This document shows, one piece after another, positions 1 to 64,000 of a DNA stretch of 64,000 nt (positions within the stretch are counted from its first letter, which is position 1; every line of letters begins with the position of its first letter). The stretch is from positions 211,971 to 275,970 of the IMG/VR virus record IMGVR_UViG_3300047157_000197. The stretch is one strand, 5' to 3'. Below the pieces are notes generated by a model. The model searched no databases and was not told the DNA's origin. It worked only from the letters and a program-made list of their open reading frames with translations. The position numbers and the translations under genes are program-made.

Positions 1-2
1 CT

Positions 3-368
3 AATCCTGGTCATCCACATTTTTCATTTCAATATCAAGGTAGAGAGTTAGATTATTACGATAGAGAAATAGAATGTACATCACCACATCTTTTAGATTC
101 AGTTCATTGGTGTGATTCATTTGAAAAGTTTCCCCAACATATTGGAAAAGAAGGTGAGTACTTTACTACAACATCTCGTTATGGTAATTGGACAAACAAT
201 CCTTGTTTATATAAAAAAGATTTTTATTTAGAAACAGTAAAACAATTCGCAGGTGAGGGGATTGCATTAGAAGGTAACATCTCAAAGTGGTGGGCTAAAC
301 AAACTTACAAAGTTGCACATGGTGAGGGATTATTCAAACATATAGATGAGGGTAAACATGGCAGATAA
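3..368 (+). CDS. 5'-truncated glycosyltransferase-like (GT-A) protein, C-terminal part
   Basis: Open frame from the window edge (NPGHPHFSF...WTNNPCLY...GLFKHIDEGKHGR*) ending TAA 366-368; lies in a glycan operon; not in the ORF track. Confidence 0.55.
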   Translation, partial: NPGHPHFSFQYQGRELDYYDREIECTSPHLLDSVHWCDSFEKFPQHIGKEGEYFTTTSRYGNWTNNPCLYKKDFYLETVKQFAGEGIALEGNISKWWAKQTYKVAHGEGLFKHIDEGKHGR

Positions 369-1728
369 AATTAAATTAGTTATATTCGATTTAGATGGGG
401 TTCTTGTAGAAGCAAAGAACATTCATTATGATGCACTTAATGATGCATTGGGTAAGGAATATGCAATTAGTTGGAACGAACACTTATCTACTTACGATGG
501 ATTAAAAACCAATCAGAAGTTAGATATGTTAACCGAAAGAAAAGGATTACCTACATCATCTCATACAGATATTTGGATTCATAAACAAAAACTAACTTTA
601 GAAAAACTAAAACAATTAGAACCAAGTGATGTTCTTATTGAATTAATGGATAGTTTAGTTGAACGAGGATATAAAATAGCAGTATGTTCAAACTCAATTA
701 GAAAAACAGTTCTAACTGTACTTTCAAAGTTGGGTATTATGGAATTTATGGATTACATTATTTCAAACGAAGATGTTGAAAATAGTAAACCACATCCTGA
801 AATGTATTGGAATGCAATATCAAAGATGAAATGTTTACCAGAGGAAACTTTGATAGTAGAAGATTCACCTTATGGATTACTTGCAGCAGCTCGTTCTAAA
901 TCACACATACTTAGAGTTAAGAATACAAAACAAACTAATTTAAAAAACATAAATAACAAATTAAAACAAATAGAAATGGGAGAACAACAATCAACACCAG
1001 CATGGAGAGATGAAACTTTAAATGTTTTAATTCCAATGGCAGGAGCAGGAAGTAGATTCCAACAAGCAGGATATACTTTTCCAAAACCACTTATTGAAGT
1101 AAAAGGAAAACCTATGATTCAAGTAGTGGTAGAAAATCTAAATATCAAAGCAAACTTTATCTATGTAGTACAGAAAGAACATAGAGAAAAATATAACTTA
1201 GATACTTTGTTAAATTTAATCACACCAAATTGTAAAATTGTTGAAGTAGATGGTATTACAGAGGGTGCAGCTTGTACTGCATTACTTGCTAAAGAATATA
1301 TAGATTCGGAAAATCCTTTATTCTTCGCTAACTCAGACCAGTTCGTAGAATGGGATTCAAATGAGTTCTTATATAAAATGAACGAAACAAATGCAGATGG
1401 TGGGATTGTATCATTTAGAGCAACACACCCAAAGTGGAGTTTTGCTAAGATAGATGAACAAGGATTAGTAACTGAAGTTGCTGAAAAGAATCCTATATCA
1501 GATATTGCAACAGTTGGATATTACTATTGGAAGAATGGTTCTGATTTTGTAAAGTATGCAGAAGAAATGATTGAAAAGATGTTCAGAGTAAATGGAGAAT
1601 TCTATGTTTGTCCTGTTTTCAATCAAGCAATTGAAGATGGAAAAGAGATTCGTACATTTGATATTCCTAAGATGTGGGGATTGGGAACACCAGAAGATTT
1701 GAAAGAATATTTGGAAAATTATAAATAA
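358..1728 (+). CDS. HAD phosphatase fused to a sugar nucleotidyltransferase-like domain (BcbE/GT2_BcE-like)
   Basis: N-terminal HAD motifs FDLDGVL, KPHP, VEDS; C-terminal IPMAGAGSRF...PKPLI nucleotidyltransferase motif and LGTPEDL; likely start ATG 358. Confidence 0.85.
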   Translation: MADKIKLVIFDLDGVLVEAKNIHYDALNDALGKEYAISWNEHLSTYDGLKTNQKLDMLTERKGLPTSSHTDIWIHKQKLTLEKLKQLEPSDVLIELMDSLVERGYKIAVCSNSIRKTVLTVLSKLGIMEFMDYIISNEDVENSKPHPEMYWNAISKMKCLPEETLIVEDSPYGLLAAARSKSHILRVKNTKQTNLKNINNKLKQIEMGEQQSTPAWRDETLNVLIPMAGAGSRFQQAGYTFPKPLIEVKGKPMIQVVVENLNIKANFIYVVQKEHREKYNLDTLLNLITPNCKIVEVDGITEGAACTALLAKEYIDSENPLFFANSDQFVEWDSNEFLYKMNETNADGGIVSFRATHPKWSFAKIDEQGLVTEVAEKNPISDIATVGYYYWKNGSDFVKYAEEMIEKMFRVNGEFYVCPVFNQAIEDGKEIRTFDIPKMWGLGTPEDLKEYLENYK

Positions 1729-1743
1729 TTTCGTATATTTGTA
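1710..1743 (+). promoter_or_regulatory. Bacteroidota sigma70-type promoter
   Basis: TTTG-N20-TATATTTG directly upstream of 1751. Confidence 0.7.
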
Positions 1744-1750
1744 AGTAGAT

Positions 1751-2203
1751 ATGATATTAATAGCACATAGAGGAAATATAAATGGTAAGGTTGAGAAGTT
1801 TGAAAACACTCCAAGTTACATAGATTCTGCTATTGAACAAGGTTACGATGTTGAAGTAGATTTACGATATCATCAACATGAATTTTGGTTAGGACATGAT
1901 TATGCAAAATATGAAATTAATTTAAAATGGTTAACTGATAGAAAAGATTCTTTATGGATACATTGTAAAGATTTAATAACAATTGATATGTTAAGAGAAT
2001 TACAGATTCATAACAAAGTTGATTTACATTATTTTTTCCATAATGATGATGATTGTACGATAACTTCAAAAGGAGATTTGTGGGTTTATCCAGGAAAACA
2101 ACCAGTAAAAAATAGTATAGCAGTAATTCCAGAATGGCATCGAGATGATGTTAGTTTATGTAAAGGAATCTGTTCAGATAATATAATAAATTTTAAAGAA
2201 TGA
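1751..2203 (+). CDS. GDPD/PLC-like phosphodiesterase domain protein
   Basis: IAHRG, EN, VEVDL, LGHD, WIHCK motifs. Confidence 0.75.
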   Translation: MILIAHRGNINGKVEKFENTPSYIDSAIEQGYDVEVDLRYHQHEFWLGHDYAKYEINLKWLTDRKDSLWIHCKDLITIDMLRELQIHNKVDLHYFFHNDDDCTITSKGDLWVYPGKQPVKNSIAVIPEWHRDDVSLCKGICSDNIINFKE

Positions 2204-2634
2204 GTAAAATAGGATTTACAGCAGGTAACTTTGATTTACTACATCCTGGTTACATTTATACTTTTGAAGAAGCAAAGAAACATTGTGATAAGTTTTTTGT
2301 ATTTCTACACGCAGACCCATCTGAATATAGAAATAATAAATACAAACCAGTAGTTCCTTTATATGAAAGGTATAAAACTCTAATGGCTATTAAATACATT
2401 GATGCAGTTTATACTTACAAAACAGAGGAAGAATTATTAGATTTAATTATACATTGGAAACCTGATATAAGAATATTAGGTGAAGATTATATTGGGAAAT
2501 CATTTACAGGAGATGAATTACCTATTGAAGTTATTTACACTACTCGTTCACACGAATGGTCAACAACTAAAATTAAAAATCTAATTACAAAACAAACAAT
2601 TAAACAAAATCCTGATATACTAAAAGATGAATAA
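2200..2634 (+). CDS. TagD/RfaE-type cytidylyl/adenylyltransferase
   Basis: GNFDLLHPGY (HIGH-like), GEDY, STTKIK. Confidence 0.8.
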   Translation: MSKIGFTAGNFDLLHPGYIYTFEEAKKHCDKFFVFLHADPSEYRNNKYKPVVPLYERYKTLMAIKYIDAVYTYKTEEELLDLIIHWKPDIRILGEDYIGKSFTGDELPIEVIYTTRSHEWSTTKIKNLITKQTIKQNPDILKDE

Positions 2635-3829
2635 ACCAGAACAATCAATTCCATTATTTAAAGTTTACATGAACCCATCAGCAAAAGATGCGGCATGTGA
2701 AGTATTAGATAGTGGATATATAGGACAAGGACCAAAAGTAGATGAATTTGAAAAACAAATTGGAAATTACTTTGGTAATAAAAAAGTAGTAACTACAAAT
2801 GCAGGAACATCAGCATTACATTTAGCATTACATCTTTTGAAGAAACCTAAAGAAGATTGGAATGAAGATGTATTTCAAGGAATTGCATTTGTATCTCACA
2901 ACTGGCCAGGTATTCAAGATGGTGATGAAGTTTTAGCAACTGCTCTAACTTGTACTGCTTCAAATTGGCCAATCGTAGCGAATAACCTTAAAATCAAATG
3001 GGTAGATATAGACCCAAAAACTCTTAATATGGATTTGGAAGATTTAGAAAGAAAATTAACTCCAAAAACAAAAGTTATTATGGGAGTTCATTGGGGTGGG
3101 TATCCATTAGATTTGGAAAAAATAAGAGACATCAGAGTTAGATTTAGAAAAGAACATGGGTGGGCTCCTGCTTTGATAGAAGATGGTGCACATTCAATTG
3201 GTACAAAATACAAAGGAGAGTATTTAGGTAATCATGGAAACTTCGTAATGAACTCATTACAAGCAATTAAACACATCACATCAGTAGATGGTGGTATATT
3301 ATATTGTCCACATGAAGAATTATACGAAAGAGCTAAATTACTTAGATGGTATGGTATTGATAGAAGTCCAAAAGGAAGAACTGATTTCAGATGTGAGGCA
3401 GATATAGAAGAATGGGGATTCAAGTTCCACATGAATGATTTGTGTGCAGCAATTGGTATGGAAAACTTTAAATCAGTAGATACCATAATTTCTAAACACA
3501 AAGATAATGCACAATATTATGATGATAATCTAAAAGATGTAAATGGAGTTACCTTATTGGAAAGAGAAGAAGGATTTGAATCTGCATTTTGGATTTATAC
3601 AATGTTGGTAGATGATAGACCATCTTTCTATGAGTATATGAAAGAGTGTAACATTACAGTATCTCAAGTACACGAAAGAAATGATAAACATAGTTGTATG
3701 GCTGAATTTAAATCAGAACTACCTAACTTGGATAAAACAATTGGTAAGATAGTATCTATACCTGTTGGTTGGTGGGTTACCAATGAAGAAAGAGAATATA
3801 TTGTAGATTGTATTAAAAAATGGAAGTAA
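2627..3829 (+). CDS. DegT/DnrJ/EryC1/StrS sugar aminotransferase
   Basis: GTSALHLA, EDGAHS, SLQAIKHITSVDGG (PLP lysine). Confidence 0.9.
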   Translation: MNKPEQSIPLFKVYMNPSAKDAACEVLDSGYIGQGPKVDEFEKQIGNYFGNKKVVTTNAGTSALHLALHLLKKPKEDWNEDVFQGIAFVSHNWPGIQDGDEVLATALTCTASNWPIVANNLKIKWVDIDPKTLNMDLEDLERKLTPKTKVIMGVHWGGYPLDLEKIRDIRVRFRKEHGWAPALIEDGAHSIGTKYKGEYLGNHGNFVMNSLQAIKHITSVDGGILYCPHEELYERAKLLRWYGIDRSPKGRTDFRCEADIEEWGFKFHMNDLCAAIGMENFKSVDTIISKHKDNAQYYDDNLKDVNGVTLLEREEGFESAFWIYTMLVDDRPSFYEYMKECNITVSQVHERNDKHSCMAEFKSELPNLDKTIGKIVSIPVGWWVTNEEREYIVDCIKKWK

Positions 3830-4242
3830 CCTTATTATCATTATTGGAAAGTGATTTGCCATTTTTAATTGAAGTTAGAAATGATGAATCAACTCGTTCT
3901 CAATTAGGAAATGATTCTTTATTTACATTAGAAGATTCTACACAATGGTTTAAAAAAGAACAACCAGAGTGGTTACTTATTATAAACCATAATTTAACTA
4001 GAATCGGATACATGAGAATAGATGGTGATACAATTGGTATTGATATTCATCCTAATTTTCGTAGAAAAGGATATGCAAGATTGGCATATCAAAAATATTT
4101 AGAAGATACTGATTATGCAGACCTTTGGGTTTTTGAAGATAATCATGCTAAGAAACTATATGAAGAATTAGGATTTGTAGAAACAGGTGAATACGAAACG
4201 TTAAGAGATAGAAAGTATTTGAAAATGATATACGAAAAATGA
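3820..4242 (+). CDS. GNAT N-acetyltransferase (PseH-like)
   Basis: FRRKGYA acetyl-CoA loop, N..AKKLYEELGF; follows the aminotransferase. Confidence 0.8.
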   Translation: MEVTLLSLLESDLPFLIEVRNDESTRSQLGNDSLFTLEDSTQWFKKEQPEWLLIINHNLTRIGYMRIDGDTIGIDIHPNFRRKGYARLAYQKYLEDTDYADLWVFEDNHAKKLYEELGFVETGEYETLRDRKYLKMIYEK

Positions 4243-4949
4243 AAGTAGCATTAATGTTGACAGGACTTGCTAGAAAAGTTCAAGAAGGATATGATGGTTT
4301 TTGGAAATATATTATTGATAATAATGATGTGGATTTATATCTTCATGCTTGGGAATCTAAACCAGATGAAGTAACTAATAATGAAGATAGTGATATTGTA
4401 CATCAAGTTTATCCAAATGCAACTTATGTTAATATTGAGAAACCTTTTAAGTTCACAAAATACAGAGAAGGTATAAAAACACCAAGAGATGATAAATCAA
4501 GACCTCTTACAGATTTTGATGTATTCAGTAATTTTAGAAGTTTTCCTATGTATTATTCTTGGCAATCTACTTATGAAAATATCAAATCTTCAAACATTGA
4601 TTATGATTGTATTATAAGAAGTAGATACGATATTGGTGGAGATAATTTAAATATATCTGAGTTTGATTTAAATAAAATATTCACATCAAATCATCATTGG
4701 AAAAACAGTCATGTTCACGATGATAATTTTTACATATCAAATCAAAGTAATTCTGATAAAGTATTTCCTACTATATTTGAAAACATAGTTGAATTTAATA
4801 GAAGTAAAGGTATGATGGATAGTGCAGAAGAAAATCTAACTAAGTACTTAGAAAGAATAGGATTAATAAATATCTCAGAAAAATCAGATAAAATAAAATT
4901 TGATTTATTAAGAGATAATAAAGTTTGGTGGCCAAAAGATATAAAATGA
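4239..4949 (+). CDS. putative glycosyltransferase-like protein
   Basis: KVALMLTGLAR, YLHAW, YDCIIRSRYD pattern seen in capsule-locus proteins. Confidence 0.5.
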   Translation: MKVALMLTGLARKVQEGYDGFWKYIIDNNDVDLYLHAWESKPDEVTNNEDSDIVHQVYPNATYVNIEKPFKFTKYREGIKTPRDDKSRPLTDFDVFSNFRSFPMYYSWQSTYENIKSSNIDYDCIIRSRYDIGGDNLNISEFDLNKIFTSNHHWKNSHVHDDNFYISNQSNSDKVFPTIFENIVEFNRSKGMMDSAEENLTKYLERIGLINISEKSDKIKFDLLRDNKVWWPKDIK

Positions 4950-5620
4950 AAATAGGAATTAACTTAGTAGGAGTATCTTATAACAATGCAATAACTGGTG
5001 GACGTTTACGAAACTATGAAGATGCAATAGAAAACTTTCATACTTACATTGTAGAACCATTTAGAGAAAAGGGATATAATGTCCAATTTTATTTATATAG
5101 TTACGAAAATGAAAAACAAGATAAGATAATAAACGATTACAGACCTTGTATGAAATCGCAATTCGTAAAACCAGATTATAATAAATTAGGTGGTGGGACA
5201 AAAGTTTCTGAAGGATACAAAGTTATGTCAGTTAGTTATCTAAATAGTTTAGAACAATTAAAGAATCAAGATTTAGATTTAATTATATCAACTAGATACG
5301 ATATTAAGTTTCTTAAAAATCCATTTGAAGAATATAATTTTGATTTTGATAAAATGAATTTCTTATGGAGAGAACCAGAACTTAAAGATTTACCATTAGT
5401 TAATGATACTTTTTTGGTATTTCCATATAAAATGTTAGATAATGTTGTTGATTCTATAATTGAAATGGAAGAAAATCCACCACAAGGTAAAAATATAGCA
5501 ATGCATAATTGGTATTTACCCATGGTAAATCAAGTTGGAGAAGATAAAGTACAATGGGTTGACGATGAATTCAGAACCGCAATACAGAATGAGTTATACA
5601 TATTAACAAGAAAGACATAA
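4946..5620 (+). CDS. putative glycosyltransferase-like protein, paralog-like to 4239
   Basis: KIGINLVG, DLIISTRYD; likely start ATG 4946. Confidence 0.45.
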   Translation: MKIGINLVGVSYNNAITGGRLRNYEDAIENFHTYIVEPFREKGYNVQFYLYSYENEKQDKIINDYRPCMKSQFVKPDYNKLGGGTKVSEGYKVMSVSYLNSLEQLKNQDLDLIISTRYDIKFLKNPFEEYNFDFDKMNFLWREPELKDLPLVNDTFLVFPYKMLDNVVDSIIEMEENPPQGKNIAMHNWYLPMVNQVGEDKVQWVDDEFRTAIQNELYILTRKT

Positions 5621-5623
5621 TAT

Positions 5624-6382
5624 ATGAATAAATTAATAAGTGGATATTGGTGGGCATGGAAAGAGATAGAAGCAGGAAAGAAATCTATGCAAACTCTAAG
5701 AAAGTATTATCCTGATGCTGATTTGTTTATTAATGTAGATTATGAAGGTGATGTAGATGGTTATACCAAAGTAGGTAAAGAACTAAATGCAACAGTTACT
5801 CGTAATAATTTTCAGTTAGGATATTGTGGAAACTTTGGTGATAGAGATATAGGATATGATTATTGGTCAAAAGAAAAAGCAGTAGAATGGTTAAGAGGAG
5901 TATATGATGCTTGTACTAAAACTGATTCAAAGTATATGATGTTGTTTGAAGAAGATGATTTTGTATTAAAGAACATCTCAATCTTAGATACAGATTTTTC
6001 AATAGCAATTCATCCAACTGCACCATCACCAGTTAGAATGAGACCAAATCTAATACCAAAACAGTTTTTAGATTATTCTAAAGAGATTGGTGGTATTGGA
6101 GATTGTCCTGGTTATGCAAGTGGTGGGGGAACTATTTTTAATAGAGAACATTATATGGATAGTTACGAAAGAATATTAGATAAGTTTACAGATGTATATG
6201 ATGATTTCTGTAAAATAAATAAAATATTTGGTTGGGAAGATTTTTTATTCCAATACATTTTTATGTTAGGTGGATATGAAGTTACACAAAATCATGATTT
6301 ATGTGAACTATGGGAAGTACCAAACTTTGAGGGATTTGAAATATTAACTGGTTGTAAAGACCCAAACTTAATTACACTATAA
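5624..6382 (+). CDS. putative GT-A glycosyltransferase
   Basis: YMMLFEEDD (DxD-like), GGGTIF, GWED. Confidence 0.5.
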   Translation: MNKLISGYWWAWKEIEAGKKSMQTLRKYYPDADLFINVDYEGDVDGYTKVGKELNATVTRNNFQLGYCGNFGDRDIGYDYWSKEKAVEWLRGVYDACTKTDSKYMMLFEEDDFVLKNISILDTDFSIAIHPTAPSPVRMRPNLIPKQFLDYSKEIGGIGDCPGYASGGGTIFNREHYMDSYERILDKFTDVYDDFCKINKIFGWEDFLFQYIFMLGGYEVTQNHDLCELWEVPNFEGFEILTGCKDPNLITL

Positions 6383-7191
6383 TGGATGATGATACTTACA
6401 CAATACTAGGTTGTATTACAAAATATAAGGCAGATGATATAAGACCTTATGTAGAATCAATTGAACAGACAGGTTTTAAAGGTAGAAAAGTAATGTTGGT
6501 ATATGATGTACCACAAGAAACTATTGATTATCTTAAATCAAAAGGATGGGATTTGTTTGGAGGAGAACTTCAACAACATATAATCTTACAGAGGTTTAGA
6601 GATTTATATAAACTATTAGGTTCAGAAATAAAAGGTACAGTTATTTGGACTGATGTTAAGGATGTGATATTTCAAAAAGACCCAACTGATTGGATTGAGC
6701 ATAATATGGAAGATGATATATTATCATTCTCAGAATGTATCACATTTAAAAATGACCCTTGGGCGTGTGTAAATGCAGGAACTTCTTTTCCTATGGAGTG
6801 GGAATGGTTACAAAATAAAACATCTTATTGTGCAGGAACTATCGTTGGTGATGCTTGTTATCTTAGAGATTTATTCATCGATATTTACAGATGGAGTATG
6901 ACAAGTTCAAACCCAGGCCAGTTATCAGACCAAGCAGCTTATAATGTGTTAATTAACTTACATCATATTAGTGATTGTGTTCAAACAGTAAAACAGGAAG
7001 AGGGATTTGTTACCCAATTAGGAACTGTGTTGGTAAAGAAAGATGAGTTTAAAGATGTTCTATTAGAACCAACACCAATCGTAGATGAAAACTATATAGT
7101 AAAGAATCAAAATGGAGAACCTTTCTGTTTAGTACATCAGTACGATAGAATACCAGCATTTAAAGAATTTATTTATAACAAATACAAATAA
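6382..7191 (+). CDS. putative GT-A glycosyltransferase
   Basis: WTDVKDVIFQ, SDQAAYN, HQYDR. Confidence 0.6.
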   Translation: MDDDTYTILGCITKYKADDIRPYVESIEQTGFKGRKVMLVYDVPQETIDYLKSKGWDLFGGELQQHIILQRFRDLYKLLGSEIKGTVIWTDVKDVIFQKDPTDWIEHNMEDDILSFSECITFKNDPWACVNAGTSFPMEWEWLQNKTSYCAGTIVGDACYLRDLFIDIYRWSMTSSNPGQLSDQAAYNVLINLHHISDCVQTVKQEEGFVTQLGTVLVKKDEFKDVLLEPTPIVDENYIVKNQNGEPFCLVHQYDRIPAFKEFIYNKYK

Positions 7192-8084
7192 TGAAAGTAG
7201 TAATATCAATTTTCTGTTTACCATATGAGATAGATGATTTGGAAAATACACTAAATCAACTAAAGAAGGCATCTTATTATATAGATAAAAAAATAGATTG
7301 GTGTTTAGATGTAACGATGTGTTTGGCAGATGATATGGTAAATTGGAATAAATCATCTTTACCAAAGAAGTTTTTTGAAGATAAATTATTAAAATTATTA
7401 TCAATAACAGATTGGTGTACGAAGAATATTCAAACTTCAACAGAAATAAAAGGATGTGTATCTCAGAGAAGATATTCTTTAGAAAAACATAGAGAAGCAG
7501 ATTACTTTATTTGGTTAGATACAGATATTATATTTGATGAAAGAACGTTGTTCTATATCGAACAAAGTATAAAAGGTACAAATAAAGATTATTTACAAAC
7601 AATCATTACACCAGAAATTGTTAGAGTTTGGGATAATACTTGGGATTGTATTGTAAATGAACAATTCTTAGATAAACCACTTGAATATCAAAAAACAAAT
7701 GACCCTTATAAAGATAGTGGTATCAAAGGAGATATTAGTATTGTACCTGTAAATAATTCAAACTCCCCTCAATCAAGATTTAAATTTGCAGGAGGATGGT
7801 TCACTTGTATAAGTGGAAAACTTCTAAATAGAATTGGAATACCAGATTCATTTGCTCACTATGGTTATGAAGATACCTTTTTAATGGTGGGTAGTGAAAA
7901 ACTCGTTAGAGAACAAAATGAAGAAATTCATCAATTCAAAATAAAAAACCTAGTAGTTTGTGAAAACTACAAATATAGAGGACATTATCATTACCTAAAT
8001 TCTCTCTCAGTTTACGATAGAAGAGAGGAATTTAAAAAAATATCCCATGATAATTTCATATCAGAAGTAAAAATAATACAATAA
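7191..8084 (+). CDS. putative GT-A glycosyltransferase
   Basis: FIWLDTD, GGWF, YGYED. Confidence 0.55.
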   Translation: MKVVISIFCLPYEIDDLENTLNQLKKASYYIDKKIDWCLDVTMCLADDMVNWNKSSLPKKFFEDKLLKLLSITDWCTKNIQTSTEIKGCVSQRRYSLEKHREADYFIWLDTDIIFDERTLFYIEQSIKGTNKDYLQTIITPEIVRVWDNTWDCIVNEQFLDKPLEYQKTNDPYKDSGIKGDISIVPVNNSNSPQSRFKFAGGWFTCISGKLLNRIGIPDSFAHYGYEDTFLMVGSEKLVREQNEEIHQFKIKNLVVCENYKYRGHYHYLNSLSVYDRREEFKKISHDNFISEVKIIQ

Positions 8085-8155
8085 ACCTACCCTTTAGAAT
8101 CTAATACCTATATTTATTGTTGTAAGAAATTACTTACATAAAACAAGTTATACCC

Positions 8156-8212
8156 AACATTCCCCCAAAAAGGGCAGTTCTACTTAACAATCCCCATAGA
8201 GGGCAGTTCTAC
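8156..8212 (+). repeat. tandem 27-28 nt repeat with CCC/GGG hairpin in the operon leader
   Basis: aacattcccccaaaaagggcagttctac / aacaatccccatagagggcagttctac. Confidence 0.8.
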
Positions 8213-8284
8213 AAATAAGAGTAGTTTTAGTAAATCGTTTTTTAAATTAGTTACAGTAATCTATTAATAATATAGGAGATTACT

Positions 8285-8794
8285 TTGAAGTACGCTACAT
8301 TAAATGTATTTAAAATATTCATTTTATGTATCTTTGTTTTATTACCGACAGGTTCTAATGAGATACATACAAGTGATGACAACCTCATTAAAGTCGGTGA
8401 AGTGACCAACGAAATCCGAATGGGACAGTTTGCAGGTAACCGAAACCTAGCAGTTGGTGTCAAGAATATCCTCGAAGAATTATTAATGGATTTAGATTAT
8501 GATTTATCAGACCAAGCATCTACGCAAATAAATGTAAGATTGGTCTTTTTTGATATAAAAAATATTGGAACATCGGTTGCGGTGTTTCATAAAGATGTTT
8601 CATTAACGCAAATTATTGCGATTGGTGAATTAGAAGTCAAGGGAAAAGTTAAAAAACGTACTACTCAAAAAGGAACGAGTAAAACAATTTCTACTAGTAC
8701 TCTTGTAGTTGCACAAGACGGAACATTTAACCAACAAACAGCCTCAATTGCTTTAAAGAAAGTATGTGAGGCAATTATTAAGGATTTATTATGA
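8285..8794 (+). CDS. exported CsgG/HfaB-like (TolB-N fold) protein
   Basis: TTG start with GGAG; hydrophobic signal; LAVGVKNILEELL...SIALKKVC pattern parallels 11855. Confidence 0.45.
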   Translation: MKYATLNVFKIFILCIFVLLPTGSNEIHTSDDNLIKVGEVTNEIRMGQFAGNRNLAVGVKNILEELLMDLDYDLSDQASTQINVRLVFFDIKNIGTSVAVFHKDVSLTQIIAIGELEVKGKVKKRTTQKGTSKTISTSTLVVAQDGTFNQQTASIALKKVCEAIIKDLL

Positions 8795-10440
8795 AAAAAA
8801 TTTTATTATTATTAATTAGTGTATTTTTTACACTATCTGTATCTGGTCAGAATGACCCCGCTGAGATAAATTATAGTCCAGTAAATACAGTAACAAAAGT
8901 AGGGGATACTTTAGTTATGAAGTTCCAATACAACAAACAAGATGGAGGAGATTTGACATTAGCTCAATTCGATTTCGAATATAACAACAAATTGTTATCT
9001 TACATCTCAAGTACCTCACAAGCACCAACAGGTGCATCATTTGCTAGAAACAATTGGACAGGGTATAAGTTTGTACCTAAAGCAAATACATCAGAAGATG
9101 ATATGGATGTACAATACACTTGGTGGAAAGATGAAGCAGGAAATGCTTCCTATTCTACTTCTGCTGATTGGAGTGTAGAGAGAACTACAATCCAAACCTC
9201 AGCTGCATACGAAGATGGTGGAGAATTTGTAAAGTATAGCTTCAAAATAAAGGATAAGTTTGGTAGTGGGTATGATAACTACAACAATATCATTAAAGTG
9301 AATTGGGCAAACTACCAAAAAGCAGATGGAACAAAAATTCAAACTATTAAATCACCATCTACACAATCACTAAGTGGTATCGAGGGTGGTAATGCTGGTG
9401 CATTTACTATTAACCTTAAAACTGCAAATTCAACTAAAACAGATTATTCTTATACTATTAAGAATGGTGCAGGTGAATCAGTTGCAACTGGTACTTTTGA
9501 TGAAAGTGGACAAGCATCTGTAAGTGGTTTAGAAAACAACGTAACTTATACTGCTGAAGCAAACTTAGCCGAAGATGCAACTTACTTAGATGAAGTAGTT
9601 ACTGTATCTGATTTGGCATTAGTATTCGCTGAAGCAATTGGAGCAGGTTCTGGTCCAAGTGGTGGTTCAACTACATTTGATTATTTCATACAAGATATAA
9701 TGGGTGATGTTGTTGGTAGTGATAATGGAGTAGATTTCCAAGATTCATATGAGATACTTGCTTACCTACAAGGTGTAACAAGTGGTAATACAAACTTAAT
9801 CACACAAGATGGACAAACGGAAGATTATAGTGGTATTGAATCTACATATGGTGCAGTTACTAATAATACAGTAACCTTCGCTAAATCATTCACACCAATT
9901 GATTCAGATGCTACTTCTAAAACAATTGATTTAGCTCATGGTTTAAGAGGTGATGTAAATTTCTCTCACTCATGGGAGCCGAGTGTATCAAGTGGTGAAA
10001 AAGCAACATCAGCTCAAACATCATCATTTAGAATATCATCGGCAGCTGGTTCTAAATATAGTCAAACAGAAACAGCAAATATCGATTTAATATCTGAAAT
10101 AAATGATGATGGAAGAGTAGTATTTTCAATTAATTCTGAGATTGAAGATATGGTTGGTTCTCAGTTTAATATCGTATATGACCCTAACATATTATCTTTA
10201 GAAAATGTAATATTTGATACTGGTAATGAAATGACTAACTTTTCAAACGTAATCGAAGCAGGGTATGTAAGAGTTGGTTCATTTGACCAAAATGTTAGTT
10301 CAACAGTTAAAGCAGGAACACCATATCAATTAATATTTGTTCCAGTTGAAGATATATCAAATGCATCAGGTTTAATTTCGTTTAGAGTTAAAGAAGGTGT
10401 AAAAGCAGATGGAACACAAATTAATTTTATAATACAATAA
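8791..10440 (+). CDS. secreted protein with N- and C-terminal cohesin-like domains and a dockerin-like Ca-binding region
   Basis: Signal peptide; AQFDFEYNNKLLSY and SQFNIVYDPNILSL cohesin-like strands; VTVSD, GDVVGSDNGVDFQDS, GDVNFSH. Confidence 0.65.
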   Translation: MKKILLLLISVFFTLSVSGQNDPAEINYSPVNTVTKVGDTLVMKFQYNKQDGGDLTLAQFDFEYNNKLLSYISSTSQAPTGASFARNNWTGYKFVPKANTSEDDMDVQYTWWKDEAGNASYSTSADWSVERTTIQTSAAYEDGGEFVKYSFKIKDKFGSGYDNYNNIIKVNWANYQKADGTKIQTIKSPSTQSLSGIEGGNAGAFTINLKTANSTKTDYSYTIKNGAGESVATGTFDESGQASVSGLENNVTYTAEANLAEDATYLDEVVTVSDLALVFAEAIGAGSGPSGGSTTFDYFIQDIMGDVVGSDNGVDFQDSYEILAYLQGVTSGNTNLITQDGQTEDYSGIESTYGAVTNNTVTFAKSFTPIDSDATSKTIDLAHGLRGDVNFSHSWEPSVSSGEKATSAQTSSFRISSAAGSKYSQTETANIDLISEINDDGRVVFSINSEIEDMVGSQFNIVYDPNILSLENVIFDTGNEMTNFSNVIEAGYVRVGSFDQNVSSTVKAGTPYQLIFVPVEDISNASGLISFRVKEGVKADGTQINFIIQ

Positions 10441-10458
10441 TAAAAAGGAAACAGAAAA

Positions 10459-10836
10459 ATGAAAAAAATATTAACATTACTTAGTTTGGTTTTAATAATG
10501 GGTTGTTACCAAGATGATGATTTAGTAACACTTTATCCAGACCAAGAAGTACCACAATCTTTACAGATTAAAGATTTGATTGGTATTAAATTAGAAAACA
10601 CTATCGTAACTGATAGAGTTGCGATGAATGTAAAATTACCACTTGATGGTAAATATAGAATAAAGATTAGACATGGTATGACCAATGAACTAATCTCACA
10701 AGAGATGATAACTGCTGGTGAGGGTGATAACCTTCTTAAAGTGTATGTTGCATCTTTAGAGAAAAGTGGTTATGTGATTCAATTAACAGATGAATTTCAT
10801 AATATATTAGGAAATCAGTCTTTCGTAGTAAATTAA
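10459..10836 (+). CDS. small lipoprotein with T9SS CTD-like Ig domain
   Basis: Lipobox IMG-C; YRIKI...GDNLLKVYVASLEKSGYVIQL pattern. Confidence 0.5.
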   Translation: MKKILTLLSLVLIMGCYQDDDLVTLYPDQEVPQSLQIKDLIGIKLENTIVTDRVAMNVKLPLDGKYRIKIRHGMTNELISQEMITAGEGDNLLKVYVASLEKSGYVIQLTDEFHNILGNQSFVVN

Positions 10837-10837
10837 A

Positions 10838-10975
10838 ATGTTAAATAGTATATTTTTAGTGTCAGTTGGATTTATTACAATGTGGTTAGTATGTAAGTAC
10901 GAAATAACAAAATGTAAAATTGGTAAATCATGTGATTGTAAAGAATGTAGAGAAAAAAGGAGAGCAAAATTATGA
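10838..10975 (+). CDS. small membrane protein with Cys-rich tail
   Basis: 45-aa ORF read by eye: one TM then CxCxxC. Confidence 0.4.
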   Translation: MLNSIFLVSVGFITMWLVCKYEITKCKIGKSCDCKECREKRRAKL

Positions 10976-11274
10976 GTGAAAAAAAAGAAGGATTCTTTGC
11001 ACAAATAAAGAATCAAGTAATAGCTGGGGTTGGTATAGTACTAACTACATTGGGTGGTGTTTTTATAGATGAGGTTAAATCATTTGTAGGAATAGAAGAT
11101 GATTCAGAACCACAAACTGAGGTTGTACAAGAAAACAATCAATCAGTAAATGTAGAAGGACCTACTATCGTAGTAAACATACCAGAACAACAGGTAAAAG
11201 AAAAAGTAATTATCAAGGAAGTTAAAGTTCCTGTTAAGAAGAAAAAAGAAAAAGAACAAGAAATTGATTGGTAA
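10972..11274 (+). CDS. single-TM hypothetical protein
   Basis: One hydrophobic helix, GGAG upstream. Confidence 0.6.
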   Translation: MSEKKEGFFAQIKNQVIAGVGIVLTTLGGVFIDEVKSFVGIEDDSEPQTEVVQENNQSVNVEGPTIVVNIPEQQVKEKVIIKEVKVPVKKKKEKEQEIDW

Positions 11275-11292
11275 TTTAAATAAAGGAGAAAA

Positions 11293-11520
11293 ATGAGTAG
11301 TTTCAAAAAATGGTGGAAAGTAAATGGACAAGGTATCGGATTTATAGCTGGTATAGTGTTTCTAAATGCTTACTTTTTAATATTAGGTGATTTAATGAAC
11401 AAACACGAATGGTTAGCTGGTGTTTGGTTATTATGTTTCTTTGGATTTGCAGGATGGTATTCTTGGCAAATGAAGATTCATGGTTGGAGATTGCCTAAGG
11501 ATATAAAAGATACCCACTAA
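11293..11520 (+). CDS. small 2-TM membrane protein
   Basis: Two hydrophobic segments; AAGGAG upstream. Confidence 0.6.
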   Translation: MSSFKKWWKVNGQGIGFIAGIVFLNAYFLILGDLMNKHEWLAGVWLLCFFGFAGWYSWQMKIHGWRLPKDIKDTH

Positions 11521-11556
11521 CGTTTAATATTAATACATGGAGAACAATGATAAACA

Positions 11557-11751
11557 ATGGAAGTAATAAAACAAATTTTCGGAGATAAAATGTCAGACTA
11601 TAAAATAGTTGATATTATGTTGAAAATATGGGTTGCTGGTTTATTATCTATGGTTGTACTTGGTTTAGTTGCTGTGATTAGTCACATCATCATGAACCCA
11701 TCATCAGTAGATAACGCAACATTTGGTGTATTTGATACACTAGGGAGTTAA
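11557..11751 (+). CDS. small membrane protein
   Basis: One TM; start uncertain. Confidence 0.5.
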   Translation: MEVIKQIFGDKMSDYKIVDIMLKIWVAGLLSMVVLGLVAVISHIIMNPSSVDNATFGVFDTLGS

Positions 11752-11854
11752 ATATGAAAAGAATTATAGAATTAATAATCAAGATAGATGATTGGGTAAT
11801 GAAATCATTATATGATATATATCCAGAATTAACCAAACATCAGAAAGATAAAAA

Positions 11855-12574
11855 ATGAGAAATATATTTATTTTAATTTTATGTGTATTATTCACACAAA
11901 ATACTATTGCACAAACTGTTGGTAAAATCAAGGCAGAAACATATCAAGCTGAATTTGAAAAAAAGAAATCAATTGATGATGTATCTGATTACGATGGTCC
12001 ATATATTCCTATAGCTTTACTTAATATATCTGCTAGTGATGGGGTTTACGAAATGTGGCCTGAGTTAAAGGATGCTAGAGTAGGTTTAGGTGTAACAAAC
12101 ATGGTAATAGAGTACTTGGATTGGACAAACAGATTCGAGTTCGTAGAGGAGAAGTCAGAGATTAAGGATAGAATGAAAAATCAATGGGTTGCATCAAGAA
12201 AGGGTGTTTCTCAAAATGAAGTTTATGGAATGGGTAAAGTAATGTTGGCGAATTATTTCGTTACAATAGAGATTTACGATTTCTCAGTTTCAGAAGATGA
12301 GGTTTTATCTTTAAAAGATGGTTCTAAACAAACACAAACAACTCGTTTAGGGTTGCAAGTTCGTTTTACTAATGCCGAGAATGGTACTTACTTTGTAGGT
12401 TCTGGTCTAGGTGAAGCAAATACAGTTAAGACTCAAGAGGGTTTGCTGGGATTAGATTTGGAGGAAATAAACTTCAGACAATCAGCAATTGGGGTAACTA
12501 CCAGAAAAGCATTAGAAACGGCTTCAGCAAGAATAGTAGCAAGAATGATTAGAAAAAAAATATTTCCAAACTAA
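11855..12574 (+). CDS. CsgG/HfaB family protein (curli secretion-channel-like)
   Basis: Signal peptide; GVTNMVIEYL..TNRFEFVEE, ANYFVTIEIYDF, LGLQVRFTNAENG match the CsgG fold pattern. Confidence 0.7.
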   Translation: MRNIFILILCVLFTQNTIAQTVGKIKAETYQAEFEKKKSIDDVSDYDGPYIPIALLNISASDGVYEMWPELKDARVGLGVTNMVIEYLDWTNRFEFVEEKSEIKDRMKNQWVASRKGVSQNEVYGMGKVMLANYFVTIEIYDFSVSEDEVLSLKDGSKQTQTTRLGLQVRFTNAENGTYFVGSGLGEANTVKTQEGLLGLDLEEINFRQSAIGVTTRKALETASARIVARMIRKKIFPN

Positions 12575-12577
12575 TGA

Positions 12578-14353
12578 ATGAGAAAACTACTATCGATACT
12601 TGCATTTTGGTTCATAACTAATCTTAGTTATGGACAAACATTCACACAGACATTTGTAGATAGATGTACTGGTGAAGTACAAGTTGTTACCGCTAATTTT
12701 ACAAGTGGTTCTGCTATCGTATCCTTTTACAACGAAGCTAAATTATTCACATACACACAATATACTAATGGTGAACTCCAACAATGGTTAGTTCAGAAAT
12801 ATGCATGGTGGGCTGCACTATCCCCATGTTCATCTGCGAGTAACGCAACCAACAACGCTAATAATACTGCAAACAACGCAACCAATAATACCAATTCAGG
12901 TTCAAGTGGTTCTAGTGGTGGTGGAGATAGTGGTTCAAGTGGTTCATCAGGTGGTAGTGGAGATAGTGGTGGTGGAAGTGGAGATTCAGGCGGTGGAGGT
13001 TCTGATGGTGGAAGTGGAGATTCTGGTGGCGGTGGTTCTGATGGCTCTGATGGTGGTGGTGGAGATTCTGATGGAGGAGGAGGCGATTCCGATGGCGGGG
13101 GTGGTGATTCCGATGGTGGCGGTGATTCCGATGGTGGAGATAGTGATGGTGGGTCTGGTGATTCCGATTCTGATGGTGGAGATAGTGATGGTGGAGATAG
13201 TGATTCTGATTCTGATGGTGGAGATAGTGATTCCGATTCCGATAGTGATTCTGATTCCGATAGTGATTCTGATTCCGATAGTGATTCTGATTCTGACTCT
13301 GATGGCGATAGTGATGATGATTCTGATTCTGACTCTGATGGCGATAGTGATGATGATTCTGATGGGGATTCTGATGATGATTCCGATGGAGATAGTGATG
13401 ATGAATCTGATGATGATTCCGATAGTGATGAAGATTCTGATGAATCTGATGAAGATAGTGAAGAAAGTGATGAGGAAGATAGTGAAGAAGAATCCGATGA
13501 AGAAGAAAAGGAAGAGGAAGAAGAAAGTGATGAAGAAGAGGAAGAAGAAGAAAAAGAGGAAGAAGAGGAAGAAGACGATGAAGAAGAAGATGAGGAAGAA
13601 GAAGATGAGGAAGATGAGGAAGATGAGGAAGACGAAAAAGATGAAGAAGATGAGGAAGAAGAAGAAGAAAAGAAAAAGAAATTTATGCCAATAGTATTGA
13701 AGGCAGATGTAATGTCAATGCAAGCTCTAACAAGAGAATACAACCAAGTTCTTGCAATTGGAGCATCACAAGCATCAATCTATGGTGATATAACAAATAC
13801 AGCAACTTTACAAGTATATGATAACTTAAAACAAGTTGGGTTATCATTGGGTAGAAGTAAAGTAAGTTTGAATGAAAATTATCAAGTAACTTGGGTAGAT
13901 GGAGCAAACGTATCTTATATGAGAAATTATCAGATGAACTCAACTACATTATCTCTCAGTAGAATGAAACCAATGGGTAAGTATGGAACTGTTGGATTGG
14001 GTGTTAGTTATTCATTTATGTTTGGTAAAGATGCTCTTGGAAATACAATGCCAAAAATGGGTACTATGGGATATAATGTTCTTTATACAAATATGGTAAA
14101 AATAAATGATAGAATAATGTACACACCAGCATTGATTGGTGCACAAAACCCATTATCTTATACAGAAAAAGTTGAGGGGTTCGATGCCTTTTCATCAACA
14201 TCAAAAGATTTTATAGGAATCCTTGCAAATTCCTTTACAATACAATTAACAAAAAGTTTTTCGTTTAATGCAGGTTGGACGATAATTTATAGTAGTAATG
14301 AGTTTGTTCCAATTATGAATTCGTTTATGATAGGAGCAAAGTTACCCTTTTAA
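12578..14353 (+). CDS. exported protein: N-terminal domain, Gly/Ser/Asp then Asp/Glu stalk, C-terminal beta-barrel-like domain
   Basis: Signal peptide; about 260 aa of low complexity; about 220 aa of amphipathic strands ending in terminal Phe (GAKLPF). Confidence 0.65.
   Translation: MRKLLSILAFWFITNLSYGQTFTQTFVDRCTGEVQVVTANFTSGSAIVSFYNEAKLFTYTQYTNGELQQWLVQKYAWWAALSPCSSASNATNNANNTANNATNNTNSGSSGSSGGGDSGSSGSSGGSGDSGGGSGDSGGGGSDGGSGDSGGGGSDGSDGGGGDSDGGGGDSDGGGGDSDGGGDSDGGDSDGGSGDSDSDGGDSDGGDSDSDSDGGDSDSDSDSDSDSDSDSDSDSDSDSDSDGDSDDDSDSDSDGDSDDDSDGDSDDDSDGDSDDESDDDSDSDEDSDESDEDSEESDEEDSEEESDEEEKEEEEESDEEEEEEEKEEEEEEDDEEEDEEEEDEEDEEDEEDEKDEEDEEEEEEKKKKFMPIVLKADVMSMQALTREYNQVLAIGASQASIYGDITNTATLQVYDNLKQVGLSLGRSKVSLNENYQVTWVDGANVSYMRNYQMNSTTLSLSRMKPMGKYGTVGLGVSYSFMFGKDALGNTMPKMGTMGYNVLYTNMVKINDRIMYTPALIGAQNPLSYTEKVEGFDAFSSTSKDFIGILANSFTIQLTKSFSFNAGWTIIYSSNEFVPIMNSFMIGAKLPF
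12896..13670 (+). repeat. coding low-complexity repeat: (GGGDSD)n, (SD)n, poly-D/E
   Basis: gattct/gatagt/gattcc hexamers then gaagaa/gatgag runs. Confidence 0.95.
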
Positions 14354-14362
14354 GGAGATAAT

Positions 14363-14893
14363 ATGAGAAAAATAGATTTTAAATTAGTAGTAATAGGTAT
14401 ATTGATAGGAGTATCAGTATGGCAATTTTTAAACCCAACAATACAAGAAGTAGAAAAGATTAAAGAAATCGAAGTACTTCAGACTGTAATTGATAGTATC
14501 TATGTTGAAAAACTGATAGAGAAGAAAGTTTTTGTACCAAAGTATATTACAAAAATAAAAAGAGATACTATAATCAAAGAAGTAATTGTAGAAAAAATTA
14601 AAACTAAAATCAAAAAGGTTTATATAGATAAACCATATGAAGTAATCGTACCGAAGTATGAATTACCAGAATCAAAGTGGTATGCTGGATTTGCATATCA
14701 ATGGGATATGGAAAATTACTTTAGTGGAGCAAATGTACAAGTTTTACATAAATTCAAAAATGATAAAATGTTTAGTATAGATGTTGGATTTAGAAACGAT
14801 TTAATAGATTTAGAAAATAATCTTGGAAAATTAAGACCTTATGTTGGAGGAACAATATATTTCAGATTAGATAAACCAAAAGATAATTTTTAA
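14363..14893 (+). CDS. N-terminally anchored protein with beta-stalk and C-terminal beta strands
   Basis: TM, IEKKVFVP/DTII repeats, alternating-hydrophobic C-terminus. Confidence 0.55.
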   Translation: MRKIDFKLVVIGILIGVSVWQFLNPTIQEVEKIKEIEVLQTVIDSIYVEKLIEKKVFVPKYITKIKRDTIIKEVIVEKIKTKIKKVYIDKPYEVIVPKYELPESKWYAGFAYQWDMENYFSGANVQVLHKFKNDKMFSIDVGFRNDLIDLENNLGKLRPYVGGTIYFRLDKPKDNF

Positions 14894-16986
14894 TGAAGAA
14901 ACTTCTTTTCATATTATTACTGTTACCAACTTTAGTATTTGGTCAGACCGGTGCTGGTTATACTCCAAGTGGTGAAGGAAAAATAAATTATAAATCCTAC
15001 AAAACTCACTCTGGTAATGGTGCAGCATCATCTTATAATAGTGTATCATATAGTGGTGGAGCAGGTTCAACTGCTGAGTTTGATGCAATGGTTGATACAA
15101 ACCAACCAGGTACAACATTAACTCATGTTGGTGAAGCAACACCATGGAGTTCAGGTGGTTTAAATGGAGGACACCCACCGAGATGGGGTAATTCGTATTT
15201 TGCAATAGTTTATTCAGGTTGGTTCAAACCAAATAAAAATGGAACTTATAATTTCAAAACTTATGCAGATGATTCATCAGAAACTAGATATAGAGAAGTA
15301 GGAACTACTACTTGGCAAACAATTACATTTCAATGGGGTTGTTGTTCTAATCGATATGGTACTGCAAATTTAGATAATACTAAATGGTATGAATTTGAAT
15401 TTAGATACCAAGAATATGGTGGAGGGGATTATTACTATTTTGGTTATTCAATACCAGCAAATTCAAGTTCACCAAATTACAATTGGATAAGTTCCAATCA
15501 TCAATTTGGAACTTGGACAAATGTAGACCCAAGTGGTGGAACAACTACTACAACAGAACCCGAAGTTGATTTAGATTTAGAATTCCATTCTCAATTAGCA
15601 CCAGAACAATATAGATTTGGTGTGTATTATGATGCATCAAATGAACAAGATGGTTCAACATATTTCAATACTTCTACAATGAATTCAAAATATTATTTAG
15701 ATGATGATGGAAGTAAAGATATAACTGATTATCTAAATTTGGTTAAGATGACTGATGGTTTGAAAGCAACCACAGAAAGTGGAAGTGTAGAGTGGGTAGT
15801 TTTATATCCATATGATTCTACAAACGATAGACATCGAATACTGATTGATGGTAGAGAATTTACTGCTACTAATCCTGATACAGACCCAAATGATTTAAAA
15901 TCATTACAATTACTTGATTTATATGATGGAACAATTACTGTTCATAGTGTAAGTGAGGGTTCGGGTGGTTGGCAACAATATTACATACCAGGTAATCTAA
16001 CAACTGCTATATCTAATAGTTCATATGGAAGTGGTGTGATTAGAAATGCTGGTAGTTATTTTGGTATTAGAGCAGAGTTCTCATTTGAAGATGTTGAAAT
16101 ATATAAAGGACATAAAATAGTTGTTAATAATCCATCTGATAATATAGAAGGGTGGACAGCTGAAGAATTTATGGATGATTACATTACAGTTGCAGATGTA
16201 GTTGCAGGATTTAATGAATTAGCAGGTGGTGGAATATTCGGTGGATATAAAGGAGATTTGAATGGAGTTCAATTACAAAACTCAGATGTTAATCAAGATG
16301 GTGAGTTTGATTTTCAAGATAGTCAAATAGGATTGGCTTTCTTAAATGGTGATGATACTCCTTTTAATGGTTACCTACAAGAGATAATGAGAATAGTTCC
16401 TAAATCAGAATACGATAATACTACAACTACTAATTGGAAAACACAAACAAATAAATCACCATCAACAAATTTTACCTTTAGTATTATAGATACGATACAA
16501 ACCTTAGAATATAAAGTTTCATTTATAGGTGATGTAAATCTTTCACATTCTGCACCACAATCAACAAGTTCACCTGGTACTCAATCAACATCAGTCAGAA
16601 ATTCATCTTCTCAAAAATCAAGTGAATTAGAAGTGTTGTTAGATATTGGTATGGAAGAAGATAAACTTGTGGTAACATTAGATGTACCACAAAACAATCA
16701 TAACATTGTAGGTTCTGAATTTAGAATAGGATATGATAACACTAGAGTGGAGTTTGATAGAATAGAAACTACTTCTAACTTACAATCATTTTCAGCTGAA
16801 AGAACAAACTACATAAAGTTAGGTTCTATATCTACTGATGGTTCTCAAAATTTAAATGGTGGTGTACAATATAAGATTTACTTTTCACCACAACAAACTT
16901 TTGAATCTATATTAGGATTACTATCAGTTACAAAATCAGAATTAGTAAAACAAAATGGGGGTGGAATAGACCATAAAATAAAATGA
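14893..16986 (+). CDS. secreted PA14 + dockerin-like + cohesin-like protein
   Basis: Signal peptide; PA14 motifs YSGWF, GTYNFKTYADDS, YQEYGGGD; ITVAD, SDVNQDGEFDFQDS, GDVNLSH; SEFRIGYDNTRVEF; C-terminal half paralogous to 8791. Confidence 0.7.
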   Translation: MKKLLFILLLLPTLVFGQTGAGYTPSGEGKINYKSYKTHSGNGAASSYNSVSYSGGAGSTAEFDAMVDTNQPGTTLTHVGEATPWSSGGLNGGHPPRWGNSYFAIVYSGWFKPNKNGTYNFKTYADDSSETRYREVGTTTWQTITFQWGCCSNRYGTANLDNTKWYEFEFRYQEYGGGDYYYFGYSIPANSSSPNYNWISSNHQFGTWTNVDPSGGTTTTTEPEVDLDLEFHSQLAPEQYRFGVYYDASNEQDGSTYFNTSTMNSKYYLDDDGSKDITDYLNLVKMTDGLKATTESGSVEWVVLYPYDSTNDRHRILIDGREFTATNPDTDPNDLKSLQLLDLYDGTITVHSVSEGSGGWQQYYIPGNLTTAISNSSYGSGVIRNAGSYFGIRAEFSFEDVEIYKGHKIVVNNPSDNIEGWTAEEFMDDYITVADVVAGFNELAGGGIFGGYKGDLNGVQLQNSDVNQDGEFDFQDSQIGLAFLNGDDTPFNGYLQEIMRIVPKSEYDNTTTTNWKTQTNKSPSTNFTFSIIDTIQTLEYKVSFIGDVNLSHSAPQSTSSPGTQSTSVRNSSSQKSSELEVLLDIGMEEDKLVVTLDVPQNNHNIVGSEFRIGYDNTRVEFDRIETTSNLQSFSAERTNYIKLGSISTDGSQNLNGGVQYKIYFSPQQTFESILGLLSVTKSELVKQNGGGIDHKIK

Positions 16987-17321
16987 GAAAGTATATAGTA
17001 TTAATATTGTTCGTTATACTATCTTGTCAACCAGAAGAGTTGATGATTGTAGAACCACTACCACAATACGAAATGATATTTGAAGAATCTGAATCATCAG
17101 TAACAGATGGACAAGAATTTTCTTTTGAAATAATATCAGAAGAAGAACATCATTTAGTTATATCAAAAGATGGTTCTGTTATTACAAAAGAATCATTTTT
17201 ACCTACACTTGAATTGAATACAAGAAAGATTTATACTAAATCACTTCCTACTGATTTGTTACAATTGGAACTAATTAACTCTAATGGTGTTATAAAATCA
17301 ACTTTTATACAAATATATTAA
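16983..17321 (+). CDS. small lipoprotein with T9SS CTD-like domain, paralog of 10459
   Basis: Lipobox ILS-C; NTRKIYTKSL aligns with NLLKVYVASL. Confidence 0.5.
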   Translation: MRKYIVLILFVILSCQPEELMIVEPLPQYEMIFEESESSVTDGQEFSFEIISEEEHHLVISKDGSVITKESFLPTLELNTRKIYTKSLPTDLLQLELINSNGVIKSTFIQIY

Positions 17322-17455
17322 TATTTATACAAAATGACTAACCTCATAACTCTACTTAAAATAATTGGAATATTGGTTATATTCTACATTATGGCAAATC
17401 GGTTTTTCAATTGGTTAGATAAGTAACATAAATTAAAGGAATATTATATAATACA

Positions 17456-17668
17456 ATGTCAACAAAATTAAAACCAAGTTCTAAAGAATATCTTAGAGTT
17501 AACAACAAACTAACAAACAAATTTGTAATTAAACATTATACACCATCAGGTACATCAACTGAAGAATTGAAAAAACTTTACAATTCAGATTCATATAAAA
17601 GAAAAAAAGAATTAATTAGAAAAGAATTAGTGAAACGAGGAGCATGGGAAAACTTAAAGAAAAAATAA
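17456..17668 (+). CDS. basic hypothetical protein
   Basis: ORF track. Confidence 0.6.
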   Translation: MSTKLKPSSKEYLRVNNKLTNKFVIKHYTPSGTSTEELKKLYNSDSYKRKKELIRKELVKRGAWENLKKK

Positions 17669-17829
17669 TTGAAAAAGGAAGTGGTTTAGTTGCTAAATCA
17701 AAAACTAAAAAACAATTAGAAAAAGTATTACCAAAACCTTTGGCCAAACAAATATCAAAAAAAGTTGGTAAAGGGGTAGAATCAATTACATCTAAGGCAA
17801 TTGATTTGTGGAATAAATTTAGTAAATAA
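17644..17829 (+). CDS. basic hypothetical protein
   Basis: ORF track. Confidence 0.5.
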   Translation: MGKLKEKIIEKGSGLVAKSKTKKQLEKVLPKPLAKQISKKVGKGVESITSKAIDLWNKFSK

Positions 17830-17840
17830 ACATAACTATA

Positions 17841-17848
17841 TATTTATA
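17841..17848 (+). promoter_or_regulatory. putative late-type promoter TA(T/C)TTATA (representative copy)
   Basis: Also at 17322, 18525, 20608, 21546, 22514, 30761, 32408, 61862, each shortly before a start codon and without the -33 box; TATTTATT variant at 8111. Confidence 0.5.
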
Positions 17849-17853
17849 GTAGT

Positions 17854-18501
17854 ATGTTCATATTCACAGAAGAAAATATAAAAGATATTAAGAATGCCGT
17901 TTACACAACAGATGGTATAAAGGATAAGCATGTGAAAAAGATTGAAGGAATCAAAGATGGTTTGTTCAAAGATTTTAATTACTCTAAATACAAAGTAAAA
18001 AATCCCCCTAAAAATAATTCAATGGTAGTTTATAATGAACTACAATTCTTAAAAGATTTACCAGAAGATGATGCATATGTTGAAGAACATGATGATATTG
18101 AAAAAGTATTTGAGCAAGTTTGTAAAGAAAACAACGTAGAATATCCAAAGGAACTCGTAGAGAGTTTAATCAAATCAGCCGCTGGTATTATATTAGATTT
18201 AAAATATCACTATAATAGACCAAGACCATTTCAACTTTCTAGCCATTATAATATTAAATTAGGTGAAAAAGTATTGGAATCAATGAAAACACCATCATAC
18301 CCATCAGGACATTCAGCACAAGGTATTTTAGTAGGGAAGGTACTACAAACTAAATTACCAATCAATACAGATGCCTTTTTGGAAGCAGGAAAACGAATAT
18401 CATATAGTAGAAATATAGGAAGAGCACACTATCCATCTGATTCAAGAATGGGTGAGATTATTGGTGATGTTATGTTTAACCATATAAAGCACAAGATTTA
18501 A
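17854..18501 (+). CDS. PAP2/vanadium haloperoxidase-superfamily phosphatase
   Basis: KYHYNRPRP, SYPSGH, SRNIGRAHYPSD. Confidence 0.85.
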   Translation: MFIFTEENIKDIKNAVYTTDGIKDKHVKKIEGIKDGLFKDFNYSKYKVKNPPKNNSMVVYNELQFLKDLPEDDAYVEEHDDIEKVFEQVCKENNVEYPKELVESLIKSAAGIILDLKYHYNRPRPFQLSSHYNIKLGEKVLESMKTPSYPSGHSAQGILVGKVLQTKLPINTDAFLEAGKRISYSRNIGRAHYPSDSRMGEIIGDVMFNHIKHKI

Positions 18502-18557
18502 ATAATTATTTACAAATACTTTTATACTTATATAGTATAGAACATTAAGGAATTAAT

Positions 18558-19163
18558 ATGAAATTATCAGAATTTAAAGAAGCAGTTAAAAATGTACTTA
18601 GAGAAAGAAGTATAAATGCTATCTCAAAACTACAACAAAGAAATATTGAGAATATTGCATCTGCATTAGAGTTCTACAAAAAGAACAAACATACCGATAA
18701 AAAAGAACCATTTATCAAATTACTTAAAAAACTAGGTAAAGAGAAAGCAGCTCTAGCAAAAGAACTTGATATGAAAGTTAGTGGTATGTACAAAAACGCA
18801 GAGTATAAAGGAGAATCAGTAAACGAAGGAAGTGATATATACATTAACAACAGAATTCAAATTACTAAATTTTCTGGTGGTAAAGACGGTAAACTGATTC
18901 AAATTAACGCACCAAAAATACAAGGTTCTGGTGACCATATTATTATGAAGATAGATGATTTTAAAAAAATGTTAAAAAAATCATCTAACTTATTAAAACA
19001 AGTACAAGAATCAGTAAACGAAGGACCATCTTCTGAAGAAAAAAGAATTGCAATGTTAGCAGTTAAGAAACAAGCTAAATACAGAAATGTAAGTTTATCT
19101 CAAGCAATTCAAGACCAAATAAATGCATTAGAAGAATTAAAAAGACAATATAAAGGAAAGTAG
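18558..19163 (+). CDS. modular hypothetical protein with ESVNE linkers (putative internal virion protein)
   Basis: MKLSEF...VLRE leader; two ESVNEG linkers. Confidence 0.6.
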   Translation: MKLSEFKEAVKNVLRERSINAISKLQQRNIENIASALEFYKKNKHTDKKEPFIKLLKKLGKEKAALAKELDMKVSGMYKNAEYKGESVNEGSDIYINNRIQITKFSGGKDGKLIQINAPKIQGSGDHIIMKIDDFKKMLKKSSNLLKQVQESVNEGPSSEEKRIAMLAVKKQAKYRNVSLSQAIQDQINALEELKRQYKGK

Positions 19164-19495
19164 TGATTAAACTAAAAAACATATTATCTGAAAGTAAAGT
19201 AGAATTAGGTAAAGTTTATTCTAATCCTTATGCAACTGCATTCAAACCACAAAATACGATTAAAGAAGAAGAGATAAAAGAAGATGACCATGAAGTAGGT
19301 ATGGGATTATCATCCTTAAAATCATCTGTTCGTTCCGCTAAAATCATATATACTAATATCAAAAAACGTAACATTGAAGATTTAGATGGTTGGGTTCAAG
19401 AGAAAATGACCTTAGCATCCGATTATCTTAAGAGTGTTGCTGATTACATGGAAGATTTAGACGAATACGATAAAGATGGAACAAATACTAACTAA
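19163..19495 (+). CDS. hypothetical protein with MIKLKNILSE leader
   Basis: GTG start; DHEVGM, LDGWVQEK module. Confidence 0.65.
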   Translation: MIKLKNILSESKVELGKVYSNPYATAFKPQNTIKEEEIKEDDHEVGMGLSSLKSSVRSAKIIYTNIKKRNIEDLDGWVQEKMTLASDYLKSVADYMEDLDEYDKDGTNTN

Positions 19496-19508
19496 TCATA
19501 ATCACATA

Positions 19509-20113
19509 ATGGAATTATTAGGAGCATTTTTAACCGGTGTAGTGGGACCAGTATTATATTTACTAATTAGTAGATATTTACAGAAACAAAAAGAAAAGAC
19601 TAGAGATATCGTAAAAGAAAATATTCAAGTGTTTCCTTAATTTCAAATGAACTTGAAGAAATCAGAGAAGAATTCAAAGGAGATAGAGTTTGGATTGCTC
19701 AGTTTCATAATGGTGGTAACTTCTACCCCACAGGTAAATCAATCCAAAAATTCTCAATATTCTATGAAGTAACCAAAATTGGTATATCTTCGGTATCTCA
19801 TACCTTTAATAATATACCTTGTTCACTTTACCCTAAAACATTTGAACATACAATGGATGGAAATAATATTTATATTCCAGATTTCAAAGACCCTAAAATT
19901 GCAACCTATGGATTAAAAGGAGCAGCAGAATCTGTTGGTACAAAATCTACATACTTAGTACCACTATTTACCTTAGATGATAAGTACATCGGAAACATAG
20001 GAATTGATTATGTTAGTAAGAAAAAGAAAATGACCAAAGATGATTGGGAACATTTCCAAATCAAAGCTGGTAGAATAGCAGGATATATTTCAAACCACTT
20101 ATCTGCTAACTAA
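19509..20113 (+). CDS. TM + GAF-like protein, holin-like candidate (one-base deletion near 19625)
   Basis: MELLGAF TM at 19509; adding one T at atattcaagt gives a continuous frame ...DRVWIAQFHNGG... into the 19853 ORF. Confidence 0.55.
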
Positions 20114-20154
20114 AATACCCTTATTTATACTCATTATAAACTACAAAAATAATC

Positions 20155-20207
20155 CACTTTTTATTAGGTTTTCTCGTTTATTTTCACTATATTTACTATG
20201 TAAATAA
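20155..20207 (+). promoter_or_regulatory. repeated promoter cassette (copy at 35584-35636)
   Basis: cactttttattagg-N7-gtttattttcactatatttactatgtaaataa in both. Confidence 0.8.
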
Positions 20208-20215
20208 TCTAAAGT

Positions 20216-20605
20216 ATGACTGAGAAAGAAGTCCAAAAAATAATCAACGAAGTTTATCCAAAGATAGAGAAACATTATGGTTACTCTAAATTTATATCAG
20301 AGTGTACTCCTTATGTAGAAACTCATTATAATATCTATGCTAGATATAGTGGTGAACCTGAAGCTAGAGGTGAACAAGATGATTGTCATGCTGAATTTGA
20401 TAGAACTGATAATAGTATTGTTATCTATTGGCCTAATATGAAAAATAGAAAACATATAATTCAAACTTTAGTTCACGAATACCAACATTACCTACAATCA
20501 CCATCTTGGTTCAAAAGATATTATGATATGGGATATGATTATGGTAATCATCCTTACGAAGTTCAAGCGTATGGTGAAGAAAAGAATTGGGTTCTTTTTA
20601 AATAA
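20216..20605 (+). CDS. small HExxH metallopeptidase-like protein
   Basis: TLVHEYQH...HPYEVQA. Confidence 0.7.
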   Translation: MTEKEVQKIINEVYPKIEKHYGYSKFISECTPYVETHYNIYARYSGEPEARGEQDDCHAEFDRTDNSIVIYWPNMKNRKHIIQTLVHEYQHYLQSPSWFKRYYDMGYDYGNHPYEVQAYGEEKNWVLFK

Positions 20606-20633
20606 TATATTTATACACAAATAGGAGAACATT

Positions 20634-20960
20634 ATGATAACATTAAAATCAATATTAGAAGATGCTAAAATCAATACAAAGATTGATGAAGCAAACGATA
20701 CATACTTTAAATCTTTTACAGATGCAGTAGAATTCGCTAGAAAAGCTACTGAAAAAAGAGGATTCACAATCGATGAAGATGATTGGCAATCTCAAATTGC
20801 TTTTGGTGGTAAGTATTCTCGTTCAAGGCCTTCTAAAGGTAAAACGAATTCATTTACAGTAGGGTTACTTAAAAAAGGTAAACCACAAAGAAAATCATTA
20901 CAAATCTCTGTATTTGGTATGGATAGTGGTTCTTATGAATTAACCCACTACATTAACTAA
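20634..20960 (+). CDS. hypothetical protein with MITLKSILE leader
   Basis: ORF track; GGAG and TATTTATA upstream. Confidence 0.7.
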   Translation: MITLKSILEDAKINTKIDEANDTYFKSFTDAVEFARKATEKRGFTIDEDDWQSQIAFGGKYSRSRPSKGKTNSFTVGLLKKGKPQRKSLQISVFGMDSGSYELTHYIN

Positions 20961-21506
20961 TGATTAAATTAAAAGATATGATAAGTAGAAGTTTATTTGT
21001 TGAATCAAAGAAACTCAGAGTTTTTGACTTTGATGATACTTTGGTTAAAACAACTTCGTTTATTTATATTACTAATGGTGATAAGAAAAAGAAACTTACA
21101 CCAGGTCAATATGCAGTTTACAATGAGAAGCCTGGTGATGAATTTGATTTCTCAGATTTCCAAAAAGTACAAGACCCAAAAGAAATTAAAAAGATAACTA
21201 AACGTTTTTCGTAGAATCGTAAAAAGTAGTGGTGGTGATGGAGTTCACATCCTAACTGCCAGAGCAGCATACAAACCGATAAGACAATATCTAAAAGATA
21301 TCGGTATTAACATGAGTAAAATATATGTAACCGCATTAGCATCTAACAATCCAAAAGATAAAGCAGATTGGATTGAAGATAAGATTGATAATGAAGGATA
21401 TGATGATGTATATTTTGCTGATGATTCCAAAAAGAACGTTGAAGCAACTAAAAAAATGTTAAGAAAAAAAAATATTAAGTTTAGAGTTCAACTGATAAAA
21501 CATTAA
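20960..21506 (+). CDS. HAD-family phosphatase with MIKLKD leader (one-base insertion near 21201)
   Basis: FDFDDTL, ILTAR, YFADD; removing one A joins the 20960 and 21312 ORFs. Confidence 0.75.
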
Positions 21507-21556
21507 GTTCGGTATGATTATTGAACTATATACTAAATAAATCTATATTTATAAAT

Positions 21557-22495
21557 ATGAGACACCTAATATACATACTGTGGGTGTTGTTACTTACATC
21601 TTGTGGTACAACATACCAACTATCAACAATCAATCACGACCCAATCTATACATCTGATGGAACAGAAATCCAATTTGATGTAGTAGATAACGAATTTCAA
21701 TTAGCAAGAAAGTTCAGAACAGATGATAAATTCCGATGGGATTTTGCACAATTTGCAATGAAACAAGACCTAAGATGGAACTATGATTTCTATTTCAATA
21801 ATAGAATGTACAGAAGTCCATATGCATCACCATTTGATTTCTATTGGAACTCACATAACTATTGGTGGAATTGGGCAACTAATTCACATTTCAATATGGG
21901 ATTCAATCATTGGGATAGATTTGGATTCTATGGATATGGTAGTTCTTTTGGATATTATGGATTCAATAGATATGGTTGGAACAATGGTTACTATGGTAAT
22001 GGTTGGGGATACAGACAGAGAATGAATGATTATGCATGGAGAAATAGAAATAGAACAAATACAGCTTATGTAGTTGGTAGAAGAAGTTCAAACAATGTTG
22101 TAGTTGGTAATAGAACTAACGTAATAAAAGATAGAGTTATTATTAATAGAAACAAACCTAGACTGGTTGTTGATAAGGATGTAGTTATTGATAGAGCAAT
22201 TATCAAACTTAAACGAAATAACAACAACATCAGAGTTTACGAAAACCCTAATAACGTTCCTAATAAAATTATAATAAGAAATAATAACAACAGTAAACCT
22301 GTTAGAAATTATAATAGACCAGAGAACAATAGAAATAACTTTAACAGAAATAATAATACAAGACCAAGTAGAACTTACACACCTCCATCAAGAAGTTCTT
22401 CACCACCTGTGATTAGTAGACCTCCAACAAGAAGTTCTAATCCACCTGTGATTAGTAGAGGTAGTGGTGGTAGTAGAGGTTCTGTAAAGAATTAG
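21557..22495 (+). CDS. lipoprotein with aromatic/Gly/Asn-rich and Arg/Asn/Ser-rich low-complexity regions
   Basis: Lipobox LTS-C; likely start 21557. Confidence 0.7.
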   Translation: MRHLIYILWVLLLTSCGTTYQLSTINHDPIYTSDGTEIQFDVVDNEFQLARKFRTDDKFRWDFAQFAMKQDLRWNYDFYFNNRMYRSPYASPFDFYWNSHNYWWNWATNSHFNMGFNHWDRFGFYGYGSSFGYYGFNRYGWNNGYYGNGWGYRQRMNDYAWRNRNRTNTAYVVGRRSSNNVVVGNRTNVIKDRVIINRNKPRLVVDKDVVIDRAIIKLKRNNNNIRVYENPNNVPNKIIIRNNNNSKPVRNYNRPENNRNNFNRNNNTRPSRTYTPPSRSSSPPVISRPPTRSSNPPVISRGSGGSRGSVKN

Positions 22496-22540
22496 TTAAT
22501 ATTAATTTCTTTATATTTATATAGGTAAAGGAAATACCAT

Positions 22541-24007
22541 ATGTCAAGATTAAAAAAAGAAATCCTAAATAAACTTAAAGAGTATGCCGGTAAGATGGGT
22601 AAAGACCATCTAGGTGGTGATGATATTGAATCCCCAAAAAAAGGTGGGTTAAGAGATTTTGATGGATACGATAACGTAGACTACAATCAAGATATGCCAA
22701 TGGATGAAATGCAGGTTGTAAACAAAGCAACAGGTAAAGATATTACCAAGCACGTTTTAGCTTTATTATCGGGTAAAATTGATAAGAAAAAGTTTGAAAA
22801 ACTTACTGGTCTAAAAAAAGAATCAGTAAACGAAGTTGGAGTAAATGTTTGGTATTTTTACAAAAAAGCTAACAAAAATAAGAATAAGTTTTTTAAGATG
22901 TTATCTGATTTTCGTAAAAAACATAGTGATACTGCATGGATAAAGATGTTAAATTATGCTCTTGAGGATTTTAATGAAAATCCAAAGAAGTATAAAACAA
23001 TTGATGATAAACAAAATATATTATTTAAAAACCTTCAAAACAATAAAAAAGTATATGAGGGTATGATGTCTACAATAGACCAAATCAGACAAGATTCAAA
23101 AGATGTTAGAGATTTCGTAAAGAACGTATTTAAGGATAGAGAATTTAAAAAGATGAGTAATGATAAAGATTTCATTAAGTATCTTAAATCTATCTATGAA
23201 GGTACTACAAATGAAGATGGTCATCCACAAAATTGGATGAGTGGTAGAACTTCTGATTACCATACTGCACTAAGAGGTAAGAATAAAGATTATAGTGGTG
23301 GTACTAACTTTAAAAAAAAGAATCATGGTCAACCAGATGTTGAAGAAGATGATGAGGACCAAGAAACTAACCATCTGAGTAATAAACAAACTCATATAAA
23401 ATCTCCATTAAAAATGGCAGAGAGTGGAAAAAAAAAATCCGATAAGAACTACAAAGATTGGAAAAGTAGTAGATTAAGAAAAGAAATATCTAAAAAACTT
23501 AAAGAATACGGTCAAAGATTAGATTTATCATTTATAGAAGATGAAGAAGCTAAGTTAGATGGAACATATCCATCAACTGATGCAATTGATAGAGATATTG
23601 ATGAAACTGCTAAAAGAGATTACAAAGATGAGTACAAGAAATTTCAATCATCAAAGAAATCAAAGAAATACAGAGCGGAATTAAATAAGTACAATAGACA
23701 AAAGGGTACTTATGGTAATGGTGATGGTAAAGATGCTTCACATAAAGGTGGGAAGATAGTAGGTTTTGAATCTGCATCTAAAAATCGTGGCAGAAAAGAA
23801 AAGAGTAGGTTAAAGAAAGAATCAATTACACTAGATGAAATCGGTATATTTCCTGTAAACAATTACCTTAAAGGTATGATTCCACGAAACATGATGGATA
23901 CTACAACAAGACAGAAAAAAGAAAGATTAAAATCAACTATAAATGATTTGAAAAGTACGTTAAATCATTTTTGGAAATCACATGATATACCATATAGGAT
24001 AAAATAA
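22541..24007 (+). CDS. modular protein with Glu-bounded segments, including an HNH-like module
   Basis: ESVNE, VYEG, IYEG junctions; KRDYKDEY...GDGKDASH...SKNR segment. Confidence 0.6.
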   Translation: MSRLKKEILNKLKEYAGKMGKDHLGGDDIESPKKGGLRDFDGYDNVDYNQDMPMDEMQVVNKATGKDITKHVLALLSGKIDKKKFEKLTGLKKESVNEVGVNVWYFYKKANKNKNKFFKMLSDFRKKHSDTAWIKMLNYALEDFNENPKKYKTIDDKQNILFKNLQNNKKVYEGMMSTIDQIRQDSKDVRDFVKNVFKDREFKKMSNDKDFIKYLKSIYEGTTNEDGHPQNWMSGRTSDYHTALRGKNKDYSGGTNFKKKNHGQPDVEEDDEDQETNHLSNKQTHIKSPLKMAESGKKKSDKNYKDWKSSRLRKEISKKLKEYGQRLDLSFIEDEEAKLDGTYPSTDAIDRDIDETAKRDYKDEYKKFQSSKKSKKYRAELNKYNRQKGTYGNGDGKDASHKGGKIVGFESASKNRGRKEKSRLKKESITLDEIGIFPVNNYLKGMIPRNMMDTTTRQKKERLKSTINDLKSTLNHFWKSHDIPYRIK

Positions 24008-24009
24008 TA

Positions 24010-24330
24010 ATGATAAAACTTACATCTATACTTAACGAAGGAAAGATATTATTACAATCTAAAGATAAGAATGCTGAATTACCATCAGTATTTCCTGATT
24101 TTTTAGTACACGCTAAAGAACATAATGTAATACAATTTATTCCAAGAAAATCAGTTGATTTAGATAAAATAGACCAATTGGGTAATATATCAAAAGATGA
24201 TATCACTAAACAATTAGCTAGTTGGGCTGAAAAGAAAACAAAAATCAAATATAAACCATTTAACGATTTCCAAGGAGCAGGATATGGAATTCGTATAGAT
24301 ATGGATTACATTGGAAAAAAACTTAAATAA
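24010..24330 (+). CDS. hypothetical protein with MIKLTSILNE leader
   Basis: ORF track. Confidence 0.65.
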   Translation: MIKLTSILNEGKILLQSKDKNAELPSVFPDFLVHAKEHNVIQFIPRKSVDLDKIDQLGNISKDDITKQLASWAEKKTKIKYKPFNDFQGAGYGIRIDMDYIGKKLK

Positions 24331-24340
24331 GGAGAATCAA

Positions 24341-24829
24341 ATGGCAATAGTACCAAAAGGAATCGTAGTACATAGTATGGGTGAGTATCTTCAATGGGAA
24401 GGTGAATGGATAACAGCTCATGAATTTTTAAAAGAATTGAAACTCTCAGTTCATGGATTTATACATCCTGATGGTAAATATGAAAAGATGATTTCATCAC
24501 CTGGTAAAGCATCTCATGCTGGTAAATCAGAATGGAATGGATTACAACATTTAAACTCACATTATTTAGGATTTGAATTGTTAGTACCTGGTAAACAAAC
24601 GTATGGTTCGTTTTTAAAGGCAATAGAACAAGAAGGTACTTATACTGAAGAACAATTTAAATCATCAGTAGATACAGTAAAATGGTGGATGAAAGAATAT
24701 AATATCCCTGCAGAAAATGTAGTAAGACATTCTGATTGTAGTGGAGACCATGTAAGAGGAAGTGGAAAAGGAAAAGTAGACCCTGGCTCTGCATTTGATT
24801 GGGAACGATTTAAGAAAGAAATTTCATAA
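24341..24829 (+). CDS. N-acetylmuramoyl-L-alanine amidase (Amidase_2), candidate endolysin
   Basis: VVHS, SHAG, GFE, RHSD, KVDPG; start 24341 after AAGGAG. Confidence 0.85.
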   Translation: MAIVPKGIVVHSMGEYLQWEGEWITAHEFLKELKLSVHGFIHPDGKYEKMISSPGKASHAGKSEWNGLQHLNSHYLGFELLVPGKQTYGSFLKAIEQEGTYTEEQFKSSVDTVKWWMKEYNIPAENVVRHSDCSGDHVRGSGKGKVDPGSAFDWERFKKEIS

Positions 24830-24886
24830 ATTTTTATATATATAAGTAATAAAGGTTACAACTCACATTTAAGGAGGAGTAATACA

Positions 24887-25217
24887 ATGATTGATAAAGA
24901 ATTAGAGAAAGCAAATACCAGTCATCCAGCAGATACAAACGGTGATGGTAAAGTATCTAAAGAAGAACACGATATGTATCTTGAATTCAAGAGAAAAGAA
25001 CTTGAAGATAAAGATGCTATGAGAGATGCACAACGTAGAATGGCATGGTTTGCCTTAATTGGTATGTTACTATATCCATTCGCAGTTGTAATCGCTTCAG
25101 TAAGTGGTGTGGAACAAGCATCAACTATACTTGGTGATATGGCAAGCTACATATTTTGTTTCAGTTGCAGCAATAGTTGCAGCATTCTTTGGTACACAAG
25201 CGTACTCAAGTAAATAA
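24887..25217 (+). CDS. EF-hand + 2-TM holin-like membrane protein (one-base insertion near 25144)
   Basis: DTNGDGKVSKEE; removing one A restores ATYFVSVAAIVAAFFGTQAYSSK*; next to the amidase. Confidence 0.55.
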
Positions 25218-25236
25218 AGTTATAAAATTATAAAAA

Positions 25237-26007
25237 TTGGATAGATTTAAAAAAATACCACCTCTTGATATGAGTGAGTGGTTTGTTACAGAAAAAGAAA
25301 AGGACACCTTTCATCCTAATGATTGGAATATGCCAGTGCCTTGGATATCCTCATTTATTTTTACACATATAAAATCTGAATTTTGGGGTTATGGAAACGA
25401 CCAAGAATGGGATTATAAGCATAGACCAAAAGTTTTACAAATTGGTTGTGCTCAAGGATGGGATGCCATTGAAAATGCCAAAATACTTAAATTGCCTTCA
25501 ATAAATGGAGAGCTTCATATTATTGACTGGTTCAAAGGTAATTTAACTGTTGATACAGAAGAAGAATGGTATTATAATGAAAATAACCCACCAGAATGGA
25601 AATCCCACTTATGGAGTGAGGCAAAAAAATTCAAAGTAGATGATATTATAACAGTATTTGAAGGCGATTCAAGAAAAATGATTCATAATGTTATGGATAA
25701 TTGGTATGATATTATTTTTATTGACGGTGGTCATGAATATGATATCGTAAAATCAGATGTTGAAAATGGTTATAGAAAATTAAAAAAAGGTGGTATTATG
25801 GTTTTTGATGATTTTTCAGGAGATGAAACTACCTATGATGAATTAAATATCAAAGATGCATCTGAAGAAATGTTAGAAAAAGATACTTGGGAATTTGAAT
25901 CACATGGTTTGGTTCATGTTGGTGTTATAAAAGCAGTACATGAATTTTTAAAAGGAGATTATATTTCTGTTCCATGTCATCATAAATGCTATCACATTAA
26001 AAAATAA
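25237..26007 (+). CDS. class I SAM methyltransferase (Methyltransf_24-like)
   Basis: QIGCAQG, GDS, IFIDGGHEY, GGIMVFDD. Confidence 0.85.
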   Translation: MDRFKKIPPLDMSEWFVTEKEKDTFHPNDWNMPVPWISSFIFTHIKSEFWGYGNDQEWDYKHRPKVLQIGCAQGWDAIENAKILKLPSINGELHIIDWFKGNLTVDTEEEWYYNENNPPEWKSHLWSEAKKFKVDDIITVFEGDSRKMIHNVMDNWYDIIFIDGGHEYDIVKSDVENGYRKLKKGGIMVFDDFSGDETTYDELNIKDASEEMLEKDTWEFESHGLVHVGVIKAVHEFLKGDYISVPCHHKCYHIKK

Positions 26008-26016
26008 AATAAAGTT

Positions 26017-26490
26017 ATGATATATTGGTTCACAGGACAACCTGCAGCAGGAAAAACTATTTTAGGTAAAAAATTAATTGAGTTTCTTAAAACAGAAAAG
26101 AGAAATTGGAGAAGAACAGTCTTTCATTTAGATGGAGATGATTTAAGAGAACTAACTGTTAATAAAGATTATACCCCAAAGGGTAGAGAAATCAATATAA
26201 GAAATGCTCAGATGATTACAGAATTTCTTCATAAGAATGGGTGTGATGTAGTTGTTTCACTTGTAGCACCTCCAAGATGGTTACGAGAAGAATTCAAAGA
26301 AAGAATAGGTTTAGAAAACTTTCAAGAATTTTATGTACATTGTTCAGACCCTCGTGAAAGAGACCACTTTCATAGTAAGAATTACGAAGCACCTCAAGAT
26401 AACTTCATCGATGTTGATACAACAAAACATTCACCCGAAAAATCATTTTCAAAGATTATAAATACGCTGAAAAAGTTAAATAGATTATAA
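26017..26490 (+). CDS. cysC: adenylylsulfate (APS) kinase
   Basis: WFTGQPAAGKT, LDGDDLR, YEAP. Confidence 0.8.
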   Translation: MIYWFTGQPAAGKTILGKKLIEFLKTEKRNWRRTVFHLDGDDLRELTVNKDYTPKGREINIRNAQMITEFLHKNGCDVVVSLVAPPRWLREEFKERIGLENFQEFYVHCSDPRERDHFHSKNYEAPQDNFIDVDTTKHSPEKSFSKIINTLKKLNRL

Positions 26491-27533
26491 TGATTGATAA
26501 AAAAGAATATATCTGTTCAATGCCGTTTCAATATACAGAGGTATTTGATGACAGACAATATCTTTGTTGTCCCTCTTGGTTAGATGTGGATGTGTGGGAT
26601 GGAAAATCAATAAAATCTAGTTTTAATAGTGATAAGTCAAAAGAAGTTAGAGAATCTATTTTAGATGGTTCTTACAAATATTGCAATGAAACACAATGTC
26701 CATATTTATCAGGTCTAAAAAATAATAACTTATCAAAGAAATTTATAAAAAAAGATAAAAAAATTATAAACAACCTAAGAAGTAACGTTGAAATAAAAAC
26801 AGTTAATTTTTGTTTTGATAGAAGTTGTAATTTTCAATGTCCATCTTGTAGAAATGAATTAATAAACTACTATGGAAAAGATAGAGAACAAGTTGAAGTA
26901 AAACTTAAAGAAATTACAGATGAGATATCATCAACTGTAAAAATATTATATCTCACAGGAACTGCAGACCCATTTTACTCTAAATCATTTAGAGAGTTTT
27001 TAGAAAAATTAGATTCTACCAAATTTAAAAAATTAGAATCAATTCATTTACATACTAATGGAAGTTTATGGAATGAAAAAATGTGGAATAGATTAAGTGC
27101 AATACATCCTTATGTAAAAACTTGTGAAATATCAATAGATGCTGGAACAAAAAAAACCTATGAAACTAAAACAAGAATCGGTGGTAAGTGGGATGTGTTG
27201 TTAGAAAATTTAAAGTTTATCACCACAATAGATACTATACAATTCTTTAGTTTTTCATTTGTAGTACAAGACAGTAATTTTAGAGAAATGAAACTATTCT
27301 ATGATATAATAACTAATTGTATGAAAGGAAGTAAATCTAAATTTGATGTATTTTATAATTCAATAACAAATTGGGGTACTTATAGTGAAGAAGAATATAA
27401 TGAAAAAAATGTTACAAATTCAAATCATAAAGACCATAGCGAGTTTTTGGAAGTATTAAAAACAATGAAAGATTTACCTTTCTTTACAAATAATTTTAAT
27501 CACTTATATGAAAAAACAATAAGTTTAATATAA
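26490..27533 (+). CDS. radical SAM enzyme with N-terminal SPASM/twitch-like Cys cluster
   Basis: CNFQCPSC; N-terminal C..P, CC, C...CP. Confidence 0.85.
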   Translation: MIDKKEYICSMPFQYTEVFDDRQYLCCPSWLDVDVWDGKSIKSSFNSDKSKEVRESILDGSYKYCNETQCPYLSGLKNNNLSKKFIKKDKKIINNLRSNVEIKTVNFCFDRSCNFQCPSCRNELINYYGKDREQVEVKLKEITDEISSTVKILYLTGTADPFYSKSFREFLEKLDSTKFKKLESIHLHTNGSLWNEKMWNRLSAIHPYVKTCEISIDAGTKKTYETKTRIGGKWDVLLENLKFITTIDTIQFFSFSFVVQDSNFREMKLFYDIITNCMKGSKSKFDVFYNSITNWGTYSEEEYNEKNVTNSNHKDHSEFLEVLKTMKDLPFFTNNFNHLYEKTISLI

Positions 27534-27934
27534 TGGCAAATATAAAAACAAAAGCAGATAAAGAATCTTCCTCATCAGAAGTAAAGTATTCATTCTTTGC
27601 AGGTAGATGGCAACCACTTCACAAGGGGCATCTATGGTTAATTAATGAAAGATTAAAAGAAGGATATAAAGTATGGTTAGGTATCAGAGATGTAGAACCA
27701 GATGAAAAGAATCCTTGGACTGCAGAAGAAATTCTAAAAATGGTTCATGAAGGTGAGTTAAAAGAACTCATCTTAGAGGGTAAGGTAATTGCAACCATTA
27801 TACCTGATATCGAATCTATCAACTATGGTAGAGGAGTAGGATATGATATCATAGAGCACGTACCACCAAAAGAGATTGGGGATATTTCAGCAACATCTAT
27901 TCGTAATCAAATGAAAAAAGATGGTAAGCTATGA
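27533..27934 (+). CDS. HIGH-family nucleotidyltransferase
   Basis: GRWQPLHKGH, ISATSIR. Confidence 0.8.
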   Translation: MANIKTKADKESSSSEVKYSFFAGRWQPLHKGHLWLINERLKEGYKVWLGIRDVEPDEKNPWTAEEILKMVHEGELKELILEGKVIATIIPDIESINYGRGVGYDIIEHVPPKEIGDISATSIRNQMKKDGKL

Positions 27935-28419
27935 TTTTGTTTCAAGAAAAACTTATAGATGATATAGAAATAAAATACCTTCTTAATCTTTGGGATACTA
28001 ATTTAGTTCAAGATAATACTAAATTTTTAGATGAATATAAAGCACTAGCAATGGAATGGGTTGATGTAATTAAAAATAAGTTAGATATAAGTAGCTTGCA
28101 CAACGGAGGGTTTCATAATAAAAATTTTGAAAAAATAAGAATACAACATTATCACGAATCCATTGGTAATATAGAAACATACCATGGTCATGTCAATATT
28201 CATAATTATATTATATTTTTGAATGATGATTTTAAAGGTGGCGAATTAGAATTTGAAAATGGAATAATCATTAAACCATCAAAGGGAAGTTTAGTATATT
28301 TCAATAATAATGAAAGACATAGAGTTCTACCTTGTATCGGAAGTAGATATGTATTTACTGCATTAGGAAATACAGAAGCAAATATAGAATTTAAATCTAA
28401 AGAAAAAAGTATTATATAA
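27931..28419 (+). CDS. 2OG-Fe(II) oxygenase-like protein
   Basis: FLNDDFKGGEL, H..., GSRY; first ligand motif atypical (HxH/HxN). Confidence 0.65.
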   Translation: MILFQEKLIDDIEIKYLLNLWDTNLVQDNTKFLDEYKALAMEWVDVIKNKLDISSLHNGGFHNKNFEKIRIQHYHESIGNIETYHGHVNIHNYIIFLNDDFKGGELEFENGIIIKPSKGSLVYFNNNERHRVLPCIGSRYVFTALGNTEANIEFKSKEKSII

Positions 28420-28420
28420 T

Positions 28421-28615
28421 ATGGCATCAATAAAAGAAACTTTTATCAAAACTATTATTTGGAGAGTAATTGCTACTTCAATAACATTTTTAGTTAGTTG
28501 GGTTATAAGCGGTAACTTAGAGTTTGGATTAATGATAGGTGGTATAGATACAATAATAAAAACAATCGGGTATTTTACATATGAAAGATTATGGAATACT
28601 AAAAAAACAAAATAA
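28421..28615 (+). CDS. DUF2061-like small membrane protein
   Basis: KTIIWR...YERLW. Confidence 0.75.
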   Translation: MASIKETFIKTIIWRVIATSITFLVSWVISGNLEFGLMIGGIDTIIKTIGYFTYERLWNTKKTK

Positions 28616-28616
28616 A

Positions 28617-29645
28617 ATGATAAAACCAAATGTAAAAAATGAATGGGGTGATTTAAAAGAAATCATTGTAGGAAGTGCAATAAATGCACAAGTACCAACT
28701 GTTGGGGATAAATGTTTACATAATATTGATTATGCACACCTATCTGATGAAGAATTTAAAAACAGACCAAGTGGATTATATCCTCAAAAACTGATAGATG
28801 AAACTGAAGAAGATTTAGATGGAATTTCAGACCAACTTAGAGAACTTGGAGTAAAGGTTCACAGACCATTAGAAAGAGATTTTTCACAACCTATAAAAAC
28901 AGATAATTGGGAAGTTGATGGTTATTATAACTATTGCCCAAGAGATTCTATGTTAGTTATCAACGATAAAGTTATTGCAACACCAATGACTCTTAGACAT
29001 AGAAGTAATGAAGCAGAAACTTGTAAACCATTATTTGACCCAACACATTGGGTAGATGCTCCAAAACCAAAATTATTAGATTCAATCTATCAAAGAGAAG
29101 ATTTATCTATTCCAACGTTACTTGATGGTGAACCTGTTTTTGATGCAGCAAATGTTATTAAACATAATAATGATTTACTATATTTAGTTTCTAATACAGG
29201 TAATAAGACTGGTGCAGAGTGGTTAGAAAGATATTGTAAAGAAAACTTTGGTGAAGAATATAATGTACATTTAGCACAAGGTGTTTATGCATACATTCAT
29301 ATTGATACAACTTTTGTATTTGTAGGAGAAGGTAAGGTACTTTTAAATCCAACAAGAGTTAATGAATTCAATATACCAGAATTTTTAAAACCTTTTGATA
29401 AGATATGGGCACCCGAACCATTTCCTACTCAAGTACTTGATAATTGGTGTCCTGCTTCACCATGGTTGGGAATGAATATTTTACCAATCAATGATAAGTT
29501 AATAATGGTTGAAGAACACCAAACTCTACTAATGAAAGAATTAAAAAGATTTGGAATAGATACAATACCTGTAAGAATGAGACATGCTAGAACTTTTAGT
29601 GGTGGACCTCATTGTGTAACCTTAGATGTAGTTAGAGGTGAGTAA
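28617..29645 (+). CDS. amidinotransferase (glycine/inosamine-phosphate amidinotransferase family)
   Basis: NEW..LKEIIVG, CPRD, FDAA, HID, GGPHC; start 28617. Confidence 0.88.
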   Translation: MIKPNVKNEWGDLKEIIVGSAINAQVPTVGDKCLHNIDYAHLSDEEFKNRPSGLYPQKLIDETEEDLDGISDQLRELGVKVHRPLERDFSQPIKTDNWEVDGYYNYCPRDSMLVINDKVIATPMTLRHRSNEAETCKPLFDPTHWVDAPKPKLLDSIYQREDLSIPTLLDGEPVFDAANVIKHNNDLLYLVSNTGNKTGAEWLERYCKENFGEEYNVHLAQGVYAYIHIDTTFVFVGEGKVLLNPTRVNEFNIPEFLKPFDKIWAPEPFPTQVLDNWCPASPWLGMNILPINDKLIMVEEHQTLLMKELKRFGIDTIPVRMRHARTFSGGPHCVTLDVVRGE

Positions 29646-30723
29646 GCGTATATTAGATTTTCATCACCAAGCTAATAGATTATTTGGAAGATTTCTTGAT
29701 ATCAACGATTATAGAGATTCAGCCAATGGTGTTTATGATGCTATAATTGCACATAGACAAATTGAAGAAGATGGTGAAATTGAAGAACTTATTAAATATT
29801 GTAAAAAAACTACAAGAGTAATAGTAGATATAACAACCGAATCTGGTCAAATAGAACTTTTTATTGATAGATTTAATAAAATTATAAATAAACATCCATA
29901 TAAATTCATTTTAATTTCAGATGTACCTATTAATAAAGTAGTAAATTGTAAAGTGATAGATGATTATTCACTTGCATTTACATCTCATTTAAATGATTCA
30001 ATGGTTGGTAGAGTATATCATCATCCAACAGGTGCAAAATTGCAACATGGACTTGATAGTTATAATGGTTCTTTAAGAATACAAAGATTATGGTTAAATT
30101 ACTTTTTTATTACAAAATTCAGAAGAGATGTATTACCATTGAACGTTGAGTTTAATCATTATGTAAATTTAGGCGAAGGTCCACAATTTTATCAAGAACA
30201 ATTTGAAAATTTACTTAAAGAATTACCCACAACTGAAAGAAATGAAATACTTCATAATAAACAATATATAAACCCACCTGGAAAAGATATTGATATTGCA
30301 CATTTCAATGATTTAAAACACCATTGTAACACCGTAAACGTTGTAAGTGAAAACACAATAGGTAATGATATGAATAAAAACGATGATTCCTTTCATATAA
30401 CTTTCACAGAAAAAACAATTAAACCATTTGTAAGAGGACAGATACCGTTAATACATAGTTATGTAGGATTGCAATCTAAATTAAGAGAATTAGGATTTGA
30501 TTTATACGATGAATTTGTAAACCATTCATATGAAAATGAATCAGATTCAGTAAAAAGACTTGAAATGATTGTAGATGAGGGTAAACGATTAATGTACTTA
30601 GATACTGAAAATTATTTAAGAGAAAATCAAAGTAGAGTTTACAAGAATAAAAAATTATGTGAGTATTTGGTATGGCAAGGTAAAACCATGGTACATGATA
30701 TAATAGATAATATTAATATTTAA
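29638..30723 (+). CDS. GT10-like (fucosyltransferase-like) protein
   Basis: NVVSE, FTEKTIKPF, LRELGF, HSYE. Confidence 0.5.
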   Translation: MSKRILDFHHQANRLFGRFLDINDYRDSANGVYDAIIAHRQIEEDGEIEELIKYCKKTTRVIVDITTESGQIELFIDRFNKIINKHPYKFILISDVPINKVVNCKVIDDYSLAFTSHLNDSMVGRVYHHPTGAKLQHGLDSYNGSLRIQRLWLNYFFITKFRRDVLPLNVEFNHYVNLGEGPQFYQEQFENLLKELPTTERNEILHNKQYINPPGKDIDIAHFNDLKHHCNTVNVVSENTIGNDMNKNDDSFHITFTEKTIKPFVRGQIPLIHSYVGLQSKLRELGFDLYDEFVNHSYENESDSVKRLEMIVDEGKRLMYLDTENYLRENQSRVYKNKKLCEYLVWQGKTMVHDIIDNINI

Positions 30724-30783
30724 AAATTAGAAAAGCCTATCAAAAAATTTTAATATACTATACTTATATTAAAGAGGATTACT

Positions 30784-31347
30784 ATGGAAAATAAAAAAGA
30801 AAAAATATTCCCTAATTATGACCCAACTCAAGATTTATCTTTAGCTGGTAAAAATCGAAGAATGAAACGAGGATTAGGTGCAAAACCACTTCTCGAATCA
30901 GAGATAAAGGAAGTTCAAAAGAAAGCTCGTTCAGCAATGGAAGCAGCTAGATTATTGGGAGTATCTTACAACACTTATAAAAAATACGCAAGAAAATATG
31001 GTATCTTTGAAGATTTAAAGAACCCTGATGGAACTGGTATTCGTAAAGGATATAATATCAAACGAGGAAAATACTCTTTAGATGATATTTTAAAAGGGAA
31101 ATATCCTGATTACCCTGTTTGGAAACTTAAACAAAGATTACTCAATAATGGTTATATGTTAGAAAAATGTAACAAATGTGGATTTGAAGAAAGAAGAATC
31201 ACAGACCATAAAGTTCCACTTGTTTTAGATTTTCTTGATGGAGATAGAAAGAATCATAATTATGAAAATTTAAGAATGTTATGTTTTAATTGTTCCTTTC
31301 TAATTAATGGAAATTTATCAGGCCCTAAAAAAGAATACGAATATTAG
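30784..31347 (+). CDS. HTH + degenerate HNH-like zinc-finger protein
   Basis: AARLLGVSYNT; CNKC...LDFLDGD..N...NLRMLCFNC with the usual His residues missing. Confidence 0.65.
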   Translation: MENKKEKIFPNYDPTQDLSLAGKNRRMKRGLGAKPLLESEIKEVQKKARSAMEAARLLGVSYNTYKKYARKYGIFEDLKNPDGTGIRKGYNIKRGKYSLDDILKGKYPDYPVWKLKQRLLNNGYMLEKCNKCGFEERRITDHKVPLVLDFLDGDRKNHNYENLRMLCFNCSFLINGNLSGPKKEYEY

Positions 31348-31377
31348 GATAATTAAATAATTTTTTGTATATTTGTA
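31344..31377 (+). promoter_or_regulatory. Bacteroidota sigma70-type promoter
   Basis: TTAG-N20-TATATTTG. Confidence 0.7.
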
Positions 31378-31390
31378 GAAATAAATAAAT

Positions 31391-31714
31391 ATGAGTTACA
31401 TAATCGGTGATAAGTGTGTAAGTGTATGTGATACTGCATGTGTTAAAGTATGTCCTGTTAATTGCATACATGGTCCTATTGATATTGAGGGAGCAGGAAA
31501 TGAAGTTGATAATATGTCACCTGAGGAATTAAAAGGAAAACAACTATATATTAATCCAGAAGAATGTATTTTATGTGGTGCATGCGTACCTGAATGTCCT
31601 CCAGATGCTATTTACTATGATGAAGATGATACAATTAAAGCAGAAGGTAATGCTGAATCTGTGAAAAAAAACTATGAATTTTTTGGATTCGAATTTGGAA
31701 AAGATAAATTTTAA
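31391..31714 (+). CDS. dicluster ferredoxin
   Basis: CVSVCDTACVKVCP and CILCGACVPECP. Confidence 0.9.
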   Translation: MSYIIGDKCVSVCDTACVKVCPVNCIHGPIDIEGAGNEVDNMSPEELKGKQLYINPEECILCGACVPECPPDAIYYDEDDTIKAEGNAESVKKNYEFFGFEFGKDKF

Positions 31715-31720
31715 AAAAAA

Positions 31721-31752
31721 TTAGGAAATTAAACAAATTTTTCGTATCTTTA
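31721..31752 (+). promoter_or_regulatory. Bacteroidota sigma70-type promoter
   Basis: TTAG-N20-TATCTTTA. Confidence 0.65.
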
Positions 31753-31790
31753 TACGATAAATACATATATATAAATATAAAACAGAAATT

Positions 31791-32003
31791 ATGAGTAAAT
31801 TTTTCGAAGTTACAGTAGAAGTGGTTGTTGCCACACTTAAAAATGGTAAAGACAAAAAAGTAAAAGAAATCTACTTAGTAGATGCACAATCAGTAACAGA
31901 AGCTGAAGCAAGAACCGTAAAGGATTTTGAACAAAGTGGAGTTCAGATTGACTACAAAGTAAGTGGAGCAAAAGAAAGTAGAGTACTAAGAGTAATTGAG
32001 TAA
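31791..32003 (+). CDS. DUF4494-like protein
   Basis: KEIYLVDAQSVTEAEAR; Bacteroidota-associated family. Confidence 0.75.
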   Translation: MSKFFEVTVEVVVATLKNGKDKKVKEIYLVDAQSVTEAEARTVKDFEQSGVQIDYKVSGAKESRVLRVIE

Positions 32004-32269
32004 TGAGTAAAGAACCTCAAATACAAAAAGAAGAAGTTAAAACAAAAGTTGCAAAGAGAGTACCACCTGGAGATAGGTGGACTCCTCTTTCCAACTCTAC
32101 CGTAATGTTGGATTCTTTAACTGATGTACTTGAATTTATTTATCAAGATACAGGTAAAACACAATTTTATATGGATGCTAAAGAAGGATTTGTATATGTT
32201 GTTGATACTGAAGAAGTGGTGATAGAACCAGAACCAACAAAAAGATGGAGTTTATACGGTGAAGAATAG
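32003..32269 (+). CDS. hypothetical protein
   Basis: ORF track; RVPPGDRW. Confidence 0.65.
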   Translation: MSKEPQIQKEEVKTKVAKRVPPGDRWTPLSNSTVMLDSLTDVLEFIYQDTGKTQFYMDAKEGFVYVVDTEEVVIEPEPTKRWSLYGEE

Positions 32270-32469
32270 AACAAAAAAATTTATACTAAAGTTAGTGTTT
32301 TTATATGCTACATTATTTCCCTCATCAGGTCTTATAACAGAACTACATGATTATAGTTCTAAAAAAGCAGAAGATACCGATGAGCATATGTTTATTTAAA
32401 AGTACTATATTTATAGTAGTGATGTAATATATCACAAAATCAATTAATTAATTAAAAAATAAAAAAATC

Positions 32470-32781
32470 ATGCAAAACATTTTAATTATTTTAGCTATCC
32501 TTGCAATAGGAGCTGCAGTTTATTATTTCGGATTCTACAAACAAGGTAAAATCAACGATAGAGATGGGGATTTTATTCCTGATGAAATCGAAGATGCAGT
32601 AGAAGATGTAAAGAAAGTTGCTAAAACTGTAAAAAGAAGAGCTAAAAGAGTAAAAGAAGAACTTGGTGATGTTGCAGATGCAATTAAAGAGGTTGGTAAA
32701 CAATCTAAAGATGTTGTAAAAGCAGCAAAAGGAAAACCAAGAGCAGGTAGAAAACCTAGAGCTTCTAAGAAAAAGAAATAA
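32470..32781 (+). CDS. single-TM protein with coiled coil and basic tail
   Basis: TM, DRDGDFIPD. Confidence 0.7.
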   Translation: MQNILIILAILAIGAAVYYFGFYKQGKINDRDGDFIPDEIEDAVEDVKKVAKTVKRRAKRVKEELGDVADAIKEVGKQSKDVVKAAKGKPRAGRKPRASKKKK

Positions 32782-32793
32782 GGAGTACTATTT

Positions 32794-33612
32794 ATGAGTT
32801 TAAAATCATTGATTACCGAAACAGTATTAATTGATTCAATGTATGACATCGAATCTGAATTACTGAATATAAAAGAAGCTTTATTAGAACAAATGATTAT
32901 CGAGGGCGTTGATGACCCTGGAATACTTAAATGTGTTTTCATGGCAGGAGGACCTGGTTCAGGTAAATCCTATACTGCCATGGAGATTTTCGGTATTGAT
33001 AAAAGATTAAAACAATCCTTTGCAATGACTGGTCTTAAATCAGTTAATTCAGATTCAGCATTTGAAAAAGGATTAAAGGATAATGGTATTGACCCAAAGA
33101 ACTTAGCAAAAATTGAAAAAGAAGATGCTGAACTTTGGGATAAAATTTCTAATAATGATGACTCTATTAGAAATAATGCAAAACGATTAACTCAACTTCA
33201 AAAGAAATTTTATGAAGCTGGTAGATTGGGTATGATTATCGATGGTACTGGTCATGTATATAGTAAAATTCAAAAGAATAAGAAATATGCAGAATCACTT
33301 GGTTACGATACCTACATGATATTTGTAAATACTTCACTTGAAGTAGCACAAGAACGAAACTTAAATAGAGAAAGAGTTTTAGATGCTGACCGATTAGAAA
33401 AATCTTGGAAAGATGTTCAGAACAACTTGGGTAAGTTCCAAAACTTATTCGGTGGTAACTTTAGGATAGTAGATAATACAGTTTATAAACCTATCGGAAA
33501 ACAAGTACAGAAAGCAGTAAATGCTTTTGTAAGAAAGAAAGTGTATAATCCAATCGGAAAGAAATGGATTCAAACTGCAAGAGCACTTAAAAACAAAAAC
33601 TTCATTAAATAA
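32794..33612 (+). CDS. zeta-toxin/AAA_33-like P-loop kinase with MSLKSLITE leader
   Basis: GGPGSGKS, NSD, IIDGTG, RN..R.R. Confidence 0.8.
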   Translation: MSLKSLITETVLIDSMYDIESELLNIKEALLEQMIIEGVDDPGILKCVFMAGGPGSGKSYTAMEIFGIDKRLKQSFAMTGLKSVNSDSAFEKGLKDNGIDPKNLAKIEKEDAELWDKISNNDDSIRNNAKRLTQLQKKFYEAGRLGMIIDGTGHVYSKIQKNKKYAESLGYDTYMIFVNTSLEVAQERNLNRERVLDADRLEKSWKDVQNNLGKFQNLFGGNFRIVDNTVYKPIGKQVQKAVNAFVRKKVYNPIGKKWIQTARALKNKNFIK

Positions 33613-33617
33613 ATTAA

Positions 33618-33752
33618 ATGGCATTAACATTAGGAAATCTCCTATCATCTCAAAAGAAAAAGAGACCAGGAGTACACGCTAAATCTAAAACTTCTAATAG
33701 TAAACAAGCAAAGAATTACAAGAAGAAGTATAGAGGACAGGGTAAAATATAA
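33618..33752 (+). CDS. small basic protein (KKYRGQG motif)
   Basis: 44-aa ORF read by eye: ...RPGVHAK...KKKYRGQGKI. Confidence 0.6.
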   Translation: MALTLGNLLSSQKKKRPGVHAKSKTSNSKQAKNYKKKYRGQGKI

Positions 33753-33765
33753 ATCTAAGCTCGTT

Positions 33766-34767
33766 ATGGAAAATGCAATAATCTTTACAGGGTGTTCTTA
33801 TACATTCGGAGAAGGGCTTGAATTGTATTCAGATACACCAAAGTGGATAAATCAAAGAAACTACCAAACCCATGATTTTGAATTAAAACAAATTCATGAT
33901 TCGGACGGTACTAACTTTAGGTTAAATAATAATTTTCCATCTATTGTTAGTAAACATTTTAATACCATACCAATACAATCAAATAAAAATGGTGGTAGTT
34001 TCGCATCAAGTCTACGATTTATACGAAAAAACCAAGCCACTATTAAAAAAGAAAAGACTAAAAAAATAGTAAGTATTATATTTCAGTTAAGTTCTTTTAG
34101 TAGAGAACCTTTTCATTTTGATTATTCTTGTGAATGTGATTTATGTGAAGGAACTCTTTGGGCATATTGGGGTGAGTTTTATATGCATTTAGAATATCTT
34201 AGTGATTTAATTTCAAAAAAAACTAATACAGAACAAATAATCAGATTTCAAACATCAATAGATGATAAAAATAGAAATGTAATTATTAAATATTTTTCGG
34301 GTATAATGAAACTAATTTATAATGATTTTGATTATGATTATTTTGTTCAAAAATCATTAGAAAATAAAGAATATTTTTCAACTATAATGGAAACTGTAAT
34401 GGAAAATATTGATGATATTAAAAATAAACAAAACAAAGATGTATTAACTTCACTTCAAGCAACAATAGAAAAATTTGAAAGGGAAATTGCACCTGTATAT
34501 TTTATAGATAGTTGGTGTGAGGATACTTCTAAATTAATTTTTAATAATGAGTTTTATTATAATAAATTAATACGCTTAAAGGGAGATGATGGTAAGTATT
34601 ATAAAAAATGGACAGAATGGGAAAAAACTATAAAGAATAGATTAGTAAAGGATGATTTTCCAAATACACATAATCATCATCCATCGCTACATTCACATCA
34701 ACGTATAGGAGAATCTATAATAGATTTTTTAAATAAAAAACCGTTTTTGGAAATAAAGTATATTTAA
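33766..34767 (+). CDS. SGNH-hydrolase-like protein
   Basis: FTGCSYTFG; C-terminal HHPS. Confidence 0.6.
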   Translation: MENAIIFTGCSYTFGEGLELYSDTPKWINQRNYQTHDFELKQIHDSDGTNFRLNNNFPSIVSKHFNTIPIQSNKNGGSFASSLRFIRKNQATIKKEKTKKIVSIIFQLSSFSREPFHFDYSCECDLCEGTLWAYWGEFYMHLEYLSDLISKKTNTEQIIRFQTSIDDKNRNVIIKYFSGIMKLIYNDFDYDYFVQKSLENKEYFSTIMETVMENIDDIKNKQNKDVLTSLQATIEKFEREIAPVYFIDSWCEDTSKLIFNNEFYYNKLIRLKGDDGKYYKKWTEWEKTIKNRLVKDDFPNTHNHHPSLHSHQRIGESIIDFLNKKPFLEIKYI

Positions 34768-34801
34768 TCAGGTATGCAAAACTTATATTAGATTATATTA
34801 T

Positions 34802-34963
34802 ATGATAAACTTATCTGAAGAAATACAAAGAATTTTAACAGTTCTTGAAGATGCAAGAGATGAAAAAGATTGGGAAATGGTAAATGATACTATTGCTGAT
34901 TTAGAAAAGGTCTACGAAGAACTTGATAGACAAGAAAATGGATTTACTTATGAATATGAATAA
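34802..34963 (+). CDS. small acidic helical protein
   Basis: 53-aa ORF read by eye. Confidence 0.5.
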   Translation: MINLSEEIQRILTVLEDARDEKDWEMVNDTIADLEKVYEELDRQENGFTYEYE

Positions 34964-35028
34964 AGTAAGAAAAATAATTTGGGAATATTGGATTAAACCA
35001 TGGGGTGTATCCATTTAAATAATAAGTT

Positions 35029-35415
35029 ATGATTATACCAATAGATGTAAAACCACCTAAGAGAGTACAAAAGCTTTGGGGATATGAATTGTGGATTCAC
35101 AATGATGAAGAATATTGTGGAAAATTATTAGTTTTCGTAAAAAAGATGGCAAACTTTTCAATGCATTATCATCTTAAGAAAAAAGAAACTTGGTATATTC
35201 AACAAGGAAGTTTTCAATTCAATTGGATAGATGTTGAAAATGGATTACACGATAGTAGGATTCTAAATGAAGGGGATTCTGTTTTGATAGAAAGAGGTCA
35301 ACCACATCAATTGGTATCGTTAGAAGAGAACTCAATCGTTTTTGAGGTATCTACTGAACACTTTGATGAGGATTCATATAGAATATACAGAGGAACACCA
35401 AATGATTTATTATAA
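35029..35415 (+). CDS. cupin-domain protein (sugar isomerase-like)
   Basis: KLWGYE, SMHYH..KKET, PH, EVST. Confidence 0.8.
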   Translation: MIIPIDVKPPKRVQKLWGYELWIHNDEEYCGKLLVFVKKMANFSMHYHLKKKETWYIQQGSFQFNWIDVENGLHDSRILNEGDSVLIERGQPHQLVSLEENSIVFEVSTEHFDEDSYRIYRGTPNDLL

Positions 35416-35583
35416 TGTATAACGAAAAACACCCAATTAAAATTACCAAAGAATTTTCTGAAAAGTACAATTCCCCAGCAATGAAGTTAAATCTTCTTGA
35501 ACAAGGTTGGAAGTATAAAGGAACAAATAAAGGTAATCCCATCTTTGAATATTATCATTCATAAAATTTTAACATAATTTTAA

Positions 35584-35636
35584 CACTTTTTATTAGGAAT
35601 TGTGGTTTATTTTCACTATATTTACTATGTAAATAA
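35584..35636 (+). promoter_or_regulatory. repeated promoter cassette (copy of 20155-20207)
   Basis: 14 + 32 nt identical blocks. Confidence 0.8.
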
Positions 35637-35643
35637 GTGATAT

Positions 35644-35868
35644 ATGATAAAGCAAAAACCACAAACAAACGGAATTGAAATCGATTTAACAGGTCCTCAA
35701 GGAAATGCATATTTCCTATTGGGTACTGCTAAGAAATTTGGTAAACAACTTGGTATGGGTGATTCCTATATTAAAGAAATGTTAGATAAAATGATGAGTG
35801 GAGACTATGAAAACTTAGTAAAAGTTTTTGATGATGAGTTCGGTTCAGTTGTAACTTTGTACAGATAA
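35644..35868 (+). CDS. small hypothetical protein
   Basis: LTGPQGNAYFLLG; has its own promoter. Confidence 0.7.
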   Translation: MIKQKPQTNGIEIDLTGPQGNAYFLLGTAKKFGKQLGMGDSYIKEMLDKMMSGDYENLVKVFDDEFGSVVTLYR

Positions 35869-35886
35869 AAAATAAATCAAAAAAAA

Positions 35887-35933
35887 CTTGTGTATGTCAA
35901 ATATATTTCGTATATTTACAAAGTAAATGAGTG
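35887..35933 (+). promoter_or_regulatory. promoter cassette shared with 38073-38119
   Basis: tttcgtatatttacaaagtaaatgagtg (28 nt identical). Confidence 0.8.
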
Positions 35934-35952
35934 ATAATTAAACCTTAAAACT

Positions 35953-38050
35953 ATGAGTAAATACAACAATTCTTCCTTTTGGTATGATGATTTTGAAACA
36001 GATGACATCATCGTTAACCAACTTTCCGATACGGAAAGAAAATCCCTAGATTTATATAAGTTGGCTTCTTCTAAAAGAGCAATATCTAACTTTGTTAATA
36101 TTGTAACCAACGAATCTGTACCTGTTAAGTTTAAAGAAAGAGGTGATTCTTATACCGATGGTAAATCAGTTGTTATTGGTAGTAGAATTACAGAACCAAA
36201 AGATTTTGATGTGGCAGTTGGATTGGCACTTCACGAGGGTTCTCACATTAAACTTTCTGATTTCAAATTACTTAATGATATATACAATTTAGTTCCAACT
36301 CATGTAAAAGATGGGGGCTATTAAAAAAGGTATTAATAATTCAATTGAGATTATTAAGAATCTTTGGAACTATGTTGAAGATAGAAGAATTGATAACTTC
36401 GTATTCAAATCAGCACCTGGTTACAGAGACTATTACAGAAAAATGTACGATAAGTACTTCAATGATAAGTTAATCGATAAGGCACTCTTATCTGATGAAT
36501 ATACCGATGAAACGATTGATTCTTATATGTTCAGAATTATTAACTTACACAACAAAAATACCCAACTTTCTTCTTTGAAGGGATTGAGAGCAATTTATAG
36601 ATTAGTTGGATTGAATACAATTAGTAGATTAACCAACTCTAAAGAATCCTTTAATGTTGCACTTGCGATGTTCAATATAATTTTAAAAAACCTTAATCAA
36701 CCAACTGATATTGATAACCAACAAACCCCACAAAATGAAAATGGTGAGGGTTCTTCTTCTGATGAACAAGGTTCTGATGATGGACAAGGTGGTTCTTCTA
36801 ATGAGGGAATGAGTGATGATGAGTTCAATGAATTATTAGAATCAATTGGTGAATCTCCAATGGGTGGTGATTCTGATGAATCTCCAACTGGTGGTAATGG
36901 AATGGATGTTGGTAACTTACCTGATAACATGGAAGGTAAACCAAGTGAAGATAATTCTACTTCAACAAACTCAGTTCAACTTTCAGATAGACAAAAAGAT
37001 TTACTTAAAAAGAAAATAGAGAAACAAAAGAAGTTCATGGAAGGTGATATTCAGAAAACTTCACTTAATAAAACAGATTCTAAGAACCTAAACGCTATTG
37101 AAGAGAGTGGTTCTGAAATGAAAGAAGTTGGTAAGGATGTTAAAAAAGGTTACTATGGTAATGAATCTGTTCAATGTATTGTAGTTAAGAAACTTACTAA
37201 GGGATTATTTGAATCAACAATGTTTCCAATGACATCAACAAACTATTGGAATCAAGATACACCAATGAGAATGGATTATGTAGAAGAGGTTCAGAAAGGA
37301 ATCAAACTTGGTACAATGTTAGGTAAGAAACTTCAAGTGAGAGGTGAAGATAGAACAACAGTTTTCAACAGACAGAAAGTTGGTAGAATTGATAAGAGAA
37401 TGATTTCATCTTTAGGATTTGGTAATGAAAATGTATTCCAATTCTCAGAAATAGATTCTTACAAAAAGGCTAACTTACATATCTCAATAGATGCCAGTTC
37501 ATCTATGAATGGTGATAAGTGGAGAAATACGATGATTAATGTAGTTGCAATGTGTAAGGCAGTTGATATGATTCCTAACTTACAAGTTCAAGTAACTTTC
37601 AGATGTACTCAAAATGAGAAACCATATATCGTTATGGCTTACGATTCTAAAACAGAAAAGTTTTCTAAAGTAAAACAAATGTTCGGTGGTTTAAGACCAA
37701 ATGGTACAACACCAGAAGGATTATGTTTTGAAGCAATTATGAAATCTTTTATTCCAATTAATAATGATATGGATTCTTACTTCTTAAATCTTTCAGATGG
37801 ACAACCTTACTTCGGTGGAAGAGGGTTCTACTACGCTGGTGATGCTGCTGAAAGACATACAGGTAAGATGATTAAAATGATTGAGAGTATGGGAATCAAA
37901 ACCTTATCCTACTTCGTATCAGATTATGGTGTACAAAGTTACGAAAAAAGAAGTTTCCAAACAATGTATGGAAAAGGAGCTAAGTTTGTAGATGTTACAA
38001 ATCTTAACCAAATCACGAAAACAATGAACCAATTATTTTTACAAAAATAA
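35953..38050 (+). CDS. HExxH + vWA domain protein (CobT-like MoxR partner; one-base insertion in G-run near 36315)
   Basis: LHEGSH, NYVEDRRI, MIDAS DASSSM, TPE, LSDG; removing one G joins the two ORFs. Confidence 0.8.
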
Positions 38051-38072
38051 ATGAAAAATAAGTACGAAAAAA

Positions 38073-38119
38073 TTTGTTTATTCCAATTATTTTTCGTATA
38101 TTTACAAAGTAAATGAGTG
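38073..38119 (+). promoter_or_regulatory. promoter cassette shared with 35887-35933
   Basis: TTTG-N20-TATATTTA; followed by TGGGGA/TCCCCA hairpin. Confidence 0.8.
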
Positions 38120-38168
38120 GGGAATTATCCCCAAGATAAATAAAGTATAAACCTTAAAACAAATAATT

Positions 38169-39392
38169 ATGAATGAAATGAATGAATTTAAAGTTGGATA
38201 TGTTTCCACAGAAGTGTACAAAGTTGAACAGTTTGGTAATACCTGGAAACTGATAGATTCACAAGGTACTAAAGTTGGTACTCTTGGAGCAACAACATTA
38301 ACAAGAAAAACAGCATTTAAAGAAGGTAAGGCACTTCAAGCATACATCAATAAGAATGGTAAGAAAACTTACAGAAAAGTTGATATGAATGTTTATAACT
38401 CCTTAGTTATTCCTATGAATACAGACCAAGGTGGTGTTCAGTTTGAAGATAAATCAGACCACACTGCAATAAAAGATTTTATCCACCAAGGTTCGGTATC
38501 TCTAAAACCAACTGAATTGGTTATGGAAGAATTGAAATGGAAATATCTTATCAGAAGTGCTGTGAGAGCTAAAAATATTATGATGACTGGACCGAGTGGT
38601 TGTGGTAAAACTATGGCTTCCAAAGCTTTAGTGAACGCACTCGATAGACCAGATTTCTATTTCAACCTTGGGGCAACTCAAGACCCGAGAGCTACCTTAA
38701 TTGGTAACACTCACTTCGATAAACAAAAAGGAACATACTTTTCAGAATCCGCTTTTGTTACGGCAATCAAAACTCCAAACGCAGTTATTCTGTTAGATGA
38801 GTTATCGAGAGCTCATCCAGATGCGTGGAACATCTTAATGACTGTACTTGACCAAGGACAGAGATACTTGAGATTAGATGAGGCTGATGGTTCACCAATT
38901 GTGAATGTGGCTGAAGGTGTTACTTTCATCGCTACCGCTAACATCGGTAATGAATACACATCAACAAGAGTTATGGATAGAGCAATCTTAGATAGATTTG
39001 TTACTATTGAAATGGATGTTCTTGATGATGTTAAAGAATTAGGATTATTAAAGTTTATGTTTCCTGAAGTTAAGGAATATGATTTGAAAGCAATCGCAGA
39101 AATCGCTCATCACACTAGAACTCAATCAATGAATGAGAATGGTAAGTTAACTTCAATGGTTTCCACCAGAGCATCTGTTGAGATGGCTGGGTTAATCTAC
39201 GATGGTTTCGAACTTAACGAAGCAGCTGAGATTTCAATCTATCCTTTCTTTTCTCAAGATGGTGGTGTTGATTCGGAAAGAACTTACATCAAACAATTGG
39301 TTCAGAAATACCAAATGGATGAAAATGGTGAACCTCTATTCAAAGAAGTAGATGACACCGAAAGTAATGAGGATGATATCCCTCAGTTTTAA
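38169..39392 (+). CDS. MoxR/CbbQ/CobS-like AAA+ ATPase
   Basis: GPSGCGKT, ILLDE, ATAN, DRAILDRF, STR. Confidence 0.9.
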   Translation: MNEMNEFKVGYVSTEVYKVEQFGNTWKLIDSQGTKVGTLGATTLTRKTAFKEGKALQAYINKNGKKTYRKVDMNVYNSLVIPMNTDQGGVQFEDKSDHTAIKDFIHQGSVSLKPTELVMEELKWKYLIRSAVRAKNIMMTGPSGCGKTMASKALVNALDRPDFYFNLGATQDPRATLIGNTHFDKQKGTYFSESAFVTAIKTPNAVILLDELSRAHPDAWNILMTVLDQGQRYLRLDEADGSPIVNVAEGVTFIATANIGNEYTSTRVMDRAILDRFVTIEMDVLDDVKELGLLKFMFPEVKEYDLKAIAEIAHHTRTQSMNENGKLTSMVSTRASVEMAGLIYDGFELNEAAEISIYPFFSQDGGVDSERTYIKQLVQKYQMDENGEPLFKEVDDTESNEDDIPQF

Positions 39393-39413
39393 GGTTATCA
39401 ATTATTTACAAAT

Positions 39414-39442
39414 GAATAAGGGGGATTAATTTCCCTCTATTC
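39414..39442 (+). terminator. hairpin after the AAA gene
   Basis: gaataaggggg...ccctctattc imperfect inverted repeat; no clear U-tract. Confidence 0.35.
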
Positions 39443-39460
39443 TAAATAGTATAAAGTTAC

Positions 39461-40811
39461 ATGAAATTATTATTAGGAGATAGTGTAGATAAATTAAAAG
39501 AGTTAGATGATAACTCTATTGATTCAATCGTTACAGACCCACCTTATGGTTTATCCTTTATGGGTAAAAAATGGGATTATGATGTTCCTTCACAAGAAAT
39601 ATTTGAGGAATGTTTAAGAGTATTAAAACCAGGTGGTTATTTACTTTCATTCGCAGGTTCACGAACTTATCACAGAATGGCAGTTAGAGTAGAAGATGCT
39701 GGGTTTGAGATAAGAGACCAAATAATGTGGATATATGGAAGTGGTTTTCCAAAATCTATGAACATAGGAAAAGCTATGGATAAAGTACAAGGTAATGAAA
39801 GAGAGGTAATTGGTAAAAAGGGAGGAAAAATAGATTTTAGTAAAACTAAAAAAGGCGATACATCTTTTTATGAGACTGCTTGGGATAATAAAGATTATGT
39901 GGAGTTAGAAATAACCAAAGGAAACTCTGAATGGGAAGGTTGGGGAACTGCTCTTAAACCTGCTCACGAACCTATTGTAATGGCAAGAAAACCTTTAAGT
40001 GAAAAAACAGTAGTTAATAATGTTTTAGAATGGGGAACAGGTGGAATTAATATTGATGAAAGTAGAATAGGAACAACAACAAAAACAAATGCTGGAAAAG
40101 CAAATAAAGAAAATAACAGAATAGCTGGCTAATGGTGGATATGTAAATGATGTCTCATCACAAGAACACAATTACGGCAGATTTCCTGCAAATATTATAT
40201 TAGATAAAGAAGCAGGTAGAATCCTTGATGAACAAACAGGTGAATTATCAACTGTGGGTAGTCCTAAAAAGATTGATAATAGTAAAACATCCATTTTTGG
40301 AGCAGGTGTACCTGGATTTCAAATGTATGGTGATAAAGGTGGAGCATCTCGTTTCTTCTATTGTCCAAAAACTTCTAAAACTGATAGGAATGAAGGATTG
40401 GATGAGTTTGAGGATAAATACTATGCCGCAGGTAATCAAGCAAAAGCAGAACTAAAACGAGGTAATGTTGAGTTTAATTCCAATAAAGGTAAAGGTAAAG
40501 ATGAACGACACAATCACAATCAAGTTGGTGTAAGTAAAAACAATCACCCAACTGTTAAACCTACTGATTTGATGTTATACTTAATCAGATTAATAACACC
40601 AAAAGGTGGAACTACTTTAGACCCTTTTATGGGTAGTGGTTCAACTGGTAAAGCAGCAGTTAGAGGTGGATTTGATTTTGTTGGTATAGAAAGAGAAAAA
40701 GAGTATATGGAAATTGCAGAAGCAAGAATCCAATATGAAAAAGATAATCCTTATAGTGAAGAAAAGGAAGAACGAATACAAATAAATAAAAATGCAAATA
40801 AATTTTTCTAA
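39461..40811 (+). CDS. N6A/N4C DNA methyltransferase (one-base insertion near 40130)
   Basis: DPPY, HPTVKP, DPFMGSGSTG; removing one base restores GRFPANIILD and joins both ORFs. Confidence 0.85.
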
Positions 40812-40816
40812 AATAA

Positions 40817-40848
40817 TTAGGATATATGAAATAAATTTCGTATATTAG
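40817..40848 (+). promoter_or_regulatory. Bacteroidota sigma70-type promoter
   Basis: TTAG-N20-TATATTAG. Confidence 0.65.
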
Positions 40849-40870
40849 AGTAAATATAAAAGTTAAAATT

Positions 40871-41131
40871 ATGAGTGATAGGGAGATTAGTAATTCAAAA
40901 AGTGGAATACCAATATGGTGGAAACCAGGTCTGGCCTTCTTAAAAGAAGATTGGATATCTATGAAAGAATTAAAACATTTCAAAGATAAAAAATGTACAG
41001 ATAAAAAATGTGATTGTGAATCCCCTAAATTAGTAAACCTATGGGAACACGATTCTTGTGTACGAGGAAGAATTGATACAGATGTATGTGTTAAGTGTAA
41101 TGAAGTTGAATCTTTTAGTATAATAAGATAA
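40871..41131 (+). CDS. Cys-rich hypothetical protein
   Basis: ORF track. Confidence 0.55.
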   Translation: MSDREISNSKSGIPIWWKPGLAFLKEDWISMKELKHFKDKKCTDKKCDCESPKLVNLWEHDSCVRGRIDTDVCVKCNEVESFSIIR

Positions 41132-41410
41132 GTGGGTAGTAATGTAGATGCATCTTGGACTTGTGGTTGTGGTTCATTAAACGCAGGATGGAGAACAACT
41201 TGTGGAGGATGTGAAGAAAAAGAAATTATGGAAAATAAAACACCGAGAAAAGATTTACTTAAAATCCTAAATATGATTAAAGAAGATTTTGAAATGTTAC
41301 AAGATGGAACTTGGAGTTTGCAATATTCAGATGGTTCAGAAATTGAAGCATCATTAGATAACGTAGAAAAGGCAATTGAAATAGTAAATAAAGATTTATA
41401 TGGTAAATAA
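41132..41410 (+). CDS. hypothetical protein with RanBP2-like zinc finger
   Basis: WTCGCGSLN.....CGGC. Confidence 0.5.
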   Translation: MGSNVDASWTCGCGSLNAGWRTTCGGCEEKEIMENKTPRKDLLKILNMIKEDFEMLQDGTWSLQYSDGSEIEASLDNVEKAIEIVNKDLYGK

Positions 41411-41581
41411 AATAAAGAAATGATTATTAGTTATATTTTAATAGGATTAATTTGGTCTCTTTATTGGGAATTAAGATTGCCAATGAATTGGGGTAGACGG
41501 TTAAGAACTATATTTCTCTGGCCAGTAACTGTTGTTGCATGGTGTGTAGGATTTATTGATGCAATGAATCGTAAATAATAT

Positions 41582-42085
41582 ATGAGAATTCTAATTATAT
41601 CACTTCCAAGGACAGGGTCTAATTCTTTAATGAAGAAATATTCTTCTAAATATAAATTAGATATGTACGGAGAACCATTTAATGAACGTCATCTACTACC
41701 AAGTGATTGGATAACATCTGATAATGTTATAGTTACAACCAAGTTGACACAATGTCCAGAAAATGTTAAAAATAGTGTTAAATATTGGTATGAACAATCA
41801 AAATCATTTGACAAAGTTATTTTATTATCAAGAAAAGATTTGTATGATTGTGCAAAGAGTTTTTCTTTTTTACTTGATAAACGTAATGAGGGATATAAAT
41901 ACAATGCTTCTTATGTTTGGGAAGAAACTCCAAGTTTAAATAATATTTATAAAAACTTACAATCAGAACATAAAAAATTAGAATTAATTTCAGAAAAATT
42001 AAATATTTCTGTAATATATTATGAAGATATTTTTGATATTAATTCAAAAGATAGGTTAAGAAAAAATAATAAAGAGATATTATAA
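41582..42085 (+). CDS. sulfotransferase-like protein
   Basis: SLPRTGS (5'-PSB loop), EPF, LSR, YED. Confidence 0.65.
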   Translation: MRILIISLPRTGSNSLMKKYSSKYKLDMYGEPFNERHLLPSDWITSDNVIVTTKLTQCPENVKNSVKYWYEQSKSFDKVILLSRKDLYDCAKSFSFLLDKRNEGYKYNASYVWEETPSLNNIYKNLQSEHKKLELISEKLNISVIYYEDIFDINSKDRLRKNNKEIL

Positions 42086-42098
42086 ATGTAAAGTTATA

Positions 42099-42139
42099 TG
42101 ACAATATGTCAGTATAATACCAAATGGTACAAAAATTGA
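42099..42139 (+). promoter_or_regulatory. TGACA-N3-TGTCA palindrome plus sigma54-like -24/-12 element upstream of the groEL unit
   Basis: TGACAATATGTCA 42099-42111; TGGTAC-N5-TTGA 42125-42139. Confidence 0.5.
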
Positions 42140-42164
42140 AATTAATAAATTAAATATAAAACAA

Positions 42165-42260
42165 ATGAGTAAAAAATTATCAACAAAGATGAAAAATCAT
42201 CGAGAACATACTGCCGAAAGGAGTGTAATTAAAAGAACAAGAAGAAAAAATAAAAAGTAA
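42165..42260 (+). CDS. small basic peptide
   Basis: 31-aa ORF MSKKLSTKMKNHREHTAERSVIKRTRRKNKK. Confidence 0.35.
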   Translation: MSKKLSTKMKNHREHTAERSVIKRTRRKNKK

Positions 42261-42264
42261 AGTT

Positions 42265-42630
42265 ATGAGTGAAAAAATTTATGTAAGAAAGTGTGAAAGA
42301 TACACACTATGGGAAGCAACAAAACCAATTGAGGTTGATGTTGAAAAATTAAGAAAGTGTGAACCACCATATGAAGGTAACACACCAGAAGAACTTTTAA
42401 ATTATTTTGGAGATAATGTTTGGTGTAACGAAGAATTCTATGAGAATGAAACTAATAAAGAAGTTTATGGTGAAGATGAAGTATATGATTTATCTATGGA
42501 AGAAGAATACGATATGGAAGTATATTCAGATTCAAGAAATAAAGGATGTGAAGATTGGATAGATGTTGGAGTACCAAATGAAGAATACACCAAGTATGGT
42601 GGATTTGAAGTAAAGGCAACAAATGTATAA
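42265..42630 (+). CDS. acidic hypothetical protein
   Basis: ORF track. Confidence 0.65.
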   Translation: MSEKIYVRKCERYTLWEATKPIEVDVEKLRKCEPPYEGNTPEELLNYFGDNVWCNEEFYENETNKEVYGEDEVYDLSMEEEYDMEVYSDSRNKGCEDWIDVGVPNEEYTKYGGFEVKATNV

Positions 42631-42633
42631 TAA

Positions 42634-44262
<1,629 letters not shown>

Positions 44263-44384
44263 TATGGCTAAAACTAAACAAGAAGAGTGGTTACATGAAT
44301 TGGTGAAGAAATACTCCATTCCAACCAATGATAACACAGATAAGAGGGGTATATTAAACGAAACACAATTAAAGAATTTAAAAA

Positions 44385-44690
44385 ATGGGAAGAACTAAAA
44401 ACTTTCTTGATAGTCTAAACTTAAATGAAGAAGAACTAAATGAAGAGTTATATTCAAGAGCAGATTCAGAGTATCAATACAAAAAATGGTTAGAATCAGA
44501 AGAATTTGTAGAATATGTAAATGCAGAACTTGATTCAACAAGACCTAGGTATTCAGAATATGATATTATGCGTGCAACTAGATATGCATCTGAACATATT
44601 ACAATAGAACCAAGTGAAGTTGGTAAGGAAGTATATGATATGTTATTTTCTGAGAAGATAGAAGAATATCTAACTTGTAAAACTTTTTAA
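44385..44690 (+). CDS. hypothetical protein
   Basis: ORF track. Confidence 0.6.
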   Translation: MGRTKNFLDSLNLNEEELNEELYSRADSEYQYKKWLESEEFVEYVNAELDSTRPRYSEYDIMRATRYASEHITIEPSEVGKEVYDMLFSEKIEEYLTCKTF

Positions 44691-45187
44691 TGAATTACTA
44701 TAAAGAACACATAGATAAGATTTCAAACTTTCCTATCGAGGGAATAACTTACAGAGATATTCAACCATTACTTGCAAATCATACAGTATTTATGGATGCA
44801 ATCAAAGATATGGGAAATCTCATAGAAACTAAACCTGATTATTGGATAGCATTGGAATCACGAGGATTCTTATTTGCATCTGCACTTTCAATGTTATTTG
44901 GTGGTGGAGTTAGATTAATTAGAAAAAAAGGGAAGTTAGGAAATAGTAGATTGATGAGAGTTGATTATGGATTAGAATATGGTAAAGATTCATTTGAAAT
45001 GGCTTATCTACCTCAATTCGATTTGGGTAAAGTTGTAATCGTAGATGATGTATATGCAACTGGTGGTACTATGAAAGCTGCTGAAGGTTTAGTTAAAGGA
45101 CATGGATTAGAAGTTATCGATAAACTATGTTTAATGGATATTGGTATTGTAAAAGACCACGATGTTAAATGTTTAGTAACTTATTAA
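44690..45187 (+). CDS. apt: adenine phosphoribosyltransferase
   Basis: ESRGF, RKKGKL, LEYG, VDDVYATGGT. Confidence 0.9.
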   Translation: MNYYKEHIDKISNFPIEGITYRDIQPLLANHTVFMDAIKDMGNLIETKPDYWIALESRGFLFASALSMLFGGGVRLIRKKGKLGNSRLMRVDYGLEYGKDSFEMAYLPQFDLGKVVIVDDVYATGGTMKAAEGLVKGHGLEVIDKLCLMDIGIVKDHDVKCLVTY

Positions 45188-45188
45188 T

Positions 45189-45452
45189 ATGAAACGTTGG
45201 AAAGAGTACACACAAAAACAAGAAAAAGAAGTATTTAGTAACTTATACAAATATGGTGTACTATATCTAGGAACTACATTAATGATGATTTCACCATTCA
45301 TTATTGATTCTATTTATGGAAAATTGGGAATGATTGTAGGTTTAATTCTCATCACAATTCAGACACAGAAAACAAAACAATATAATCTTTCCTTACTTAA
45401 TGCGGTGGGGATAGTTGGTTACTTATACGCATTATTAAAAAATATATTATGA
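45189..45452 (+). CDS. small multi-TM protein
   Basis: Three hydrophobic segments. Confidence 0.55.
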   Translation: MKRWKEYTQKQEKEVFSNLYKYGVLYLGTTLMMISPFIIDSIYGKLGMIVGLILITIQTQKTKQYNLSLLNAVGIVGYLYALLKNIL

Positions 45453-45640
45453 AACAAATTGTATTATTTCTAATAATTATGGTATTGATGGGATTTACTA
45501 TTAGTACTACTCAAAAAGAAAACTCATGGGAAGTAAAATATCATGAAGTAAAAAAAGAAAGAGATTATTACAAAAAAACATCTGAACAACTTTTAAAAAA
45601 TTGGAAAGATTGTGAAGAAAAATTAGTAGAGGTTATTTAA
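45449..45640 (+). CDS. TM + coiled-coil small protein
   Basis: ORF track. Confidence 0.5.
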   Translation: MKQIVLFLIIMVLMGFTISTTQKENSWEVKYHEVKKERDYYKKTSEQLLKNWKDCEEKLVEVI

Positions 45641-46188
45641 TGAGTAAAACAATATTAGTATCTGCAACACCATTAGAACATGGTGGATTAACTGAGTTAA
45701 ATGGATTACCTATATTCCAAGTGGGAATTGGTAAAATCAATTCTGCTATGAATTTAACAGAACTAATTTTACAAGAGAAGCCAGATTTGGTTATAAACTT
45801 TGGTAGTTGTGGAAATCTTAAAAATCACAAAGTTAGTGAGGTTATTGAAGTTGGAACTGTTTATAATAATATAGATGTTAGACCTTTTGCACCATATGGT
45901 TGTACACCAGGAAATATTCCTTGTGGATTAAAATTATCAGATAGTGAAATTCGTTGTTTTACAACAGACCAAATATATGATAACTCTCGTTCAGATTATG
46001 CAGAGAAGTATTTAGAAATGATTAATGAATGTGATATCGTAGATATGGAATGTTATTCACTTGCATATGTTTGCAACCAATATGGGATAAATTTTAAATC
46101 TTACAAATGGGTAAGTGATGATGGAAATATTGATTCATGGGAAGAAAACGCAGCAATAGGATTTGAGAACTTTAAAAAAATAATATAA
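45640..46188 (+). CDS. MTA/SAH nucleosidase-like protein (PNP_UDP_1)
   Basis: GIGKINSA, INFGSCG, VDME, KWVSD. Confidence 0.8.
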   Translation: MSKTILVSATPLEHGGLTELNGLPIFQVGIGKINSAMNLTELILQEKPDLVINFGSCGNLKNHKVSEVIEVGTVYNNIDVRPFAPYGCTPGNIPCGLKLSDSEIRCFTTDQIYDNSRSDYAEKYLEMINECDIVDMECYSLAYVCNQYGINFKSYKWVSDDGNIDSWEENAAIGFENFKKII

Positions 46189-46913
46189 TGAATATAGCAG
46201 TTTTAGTAGATATAATAAAAGAAACAAAAACAAACTGGAGATTTATATTTGAATCTCCTCTTTACGATAATATAAACTTCATACCAGGTCAATTAGTACA
46301 ATTGGTTGCTAAACCATACGCTCCAAGTGAGGGTGGAAATGCAATACAAAGAAATTATTCAGTTGCAAGTTATCCTGATAATACAAATAGATTTGAATTA
46401 ATTATTACTTACTTGGAGGGTGGGCAAATGAGTGAATATTTATTTAAAGATGTTAAAATAGGAGATGAGTTTGGATACAAAGGACCAATGGGAGTATTTA
46501 CACTACCAGATAATCTAATAGATAGAGATATTTATTTTGTATCTACTGGTTCGGGTATCTCACCATTTCGTTCAATGATAAATTATCTTCATCAGAATAA
46601 AATTCCATTTAAAAATATAAAATTATTCTTTGGTACACGAAAAGAATCTGATTTATTGTATAGAAAAGAATTAGAAACGATACAAGAAGAATTACCAAAT
46701 TTTGAATTCATTCCATGTTTATCAAGAGAAGATAAACCAGAATTTGCTCATGGATATGTACATGAACACTATCTTGATTTGATTGATAGTACAGATGAAA
46801 AACCTTGGGTTTATTTCTGTGGTTGGGATAGAATGATTTCAGAAGGTAGAAAACACCTCGATGAGAGAGGTTTTGAAATGTTTAAAGATATAAGAGTAGA
46901 AATATTTGGATAA
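46188..46913 (+). CDS. ferredoxin-NAD(P) reductase-like flavoprotein
   Basis: RNYS, GQMS, GPMG, TGSGISPF, YFCG. Confidence 0.88.
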   Translation: MNIAVLVDIIKETKTNWRFIFESPLYDNINFIPGQLVQLVAKPYAPSEGGNAIQRNYSVASYPDNTNRFELIITYLEGGQMSEYLFKDVKIGDEFGYKGPMGVFTLPDNLIDRDIYFVSTGSGISPFRSMINYLHQNKIPFKNIKLFFGTRKESDLLYRKELETIQEELPNFEFIPCLSREDKPEFAHGYVHEHYLDLIDSTDEKPWVYFCGWDRMISEGRKHLDERGFEMFKDIRVEIFG

Positions 46914-47040
46914 TGAAAAAAACAACTCAAACAGAATTATTTGATTTACTTTATACTTTAGAGGATAAATTCGAATACGATGAAACCAAGGCGGGATTAA
47001 GAATAGGTTTATTGATAAATGACTTACAAAACGAACTATT

Positions 47041-48402
47041 ATGAAATTATTATTAGGAGATTGTATTGACAAACTTAAAGAGTTAGATGACAATAGTGTA
47101 GATAGTATTGTTACAGACCCACCATATGGGTTATCCTTTATGGGTAAAAAATGGGATTATGATGTTCCCTCTCAAGAAATCTTTGAGGAATGTTTAAGAG
47201 TTCTAAAACCAGGTGGCCATCTATTATCATTTGCCGGTTCACGAACTTATCACAGAATGGCAGTTAGAGTAGAAGATGCTGGATTTGAGATAAGAGACCA
47301 GATAATGTGGATATATGGTTCAGGTTTTCCAAAATCTATGAATATAGGAAAAGCTATGGATAAAGTACAAGGTAATGAAAGAAAGGTAATTGGTAAACAA
47401 AACTACTCAATTCCAAAAGCAGATAACACTATACAAGCCAGTTCCTATGGTATAAGTGGAGGTTTATTGAAAGATGGAAAAAAAGCAGAAAGATTAGTAC
47501 CTGATATAACCAAAGGAAACTCTGAATACGAGGGTTGGGGAACTGCTCTCAAACCAGCTCACGAACCAATTGTAATGGCAAGAAAACCACTTTCAGAAAA
47601 AACTGTTGTAGATAATGTATTAGAATGGGGAACTGGTGGAATTAATGTAGAGGAAAGTAGAATACCATATAAATCAAAAGATGATATGGAAATTAGAAAA
47701 AATACACATCGTGAAACAAATAAATTAGGAGATGGTAATTTTGGTGGAGGTAAATATTCACAACCTGTTGAAAGTGGCAGATTTCCTTCAAACATAATCT
47801 TTGATGAAGAAGCAGGTAAGATACTTGATGAACAAAGTGGTATATCCAAATCCACAGGTGGTAGAAGTGGAAACAAAGAAGGAGTTGGTCAAAATGGAAT
47901 ATATGGTCAATATAGTGGAGAAGTAAGAGATGAAAATCCTGGTCTTGGTGATATTGGTGGAGCATCTCGTTTCTTTTATTGTCCTAAAACTTCTAAAACT
48001 GATAGAAACGAAGGATTAGAAGATTTTGAAATAAAACAAACTGTTGGTGGAGGTGGTGGTATAGGTGATTATCAAGATGACGTAAATAGTGCAAGTGGTA
48101 AGTTTGGTAGTGAAAAAGCACCAAGTAAGAACAATCACCCAACAGTCAAACCAACAGATTTGATGTTATACCTTATTCGCTTAGTTACTCCAAAAGGTGG
48201 AACTACTTTAGACCCATTTATGGGTAGTGGTTCAACTGGTAAAGCTGCAACTCGTGGTGGATTTGATTTTATAGGTATTGAAAGAGAAAAAGATTATATG
48301 GAAATTGCAAAAACAAGAATCCAATATGAAAAAGATAATCCTTATAATGAAGAAAAGAAAGAGCGAGTAAAAATAAATAAAAATGCAAATAAATTTTTCT
48401 AG
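47041..48402 (+). CDS. N6A/N4C DNA methyltransferase, paralog of 39461
   Basis: DPPY, HPTVKP, DPFMGSGSTG. Confidence 0.9.
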   Translation: MKLLLGDCIDKLKELDDNSVDSIVTDPPYGLSFMGKKWDYDVPSQEIFEECLRVLKPGGHLLSFAGSRTYHRMAVRVEDAGFEIRDQIMWIYGSGFPKSMNIGKAMDKVQGNERKVIGKQNYSIPKADNTIQASSYGISGGLLKDGKKAERLVPDITKGNSEYEGWGTALKPAHEPIVMARKPLSEKTVVDNVLEWGTGGINVEESRIPYKSKDDMEIRKNTHRETNKLGDGNFGGGKYSQPVESGRFPSNIIFDEEAGKILDEQSGISKSTGGRSGNKEGVGQNGIYGQYSGEVRDENPGLGDIGGASRFFYCPKTSKTDRNEGLEDFEIKQTVGGGGGIGDYQDDVNSASGKFGSEKAPSKNNHPTVKPTDLMLYLIRLVTPKGGTTLDPFMGSGSTGKAATRGGFDFIGIEREKDYMEIAKTRIQYEKDNPYNEEKKERVKINKNANKFF

Positions 48403-48408
48403 AATAAT

Positions 48409-48573
48409 ATGGTAGAATTTTTTAGACACATATTTGGAATCTGTGGTGAACATTTTCATCCGAACATTTGGAACACGATGGCATCTTTGCCAATCATAGC
48501 AACAACTGTACATTATATCAAATGTAAATGTGGTGGTTGGTTCAGACATAAAAAAGATTGTGAAAATAAATAA
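48409..48573 (+). CDS. small His/Cys-containing protein
   Basis: 54-aa ORF read by eye: HIFGICGEHFHP...CKC. Confidence 0.5.
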   Translation: MVEFFRHIFGICGEHFHPNIWNTMASLPIIATTVHYIKCKCGGWFRHKKDCENK

Positions 48574-48574
48574 T

Positions 48575-48826
48575 ATGAATTGGAATCAACTAGAACATCA
48601 ACTTAAAGCAAAAGAATACAGTTCACTACCACAAAAGATAATGATGGAGAAGTGGGAAGCATCTGGTAGAGATTTACATACATATTGGAATTCTATCGAA
48701 TGGGATTCTTCTTGGTTAAAACACGATACACCTGAAGAACGATATGCTAAAGATGTAACACGAGAATTTAATAGACATCCATTTAGAGAATATATAGAGA
48801 AACCCAAAGAATATATAGAATCGTGA
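48575..48826 (+). CDS. hypothetical protein
   Basis: Likely start 48575 within the tracked ORF. Confidence 0.5.
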   Translation: MNWNQLEHQLKAKEYSSLPQKIMMEKWEASGRDLHTYWNSIEWDSSWLKHDTPEERYAKDVTREFNRHPFREYIEKPKEYIES

Positions 48827-49053
48827 AGATAGAAGATATAGATAGAATAATTGAAATGGCTTGGGAAGATAGAACTCCATTCGAAGCAATAGAATATCAG
48901 TTTGGTATCAAAGAGAATGAAGTTCGTAAGATAATGAGAACTCATATGAAAGAGTCATCATTTAAGATGTGGAGAGAACGAGTAAAAGGTAGAAAAACAA
49001 AACACAGTAAAACATCAGAATCAAATAGATTCAAATCTAAAAATCAGAAATAA
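48823..49053 (+). CDS. DUF2805/TIGR03643 family protein
   Basis: IIEMAWEDRTPFEAI...WRERV. Confidence 0.85.
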   Translation: MKIEDIDRIIEMAWEDRTPFEAIEYQFGIKENEVRKIMRTHMKESSFKMWRERVKGRKTKHSKTSESNRFKSKNQK

Positions 49054-49148
49054 TATGGAAACATTAATGTGGTTAGCTGTAGCAGGTGTAGTAATGGTAG
49101 TAGGTAAAAAGATAGGTCAATTCCTATGGCCTGAAGATTGGGAAAATT

Positions 49149-49334
49149 ATGAGTAAAGAATCGAAAGAATGGTTAGATAGAAACGAATGGCCAGATTTAC
49201 CAATAGATAGTTCAGCTTATTCTCATTATACATACCTATCTGAGTTGTTAGAACAATTTGGAAAAGAATATCACGAAAAACAACTTGTGAAATACGCATT
49301 AGTTCAAAAAACTAAATTCAAAAAATACTTATAA
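49149..49334 (+). CDS. hypothetical protein
   Basis: ORF track. Confidence 0.5.
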   Translation: MSKESKEWLDRNEWPDLPIDSSAYSHYTYLSELLEQFGKEYHEKQLVKYALVQKTKFKKYL

Positions 49335-49336
49335 AA

Positions 49337-49370
49337 TTAGGATATATCAAATATTTTTTGTATATTTGTA
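49337..49370 (+). promoter_or_regulatory. Bacteroidota sigma70-type promoter
   Basis: TTAG-N20-TATATTTG. Confidence 0.7.
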
Positions 49371-49390
49371 TAAATATTAAAACTTAAAAC

Positions 49391-49876
49391 ATGGCGTATA
49401 ACCCATTTCGTTGGTTCACAGAAGGCAAGTACCGAACCAAACCACTTAAAAAATCATCACCACTTTTGTTAAAAATACAAAATGGTGATTTTGAATACTC
49501 CCCTTTTTTCTTAGAATCAAAAGATAATGATAAACTTTATGATGATATGTTCCAACAATATATGGAAACATCTCAAATCAGAGATATTAATGATAGAAAA
49601 GTAGAGGCACATGAATATGCTAAGATGAAGAGAATCAAAGCACAGAAGTTAATGGAAAAGGGTGTCGAGGAGGAACAGAGTAGGTTGCATGAATTAAAAA
49701 ATCAACTAGAATTAGAATTTGGTAAAGATTTGTGGGAAAAATGTTTGGAAAAGAAAAGAGGAAAAGGTACTACCGAAGATATGTATTGGTGGTACAAGAA
49801 ACAATGTAAAATGGGACAAACACCATCAGAGATAGCAATTGCATTGGGTAGAACAACAACAAAAGGATTAAGATGA
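49391..49876 (+). CDS. hypothetical protein
   Basis: ORF track; promoter upstream. Confidence 0.7.
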   Translation: MAYNPFRWFTEGKYRTKPLKKSSPLLLKIQNGDFEYSPFFLESKDNDKLYDDMFQQYMETSQIRDINDRKVEAHEYAKMKRIKAQKLMEKGVEEEQSRLHELKNQLELEFGKDLWEKCLEKKRGKGTTEDMYWWYKKQCKMGQTPSEIAIALGRTTTKGLR

Positions 49877-50052
49877 TGAAAGCATATATGAAAGTATGGA
49901 ATACCATACGAACTTGTAACTACATTCATTTAGAAAATGGTAGTGTATTGAAGTTAATAAATAACTTTAACAATATGTATAAAGACAAGGCTCGTTATAA
50001 TGAACTTATGTCAGATTATAATAATAAATTAAATAGTATAAATAACTAATTT

Positions 50053-50337
50053 TTGAAAGTTATGGAAATAAAAAGAAATAGGTATGGTGTAGAAAGAGTT
50101 TATGAAAAGATTGATGAGACTAGAATCAGAATCACAGGTGAATCTTTGCTTACAAGAGGCTCTAACGATGAAAACGGAGTTCAAATGATGTTTGACTTTG
50201 AAGGAGGTCCTTGTTTTACTGTTGGTGGAACTTTGGATTATATGAATACAAAATGGCTAGTCAAATCAATTACTGTTGATACAAATATCAGAGAAGAGAA
50301 TTTAGCATCAGTAGTTTGTGTTGTTGCAATTAAGTAA
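50053..50337 (+). CDS. hypothetical protein
   Basis: NRYG...DFEGGP. Confidence 0.6.
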   Translation: MKVMEIKRNRYGVERVYEKIDETRIRITGESLLTRGSNDENGVQMMFDFEGGPCFTVGGTLDYMNTKWLVKSITVDTNIREENLASVVCVVAIK

Positions 50338-50341
50338 CTTG

Positions 50342-50677
50342 ATGAGTTTAGATAGAAAATATAAAGTTAAACATATTTACATAGGAGAGGATGATGTCCA
50401 AGAGTGGACACAAGGTGTTGGAAAATATACTTTAATGCCTTTAATGTTTAGAGGAATTAAAAAAATAATAGAACTTAACTTAAAAAAATATCATTTTGCA
50501 AGAGTTGAATGTGTTATTAGAACAGAAAAAAAGGCATTCGATTTTTATGTAAAAGAAGATGGTATTTGGGATTCTCTTGAAAAAGTAATGGAGTGGGCAA
50601 TTGATGAAGAAGAATACGAAATGTGTTCTGAAATTAAAAAATTAGAAGAACTTTTAGATAAAGATAATACGTTTTGA
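50342..50677 (+). CDS. hypothetical protein with UVR-like C-terminal hairpin
   Basis: WAIDEEEYEMCSEIK; start 50342. Confidence 0.55.
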   Translation: MSLDRKYKVKHIYIGEDDVQEWTQGVGKYTLMPLMFRGIKKIIELNLKKYHFARVECVIRTEKKAFDFYVKEDGIWDSLEKVMEWAIDEEEYEMCSEIKKLEELLDKDNTF

Positions 50678-51417
50678 AAATATTAGTTATAGGAGATAGT
50701 TGTACAGATGTTTTTGTATATGGTAGTTGTGATAGGTTATGTCCTGAAGCACCAATACCTGTATTCAAACCATCAAAAACCATAACCAACCAAGGTATGG
50801 CTGGAAACGTTGTTGATAACCTCAGAGCATTAGGAGTTAGAAAAACTGAACTAATCACTAACAACGAACAAATCATAAAAACAAGATATGTAGAAACTAA
50901 ATCAAACCAAATGCTACTTAGAGTAGATGGTAATGATAAAGTTTCTAATTCATTTGATTATCGTAAGGTAGATTTTGATTCATATGATGCAGTAATTGTA
51001 TCTGATTATGATAAAGGATATCTAACGTATAAAGATATTGGTGAAATTGGTAAAAAATCTAAACTATCTTTTATTGATACTAAAAAAACAATAGGTAGTG
51101 GAGATTACTTCAAAGATTATACATTTGTAAAAATGAATGAAGAAGAATGGGATAATTGTGTTTCAAAAGGTGCAATTTATTCAGATTGGAAGAATAATTT
51201 AATTGTAACTATGTCTGAAAGAGGATGTATGTATGATGAGAAAAGATATCCGGTTGATAATACAATTGAAGTAAGAGATTTGAGTGGTGCAGGTGATACT
51301 TGGATGGCATCATTTGTAATGAAATATGTAGAAACTTCAAATATTGATACATCAATAATATTTGCAAATGATAATGCAACAATAGTAGTACAAAAAAGAG
51401 GTGTAACAACAATATGA
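50674..51417 (+). CDS. PfkB sugar kinase, HldE/RfaE kinase-domain-like
   Basis: RLCPEAPIPV, GMAGNV, SDYDKG, DLSGAGDT. Confidence 0.85.
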   Translation: MKILVIGDSCTDVFVYGSCDRLCPEAPIPVFKPSKTITNQGMAGNVVDNLRALGVRKTELITNNEQIIKTRYVETKSNQMLLRVDGNDKVSNSFDYRKVDFDSYDAVIVSDYDKGYLTYKDIGEIGKKSKLSFIDTKKTIGSGDYFKDYTFVKMNEEEWDNCVSKGAIYSDWKNNLIVTMSERGCMYDEKRYPVDNTIEVRDLSGAGDTWMASFVMKYVETSNIDTSIIFANDNATIVVQKRGVTTI

Positions 51418-52217
51418 TAAAAGAAATAATTTGTATAGGAACTTCTTTTACAGAAGGGTCTGGATTAAATCCAAAAGGTAAAAAAGATGTAAACCAAGCT
51501 GTAAAATGGTATAAAGAAAATAAAAATATTACAATAAAATCACTGTCAGAATACTCCTGGCCAAATGTTCTATCTGAACTATTAGATATAAAAGTAAGAA
51601 ATTTAGGTAAATGTGGTTCAAGTATAGAATATCTTATGAGAACTCTTGAAGAAATACTTGAAACCGAAGATTACTCAAATAAATTATTTATCTTAGAATA
51701 CTCTAGTTGGGGTAGAAGTGAATTATGGTCATCAGAATATAATCAATGGATAGTTGCAAATTGGGGACATAAAAATGGAGATGAACCATCAGATGGATAT
51801 GCTACTATGCTTTCTACTGATTATAATTTCGGAGAACAATTACCTCATTCAGAAATAAATTTTTATGATGAATTTTTAAATAAATTTTTTAATGAAAAAG
51901 AATTTTTAAAACAAAGAGATAGACATTTCTTAAACTTATTATATAAACTTAAATCTAAAAATATTAAATATCAAGTACTTCTATTAGAGAATTGTTTCTT
52001 AAATGAACTAGAATCTAATCCATTGTTTAACAATAAAGATTTAGATTTTAAAATAGATAATAAGCATTGTGATTTATGGGGATTTGTAGAAAAGAAGGGT
52101 TGGACACTAACTGCAGAAACAAACGGAAAAATAAAGGATGACCACCCATCAATTTCAGGACATCGATTTCTAGCTGAAGAACTTGCAAGAAAATTAAAAG
52201 TAGTTAATAACATATAA
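51414..52217 (+). CDS. SGNH-hydrolase-like protein
   Basis: GTSFTEG, SWP, NLGKCG, DDHPS. Confidence 0.65.
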   Translation: MIKEIICIGTSFTEGSGLNPKGKKDVNQAVKWYKENKNITIKSLSEYSWPNVLSELLDIKVRNLGKCGSSIEYLMRTLEEILETEDYSNKLFILEYSSWGRSELWSSEYNQWIVANWGHKNGDEPSDGYATMLSTDYNFGEQLPHSEINFYDEFLNKFFNEKEFLKQRDRHFLNLLYKLKSKNIKYQVLLLENCFLNELESNPLFNNKDLDFKIDNKHCDLWGFVEKKGWTLTAETNGKIKDDHPSISGHRFLAEELARKLKVVNNI

Positions 52218-52219
52218 AG

Positions 52220-52615
52220 ATGAGAAAATACTTACCAACATTAGGAGAATTGATTGATAGATTATCAATCGTTCAGTTAAAAGAAGTGAAGATTCCACAA
52301 CATAAAGAGGAATATGCACAAGAAATATTAGAAATAGTACACGATATTAACGAAATCCTTAATGATAAACCAAAAGTAGATGGAGAATTTATCAGAGCAA
52401 TAGTTGTACTATCTCAGATGAATACACATATTTGGTACAATGAGGATAATGCAAGGAGTGGTGATGATGTAGGAAATAAATTAATGTTAACACATGGTTT
52501 AAATGGAATCAGAAATACTGCCAAAAATAAAATACAAGAATTAGATGGTGGTAGAAAAGATTACAAGATAGATTGTATTGCTGATGAATTTAATGATTGG
52601 GATGTATCGTGGTAA
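52220..52615 (+). CDS. helical hypothetical protein (DUF4254/DUF6165-like)
   Basis: GELIDRLSI..LK, IW..ED, N..R...K. Confidence 0.5.
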   Translation: MRKYLPTLGELIDRLSIVQLKEVKIPQHKEEYAQEILEIVHDINEILNDKPKVDGEFIRAIVVLSQMNTHIWYNEDNARSGDDVGNKLMLTHGLNGIRNTAKNKIQELDGGRKDYKIDCIADEFNDWDVSW

Positions 52616-53220
52616 AAAATAAACTTTGGAGATTTGGAGATTCATATTCTTTAACTTCAAAAGATTTTAATCATATTGAACAAAATCATTCGACTTATAT
52701 AGCTGAACATTTTAATTTAGAATTAGTTCATCTTGGTCAAGGTGGGTTATCTAATTTAGAAATATTTAACAAAATTTTATCTAATAGTCAAAAATACAAA
52801 AAAGGTGATATGTTACTAATTAATTTTGCATCACGAAGTAGATTTGCAATTGTAGAAAACGATGAAATTATAAAAATAAATGGAGGAGAAACTGATATGA
52901 ATAATCAAACGATTAGAAATGGTGTTTTGAGTAATTTAGTAATTCCTATATCGGATATAATTTTCTATTTAATTAAACCCTTTTTAGAATTATTAATTAA
53001 AAAAGGAATTAGAGTTTATCATTTTTATAACGATGTTGACAGAGAAGATGGACTTGTTTCAACAAAAATTAAAAATGAATTAATTTTTGATGTAAACGTA
53101 GGGTTCATTCAATGGATAAGTGATAATGGGTATGAAGATTTATCACCAAATGGAAATATACATTATTTAGTTGGTAAACAAAAAGAAATTGCAGAAGAAA
53201 TAATCAACAAAATTAGTTAA
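52609..53220 (+). CDS. SGNH-hydrolase-like protein
   Basis: FGDSYS, LGQGGLSN, GNIHY; GTG start. Confidence 0.6.
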   Translation: MVKNKLWRFGDSYSLTSKDFNHIEQNHSTYIAEHFNLELVHLGQGGLSNLEIFNKILSNSQKYKKGDMLLINFASRSRFAIVENDEIIKINGGETDMNNQTIRNGVLSNLVIPISDIIFYLIKPFLELLIKKGIRVYHFYNDVDREDGLVSTKIKNELIFDVNVGFIQWISDNGYEDLSPNGNIHYLVGKQKEIAEEIINKIS

Positions 53221-54066
53221 ATGGAAATAACAAACAAATTACATATATTTGGCTGTTCACATTCAACAGGTATACACAGAGAAGATAATAACAAACCATT
53301 TTGGGCAGACTACATTGCTCAAAATTTAGGATTGGAAAGATTCCCAAGAATTGGACACTCAGGTAAAAATGTTGAGTATATTTTATTTGATATATTTGAT
53401 AGAATATTAAATAATGATATTTCAAAATCAGATATTGTTATTTTAAACACATCTTACCCACTTAGATTTGGTACCCCAAGATTACAAAACTATAATAAAA
53501 ATCCTATGGATTATGATTTTGATTATGAAAAAATTTTAGGAATAAAAGACTATGAATCTTTTGATGAGTTAGATACAAGCTTGACATTTAATCTTTGGTA
53601 TCATCAAACTTTTGGAGCTTGGAAACTTTTAAATTCTATATGTGATAATGTTTATCAATGGTGTGTAATTGATGTAAATGAGATTGATAAAACCTTTCAG
53701 GATCTACAATACAAGTTACATAATTCAGAAATTCCAAAACGTAGTAATAAACTTTCTTTTTTAGAAGATGCTTCTTTATATCTAAATAATTCTGGTGAAT
53801 CTAATACCAGCTGGAAGAGAGGTGATTCATTAAGAAAATATCGTATGTCTCGTATGTCAAGAACAATAACAGCTCCTAAAGATGCACCGCTAAATCCTTG
53901 GAATAATTTAGTAAAATGTCCAAATAATTATAAGGATTGGGATAGTTATATTGAGTTAAATCAACATCCAAAGGGACATCTAAATAATACTGATAAACTT
54001 CATAAAGACTTTGCAAAACAATTTATAAACACAATAAACCAAAATGAAAATAAAAGATTATTATAA
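53221..54066 (+). CDS. SGNH-hydrolase-like protein
   Basis: FGCSHS, GHSGKN, GHLN. Confidence 0.55.
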   Translation: MEITNKLHIFGCSHSTGIHREDNNKPFWADYIAQNLGLERFPRIGHSGKNVEYILFDIFDRILNNDISKSDIVILNTSYPLRFGTPRLQNYNKNPMDYDFDYEKILGIKDYESFDELDTSLTFNLWYHQTFGAWKLLNSICDNVYQWCVIDVNEIDKTFQDLQYKLHNSEIPKRSNKLSFLEDASLYLNNSGESNTSWKRGDSLRKYRMSRMSRTITAPKDAPLNPWNNLVKCPNNYKDWDSYIELNQHPKGHLNNTDKLHKDFAKQFINTINQNENKRLL

Positions 54067-54337
54067 GATGTATCTATCGTTACATCAAAACAAGAATTGT
54101 ATCAGATTACATTTCTTAGGACAATGGGTAACTTTGATAAGTGCCTTTTTGATATTTTATCATTGGTTATGGTATCTAATACCAATTATACCATTTATTA
54201 TATATCCATTTGCATGGAGTGGTCATTATCTATTTGAAAAGAATGAACCCGCTGCATTCAAAGACCCATGGAAAGCAAAACTTTCCGATTGGATAATGTT
54301 TTTAGATATATTACGAGGAAAAGTAAAAATATTTTAA
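54044..54337 (+). CDS. DUF962 (Mpo1-like) membrane protein
   Basis: YLSLH, LHFLG, AWSGHYLFEKNEPA. Confidence 0.8.
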   Translation: MKIKDYYKMYLSLHQNKNCIRLHFLGQWVTLISAFLIFYHWLWYLIPIIPFIIYPFAWSGHYLFEKNEPAAFKDPWKAKLSDWIMFLDILRGKVKIF

Positions 54338-55278
54338 TGAGTGGCAACAAAACTTTAGTTGTAATAGGATGTAGTTTAACATTTGGTCAAGATGTTAAAT
54401 ACGAAGAAACTTGGGGTTATTTATTAGCAAAAGAACTTGGGTTGGATTACTTAAATCTTGGTTGTGGTGGAACTGGTTGGTATTATGTTGAGGAAGTAGT
54501 AAAAACATTTGTTTTAGAAAACCAAGAAAATATAGATGATTACTTATTCGTTATCCAAAAATCAGAATTCAATAGAAGACCAAATTATGAAGAAATTTCA
54601 TTTATACCAACAGAAAATAAAAATCTAAAGAAATATAATATAAATTTAATACCTAGGATTGCCTATGAATTTATAGGTCCAAAAGAAGGTGTTAGAAGTT
54701 GTGAACCTATTCATCACTTCAATAAAGATAGTTGGATTCATGATTTTAATATACCAAACCACAGAGTAAACCCTAATCATAGAAATGCATGGTGGGTTGA
54801 TGTAAATAAGGATGGTAAGAAATCTCCACATCCAAAAACAGATAGTATGGTTGAATCTTTACTTACGCATTGGGGATATTCTATATTTGGATTACATAAG
54901 TTTTTGAAAGAATTTAATGTAAATCATATACTTGTAGATGGTTATTTTCCAATCTTATCGTGTAAAATGAATTTTAAAAAATACGATTGTTTTAGTGAAG
55001 ATGAGTTTGAACTAACACAAGATTTTTGGAGTTCTAATCCAATGAAAAATGATGAAGATGAAATACTTCTCGTGAAGCATGATAATCCAAAATTAATAAG
55101 TATAATCGATAAAATAGATATTAAAAATAAAATAGATGATGTTGTTCTTTGGAGTACATTCTTTTGGAAGGGACATAATACTGAATATAATATTGATGGA
55201 GGACACCCTGGTCCAAAAGGACATATTAATATAAAAAATGTTATACTAGAAAATATCAAACAAAAAGGATTGGCATGA
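54337..55278 (+). CDS. SGNH-hydrolase-like protein
   Basis: GCSLTFG, NLGCGG, DGGHPG; start 54337. Confidence 0.7.
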   Translation: MSGNKTLVVIGCSLTFGQDVKYEETWGYLLAKELGLDYLNLGCGGTGWYYVEEVVKTFVLENQENIDDYLFVIQKSEFNRRPNYEEISFIPTENKNLKKYNINLIPRIAYEFIGPKEGVRSCEPIHHFNKDSWIHDFNIPNHRVNPNHRNAWWVDVNKDGKKSPHPKTDSMVESLLTHWGYSIFGLHKFLKEFNVNHILVDGYFPILSCKMNFKKYDCFSEDEFELTQDFWSSNPMKNDEDEILLVKHDNPKLISIIDKIDIKNKIDDVVLWSTFFWKGHNTEYNIDGGHPGPKGHINIKNVILENIKQKGLA

Positions 55279-56195
55279 AATATATCATAAATACAGGTTG
55301 TAGTTATGGAGTAATGTTTCGTTCCATGAAAGAGTTTACAAAAGGAAACGATACTGATTTTAAAGTAATTGATTTGCATTGTGATTCATTTGGTGCAGAA
55401 TATCAAAAAAGAAGTGTAGTTTATACTGTTTCTAAATTATTATGGGATGGTGTATTACCTGATAATATATTTGTAATAATAGAATGGTCTCAACCAAATA
55501 GATTATTTACAGAAATACCAAATGAATTATGTAAAGATATTTTAAATGATTCGGATAATATTGAAGGTACTTTTATTTTAGATAATAAATTTAATTTAAA
55601 AGAAAAAACTAATCAATTAATTGGAAAATGGAAATCATTAAATGTTATTATTGGTAATAAAGTTTACACAAACCCAGATGTTGATGATTTAACCTATTTT
55701 GAAAATAAAGAAATAGAATGGTATCTAAGTGAATATAAAAATAATTGTCACATATCACATAAACCAATAGATAGATATGAGCATTATTTACAATGTATTG
55801 TAGATACTCAAAGTTTTTTAACCTCATTAAATATAGAACACATTTCATTCTTAATGAATGATACATTTACAGATTTAAAAAGTAAATCAGATTATTTAAA
55901 AAATATTTGGAATTGTGTTGATTTAACTAAATTTGTATTTCATAATAGGTTTGGTGGAATTGATGAGTTTGCAATGGAAAAATTTGGTAACATTTCTTAT
56001 CTAAGTGGAGCAAATGAATGGGATATACCACCAGATGGTAATATGATGGAATTTGGTAATCATCCACATGATTCTGTATATATAGATTTCTTTGAACAAT
56101 ATATTTATATTAAAGGTAAAAAGTATTTTGGAAACCTAACATTTGATTATACGGATAGGTGGTTAAAAACAAAACATAATGCAATTAGGTTATGA
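55275..56195 (+). CDS. SGNH-hydrolase-like protein
   Basis: GCSYG, WSQPNR, GNHP. Confidence 0.55.
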   Translation: MKYIINTGCSYGVMFRSMKEFTKGNDTDFKVIDLHCDSFGAEYQKRSVVYTVSKLLWDGVLPDNIFVIIEWSQPNRLFTEIPNELCKDILNDSDNIEGTFILDNKFNLKEKTNQLIGKWKSLNVIIGNKVYTNPDVDDLTYFENKEIEWYLSEYKNNCHISHKPIDRYEHYLQCIVDTQSFLTSLNIEHISFLMNDTFTDLKSKSDYLKNIWNCVDLTKFVFHNRFGGIDEFAMEKFGNISYLSGANEWDIPPDGNMMEFGNHPHDSVYIDFFEQYIYIKGKKYFGNLTFDYTDRWLKTKHNAIRL

Positions 56196-56971
56196 TAAAT
56201 AAAAAATCAGAGTGGAATCAAACAAAATCCGATTGGGGATTTGGAAGAATAAAACTTGATAATTTTCTTGACGAAAAAACTGTACACCAATTATATGAAG
56301 AATGTAAGAATGCACCAAAAGGTGGATGGACTGTATTTACTCGTGCTGGTTCTCGTATGGAAGAATTTAATGATTTAATTTCATTACCAACTGCACATAG
56401 AGTAACCTATGATATAATGCATAGTGGAGAGTTCTTATATGAATTAGAACAATTGACAGGTATTGTAGGATTATTACCAGACCCTCATTTAGTTGGAGCA
56501 GGATATTCAATAATCCGAAATGGAAAAGATTTAGGTTGTCATTATGATTTCAATTGGAATGATAGAATTCGATTACATAGAAAACTAACATCACTACTAT
56601 ATATTACACCAGATTGGAAAAATGAGTGGGGAGGACATATTCAGTATTATGATGATAATATTGATATAAATCCAAAATCAAATCTTATAGAATCAGTTTC
56701 ACCAAAGTTTAACCGATTGGTAATTAATGAAAATGTAAAACATGCACCATACCATAGAGTAAGTTCGGTAAACGCACCAAATGATATTCCAAGATGTGCA
56801 ATCAGATTTTTCTATTATATTTCTACATCAGAATATGATAAGGATAACCCACCACATAGAAGTACATACAAAACAAACGAATACGAACATCACAAATTAC
56901 ATGAAGAAGAAAATTGGGATGGACACTTTGTAGGAAAAGGTGGTGAAGATTATGGATATAACTCAAAATAA
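56192..56971 (+). CDS. 2OG-Fe(II) oxygenase
   Basis: HYDFN, WGG, YH, R..I. Confidence 0.85.
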   Translation: MINKKSEWNQTKSDWGFGRIKLDNFLDEKTVHQLYEECKNAPKGGWTVFTRAGSRMEEFNDLISLPTAHRVTYDIMHSGEFLYELEQLTGIVGLLPDPHLVGAGYSIIRNGKDLGCHYDFNWNDRIRLHRKLTSLLYITPDWKNEWGGHIQYYDDNIDINPKSNLIESVSPKFNRLVINENVKHAPYHRVSSVNAPNDIPRCAIRFFYYISTSEYDKDNPPHRSTYKTNEYEHHKLHEEENWDGHFVGKGGEDYGYNSK

Positions 56972-57898
56972 ATGAAATATGTACTAACATCAGGTTGTTC
57001 TTTTACTAATAATGTAAGATTAAATCCTAATAATTTAAAAGAAGAAGATTCTAGTAGATTCTCATGGCCTTATTATTTACAAAAAGAATTAGGAAAAGAA
57101 TATGAGGTTTTAAATTATGGTGGTGCAACTAATGATAATGTAAGTTTATGTAGAATCTTTTTTTACCATACAAAAAGATTAATAAAAGAAGGAGTAAATC
57201 CAAAAGATATTATAATAATTGGACAATGGTCAGACCCTAATAGAGAATCTATTTGGATTAAATCTAAGTTCACAGAAGAAGATAGAGAAAAATATGGTCA
57301 CACCTTAGTTTATACACCAACCTGGGAAAAGGAAAATGGTTTCTTTTATTTAACAGGTGGATTTTCTCCACCAGATGGTGAAGATTCTGCACTTAAAAAA
57401 TATGGTATTGAAAACGCAATTAAATATTGGGAAGCAGATATCAATTGGAATAATATTTTAAATCAAGTTTTACATTGGTTAGAATCTTGGTCACATCTTG
57501 AAAGATATTGTAAAGAAACCCAAGTAAATACATATTGGATGAGTATGAGAAACCCTTATTCAGTTGAATCATATGAGTGTTGGTTTGGTGCACCCGAAAA
57601 CGATTCAACCATTCCTACAAAAAATTTATGGTTTGAGAAATATGAAATATTAAAACCATATATTGATGAATTACCAATTAATAAATCAAATCACTGGCAT
57701 TACAAAAACTATAATGGATTATTAGAATGGACAATTGATAATATTCAAGAAGGAGTTCCTTATTTTCAAGAATCAAGTGGAAAATATTTGAGTTGGGAAG
57801 ATTATAAAAAAGAAATCCACGAATATGGTTGGGGTCACCCATCACCACAAATGATGGAAAAGTTTGTAAAAGAAGAACTTATAAACATAATTAGATGA
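56972..57898 (+). CDS. SGNH-hydrolase-like protein
   Basis: GCSFT, SWP, NYGG, WS..R, GHPS. Confidence 0.65.
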   Translation: MKYVLTSGCSFTNNVRLNPNNLKEEDSSRFSWPYYLQKELGKEYEVLNYGGATNDNVSLCRIFFYHTKRLIKEGVNPKDIIIIGQWSDPNRESIWIKSKFTEEDREKYGHTLVYTPTWEKENGFFYLTGGFSPPDGEDSALKKYGIENAIKYWEADINWNNILNQVLHWLESWSHLERYCKETQVNTYWMSMRNPYSVESYECWFGAPENDSTIPTKNLWFEKYEILKPYIDELPINKSNHWHYKNYNGLLEWTIDNIQEGVPYFQESSGKYLSWEDYKKEIHEYGWGHPSPQMMEKFVKEELINIIR

Positions 57899-58533
57899 AA
57901 GAATATAATATAAATGACCCTTGGGATTGGGTAACTACTTTTGAAAATGAAGTTGCAGAATATACTGGTTACAGATATGGTATCGCATGTGATTCTAATT
58001 CTAACGCGATACGATTATGTTTACATTATTTAAACATTACAGATACCGATATAGAAATACCAGCAAATACATATGTATCAGTTCCTAATCAAATTATATT
58101 AAGTGGTAACAGACCACAATTTAGAGATATAAAATGGAAAGGATTATATCCAATTGGAGATACAAGTATCATTGATTCTGCAACTGCATTCTATGAAGGA
58201 ATGGGTAGAGGATATGAAGATAAATTTATGATTTTATCGTTTCATTTAAAAAAGATTTTAAATATTGGACAAGGTGGAATGATACTTACAAATCGAGATG
58301 ATTTTAATGAGTGGGCAAGACCCATGATTTACGATGGGAGACATAAGGATAAATTATATAAAGAAGATGAATTTGAGTGTATCGGTTGGCATATGTATAT
58401 GAGTCCTGAATCTGCTGAAAAAGGATTAAGAATATTTAATTCAGATAAAATACAACAATTTAACGAACCATGTGGCTCATCAGAAATGTATGGAGATTTA
58501 AGAAAACAGAAAATATACCAAGATTATGTCTAA
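57895..58533 (+). CDS. short DegT-family aminotransferase lacking the C-terminal domain
   Basis: FENEVAEY, IDSA, SFHLKKILNIGQGG; only 212 aa. Confidence 0.75.
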   Translation: MKEYNINDPWDWVTTFENEVAEYTGYRYGIACDSNSNAIRLCLHYLNITDTDIEIPANTYVSVPNQIILSGNRPQFRDIKWKGLYPIGDTSIIDSATAFYEGMGRGYEDKFMILSFHLKKILNIGQGGMILTNRDDFNEWARPMIYDGRHKDKLYKEDEFECIGWHMYMSPESAEKGLRIFNSDKIQQFNEPCGSSEMYGDLRKQKIYQDYV

Positions 58534-59581
58534 AAAGAAAATAAATAGAATTTTTTTACTTGGTGATTCTTGGATTGAAGGACAAGGTACCTATTCAGTT
58601 ATACACAAAGACGGCACACTAGATGAACCTTCAATGCCTTTTGATAATACTGGTTTTGGTGGAATTAATGAGTGGAGACGAGAAAATAGTTGGAATAAAT
58701 TTTTTAGAGAAGAGTATGGAGATGATATTGATATTATAAATCTAGGTAGACAAGGAGCAGATAATAAATCAATGTTTAGTAAATTAAACTATATTTTAAG
58801 TTATGATTACCAAGAGACTGATTTAATTTTATTTGGGTTCACTTCAAAATATAGAGATTATAATATAAACCACTGCTTTGGTAAAGAAAACTTAGATAAT
58901 TGGAGAAATGATGATGAAAGAAAAACCCAAGGACAAAAACACAATGAGAATTCTTTTCTATTACATAAATCAAATCCCATTATCAAATGTCCTATTTCCT
59001 ATGAAAGATTACAAATAGCACAACAACTTTTAAAAAAGAATAATGAGAAAAACTTATTTTTAGGAAAAGAGGACTTTTATGAATCAGATGAAATTCCTGA
59101 AGCTGAAAAAGAATTTTCAAGAAAATGGTTACAAGATTTTTTTGTTGAAATATTTGATGAGAGGGTTTATGAAAATATAGCATCAACAAATTATATGTTT
59201 TATCAAAAATATTGTAAATGGAAAGGAATTAATATTTTATTCTTTGATTTGTTTGAACCATATGTAGACTCAAAATTTCCAAATGAATTCTACAACGTAG
59301 ACACAGAAATGTATATCAACTATGGTAAAAAACATTTTAGAGATATTTTAGTAGATTATGAATTTGAAAATTATAGTTTTGATGCACCATATTCGGTATG
59401 GGAATGTGGACATACGTTTCCATCTTTAAACTCAAACCATTGGTATAAAAAAGGAGAAAAGTATTCTGGTCTAATATATCATCCAAATCAACATGGTTAT
59501 AAAGCGTTATTTGATTATTTAGTAGAAAATCATCTTAATAAAGGATATGAAATAAAACCAAAAATAAAAGATATTATATGA
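58526..59581 (+). CDS. SGNH-hydrolase-like protein
   Basis: GDSWIEG, NLGRQGADN, YHPN. Confidence 0.65.
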   Translation: MSKKKINRIFLLGDSWIEGQGTYSVIHKDGTLDEPSMPFDNTGFGGINEWRRENSWNKFFREEYGDDIDIINLGRQGADNKSMFSKLNYILSYDYQETDLILFGFTSKYRDYNINHCFGKENLDNWRNDDERKTQGQKHNENSFLLHKSNPIIKCPISYERLQIAQQLLKKNNEKNLFLGKEDFYESDEIPEAEKEFSRKWLQDFFVEIFDERVYENIASTNYMFYQKYCKWKGINILFFDLFEPYVDSKFPNEFYNVDTEMYINYGKKHFRDILVDYEFENYSFDAPYSVWECGHTFPSLNSNHWYKKGEKYSGLIYHPNQHGYKALFDYLVENHLNKGYEIKPKIKDII

Positions 59582-60300
59582 AAACATTTTATTCAAATGG
59601 TGATTCAGTAGTTTGGGGAGCAGAACTAGAAAATAAACAAACAGAAAGATATTCATCAATTGTGAGTAATTTGTTTAATTGGGTAGATTGTAATAATGCA
59701 TCTGCGGGTGTTTCAAATGATTATATTTTCAGACAGACTATGAGAGATGTTTCACATTGGTTAGATACAAAAAAATGTTGGAGTGAAGAAACTGGTTGGG
59801 TAAAAAGTGATGAACTTTTTGTTTGTATTGGTTGGACATCACCAACAAGATTTGAATGGTGGACAGGAAAAGAATATCAACAAGAAAGATTATGGGCAGG
59901 ATATGATAAGTGGGGAGATAATGATAATAATAGAACCACCGAAGATGATTTCGTTTTAAATCAAACAGAAGATATACCGTCTTACATAAAAACATTGAAT
60001 CAAATAATATCATTGGGTAGTTTTTTACAAGTAAATAATATACCATATTGTTTTTACAATGTATTCTATGATTTTAAAACTTTAAAAGAACCAAAAAAAC
60101 AAATTGATAAGTTTGGTAGAAAAACACACCAAACCTCTTTAAAATCACTATGGAAGCAAATTCCTAATTTTAATGATATATCAATGTACAATTATTTAAA
60201 AACAAATGGGGGAACGTTTTTACCAAGAAAACACCCAACCAAAGAATCTCATATTAAATGGGGGAACTATTTATATAAAAGAATTAGTAATGGCCTGTAA
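59578..60300 (+). CDS. SGNH-hydrolase-like protein
   Basis: GDSVVWG, NASAGVSN, WT..R, KHPT. Confidence 0.65.
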   Translation: MKTFYSNGDSVVWGAELENKQTERYSSIVSNLFNWVDCNNASAGVSNDYIFRQTMRDVSHWLDTKKCWSEETGWVKSDELFVCIGWTSPTRFEWWTGKEYQQERLWAGYDKWGDNDNNRTTEDDFVLNQTEDIPSYIKTLNQIISLGSFLQVNNIPYCFYNVFYDFKTLKEPKKQIDKFGRKTHQTSLKSLWKQIPNFNDISMYNYLKTNGGTFLPRKHPTKESHIKWGNYLYKRISNGL

Positions 60301-60421
60301 GAAAAAACCAAAAACAATTTTAGAAAAACGATTAGAAAAAAACCTTTCCAAAAAGGAATTAGAGGAGTTTTACAAACGAGCTGCTCATAATAATCATTTT
60401 AACGAAATATTCAATAGATAA
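60290..60421 (+). CDS. small hypothetical protein
   Basis: Likely start 60290 within the tracked ORF. Confidence 0.4.
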   Translation: MACKKKPKTILEKRLEKNLSKKELEEFYKRAAHNNHFNEIFNR

Positions 60422-60666
60422 TGACACCTCAAGAGTATTATTACAAATACGTTAGAAAAGATAATAAAACCCTTTACGAAATGCGGATAAAATCCCTCGC
60501 GTGGATGTTAGATTGTTTTGAAAAGGGAACCATACGAAAACGAACAATTGTAACTCTTATACCATTATCAGAATTAATAACCCTCTTAGAGTGGTTAGAA
60601 GAACGAGAAAGATATGAAGAATGTCATACAGTTAAAACAGTAATTGAAAAAATATATGAAAATTAA
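60421..60666 (+). CDS. hypothetical protein with UVR-like C-terminus
   Basis: EERERYEECH. Confidence 0.5.
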   Translation: MTPQEYYYKYVRKDNKTLYEMRIKSLAWMLDCFEKGTIRKRTIVTLIPLSELITLLEWLEERERYEECHTVKTVIEKIYEN

Positions 60667-60880
60667 TAAAAACACGCAACACATGGAATTTTACACAAAC
60701 AACCCAAGAAATCTTCACACTCCTATTAAAAAAGGAAAACTTACGAAAAAACAAAGGAACAAAGAGATAATTTTTAATTTAGAATCTACTATTAATTTTG
60801 AAAAATCCAAAATAGGTGGTGGTAATAAAGAATTGATTGAAAAATTTCAAAACAAATTAAATCAAAAGCTAAAAGGATAG
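60656..60880 (+). CDS. hypothetical protein
   Basis: ORF track; start uncertain. Confidence 0.45.
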   Translation: MKINKNTQHMEFYTNNPRNLHTPIKKGKLTKKQRNKEIIFNLESTINFEKSKIGGGNKELIEKFQNKLNQKLKG

Positions 60881-60884
60881 TAGA

Positions 60885-61610
60885 ATGAAACCTACTAAAT
60901 TAAATTCAATTCTATTTTTAGGAGATTCGTTTACATGGGGACAGGGATTACAATATTATCATCTAATAGAAAACGAAGGTTGGGATTGGAAAAAATGTTC
61001 TAATTTTTTAGAAAGTAGAGAAAGATTTGAAAACCTTGGATATGGAGCAGATGAATATAGAAGAATAAATTCATTCCCTAACCTTGTATGTAAAGAACTC
61101 AATTGTAGACCAATCATTCCTCAACAAGAAAATGGTGGAGATAATTCTAGAATTATAGATATCTTAGAACAAATACATCTATTTGTTACCTCAAATGTAT
61201 TAGATTGTATCATTGTTCAGTTTTCTATACCCTCACGAATAAACGATACGAGATACCAACAATTTAATAATATAGATGAGATAATCATTTCAGAGATAGA
61301 AAGAATAAATGAGTTTTCAAACAAAAATAATATACCATGGTTTGGATTTTCATGGACAAAAGAGGTAGGTAGTATATTAGAGACTCAATATAAAGAAAAT
61401 TACATCCCTATCCAATATGATAATAAAGAATGGAATTATTTTAACATTGAACATCATCCACCAAGTTTTCCATTTAAAAAACTCGTTATAGCAGGAAACA
61501 AGAAAATAAAAGATTTTCATCCTAATTTAGAAGGACACAAAGTTATAAAGAATTCCATTATTAACAAACTAACACGAGTTCGACCCCCTTTTGAACTTAT
61601 AGGGAACTAA
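60885..61610 (+). CDS. SGNH-hydrolase-like protein
   Basis: GDSFTWG, NGGDN, DFHPN..GH; most similar in layout to 33766. Confidence 0.7.
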   Translation: MKPTKLNSILFLGDSFTWGQGLQYYHLIENEGWDWKKCSNFLESRERFENLGYGADEYRRINSFPNLVCKELNCRPIIPQQENGGDNSRIIDILEQIHLFVTSNVLDCIIVQFSIPSRINDTRYQQFNNIDEIIISEIERINEFSNKNNIPWFGFSWTKEVGSILETQYKENYIPIQYDNKEWNYFNIEHHPPSFPFKKLVIAGNKKIKDFHPNLEGHKVIKNSIINKLTRVRPPFELIGN

Positions 61611-61614
61611 CATT

Positions 61615-61767
61615 ATGATAAAAAAAGAATGGACGTGGATGTTAAATCTACCAACAAAGACCCATAAGAACGAGACCATCAATCAAGATAACCTCGAAGA
61701 TGGAATAGATGATATTATATCAACTCCCAAAGAAACTCCTTACAATGATGATGAATACGATAATTAA
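61615..61767 (+). CDS. small acidic protein
   Basis: 50-aa ORF read by eye. Confidence 0.4.
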   Translation: MIKKEWTWMLNLPTKTHKNETINQDNLEDGIDDIISTPKETPYNDDEYDN

Positions 61768-61873
61768 TCCCTTATAACTCAACTAATCCCTTTTCGTTCT
61801 TTTGTCGTGGGGGGTCGAATGAGTCGTAAGAAAAATTTTTTACCCTATTTTTTATTGATAGTATTTATATAGA

Positions 61874-62014
61874 ATGAAACAATGTAGAAAATGTAATATA
61901 GAATTACAAGTATTTAATCCTTCAAGTGGACGATATTATATTTGTGGTAAATGTAATGATGTAACTTATCCTACCGAAGATATAGATAAGGTAGTAGAAA
62001 GAGGAAGAGATTAA
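61874..62014 (+). CDS. small zinc-ribbon protein
   Basis: CRKC...CGKC; TATTTATA upstream. Confidence 0.5.
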   Translation: MKQCRKCNIELQVFNPSSGRYYICGKCNDVTYPTEDIDKVVERGRD

Positions 62015-62520
62015 CTAACCCTATATACATAATACCCTATATACAGGTATACCGAATCCCACTACCGCATACTCTATACTCCCATACTCCCATACCAACA
62101 GTACCCCTACTCCAGACTCAACCCCAAACCCTTTCCCCCATAATAACCAAAACGATAACACCCTCGAACTCCCGATACTCACCTAAAACTTTCCCTATAA
62201 CTCTCTCTATTCCAATGTGTTAAATGGGGTAAAAGGGGGAGCTGTGAAAGTACGAGGTTTTTAATCCTTTTTAAGAGGTCTGAGATTGAATCCGTACCAA
62301 GATATTACACCCTACCCTAATTAACCACTATACCCTCTTATATGGAGTGTACAAGGGAGTTGGGAGTGCACATACTCACTATGGGGTTGAATATTACACC
62401 CTATGTCATATTATGATATGATGTAGTTCCCACTTTCTACCACCCGATACCACTATATCACTATGGAGAGGAGCCTCAAGCGTATGTGTTGTTGGAGGTT
62501 ATTTTTTTCCGGAGTAACTA

Positions 62521-62679
62521 TGACACATTGTCACACCCCCTACTTGGGACTCAATTGCATTATTCGTAATTCTACACTATGACACCTTGTCACCCGATTA
62601 TGGATTATTTAAAATATTGGAATAAACCGCCCATTTCATTGTCATATTCGTAAATCGATGATACTATGACACATTGTCA
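62521..62679. repeat. three CTA-TGACAC(A/C)TTGTCA palindromes
   Basis: 62521-62533, 62580-62592, 62667-62679. Confidence 0.9.
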
Positions 62680-62688
62680 TGAGATTTA

Positions 62689-62720
62689 TTTGTTTATTTA
62701 AAAAAATTGTCGTATCTTTA
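62689..62720 (+). promoter_or_regulatory. Bacteroidota sigma70-type promoter
   Basis: TTTG-N20-TATCTTTA. Confidence 0.6.
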
Positions 62721-62819
62721 GGGTGGTTGTGGGTGGGAGTGTACACATCAGTATATAGGGGTCACCAGCGGCACTGGAGTACTGGAGTGGAAAATAAATT
62801 AAAAATAAGTCCTAAATTG

Positions 62820-62851
62820 TTTGGTAGTCTCAGTTATTTTTCGTATATTAG
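62820..62851 (+). promoter_or_regulatory. Bacteroidota sigma70-type promoter
   Basis: TTTG-N20-TATATTAG. Confidence 0.65.
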
Positions 62852-62860
62852 TCATGTAAT

Positions 62861-63079
62861 ATGACTGATATGAGAGATATAAAGAAATTAGTTCCCTATA
62901 TAGGGTTAGGTGTAGTGATTGCCATTATACTGTTGTTGGTACCGATGATTATTCGAGGTTTTTTCGCGATATTGTTACTTTTGATGAAAAATCCACTTGA
63001 ATTCCTTATTGGAACCACGATTTTGCTCCTGTGTATGTATATAGGGGAGAAGATAATAAATAAACCATTAAATAAATAA
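62861..63079 (+). CDS. small membrane protein
   Basis: Mostly hydrophobic; promoter upstream. Confidence 0.6.
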   Translation: MTDMRDIKKLVPYIGLGVVIAIILLLVPMIIRGFFAILLLLMKNPLEFLIGTTILLLCMYIGEKIINKPLNK

Positions 63080-63082
63080 AAC

Positions 63083-63415
63083 ATGAGAAACATTACCAAA
63101 ATCCTCGACAGAAGTCAGAGGTTATTCCTAGCTGGGAATATGAAAAAGAGTTATTCTATCGCGATTGATGGGATTACCGAACTATCCCAAGTAAACAGAA
63201 GATTAAACGAAGAAACCCAAGGTTGGGATTTAAAGAAAGCGTACGATTACAAGGGTACTTACAAGATTCAAGGTAAAACTCTTACCAATTGGATGGAGAA
63301 ATTATGGACAATAGTTGAAAATACTGGAGTTGAACCGATTGTAGAGGAGTATGAAACTGATATGATTCAGTACAGTATAGATAATACACAGACGTTAGTA
63401 AAGAATAGAAAATAA
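63083..63415 (+). CDS. hypothetical protein
   Basis: ORF track. Confidence 0.65.
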   Translation: MRNITKILDRSQRLFLAGNMKKSYSIAIDGITELSQVNRRLNEETQGWDLKKAYDYKGTYKIQGKTLTNWMEKLWTIVENTGVEPIVEEYETDMIQYSIDNTQTLVKNRK

Positions 63416-63426
63416 TTCTAATTTTA

Positions 63427-63458
63427 TTAGGATATATCAAATAAATTTTGTATATTAG
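63427..63458 (+). promoter_or_regulatory. Bacteroidota sigma70-type promoter
   Basis: TTAG-N20-TATATTAG; no ORF follows. Confidence 0.7.
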
Positions 63459-63464
63459 CCCCTG

Positions 63465-63828
63465 TAGTTGAGGTTGATGATTGAGAATATAGGGTTTGAT
63501 TCCCTCTCTAGTTAATCTCTAAAGACCTCCTCTTAATAGAATTAGAGGCCGTCAGTAGTGTTGGGAGATACACCTACTATAAAAACTGAATCTCTTTTAA
63601 AGAAATGTGAGCTGTTGGTGGTATTTTCTCACTCTAAACAACGAACCACCACATATAACGATGATGAGTCACAGGCGATGAAATGATACTACGCTCGGAA
63701 TCGAATTTCATCCACAGATTAGGGGTTTTCTGTGGAGATTAATAGGAGCCAACTCAACTCTCTCCTATCCTAAGTGTTCAATCTGAACCACCCACTAAGT
63801 TATGGCTTCCTTCTTAGTGGGTTTTTTT
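63465..63828 (+). ncRNA. candidate structured non-coding RNA of unknown family
   Basis: Promoter- and terminator-bounded, no ORF, many complementary segments including 5'/3' long-range pairing. Confidence 0.6.
63790..63828 (+). terminator. intrinsic terminator
   Basis: ACCCACTAAG...CTTAGTGGGT followed by a T-run. Confidence 0.8.
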
Positions 63829-63887
63829 ATTCCCTATACTCTGGAGCGGGAACATGACATAATGTCAGATGCTGCTCCTGTACCTAT

Positions 63888-63907
63888 TGTTAATAACTTG
63901 TTAATAA
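63888..63907. repeat. tandem TGTTAATAA (DnaA-box-like TTATTAACA on the minus strand)
   Basis: 63888-63896 and 63899-63907. Confidence 0.45.
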
Positions 63908-63932
63908 CTTTTTTAAAATAAACCTCTTTTTA

Positions 63933-63964
63933 TTAGGTTTTTACAAAAAATAGTCGTATATTAC
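63933..63964 (+). promoter_or_regulatory. Bacteroidota sigma70-type promoter
   Basis: TTAG-N20-TATATTAC. Confidence 0.65.
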
Positions 63965-64000
63965 ATATGTAATAAGTAATAATCCTTAAAACTAAAAAAT

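What the first reader, a model, noticed from the sequence alone, without database searches (positions are those of the whole stretch)
61770..62860. Compositionally odd non-coding region: candidate origin or genome terminus
Seen: the only long mostly gene-free stretch; higher GC; strongly C-rich + strand at 62015-62210 with several C3-C5 runs (G-quadruplex potential on the minus strand, e.g. 62105-62139); repeats ACCCTATATACA x2, ATACTCCC x2 and ATATTACACCCTA x2; three TGACA-N3-TGTCA palindromes; then four host-type promoters in 1.3 kb. Inference: replication origin, packaging site or start of the first-injected early region.
Basis: partly seen in the sequence, partly recalled or inferred. Interest (0 to 1): 0.6.

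Follow-up and report, generated by a model that had tools for sequence, protein, structure and literature searches.

The report
Phage early-control seam with host heat-shock operators
This stretch is the single join between the last genes and the first early genes of a widespread marine giant phage of Flavobacteria-type hosts; it holds a unique C-rich tract, a conserved DNA core, a burst of host-type promoters and, unexpectedly, several copies of the palindrome that sits in its hosts' heat-shock gene promoters.

Summary
The window is the last 64 kb of a 275,970-bp viral contig whose first 2,024 bases repeat window 61901-64000, so the assembly wraps round here. About 98% of its genes read rightward.

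Window 61770-62860 is the one seam between the last gene and the first early genes. Its parts, left to right:
- a conserved 46-aa zinc-ribbon-like gene;
- the most extreme C>G tract of the genome (C78/G9 in 200 nt, z=8), unstructured as RNA;
- a roughly 300-bp non-coding core conserved as well as coding DNA;
- three TGACA-N3-TGTCA palindromes with conserved half-sites and free spacers;
- Bacteroidota-type sigmaA promoters (TTTG / TAnnTT[T/A]G).

Marine RNA contigs cover the early genes and a new roughly 370-nt ncRNA, but not the seam.

The same palindrome sits 10-13 nt upstream of sigma54 promoters of dnaK, groES, grpE, htpG and clpB in Bacteroidota. It also precedes the phage's own Hsp20 gene and GroEL operon.

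A genome terminus is not supported: depth is 1x and the end overlap is noisy. An origin is untested. The related Flavobacterium phage immuto has 12-nt iteron arrays at its seam, but this tract is not periodic. G-quadruplex potential is weak and not conserved.

The parts
61768..61873 (+). Conserved non-coding leader after the 50-aa ORF 61615-61767. It can fold into a long imperfect hairpin (61771-61830) followed by an A5T6 run.
   Evidence: 93-96% mean pairwise identity among 4 sequences (window, L085, L070, L078). Fold -17.9 kcal/mol, z -1.45, not significant. Function not established.
61874..62014 (+). 46-aa CxxC-N17-CxxC mini-gene (zinc-ribbon-like), the last ORF before the seam.
   Evidence: Start, stop and frame are kept, with no indels, in L085, L070 and L078. 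Only sub-threshold Pfam hits: Zn_Ribbon_TF at E 0.0055. The contig-end overlap begins inside it, at 61901.
62015..62213 (+). C-rich, G-poor tract that starts right after the stop codon. Candidate Rho-utilisation (rut-like) transcription stop, or alternatively a degenerate protein-binding repeat field.
   Evidence: C78/G9 in 200 nt, genome-wide outlier at z=8.0. RNA fold only -4.5 kcal/mol over 196 nt. Sequence drifts, with 1-nt indels, but stays C-rich in relatives: 67-68 C / 12-13 G in close ones, 56/17-18 in the G001 group. No periodicity. No RNA contigs here. Rho is present in 5 of 5 candidate-host-clade genomes.
62214..62509 (.). Conserved non-coding core. It begins with G-runs (62225-62240) and holds ATATTACACCCTA x2 and a TCATAT-N4-ATATGA palindrome. 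Function unknown (candidate cis-acting DNA site).
   Evidence: 88-98% identity from 62230 to 62509 across five relatives, as high as the neighbouring coding DNA. No ORF of 30 aa or more up to 62462; the 39-aa ORF 62463-62582 reaches in but is not kept in L085. No RNA-fold signal on either strand, z -1.15 / +1.16. No Rfam match.
62521..62533 (.). Palindrome 1 (TGACA-CAT-TGTCA).
   Evidence: Half-sites are kept and the spacer varies in relatives: CAT against CGC. Enrichment.
62580..62592 (.). Palindrome 2 (TGACA-CCT-TGTCA), preceded by a conserved ATTATTCGTAAT box (62558-62572).
   Evidence: Half-sites are kept and the spacer is CCT against AGG in relatives. The G001-group relatives have a 1-mismatch site at the same distance from P2, -241 against -240.
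62667..62679 (.). Palindrome 3 (TGACA-CAT-TGTCA), ending 9 nt before the -33 box of P1. It is preceded by a conserved ATTCGTAAAT box (62645-62657).
   Evidence: the G001 group has a site at -150 against -153. The spacing to P1's -33 box is about the same in both clades, 9-10 nt.
62689..62720 (+). Promoter P1, Bacteroidota sigmaA type (-33 TTTG 62689-62692; -7 TATCTTTA 62713-62720).
   Evidence: The -7 box is 100% conserved in five relatives and also present in G001. The consensus TAnnTTTG is that of flavobacterial sigmaA promoters (PMC9723704).
62721..62746 (+). G-cluster leader at the predicted start of the P1 transcript (GGG-GG-GGG-GGG pattern).
   Evidence: Nearly invariant in five relatives: one substitution at 62741 in L078 and L084. 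G001 has a different sequence with the same G-run pattern at the same place. G4Hunter +1.36. The role is inferred only: leader, or R-loop initiation zone.
62747..62819 (.). Hypervariable spacer and mosaic boundary.
   Evidence: 49% identity with indels over 62750-62788. The X7 virome depth jumps from about 40x to about 470-555x to its right. 6 of 19 metagenome contigs start 66-365 nt upstream of P2, against about 2.3 expected by my estimate from contig lengths.
62820..62851 (+). Promoter P2 (-33 TTTG; -7 TATATTAG) for the first early genes (72-aa membrane ORF 62861-63079; 110-aa ORF 63083-63415).
   Evidence: 97% conserved. RNA contigs begin at 62910/62926 in two metatranscriptomes. The two ORFs have no Pfam or PHROG family.
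63427..63830 (+). Promoter P3 (63427-63458), then a roughly 370-nt non-coding RNA ending in a terminator hairpin (63787-63830).
   Evidence: RNA contigs 63582-63805/63825 in X15 and X16. Conserved blocks and covarying stems in 8 variants. No Rfam, tRNA or tmRNA match.
63855..63867 (.). Palindrome 4 (TGACA-TAA-TGTCA), between the ncRNA terminator and P4.
   Evidence: Half-sites are kept and the spacer is ATG in relatives. G001 has a perfect site at the same place.
63933..63964 (+). Promoter P4 (-33 TTAG; -7 TATATTAC). It drives the 86-aa ORF that continues at contig position 2025.
61901..64000 (.). Stretch repeated at the contig head (contig 1-2024): an assembly wrap-around, not a demonstrated terminal repeat.
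   Evidence: 96.6% / 99.3% identity. The differences are G/C homopolymer +/-1, one 90-bp gap exactly at head position 500/501, and a few substitutions. An independent X1 contig matches the tail copy over 61765-62237 with 0 gaps. Depth is 1x.
42099..42139 (+). Outside the finding: the same palindrome plus a sigma54-like -24/-12 element (TGGTAC-N5-TTGA) at the head of the operon that ends in GroEL (42646-44262).
   Evidence: GroEL matches its PHROG at E 4e-172. The layout equals host groES/dnaK promoters.

Best explanation
Window 61770-62860 is the single transcriptional seam of a one-directional, circularly mapping genome of about 274 kb. The genome belongs to an uncultured marine jumbo phage related to Flavobacterium phage immuto. 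The seam is the control region between the end of the last gene and the first early genes.

Proposed working, left to right:
1. Transcription arriving from the long rightward gene array is stopped. Right behind the stop codon of the last mini-gene lies a 200-nt C-rich, G-poor, unstructured tract, which is what a Rho-loading (rut) site looks like. This is inferred.
2. A roughly 300-bp core is held constant at the DNA level. Its function is not known; it may be a cis-acting site such as an origin.
3. Three copies of TGACA-N3-TGTCA stand in front of two tandem host sigmaA promoters, P1 and P2. A fourth copy stands before P4. This palindrome is the element that Bacteroidota place 10-13 nt upstream of the sigma54 promoters of their heat-shock genes. 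The phage itself uses it before its Hsp20 and GroEL genes. The seam copies have no sigma54 element behind them. They are therefore most likely stand-alone binding sites for the same, still unnamed, host factor. They would either couple early transcription to it or draw it away from the host regulon. This is inferred.
4. P1-P4 then drive small ORFan early genes and an abundant structured ncRNA. The sequence shows this, and RNA contigs support it.

The contig ends meet here because the assembler went round the circle, not because virion DNA ends here.
For: Seam position:
- 263 of 267 ORFs of 80 aa or more are on the + strand, and GC skew is positive throughout.
- The head of the contig repeats the tail.

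Early region:
- Promoters of the genome-wide consensus TT[T/A]GG-N17-TTCGTATATTTG number about 30-35 copies, essentially all on the + strand. Four of them lie within 1.3 kb here.
- A string of 50-110-aa ORFs without families follows.
- RNA contigs cover 62910-63825 but not 61733-62910.

C-rich tract:
- It is a unique outlier at z=8 and unstructured at -4.5 kcal/mol.
- Its composition, not its sequence, is conserved in two clades.
- It is not periodic.
- Rho is present in 5 of 5 genomes of the candidate host clade.
- Immuto has an intrinsic terminator at the equivalent spot.

Palindromes:
- Enrichment is 5 against 0.13 expected.
- Half-sites are conserved while spacers and flanks vary.
- Positions relative to P2 are conserved in the 75%-identity clade.

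Host link:
- Sites with at most 1 mismatch upstream of groES number 10 in 5.6 kb of Bacteroidota loci, against 0 in 21.8 kb of other phyla.
- Perfect palindrome-N10-13-TGGCA composites occur in 21 of 201 genomes of the class, against 0 for the reversed control.
- The genes behind them are DnaK, GroES, GrpE x2, HtpG, Clp ATPase and thioredoxin.
- The literature reports sigma54-dependent heat-shock genes in Flavobacteria (PMC9723704, PMC12316311).
- The phage GroEL operon has the same composite, and the Hsp20 gene has a tandem pair.
- The phage has 6 perfect sites in 0.27 Mb, against 1-12 in whole host-clade genomes of 1.7-4.5 Mb.
- No phage enhancer-binding protein was found.

Host clade:
- TerL is 54% identical to that of Flavobacterium phage immuto, and GroEL is up to 63% identical to Flavobacteriaceae.
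Against: - No direct transcript ends or starts were available. All runs were Logan contigs, which cannot show 5' or 3' ends, and their absence over the seam may be low coverage or strain variation.
- Rho dependence is inferred from composition alone.
- The equivalent position in immuto carries strictly periodic ACCCGT iterons, which suggests protein binding rather than Rho loading.
- The factor that binds the palindrome is unknown, so activation, repression or titration cannot be told apart.
- In Flavobacteriaceae groES promoters the left half-site is often degenerate.
- Only about 10% of sampled genomes have a perfect composite.
- The high conservation of the 62214-62509 core is not explained by this model.
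- A replication or packaging role can coexist with it.
Confidence: 0.6

Rival explanations
1. Replication origin. One version: the C-rich repeat field and conserved core bind an initiator, as iterons do in T4 oriE, lambda ori or plasmid origins. Another version: promoter P1 with its invariant G-cluster leader makes a persistent R-loop that primes rightward, co-directional leading-strand synthesis, as at T4 oriF/oriG, ColE1 or mtDNA. Either may coexist with the control-region reading.
For: - The cultured relative immuto has, at the same seam and nowhere else in 160 kb, two arrays of ACCCGT at a 12-nt period next to an early promoter.
- T4 oriE likewise has evenly spaced 12-nt repeats and depends on an early promoter. 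oriF and oriG are a promoter plus an unwinding element (PMC3016281).
- TerL is of T4 type.
- The core 62214-62509 is conserved as DNA without coding or RNA-fold signal.
- The G-run pattern right after P1 is kept in two clades.
- A single origin at the seam firing rightward would fit a genome with all genes and a uniform skew in one direction.
Against: - The window's own C-rich tract shows no even spacing: the best autocorrelation is z 2.5 over 40 lags.
- There is no DnaA-box cluster.
- No AT-rich unwinding element stands out in a 70% A+T genome.
- There is no skew switch.
- Replication genes are not adjacent.
- Even for T4 oriE, the role of the iterons is not established (PMC3016281).
- No copy-number or replication-intermediate data exist.
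Confidence: 0.25
2. Physical genome terminus or packaging signal. The seam would be the edge of a direct terminal repeat (the 2.1-kb contig-end overlap), or a pac/cos site where the terminase cuts, so that the early region enters the cell first.
For: - The contig starts and ends inside or next to the seam with a 2.0-2.1-kb overlap.
- Many DTR phages (T7, T5, SPO1) have non-coding repeats and strong early promoters at the left end. This is established knowledge.
- Metagenome contigs tend to break just upstream of P2.
Against: - Depth over 61868-62544 equals unique depth in a virome (35-41x against 37x), and depth is flat through 64000 in X1.
- The overlap begins inside a conserved ORF.
- The head's first 500 nt carries homopolymer errors and a 90-bp gap that independent contigs lack.
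- IMG/VR found no end repeat.
- TerL is gp17-like, a type known for headful packaging of permuted genomes (inference from family).
- The contig breaks coincide with a mosaic boundary and a 15-fold depth jump, which explains them.
Confidence: 0.08
3. The C-rich tract is a degenerate protein-binding repeat field homologous in role to immuto's ACCCGT arrays, rather than a Rho-loading site. It would bind, for example, a phage nucleoid, partition-like or silencing protein.
For: - It occupies the same position in the seam as the immuto arrays.
- ACCCT is 27-fold enriched (9 against 0.33), with ATAC spaced 7-9 nt apart over 62025-62092.
- ACCCTATATACA x2 is conserved in relatives.
- CCCTATA-type words recur through the seam and the early region, and in G001.
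Against: - There is no significant periodicity in the window or its close relatives.
- Most of the tract drifts in sequence with indels while keeping only its composition.
- Immuto's arrays contain G and are much less skewed, z 3.1.
Confidence: 0.25
4. G-quadruplex element on the minus strand (62105-62139) acting in replication or regulation.
For: 62081-62154 is the best G4Hunter-type window of the genome, at -1.88. It is also the only extended motif (loops up to 15) in the genome.
Against: - No canonical motif (loops up to 7) exists anywhere in the genome.
- The CCCC-AAA-CCC-TTT-CCCCC run is replaced in relatives at 85% identity, whose scores drop to -1.3 to -1.56.
- What is conserved is C-richness, not the tract arrangement.
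Confidence: 0.05

Closest known systems
Seam of Flavobacterium phage vB_FspM_immuto (Immutovirus, MW353177.1, positions 66230-66940)
   Same: - Nearly all genes lie on one strand.
- The seam follows a block of sugar-modification genes and precedes about 40 tiny ORFs.
- The seam is C-rich with short repeats.
- It ends in a Bacteroidota promoter with a -7 TATCTTTAGG box, like P1.
- TerL is 54% identical.
   Different: - Immuto has an intrinsic terminator, then two strictly periodic 12-nt ACCCGT arrays around a purine-rich centre.
- It has no TGACA-N3-TGTCA in its first 100 kb.
- It has no G-cluster leader.
- It carries 7-deazaguanine genes that the window's phage lacks.
- The seam is not annotated or discussed in the papers found.
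Bacteroidota sigma54-dependent heat-shock promoters (F. psychrophilum motif SM4; PMC9723704, PMC12316311)
   Same: The same 13-bp palindrome consensus. In hosts, and in the phage's GroEL operon, it lies 10-13 nt upstream of TGGCAC-N5-TTGC/TTGA.
   Different: The four seam copies have no -24/-12 element behind them and stand next to sigmaA promoters. Neither paper was found to mention the palindrome: I read only search hits of both, and a full-text search of the library for papers combining the relevant terms found none. Its binding factor is unknown.
Rho-dependent terminators (rut sites, e.g. lambda tR1). Established knowledge: C-rich, G-poor, unstructured RNA of about 80 nt or more, downstream of a stop codon.
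   Same: C 39% / G 4.6% over 196 nt. MFE -4.5 kcal/mol. The tract starts at the first base after a stop codon. The host clade has Rho.
   Different: No 3'-end mapping and no Rho inhibition data. The tract is longer than needed and carries conserved words such as ACCCTATATACA x2.
T4 replication origins oriE (12-nt iterons plus early promoter) and oriF/oriG (promoter plus unwinding element, R-loop primer) (PMC3016281)
   Same: T4-type terminase. A repeat field next to an early promoter. A G-rich transcript start that would favour an RNA-DNA hybrid.
   Different: The repeats are not evenly spaced in this phage. There is no defined unwinding element, and no functional data of any kind.
Left-end early regions of T7, T5 and SPO1 (terminal repeat, then clustered strong host-RNAP promoters and host-takeover mini-genes)
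   Same: A cluster of strong host-type promoters followed by tiny ORFan genes directly after a non-coding repeat-rich stretch.
   Different: No terminal-repeat depth signal. The terminase is of headful (gp17) type.

Membership tests
Direct terminal repeat / physical genome end | The same sequence at both ends of virion DNA, giving about 2x read depth | tested here: not met
   The contig ends overlap by 2.0-2.1 kb. Virome contigs over 61868-62544 have depth 35-41, against 36.5-37.1 for unique sequence. X1 is flat at 7-11 through 64000.
Direct terminal repeat / physical genome end | Fixed read starts and ends at the terminus | not testable with these tools
   All runs that hold the locus are kept as assembled contigs, not raw reads.
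Iteron-type replication origin | A cluster of evenly spaced direct repeats | tested here: not met
   Autocorrelation of 62015-62215 peaks at z 2.5 (lags 6 and 30). The immuto arrays give z 6.9 at lag 12. Short words are enriched but irregularly spaced.
Iteron-type replication origin | Replication starts here (copy-number peak, autonomous replication) | not testable with these tools
   There is no cultured host-phage pair for this genome and no time-series reads.
Host DnaA-dependent origin | A cluster of DnaA boxes | tested here: not met
   TTATCCACA with at most 1 mismatch: 35 in the window against 29.6 expected, with a single site (63708) near the seam.
Promoter-primed (R-loop) origin, T4 oriF/oriG type | A promoter followed by an element that stabilises an RNA-DNA hybrid or unwinding | tested here: inconclusive
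   P1 is conserved, and its transcript would begin with a nearly invariant G-cluster. No distinct AT-rich unwinding element could be singled out. Hybrid formation is not testable here.
Rho-dependent terminator (rut site) | A C-rich, G-poor, unstructured stretch of about 80 nt or more in untranslated RNA behind a stop codon | tested here: met
   C76/G9 in 196 nt starting at the base after the TAA of ORF 61874-62014. MFE -4.5 kcal/mol. The property is conserved in two clades.
Rho-dependent terminator (rut site) | Rho-dependent transcript 3' ends downstream | not testable with these tools
   There is only indirect evidence: no RNA contigs between 61733 and 62910 in two metatranscriptomes, and Rho present in 5 of 5 host-clade genomes.
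Operator of a dimeric DNA-binding protein | An inverted repeat whose half-sites are conserved while spacer and flanks vary; several copies near promoters | tested here: met
   Half-sites are invariant and spacers differ in 5 relatives. Positions are kept in the 75% clade. Copies stand before P1, P4, the Hsp20 gene and the GroEL operon.
Bacteroidota sigma54 heat-shock promoter | The palindrome followed at 10-13 nt by a -24/-12 element (TGGCAC-N5-TTGC) | tested here: not met
   Not met for the four seam copies. Met for the phage site at 42099-42139 (TGGTAC-N5-TTGA), and for host dnaK, groES, grpE, htpG and clp promoters.
G-quadruplex motif | Four runs of 3 or more G (C on the + strand) with short loops, conserved | tested here: not met
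   There are 0 canonical motifs in the genome and one extended motif here. The runs are not conserved in relatives.
Bacteroidota sigmaA promoter | -33 TTTG and -7 TAnnTTTG about 19-21 nt apart (PMC9723704) | tested here: met
   P1 is TTTG-20-TATCTTTA and P2 is TTTG-20-TATATTAG. P3 and P4 have TTAG at -33. About 30-35 genome-wide copies, essentially all on the + strand, carry TATATTTG.

The most novel reading that the evidence does not exclude
The seam's cluster of stand-alone heat-shock operators is a decoy or hijack device. It would work together with the copy before P4 and those before the phage's own Hsp20 and GroEL genes. On injection, and still more after replication, the phage DNA would offer more high-affinity sites for the host's sigma54 heat-shock regulator than the whole host chromosome: 6 perfect sites in 0.27 Mb, against 1-4 in the Flavobacteriaceae-type genomes tested. 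This would rewire the host chaperone response, and time early transcription, in favour of the phage. The palindrome itself would then be the so far undescribed operator of the Bacteroidota heat-shock regulon.
Probability: 0.25. Interest if true: 0.8.

Novelty: new variant of a known kind. Interest (0 to 1): 0.6.

Why it matters
- The phage is widespread. The locus is held nearly complete by 14 seawater, estuary and virome DNA runs from about 13 studies (2017-2025), and in part by six marine metatranscriptomes. It belongs to a little-studied group of large flavobacterial phages whose genomes read in one direction.
- The seam is the one place where end-of-cycle and start-of-cycle signals meet. 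It is therefore the natural place to look for the group's origin, its transcription insulator and its early switch.
- The palindrome gives a concrete, testable handle on two open points. First, which factor controls the sigma54-dependent heat-shock regulon of Bacteroidota: the promoters are known, while an operator was not found in the literature searched. Second, whether a phage plugs its early programme and its own chaperone genes into that circuit.
- The region also yields a new structured, expressed phage ncRNA family.
- It offers a clean natural example of a mosaic boundary: an early module shared almost identically by a population 15 times more abundant.

Tried and rejected
- Nucleotide searches of GenBank phages with 61000-64000, both near and distant mode: no match.
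- Rfam at gathering threshold and at E up to 10: nothing credible.
- ARAGORN on the window and on 9 relatives: no tRNA or tmRNA, despite a T-arm-like insert in some ncRNA variants.
- Protein-based locus searches in viral contigs with the flanking 241-aa and 110-aa proteins: no relatives.
- A tblastn of the 110-aa protein against GenBank phages: none.
- My P2 pattern for the collection scans was one base off the window's own P2. It matched the G001-type promoter and still returned 19 related loci.
- Generic sigma70 promoter scan: not above chance, and the wrong model for this host.
- RNA-structure reading of the conserved core: z -1.15 / +1.16, rejected.
- Coding reading of the C-rich tract (53-aa minus-strand ORF) and of the 61-aa ORF over P1: rejected because relatives carry 1-, 4- and 11-nt indels.
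- 7-Deazaguanine DNA, which would forbid G4: no DpdA or Que genes by Pfam TGT, nor by tblastn with immuto proteins. A weak QueC-domain hit lies in an unrelated 504-aa ORF.
- A leftward promoter inside the C-rich tract (62128-62096): not conserved, rejected.
- A sigma54 element behind seam palindrome 1 (TGGGAC-N4-TTGC): wrong spacing and not conserved, rejected.
- A phage-encoded sigma54 activator: the only PF00158 hit is a CbbQ/MoxR AAA_5 ATPase.
- Microcystis phage Mel-JY01 (best TerL hit): genes lie on both strands at its start, so it was not pursued as an architectural comparator.
- Papers on immuto, Immutovirus and Mel-JY01: nothing on termini or the seam.
Full report
**What the window is.** The window is the last 64 kb (contig 211971-275970) of a 275,970-bp IMG/VR virus contig rated complete. 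The first 2,024 bases of the contig repeat window 61901-64000 at 96.6% (first 500 nt) and 99.3% (the rest). The differences are mostly +/-1 in G or C runs. There is also one 90-bp gap exactly at head position 500/501 and a few substitutions. Independent contigs from other samples match the tail copy without gaps over 61765-62237. Further right they carry the head copy's substitutions. The ends are thus two noisy or allelic readings of one locus. The map is circular, about 273.9 kb, and window 64000 runs on into contig 2025.

**Genome layout.** 263 of 267 ORFs of 80 aa or more lie on the + strand. GC skew is positive in every 5-kb bin, with no sign switch. The finding sits at the only place where the end of this one-way array meets its beginning.

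**Who it is.**
- The large terminase (contig 104909-106501) is Pfam Terminase_6N, the T4 gp17 type.
- Its best cultured matches are Microcystis phage Mel-JY01 (56%) and Flavobacterium phage vB_FspM_immuto (54%). T4-like cyanophages follow at about 32%.
- The phage GroEL is closest to Flavobacteriaceae and other Bacteroidota, up to 63%.
- About 30-35 promoters of consensus TT[T/A]GG-N17-TTCGTATATTTG lie on the + strand across the genome. This is the -33 TTTG / -7 TAnnTTTG signature of flavobacterial sigmaA (PMC9723704).
- The locus is held at 88-92% of its words by 14 seawater, estuary and virome DNA runs from about 13 studies. Six marine metatranscriptomes hold part of it.
- The genome is therefore an uncultured, widespread marine jumbo phage of a Flavobacteriia-type host, distantly related to Immutovirus.

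**The observation.**
- The C-rich tract is more than a local oddity. The window 62014-62213 (C78/G9) is the most extreme C>G 200-mer of the genome, z=8.0 against 3.9 for the runner-up.
- TGACA-N3-TGTCA occurs 5 times in the window, against 0.13 expected. There are 6 unique sites in the genome.
- The 'gene-free' stretch does contain one real mini-gene, a 46-aa CxxC...CxxC ORF (61874-62014) kept intact in relatives.
- The promoters are real but of Bacteroidota type. The generic sigma70 scan is at chance.

**Comparative anatomy.** One metagenome scan returned 19 related loci. Five of them (L085, L070, L078, L080, L084; about 85% identity) align through the seam. The conservation profile is:

| Window coordinates | Feature | Mean pairwise identity |
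|---|---|---|
| 61752-62031 | leader and mini-gene | 93-100% |
| 62032-62229 | C-rich tract | 66-86%, with indels including single bases (so not coding) |
| 62230-62509 | core | 88-98% (62390-62469: 98%) |
| 62510-62709 | palindrome field | 80-88% |
| 62710-62749 | P1 -7 box and G-cluster | 94% |
| 62750-62788 | spacer | 49% |
| 62829-62868 | P2 | 97% |

- In the palindromes the half-sites never change, while the 3-nt spacers and the flanks do. This is the footprint of a dimeric DNA-binding protein.
- A more distant clade (G001 / L025, about 75% identity) shows the same order of parts. A last small gene is followed by a C-rich field (56 C / 17 G), then G-rich bits. One-mismatch palindromes then sit at -241 and -150 from P2 (the window has -240 and -153).
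- The order continues with P1 with the same -7 box, a different leader with the same G-run pattern, P2, small genes, the ncRNA, a perfect palindrome and the next promoter.

**The cultured relative.** Immuto is also one-directional. It has one seam, at 66230-66940. The seam lies after the same kind of sugar-modification gene block and before about 40 tiny ORFs.
- The immuto seam opens with a terminator hairpin. Two arrays of ACCCGT at a 12-nt period follow, around a purine-rich centre. It ends in a promoter with -7 TATCTTTAGG.
- Paired ACCCGT occurs 9 times there and nowhere else in 160 kb. Autocorrelation gives z=6.9 at lag 12.
- The window's C-rich tract has enriched words: ACCCT 9 against 0.33 expected, and ATAC at 7-9-nt intervals. 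It has no significant period.

**Transcription.**
- Two metatranscriptomes give contigs over 62910/62926-63458/63611 and over 63582-63805/63825. These cover the early ORFs and the ncRNA up to its terminator.
- They also give scattered pieces of upstream genes, but nothing between 61733 and 62910. Contigs cannot show ends or levels, so this is supportive only.
- As RNA the C-rich tract is essentially unstructured, -4.5 kcal/mol over 196 nt. It begins at the base after a stop codon.
- Rho is present in 5 of 5 genomes of the candidate host clade.
- This is what a Rho-loading site looks like. Immuto has an intrinsic terminator at the same point. I therefore read the tract as the stop for incoming rightward transcription, with the degenerate-iteron reading as a live rival.

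**Terminus.** In the virome X7, contigs over 61868-62146 and 62197-62544 have depths 35 and 41.5, against 36.5-37.1 for the unique genes to the left. In X1 the depth stays at 7-11 through 64000. A terminal repeat covering the contig overlap would give 2x. The overlap also begins inside a conserved ORF. Together with a gp17-type terminase, this argues against a fixed end here.

**Mosaic boundary.** The X7 data show something else. From about 62700-62848 rightwards, near-identical contigs have depth 470-1500. The early module is therefore shared by a population about 15 times more abundant, which differs to the left of it. Metagenome contigs tend to begin 66-365 nt upstream of P2: 6 of 19, against about 2.3 expected by my own estimate from their lengths. 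The seam is a mosaic junction, and that explains the assembly breaks.

**Origin.**
- There is no DnaA-box cluster and no skew switch. The latter is uninformative in a one-way genome.
- The core shows no RNA-fold signal and no even iterons.
- The parallels with T4 are real but untested here. T4 oriE has evenly spaced 12-nt repeats next to an early promoter, and oriF/oriG are a promoter plus an unwinding element with an R-loop primer (PMC3016281). The parallel with oriE rests on immuto rather than on this window.
- The unexplained conservation of 62214-62509 and the nearly invariant G-cluster at the start of the P1 transcript keep this reading alive at about one in four.

**The palindrome.**
- The two perfect sites outside the seam precede chaperone genes. 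A tandem pair (contig 30161, which has one mismatch, and 30193) lies about 90 nt before an Hsp20 gene, Pfam E 6e-8. Window 42099 heads the operon that ends in GroEL.
- Behind 42099, at 12 nt, stands TGGTAC-N5-TTGA, a sigma54-like -24/-12 element.
- In 14 Bacteroidota groES-groEL loci there are 10 palindromes with at most one mismatch in the groES upstream region. There are none in about 52 loci of other phyla.
- In five host-clade genomes the composite also precedes dnaK (two Flavobacteriaceae, both perfect palindromes) and htpG.
- In 201 genomes sampled from the class, the perfect composite occurs in 21 genomes (22 sites), against 0 for the reversed control. One site lies in an unpublished genome, G186. 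No claim depends on it, because G029 has the same sequence.
- Eleven sites were examined. The genes behind them are DnaK x2, GroES, GrpE x2, HtpG, a Clp ATPase and thioredoxin. The other three are LemA, DUF308 and Bflower.
- Published work shows that these genes have sigma54 promoters in Flavobacterium and that such promoters need an activator (PMC9723704, PMC12316311). In the hits I read neither paper mentions the palindrome, and a full-text search for papers combining the relevant terms found none that describes it.
- Whole host-clade genomes hold only 1-12 perfect palindromes. The phage holds six, four of them in 1.35 kb.
- The seam copies lack a -24/-12 element, and the phage has no enhancer-binding protein.
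- The most economical reading is that they bind the same host factor, next to sigmaA promoters. Palindrome 3 ends 9-10 nt before P1's -33 box in both clades.
- Whether this activates, represses or titrates cannot be decided here.

**G-quadruplex.** The genome has no canonical motif. The tract is the best G4Hunter-type window (-1.88), but relatives lose the key runs. The conserved property is composition, not tract geometry.

**Verdict.** The finding is a real, conserved, multi-part control region: the seam of a one-way phage genome.
- 'Terminus' does not.
- 'Origin' and 'packaging' remain untested.
- The new element is the link between its palindromes and the host heat-shock regulon.

Noticed in passing
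window 63459-63830 (promoter P3 at 63427-63458): A roughly 370-nt structured ncRNA with its own promoter and terminator. Eight variants occur in marine metagenome contigs (about 240-420 nt). They share several blocks:
- UGAUUGAGA..CUCUAG;
- AGG[C/U]GAUGAAA(U)GAUACU;
- a hairpin with a UAAGGGGUU loop and covarying stems;
- CUCUCCUAUCCUAAG plus a covarying GUUCA..UGAAC hairpin.

The middle is swapped between variants, and some carry a T-arm-like GUUGGUUCAAUUCCAAC. RNA contigs occur in two metatranscriptomes. There is no Rfam, tRNA or tmRNA match.
   Followed up: partly
window 42099-42139; contig 30161-30205 (L092:1162-1206): The phage's GroEL operon and Hsp20 gene carry the host-type heat-shock palindrome. 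For GroEL a sigma54-like -24/-12 element follows. The phage chaperone genes thus look wired into the host sigma54 heat-shock circuit.
   Followed up: yes
host loci L174, L175, L177, L194-L205 (Bacteroidota genomes): TGACA-N3-TGTCA lies 10-13 nt upstream of sigma54 promoters of dnaK, groES, grpE, htpG, clp and trx. It appears to be a general operator of the Bacteroidota heat-shock regulon. It was not found described in the papers searched. One site (L196, G186) is in an unpublished genome and is not used.
   Followed up: partly
window 62700-64000 against 58000-62600 in run X7: Near-identical contigs of the early module have 470-1500x depth, against about 37x for the genes to the left. The early region is shared by a population about 15 times more abundant, and the seam is a recombination or mosaic boundary. 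L085 also lacks window 60911-61551.
   Followed up: partly
contig 1-500 (head copy of window 61901-62387): The first 500 bases of the contig carry about 10 homopolymer indels and a 90-bp deletion exactly at position 500/501. Independent contigs do not show these, so the contig end is of low quality. IMG/VR therefore scored the contig 'linear' although it closes on itself.
   Followed up: yes
contig 2614-2850 (L007): A second GC-rich, ORF-free stretch lies between early mini-genes. It has C- and G-runs and a T-run, and it is weakly similar to G001 (L025 4082-4201 by tblastx). It may be another small RNA or regulatory element.
   Followed up: no
whole contig (e.g. 9919, 14945, 28130, 32205 ... 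261307): The genome has about 30-35 near-identical strong promoters (TT[T/A]GGATAT..-TTCGTATATTTGTA), all rightward. This gives a ready map of transcription units for the genome.
   Followed up: partly
MW353177.1 66273-66372 and 66694-66850 (L089): Flavobacterium phage immuto has two unique arrays of ACCCGT repeats at a 12-nt period in its seam. They are not annotated in the record. They are a strong candidate origin or protein-binding field in a cultured, testable phage.
   Followed up: partly
window 61874-62014: A conserved 46-aa CxxC-N17-CxxC zinc-ribbon-like mini-protein is the last gene before the seam. It is absent from the G001 clade, which keeps part of its upstream leader.
   Followed up: partly
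window 38169-39392, 39461-40811, 47041-48402: A CbbQ/MoxR-type AAA+ ATPase and several DNA methyltransferase genes lie upstream. Unlike immuto, no 7-deazaguanine (DpdA/Que) genes were found.
   Followed up: partly

What the first reader, a model, noticed from the sequence alone, without database searches (positions are those of the whole stretch)
63465..63828. Candidate novel large structured ncRNA
Seen: its own promoter and terminator, no ORF. Complementary segments: GTTGAGGTTG 63467-76 with CAACTCAAC 63750-58, which lies in the loop of ATAGGAG 63742-48/CTCCTAT 63762-68; TTAATCTC 63512-19 with GAGATTAA 63735-42; AGGG/CCCT; CCTCT/AGAGG; AGTAG-TGT/ACAC-CTACT; GTGAG 63607-11/CTCAC 63628-32 whose loop GGTGGT matches ACCACC 63645-50; GATGAAAT/ATTTCATC; TCCACAGA/TCTGTGGA. 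I see no tRNA, tmRNA or RNase P hallmarks. Inference: a multi-pseudoknot or switchable early phage RNA.
Basis: partly seen in the sequence, partly recalled or inferred. Interest (0 to 1): 0.82.

Follow-up and report, generated by a model that had tools for sequence, protein, structure and literature searches.

The report
New modular pseudoknotted marine-phage RNA family
The flagged stretch is a real non-coding RNA gene of about 370 bases in an uncultured marine jumbo phage; it belongs to a widespread, richly folded RNA family that matches no Rfam 15 family and whose function is unknown.

Summary
The locus (window 63427-63828, + strand) is a self-contained transcription unit. It has a phage promoter motif, about 370 nt with no conserved ORF, and an intrinsic terminator.

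At least 98 related loci occur in marine metagenomes. Only one hit came from 185,579 bacterial and archaeal genomes, on a 2.3-kb MAG contig. Rfam 15 and ARAGORN match nothing.

Covariation supports these elements:
- a 5' hairpin (P1) with an invariant internal loop
- a hairpin and two H-type pseudoknots in a swappable central part
- two hairpins (P2, P3) whose stems vary but whose loops do not
- a new long-range pseudoknot between GGAGCCA (63746-52) and the loop of the terminator hairpin (63803-09)

The two long-range "closing" helices and GATGAAAT/ATTTCATC do not.

The centre varies from near zero to about 450 nt. In some relatives it carries a tRNA-like module ending in ACCA.

Four seawater metatranscriptomes hold contigs over the early genes and the RNA, but none over the adjacent non-coding stretch.

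In architecture it most resembles the phage RNAs GOLLD and ROOL (conserved scaffold, variable linker, tRNA association), but it is not a member of either. Function is inferred only: a trans-acting early RNA with a conserved scaffold that displays variable cargo.

The parts
63427..63458 (+). Promoter-like element: TTAGGATAT (63427-35), AT-rich spacer, TTTTGTATATTAG (63446-58). The transcription start is predicted a few bases downstream, about 63459-63466, and has not been mapped.
   Evidence: The same bipartite motif occurs 9 times on the + strand of the window, mostly in front of genes. It is conserved at a fixed distance upstream of P1 in all complete family members.
63472..63517 (+). P1, the conserved 5' hairpin. 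Basal helix P1a is 63472-78/63511-17. An invariant internal loop has GATT (63479-82) opposite TA (63509-10). Helix P1b (GAG/CUC) is 63483-85/63506-08. The optional apical stem P1c (AGGG/CCCT) is 63491-94/63502-05, with loop TTTGATT.
   Evidence: RNAalifold on 48 distinct sequences: 6 of 10 pairs keep pairing through changes on both sides, and many G-U pairs fix the strand. P1c covaries as AGGG/CCCT, GGAG/CTCC and GGGG/CCCC.
63524..63553 (+). Ha, a hairpin of the variable central part: 63524-33/63544-53, with a 2x2 mismatch.
   Evidence: Three of its 8 pairs show changes on both sides, and the stem sequence is completely replaced in L107 and L231.
63554..63596 (+). PKb, an H-type pseudoknot. 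The stem is 63554-61/63570-78. The loop GGGAGAT (63563-69) pairs with ATCTCTT (63590-96).
   Evidence: Stem cells are 97% paired with one compensatory pair. The loop helix is 94% paired, with G-U changing to A-U or U-A.
63607..63651 (+). PKc, an H-type pseudoknot. S1 is GTGAG/CTCAC (63607-11/63628-32). S2 is TGGTGGT/ACCACCA (63616-22/63645-51).
   Evidence: 24 family members carry this module in 9 distinct S1/S2 combinations, for example AGAGG/CCTCT with TGGTAGTT/AACTACCA and GTGAG/CTCAC with GGTAATT/AATTACC.
63659..63703 (+). P2, a hairpin with variable closing stems (63659-62/63700-03 and 63666-68/63694-96) and inner pairs 63673-74/63689-90. Its near-invariant apical loop (63675-88) is part of the motif AGGYGATGAAA(T)GATAC.
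   Evidence: The motif is present in 70 of 72 distinct family members. The closing stems covary: GAG/CTC, GGTG/CACC, ACGAA/TTCGT. The same motif stands alone, closed by other stems, in unrelated intergenic places of other marine phages.
63712..63735 (+). P3, a hairpin with stem CCACAGA/TCTGTGG (63712-18/63729-35) and a conserved loop TTAGGGGTTT (63719-28).
   Evidence: Four stem pairs have 4-23 sequences changed on both sides. These are the top mutual-information pairs, with 95-100% standard pairing. The loop GGGG/TTT is invariant.
63746..63752 (+). 5' strand (GGAGCCA) of the long-range pseudoknot PK_T, which pairs with the terminator loop.
   Evidence: 25 distinct complementary pair types were found, for example GAGACCA/TGGTCTC, GGAGGCT/AGCCTCC and GGGGACTT/AAGTCTCC. 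Mean helix score is 6.99 against 6.03 (sd 0.16, maximum 6.47) when partners are swapped between sequences.
63760..63775 (+). Single-stranded block CTCTCCTATCCTAAGT, identical in all members. It lies within the 20-mer used to fish the family, so its invariance among distant members is by ascertainment.
   Evidence: It is invariant in the relatives found independently through the neighbouring protein. The flanking GAACC(A/G)CCCA, which was not part of the search pattern, is also nearly invariant.
63776..63788 (+). P5, a small hairpin GTTC/GAAC (63776-79/63785-88) with a loop of 4-6 nt.
   Evidence: The stem never varies, so it is neither supported nor refuted. The loop length varies by single bases, which rules out a conserved reading frame.
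63790..63828 (+). Intrinsic terminator: stem 63790-99/63813-22, a 13-nt loop holding the PK_T 3' strand TGGCTTC (63803-09), and a T-run at 63822-28.
   Evidence: The distal stem pairs covary: A-U/U-A/G-C in 20 sequences and C-G/U-A in 10. Two metatranscriptome contigs lie on the window up to 63825 and 63835, just at or after the T-run.

Best explanation
Window 63427-63828 is an independent early gene for a non-coding RNA of about 370 nt. It belongs to an uncatalogued family that so far is confined to uncultured marine phages. The source contig is 276 kb; two other IMG/VR contigs carrying the RNA are 74 and 141 kb.

Shown:
- A conserved scaffold consists of the 5' hairpin P1 with an invariant internal loop, hairpins P2 and P3 with variable stems and invariant loops, and a 3' domain.
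- In the 3' domain a purine-rich strand (GGAGCCA) pairs with the loop of the intrinsic terminator, forming a large H-type pseudoknot.
- Between P1 and P2 lies a swappable centre. In this phage it holds one hairpin and two H-type pseudoknots. In relatives it holds nothing, one pseudoknot, or a 150-190-nt tRNA-like module.

Inferred:
- The RNA acts in trans as a compact folded particle, made at the very start of infection.
- The terminator-loop pseudoknot locks the 3' end, giving stability against 3' exonucleases and forming the core of the fold.
- The invariant loops are docking sites for a protein or for other RNA. These contacts could be tertiary or between molecules, as in GOLLD and ROOL.
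- The fast-changing centre is cargo that the scaffold displays.

What the cargo acts on is not known.
For: Transcription unit: promoter motif, terminator, no conserved ORF.

Family:
- 98 metagenome stretches hold the core 20-mer.
- These give 101 complete units, 72 of them distinct, 230-711 nt long.
- Only 1 hit came from 185,579 species genomes, and 3 contigs from IMG/VR.

Structure:
- P1; P3 and terminator.
- Central modules: 90% of cells paired against 40-49% when partners are slid; 13 pairs changed on both sides against 1-6; 0 of 500 shuffles reach the observed values.
- PK_T and PKc.
- Many G-U pairs fix the + strand.

Modularity. The metatranscriptome contigs themselves show module swaps at this locus (joints).

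Expression: 20 listed runs hold the sequence, 18 of them labelled RNA-Seq. In 4 of 4 laid runs, contigs cover parts of 62926-63910 and none of 62000-62870.

Specificity: a covariance model of the 3' domain scores 109-134 bits on members and 22 bits or less on 60 control loci.

Analogy: GOLLD has a conserved 3' region, a less conserved 5' region and a variable linker that sometimes holds tRNAs. ROOL and GOLLD are phage-borne and lie near tRNA islands (bioRxiv 10.1101/2024.12.08.627333). Here, tRNA genes lie about 1-3 kb downstream in many relatives.
Against: - No function has been tested. Trans action, 3'-end protection, docking and cargo display are all inference.
- The metatranscriptome evidence comes from assembled contigs without strand or true depth. 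One contig runs from the upstream gene through the RNA to 63910, so co-transcription and read-through are possible.
- Depth over the RNA is similar to that of its neighbours, not strikingly higher.
- The family was fished with an exact 20-mer, so conservation of that block among distant members is ascertained, and more divergent members were not sampled.
- The invariant partners (P5, P1b, GGAG:CUCUCC) cannot be tested by covariation.
- No further tertiary covariation was found.
- In this phage's own genome no tRNA gene lies within 6 kb downstream.
Confidence: 0.55

Rival explanations
1. Defence decoy or sponge. The conserved scaffold stabilises and presents a rapidly diversifying centre (pseudoknots, tRNA-like modules). 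The centre mimics host or phage RNAs and so soaks up a host RNA-targeting immune nuclease or an RNA-binding host factor early in infection.
For: - Placement among the first early genes, with a strong promoter.
- Extreme module turnover even between strains in one sample (joints).
- tRNA-like cargo with a T-arm, an acceptor-like stem and in some cases an encoded ACCA.
- From general knowledge, not tested here: phages counter tRNA-cleaving defences with their own tRNAs, and RNA decoys such as pseudo-ToxI and solitary CRISPR repeats are known.
Against: - No defence system or target has been identified.
- The window's own cargo is pseudoknots, not a tRNA mimic.
- Module turnover could be neutral.
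- The invariant loops point to a constant partner rather than an arms race.
Confidence: 0.15
2. Precursor transcript. The unit is a carrier that RNase P, 3' processing enzymes or RNase III/E cut into smaller stable RNAs (tRNA-like pieces, pseudoknot pieces). P1, P2 and the 3' domain would act as processing or stability signals.
For: - The tRNA-like modules have a 7-bp acceptor-like stem next to a canonical T-arm, and in L156 and L180 an encoded A-CCA. That is the shape RNase P and CCA-handling enzymes recognise (established knowledge).
- The P2 motif also stands alone at ends of other transcripts.
- From memory: phage T4 makes stable RNAs 'species 1 and 2' from its tRNA cluster.
Against: - ARAGORN calls no tRNA in any of 72 units.
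- The window's variant has no tRNA-like module.
- The metatranscriptome contigs show no processing sites (table 6: none), although contigs could not show them.
Confidence: 0.12
3. Cis-regulatory element. The 3' pseudoknot and terminator form a conditional terminator (riboswitch-like or protein-controlled) that sets read-through into the downstream early genes. Alternatively, the whole element is a structured 3' UTR of the upstream 110-aa gene.
For: - One strand (GGAG) can pair either with the invariant CUCUCC or with the terminator loop.
- One metatranscriptome contig is continuous from 63053 to 63910, across both the upstream gene and the terminator.
- No terminator separates the 110-aa gene from the RNA.
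Against: - The unit always carries its own promoter, whatever gene precedes it.
- The next gene has its own copy of the same promoter 120 nt further on (63933-63).
- 220-700 nt of covarying structure is far more than an attenuator needs.
- PK_T pairs with the loop and does not compete with the terminator stem.
Confidence: 0.1
4. A degenerate or unusual tRNA, tmRNA or RNase P RNA gene.
For: - T-arm-like hairpin at 63491-505.
- A string of pseudoknots, as in tmRNA.
- Length of about 370 nt.
- tRNA-like modules in relatives.
Against: - ARAGORN and all Rfam models are negative.
- At relaxed thresholds ARAGORN gives mutually inconsistent calls.
- The T-like loop TTTGATT is replaced by TTAAACT, GTGAAA and others in relatives, or is absent altogether.
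- There is no acceptor stem, no 3' CCA and no conserved tag frame in the window's RNA.
Confidence: 0.02
5. A DNA-level element (origin, packaging site or protein-binding array) rather than an RNA.
For: It lies about 600 bp from a repeat-rich non-coding region (62000-62860) and within the 2-kb repeat at the contig ends.
Against: - The covariation keeps G-U pairs, which would be C-A on the other strand.
- Promoter and terminator face one way.
- It is present in RNA libraries where the neighbouring non-coding DNA is not.
Confidence: 0.02

Closest known systems
[quoted passage not shown]
   Same: It is borne by phages and prophages. It has a conserved part plus a less conserved part joined by a variable linker that sometimes contains tRNAs, and it often lies near tRNA genes. 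It has many pseudoknots, and hairpins with variable stems and invariant loops. Its function is unknown. Here there is likewise a conserved scaffold, a variable centre with tRNA-like modules in some members, and tRNA genes 1-3 kb away in many relatives.
   Different: No match to the Rfam GOLLD model. This RNA is much smaller (about 220-700 nt, 370 here, against about 800). Here both ends are conserved and the 3' end is a terminator-loop pseudoknot. Multimer or cage formation has not been tested. The embedded modules are tRNA-like, not bona fide tRNAs.
ROOL RNA (Rumen-Originating, Ornate, Large)
   Same: It is a phage or prophage RNA near tRNA islands, with several pseudoknots and a variable internal linker. 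No protein partner is known.
   Different: No match to the Rfam ROOL model. The habitat (marine), size and motifs differ. Assembly state is unknown.
tmRNA
   Same: Similar length, a string of H-type pseudoknots, and (in relatives only) a tRNA-like domain with acceptor-like stem, T-arm and ACCA.
   Different: No tmRNA call by ARAGORN or by the Rfam tmRNA models. There is no conserved tag reading frame. No G3-U70 is seen by eye in the acceptor-like stems of L101 and L156. The window's RNA lacks the tRNA-like domain, and its 3' end is a terminator with a U-run, not CCA.
Phage T4 stable RNAs 'species 1 and 2' (rnaC/rnaD); recalled from memory, not tested
   Same: Phage-encoded stable RNAs of unknown function, associated with tRNA genes and with partial tRNA-like features.
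   Different: They are much shorter (about 120-140 nt).
phi29 packaging RNA (pRNA); recalled from memory, not tested
   Same: A phage non-coding RNA transcribed from an early promoter near a genome end. Its secondary structure is conserved while its sequence diverges, and its loops serve contacts between molecules.
   Different: pRNA is about 170 nt and restricted to phi29-like podoviruses with protein-primed genomes. There is no structural resemblance, and no evidence links this RNA to packaging.

Membership tests
tRNA | Cloverleaf with acceptor stem, D, anticodon and T arms, detected by ARAGORN or Rfam RF00005 | tested here: not met
   ARAGORN finds 0 genes in the window and 0 in 72 family units. 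Rfam tRNA hits occur only at genuine tRNA genes elsewhere in relatives' loci.
tRNA | Conserved T-loop (UUCRANY) in a 5-bp T-stem | tested here: not met
   The window's hairpin at 63491-505 has a 4-bp stem and loop TTTGATT. Relatives have TTAAACT, GTGAAA or TTCGCTA there, or lack the hairpin altogether. A 15-mer search with it returned chance-level hits plus some real tRNAs.
tmRNA | tRNA-like domain formed by the 5' and 3' ends, with a 3' CCA | tested here: not met
   The ends of the window RNA do not pair. The 3' end is a terminator with a U-run. ARAGORN and Rfam are negative.
tmRNA | Conserved tag reading frame with resume codon and stop | tested here: not met
   Single-base indels in the P5 loop and module swaps break every frame. 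The 'tags' ARAGORN proposes at relaxed thresholds differ from sequence to sequence.
RNase P RNA | Conserved regions CR-I to CR-V, the P4 pseudoknot, and a match to the Rfam RNase P models | tested here: not met
   No Rfam match, even at E up to 10 on the 701-nt stretch.
GOLLD / ROOL ornate phage RNAs | Match to the family's covariance model (Rfam) | tested here: not met
   No hit at gathering or E-value thresholds for the window or for nine relatives scanned at E-value thresholds.
GOLLD / ROOL ornate phage RNAs | Conserved domain(s) plus a variable linker that can hold tRNA; phage-borne; near tRNA genes | tested here: met
   Conserved P1, P2, P3 and 3' domain; a centre from about 0 to 450 nt, with tRNA-like modules in some members; phage contigs only; tRNA genes 1-3 kb downstream in many relatives but not in this genome. 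This is a shared architecture, not proof of homology.
GOLLD / ROOL ornate phage RNAs | Homo-oligomeric cage assembly | not testable with these tools
   This needs native gels, SEC-MALS or cryo-EM of the transcript.
Intrinsic (Rho-independent) terminator | GC-rich stem followed directly by a U-run at the end of the transcription unit | tested here: met
   A 10-bp stem (63790-99/63813-22) plus T7. The stem covaries. Two metatranscriptome contigs lie on the window up to 63825 and 63835.
H-type pseudoknot | Hairpin loop pairs with a downstream single strand; both helices are kept by compensatory change | tested here: met
   PKc has 9 S1/S2 combinations. PKb is supported. PK_T exceeds partner-swapped controls by about 6 sd.
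UAA/GAN internal-loop motif (recalled from memory as a lead) | 5'-UAA-3' opposite 5'-GAN-3' in an internal loop flanked by helices | tested here: inconclusive
   The P1 loop reads U-GAUU on the 5' strand and UA-R on the 3' strand, invariant in 48 sequences. The sequence pattern fits when R = A. The three-dimensional motif cannot be tested here.

The most novel reading that the evidence does not exclude
This is the first member seen of a new class of modular 'scaffold-plus-cargo' phage RNAs. An invariant pseudoknotted chassis (P1, P2, P3 and the terminator-loop knot) folds or self-assembles, like a miniature GOLLD or ROOL. It presents interchangeable RNA cargo, namely tRNA mimics and pseudoknots. 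In the first minutes of infection this cargo neutralises host RNA-directed immunity or captures a host translation or RNA-decay factor. Cargo swapping between co-existing strains would then record an RNA-level arms race.
Probability: 0.2. Interest if true: 0.88.

Novelty: new variant of a known kind. Interest (0 to 1): 0.72.

Why it matters
Large, intricately folded non-coding RNAs without a known function are rare. Each earlier one (OLE, GOLLD, ROOL, raiA) has opened new biology, most recently RNA-only cages.

This family has several useful properties:
- It is abundant in the sea, with at least 98 loci and sequence in about 20 metatranscriptome-labelled runs.
- It is confined to phages.
- At 220-700 nt it is compact enough for synthesis, probing and cryo-EM.
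- Its natural variants amount to a ready-made deletion and swap series, from a minimal 215-nt form to forms with tRNA-like inserts.

It also shows two structural ideas worth testing. One is a terminator whose loop is tied back into the body of the RNA. The other is a small hairpin motif (AGGYGAUGAAA(U)GAUAC) reused on its own in other phages.

If the variable centre proves to be displayed cargo, the family would give a tractable model for what the variable linkers of GOLLD and ROOL do.

Tried and rejected
1. Single-sequence folding: z = -1.17, uninformative.
2. blastn of the locus and tblastn of a 697-aa window protein against 50,697 phage records: no match, so no cultured relative.
3. Exact search for the T-arm-like 15-mer: about 100 hits, a mix of chance matches and real tRNA T-arms, no relatives.
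4. ARAGORN with relaxed thresholds and introns: inconsistent tRNA and permuted-tmRNA calls with different anticodons and 'tags' in near-identical sequences. Rejected as noise.
5. Mini-ORF idea (AUG AAA UGA inside the P2 loop): rejected because half the family reads GAUGAAAGAUAC, without the UGA.
6. P2 loop as an anti-Shine-Dalgarno mimic (AGGUGAU): the C/U polymorphism breaks the match in half the members, and the phage barely uses SD sites (16 of 71 genes against a 12% background).
7. 11-nt tetraloop-receptor idea (CCUAAG with UAUGG in the terminator loop): UAUGG is not conserved.
9. My first automatic test of PKc failed because the script often took the second helix for the hairpin. It was replaced by an explicit two-helix search.
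10. Column-based counting of PK_T on MAFFT or CM alignments is blurred by register shifts. It was replaced by an alignment-free partner-swap test.
11. Mutual-information scan of the 3' domain: only P3 and the terminator stand out, with no further tertiary pair.
12. Search for antisense targets of the invariant block or the P2 loop within the 64-kb window: none.
13. Pfam and PHROG scans of neighbouring early proteins: no RNA-binding or other informative domain.
14. Whether the family is among the 10,006 unnamed candidates of Fremin et al. 2023 (PMC10690425) could not be checked, because no supplementary files are held.
Full report
**Context.** The window is the last 64 kb of IMG/VR contig IMGVR_UViG_3300047157_000197, which is 275,970 bp long. 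Window 61978-64000 repeats the first 2,023 bp of the contig, so the downstream sequence could be read from locus L002. All genes lie on the + strand and GC is about 30%. The genome encodes a GroEL-type chaperonin and other proteins of the kind large phages carry. No cultured phage is related at the DNA or protein level. The last 2 kb of the window are richer in G+C.

**The observation.**
- Upstream of the element stands a bipartite motif, TTAGGATAT, about 15 nt, TTTTGTATATTAG.
- The same motif occurs nine times on the + strand of the window, mostly just before genes. One copy lies in front of the preceding early operon (62820-50) and one in front of the next gene (63933-63).
- The element ends in a 10-bp G+C-rich stem with a 13-nt loop and seven T (63790-63828). 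The loop length explains why the simple scan missed it.
- The longest ORF is 42 aa.
- The minimum-free-energy fold is no better than shuffles, with z = -1.17. The sequence alone therefore proves nothing.
- Rfam 15 finds nothing at curated or permissive thresholds, and ARAGORN finds no tRNA or tmRNA.

**Relatives.** The 110-aa protein encoded just upstream has homologues at 62-91% identity.
- The contigs that carry the closer homologues hold the same non-coding unit in length variants of 306, 315, 380, 399 and 444 nt. The more distant ones, at 62-65% identity, lack it.
- Alignment showed conserved ends and a centre that is swapped wholesale.
- An 18-mer from one conserved hairpin also turned up in unrelated intergenic places of other marine phages.
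- A 20-mer from the 3' part (63760-79) occurs in 98 marine metagenome stretches. It occurs in three IMG/VR contigs of 74, 141 and 276 kb.
- Among one genome for each of 185,579 bacterial and archaeal species it occurs only once, on a 2.3-kb MAG contig.
- From all loci I extracted 101 complete units, 72 of them distinct, 230-711 nt long when counted from the promoter motif.
- Nearly all of these loci have the promoter-like motif 18-28 nt before the conserved TGATTGAGA motif of the 5' hairpin, and a terminator at the end.
- The neighbouring genes are small early ORFs without known domains. They are partly syntenic between members.

**Structure supported by comparison** (window coordinates).
- **P1.** Helix 63472-78/63511-17, then an invariant internal loop (GAUU opposite UA), then GAG/CUC, then an optional apical stem. 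Six of ten pairs keep pairing through changes on both sides in 48 sequences. Frequent G-U pairs fix the + strand.
- **Ha** (63524-53), **PKb** (63554-96) and **PKc** (63607-51). On 16 window-like sequences, 90% of cells pair against 40-49% when partners are slid. Thirteen pairs change on both sides against 1-6 in the slid controls. None of 500 shuffles reaches the observed values.
- **P2** (63659-703) has covarying closing stems and a near-invariant loop motif, AGGYGAUGAAA(U)GAUAC. The motif is present in 70 of 72 members.
- **P3** (63712-35) has a freely covarying stem and an invariant loop UUA(A)GGGGUUU.
GGAGCCA (63746-52) pairs with UGGCUUC (63803-09) in the terminator loop. Across the family this pair takes 25 complementary forms. 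Its score exceeds partner-swapped controls by about six standard deviations.
- The **terminator stem** itself covaries in its distal half.
- A covariance model of the 3' domain separates members (109-134 bits) from 60 control loci (22 bits or less).

**What did not hold.**
- The two long-range helices that would close the molecule (63467-76 with 63750-58, and 63512-19 with 63735-42) both use bases of the well-supported local helix P1a.
- Those two helices are also lost in close relatives, and a family-wide test found no leader-to-3' pairing.
- GATGAAAT/ATTTCATC is lineage-specific. GATGAAAT belongs to the invariant P2 loop.
- ATAGGAG/CTCCTAT cannot be excluded, because CUCUCC never varies. Its purine strand, however, is the one that covaries with the terminator loop. 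The two pairings are mutually exclusive and are the only candidate for a switch.
- The T-arm look of 63491-505 is superficial, since its loop is not conserved.

**The variable centre.** Minimal members such as L189 (about 215 nt of RNA) go straight from P1 to P2. Others insert one to several pseudoknots. One subgroup (L101, L129, L156, L176 and others) inserts a 150-190-nt tRNA-like module.
- The module has a 7-bp acceptor-like stem, a long helix bearing four conserved hairpins, and a canonical T-arm.
- In L156 and L180 it also has an encoded A-CCA.
- Several of its stems covary.
- ARAGORN calls none of these modules a tRNA.
- True tRNA genes lie about 1-3 kb downstream in many relatives, though not in this genome.

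**Expression.** Twenty of the listed runs hold the sequence. Eighteen of them are labelled RNA-Seq and all but one are seawater or marine metatranscriptomes.
- In four runs, assembled contigs cover parts of 62926-63910, which span the two early genes and the RNA.
- None covers 62000-62870, the non-coding stretch upstream of the first promoter.
- Two contigs stop matching the window at the terminator, at 63825 and 63835.
- Other contigs carry alternative central modules at this same locus.
- These are contigs without strand or true depth. One of them reads through the terminator to 63910. This is therefore good but not conclusive evidence of transcription, and it gives no transcript ends.

**Interpretation.**
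- Shown: a discrete, conserved, strand-specific, highly structured non-coding unit of a phage-only family, absent from Rfam 15.
- Inferred: it acts in trans early in infection; the terminator-loop pseudoknot stabilises the 3' end and forms the core of the fold; the invariant loops on variable stems are contact sites; the centre is interchangeable cargo.
- Invariant loops on variable stems mark tertiary and inter-subunit contacts in OLE and GOLLD.
- The closest parallels are GOLLD and ROOL: phage-borne, conserved domain(s) plus a variable linker that may hold tRNAs, tRNA neighbourhood, function unknown. The covariance models of both fail to match, so this is an architectural analogy and not membership.
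- Rivals are a defence decoy, a processed precursor, a conditional terminator or 3' UTR, a degenerate tRNA or tmRNA, and a DNA element. Each is listed with its evidence.
- Weak Shine-Dalgarno use and the -33/-7-like promoter shape suggest a Bacteroidota-like host. That is inference only.

**Novelty.** This is a new RNA family of a known general kind, the large ornate phage RNAs. It has two unusual features: the terminator-loop pseudoknot and the reusable P2 motif. I could not check whether it is among the unnamed candidates of a 2023 virome-wide screen (PMC10690425).

Noticed in passing
window 62000-62860: About 850 bp with no credible ORF, just upstream of the first early promoter. It starts with a C-rich tract (GC skew down to -0.84) that repeats CCCTATATACA and ACTCCCATAC. 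It then holds three copies of the palindrome-bearing repeat CTATGACAC(A/C)TTGTCA, at about 62518, 62577 and 62664. No metatranscriptome contig lies on it. It could be an origin, a terminus or a regulatory region.
   Followed up: partly
window 63829-63932: Between the RNA's terminator and the next promoter lies GGAGC...GCTCC (about 63843-79) enclosing the palindrome ATGACATAATGTCA, followed by the direct repeat TTGTTAATAAC x2. TGACA-N4-TGTCA palindromes and the TTAATAAC repeats recur after the terminator in many family members. They look like operator sites for a DNA-binding regulator of the next early promoter.
   Followed up: partly
window 61978-64000 versus L002 1-2023: The two copies of the contig's 2,023-bp end repeat are not identical. 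They differ as CCCC/CCC at 63459-62 and GACTGAT/GAGAGAT near 62873. The end repeat therefore looks like a wrap-around assembly of mixed strains or a true terminal repeat with variants. Three of four RNA runs carry the CCC form.
   Followed up: partly
L117, L119, L121, L122, L124 (176-kb and other contigs) and L123:5099-5116(-): The P2 loop motif (ACAGGCGATGAAATGATACT) stands alone in other marine phages. In each case it sits in a hairpin closed by a different stem. In one it follows a 63-aa ORF and precedes a T-rich run. In another it lies directly behind a GTATATTTAC promoter. It behaves as a portable RNA module.
   Followed up: partly
L173:1077-1096 and 1635-1654: One metagenome contig carries two tandem copies of the RNA gene, 558 bp apart. 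L135, L141, L177, L179 and L227 carry two GGNGATGAAA-type motifs within one unit.
   Followed up: no
L105:3334-4140 (ENA contig_3638, 277,956 bp): A partial duplication. The 110-aa gene, the promoter, P1 and the first 90 nt or so of the tRNA-like module are followed by unrelated sequence (a called 143-aa ORF without Pfam match). Then come a second copy of the 110-aa gene and the complete RNA. This is either a rearrangement or an assembly chimera.
   Followed up: partly
L156:3182-3400, L180:2124-2360 (and L101, L129, L176, L198, L223): The tRNA-like cargo modules share conserved hairpin loops (GGGUAACUCC, CUGUUGUGG, GGUUCGAAAC) as well as the T-arm. L156 and L180 encode CUAUCUU-A-CCA after the T-arm, which is a complete tRNA-type 3' end inside a longer transcript.
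   Followed up: partly
L107:4631-4702; L113:2540-2613; L114:1439-1512: A tRNA-Cys(GCA) gene sits about 0.9 kb downstream of the RNA in one lineage. In more distant relatives that lack the RNA, it sits directly after a 285-aa Endonuclease_7-domain ORF that follows the 125-aa homologue.
   Followed up: no
window 42646-44262, 36311-39392, 346-1728, 47041-48402: The phage encodes a GroEL-type chaperonin (PHROG E = 4e-172). It also encodes a 579-aa protein with a weak CobT-like PHROG match beside an AAA_5 (MoxR/CbbQ-type) ATPase, a HAD-phosphatase/polynucleotide-kinase-like protein that may serve RNA repair, and a DNA methyltransferase.
   Followed up: no
window 12001-14000: A local G+C peak (0.39 against 0.30) with strong GC skew. 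Long ORFs are nested on both strands inside the 591-aa gene (12793-13743 on the - strand, 12801-13694 on the + strand), which suggests compositionally biased or repetitive coding sequence.
   Followed up: no
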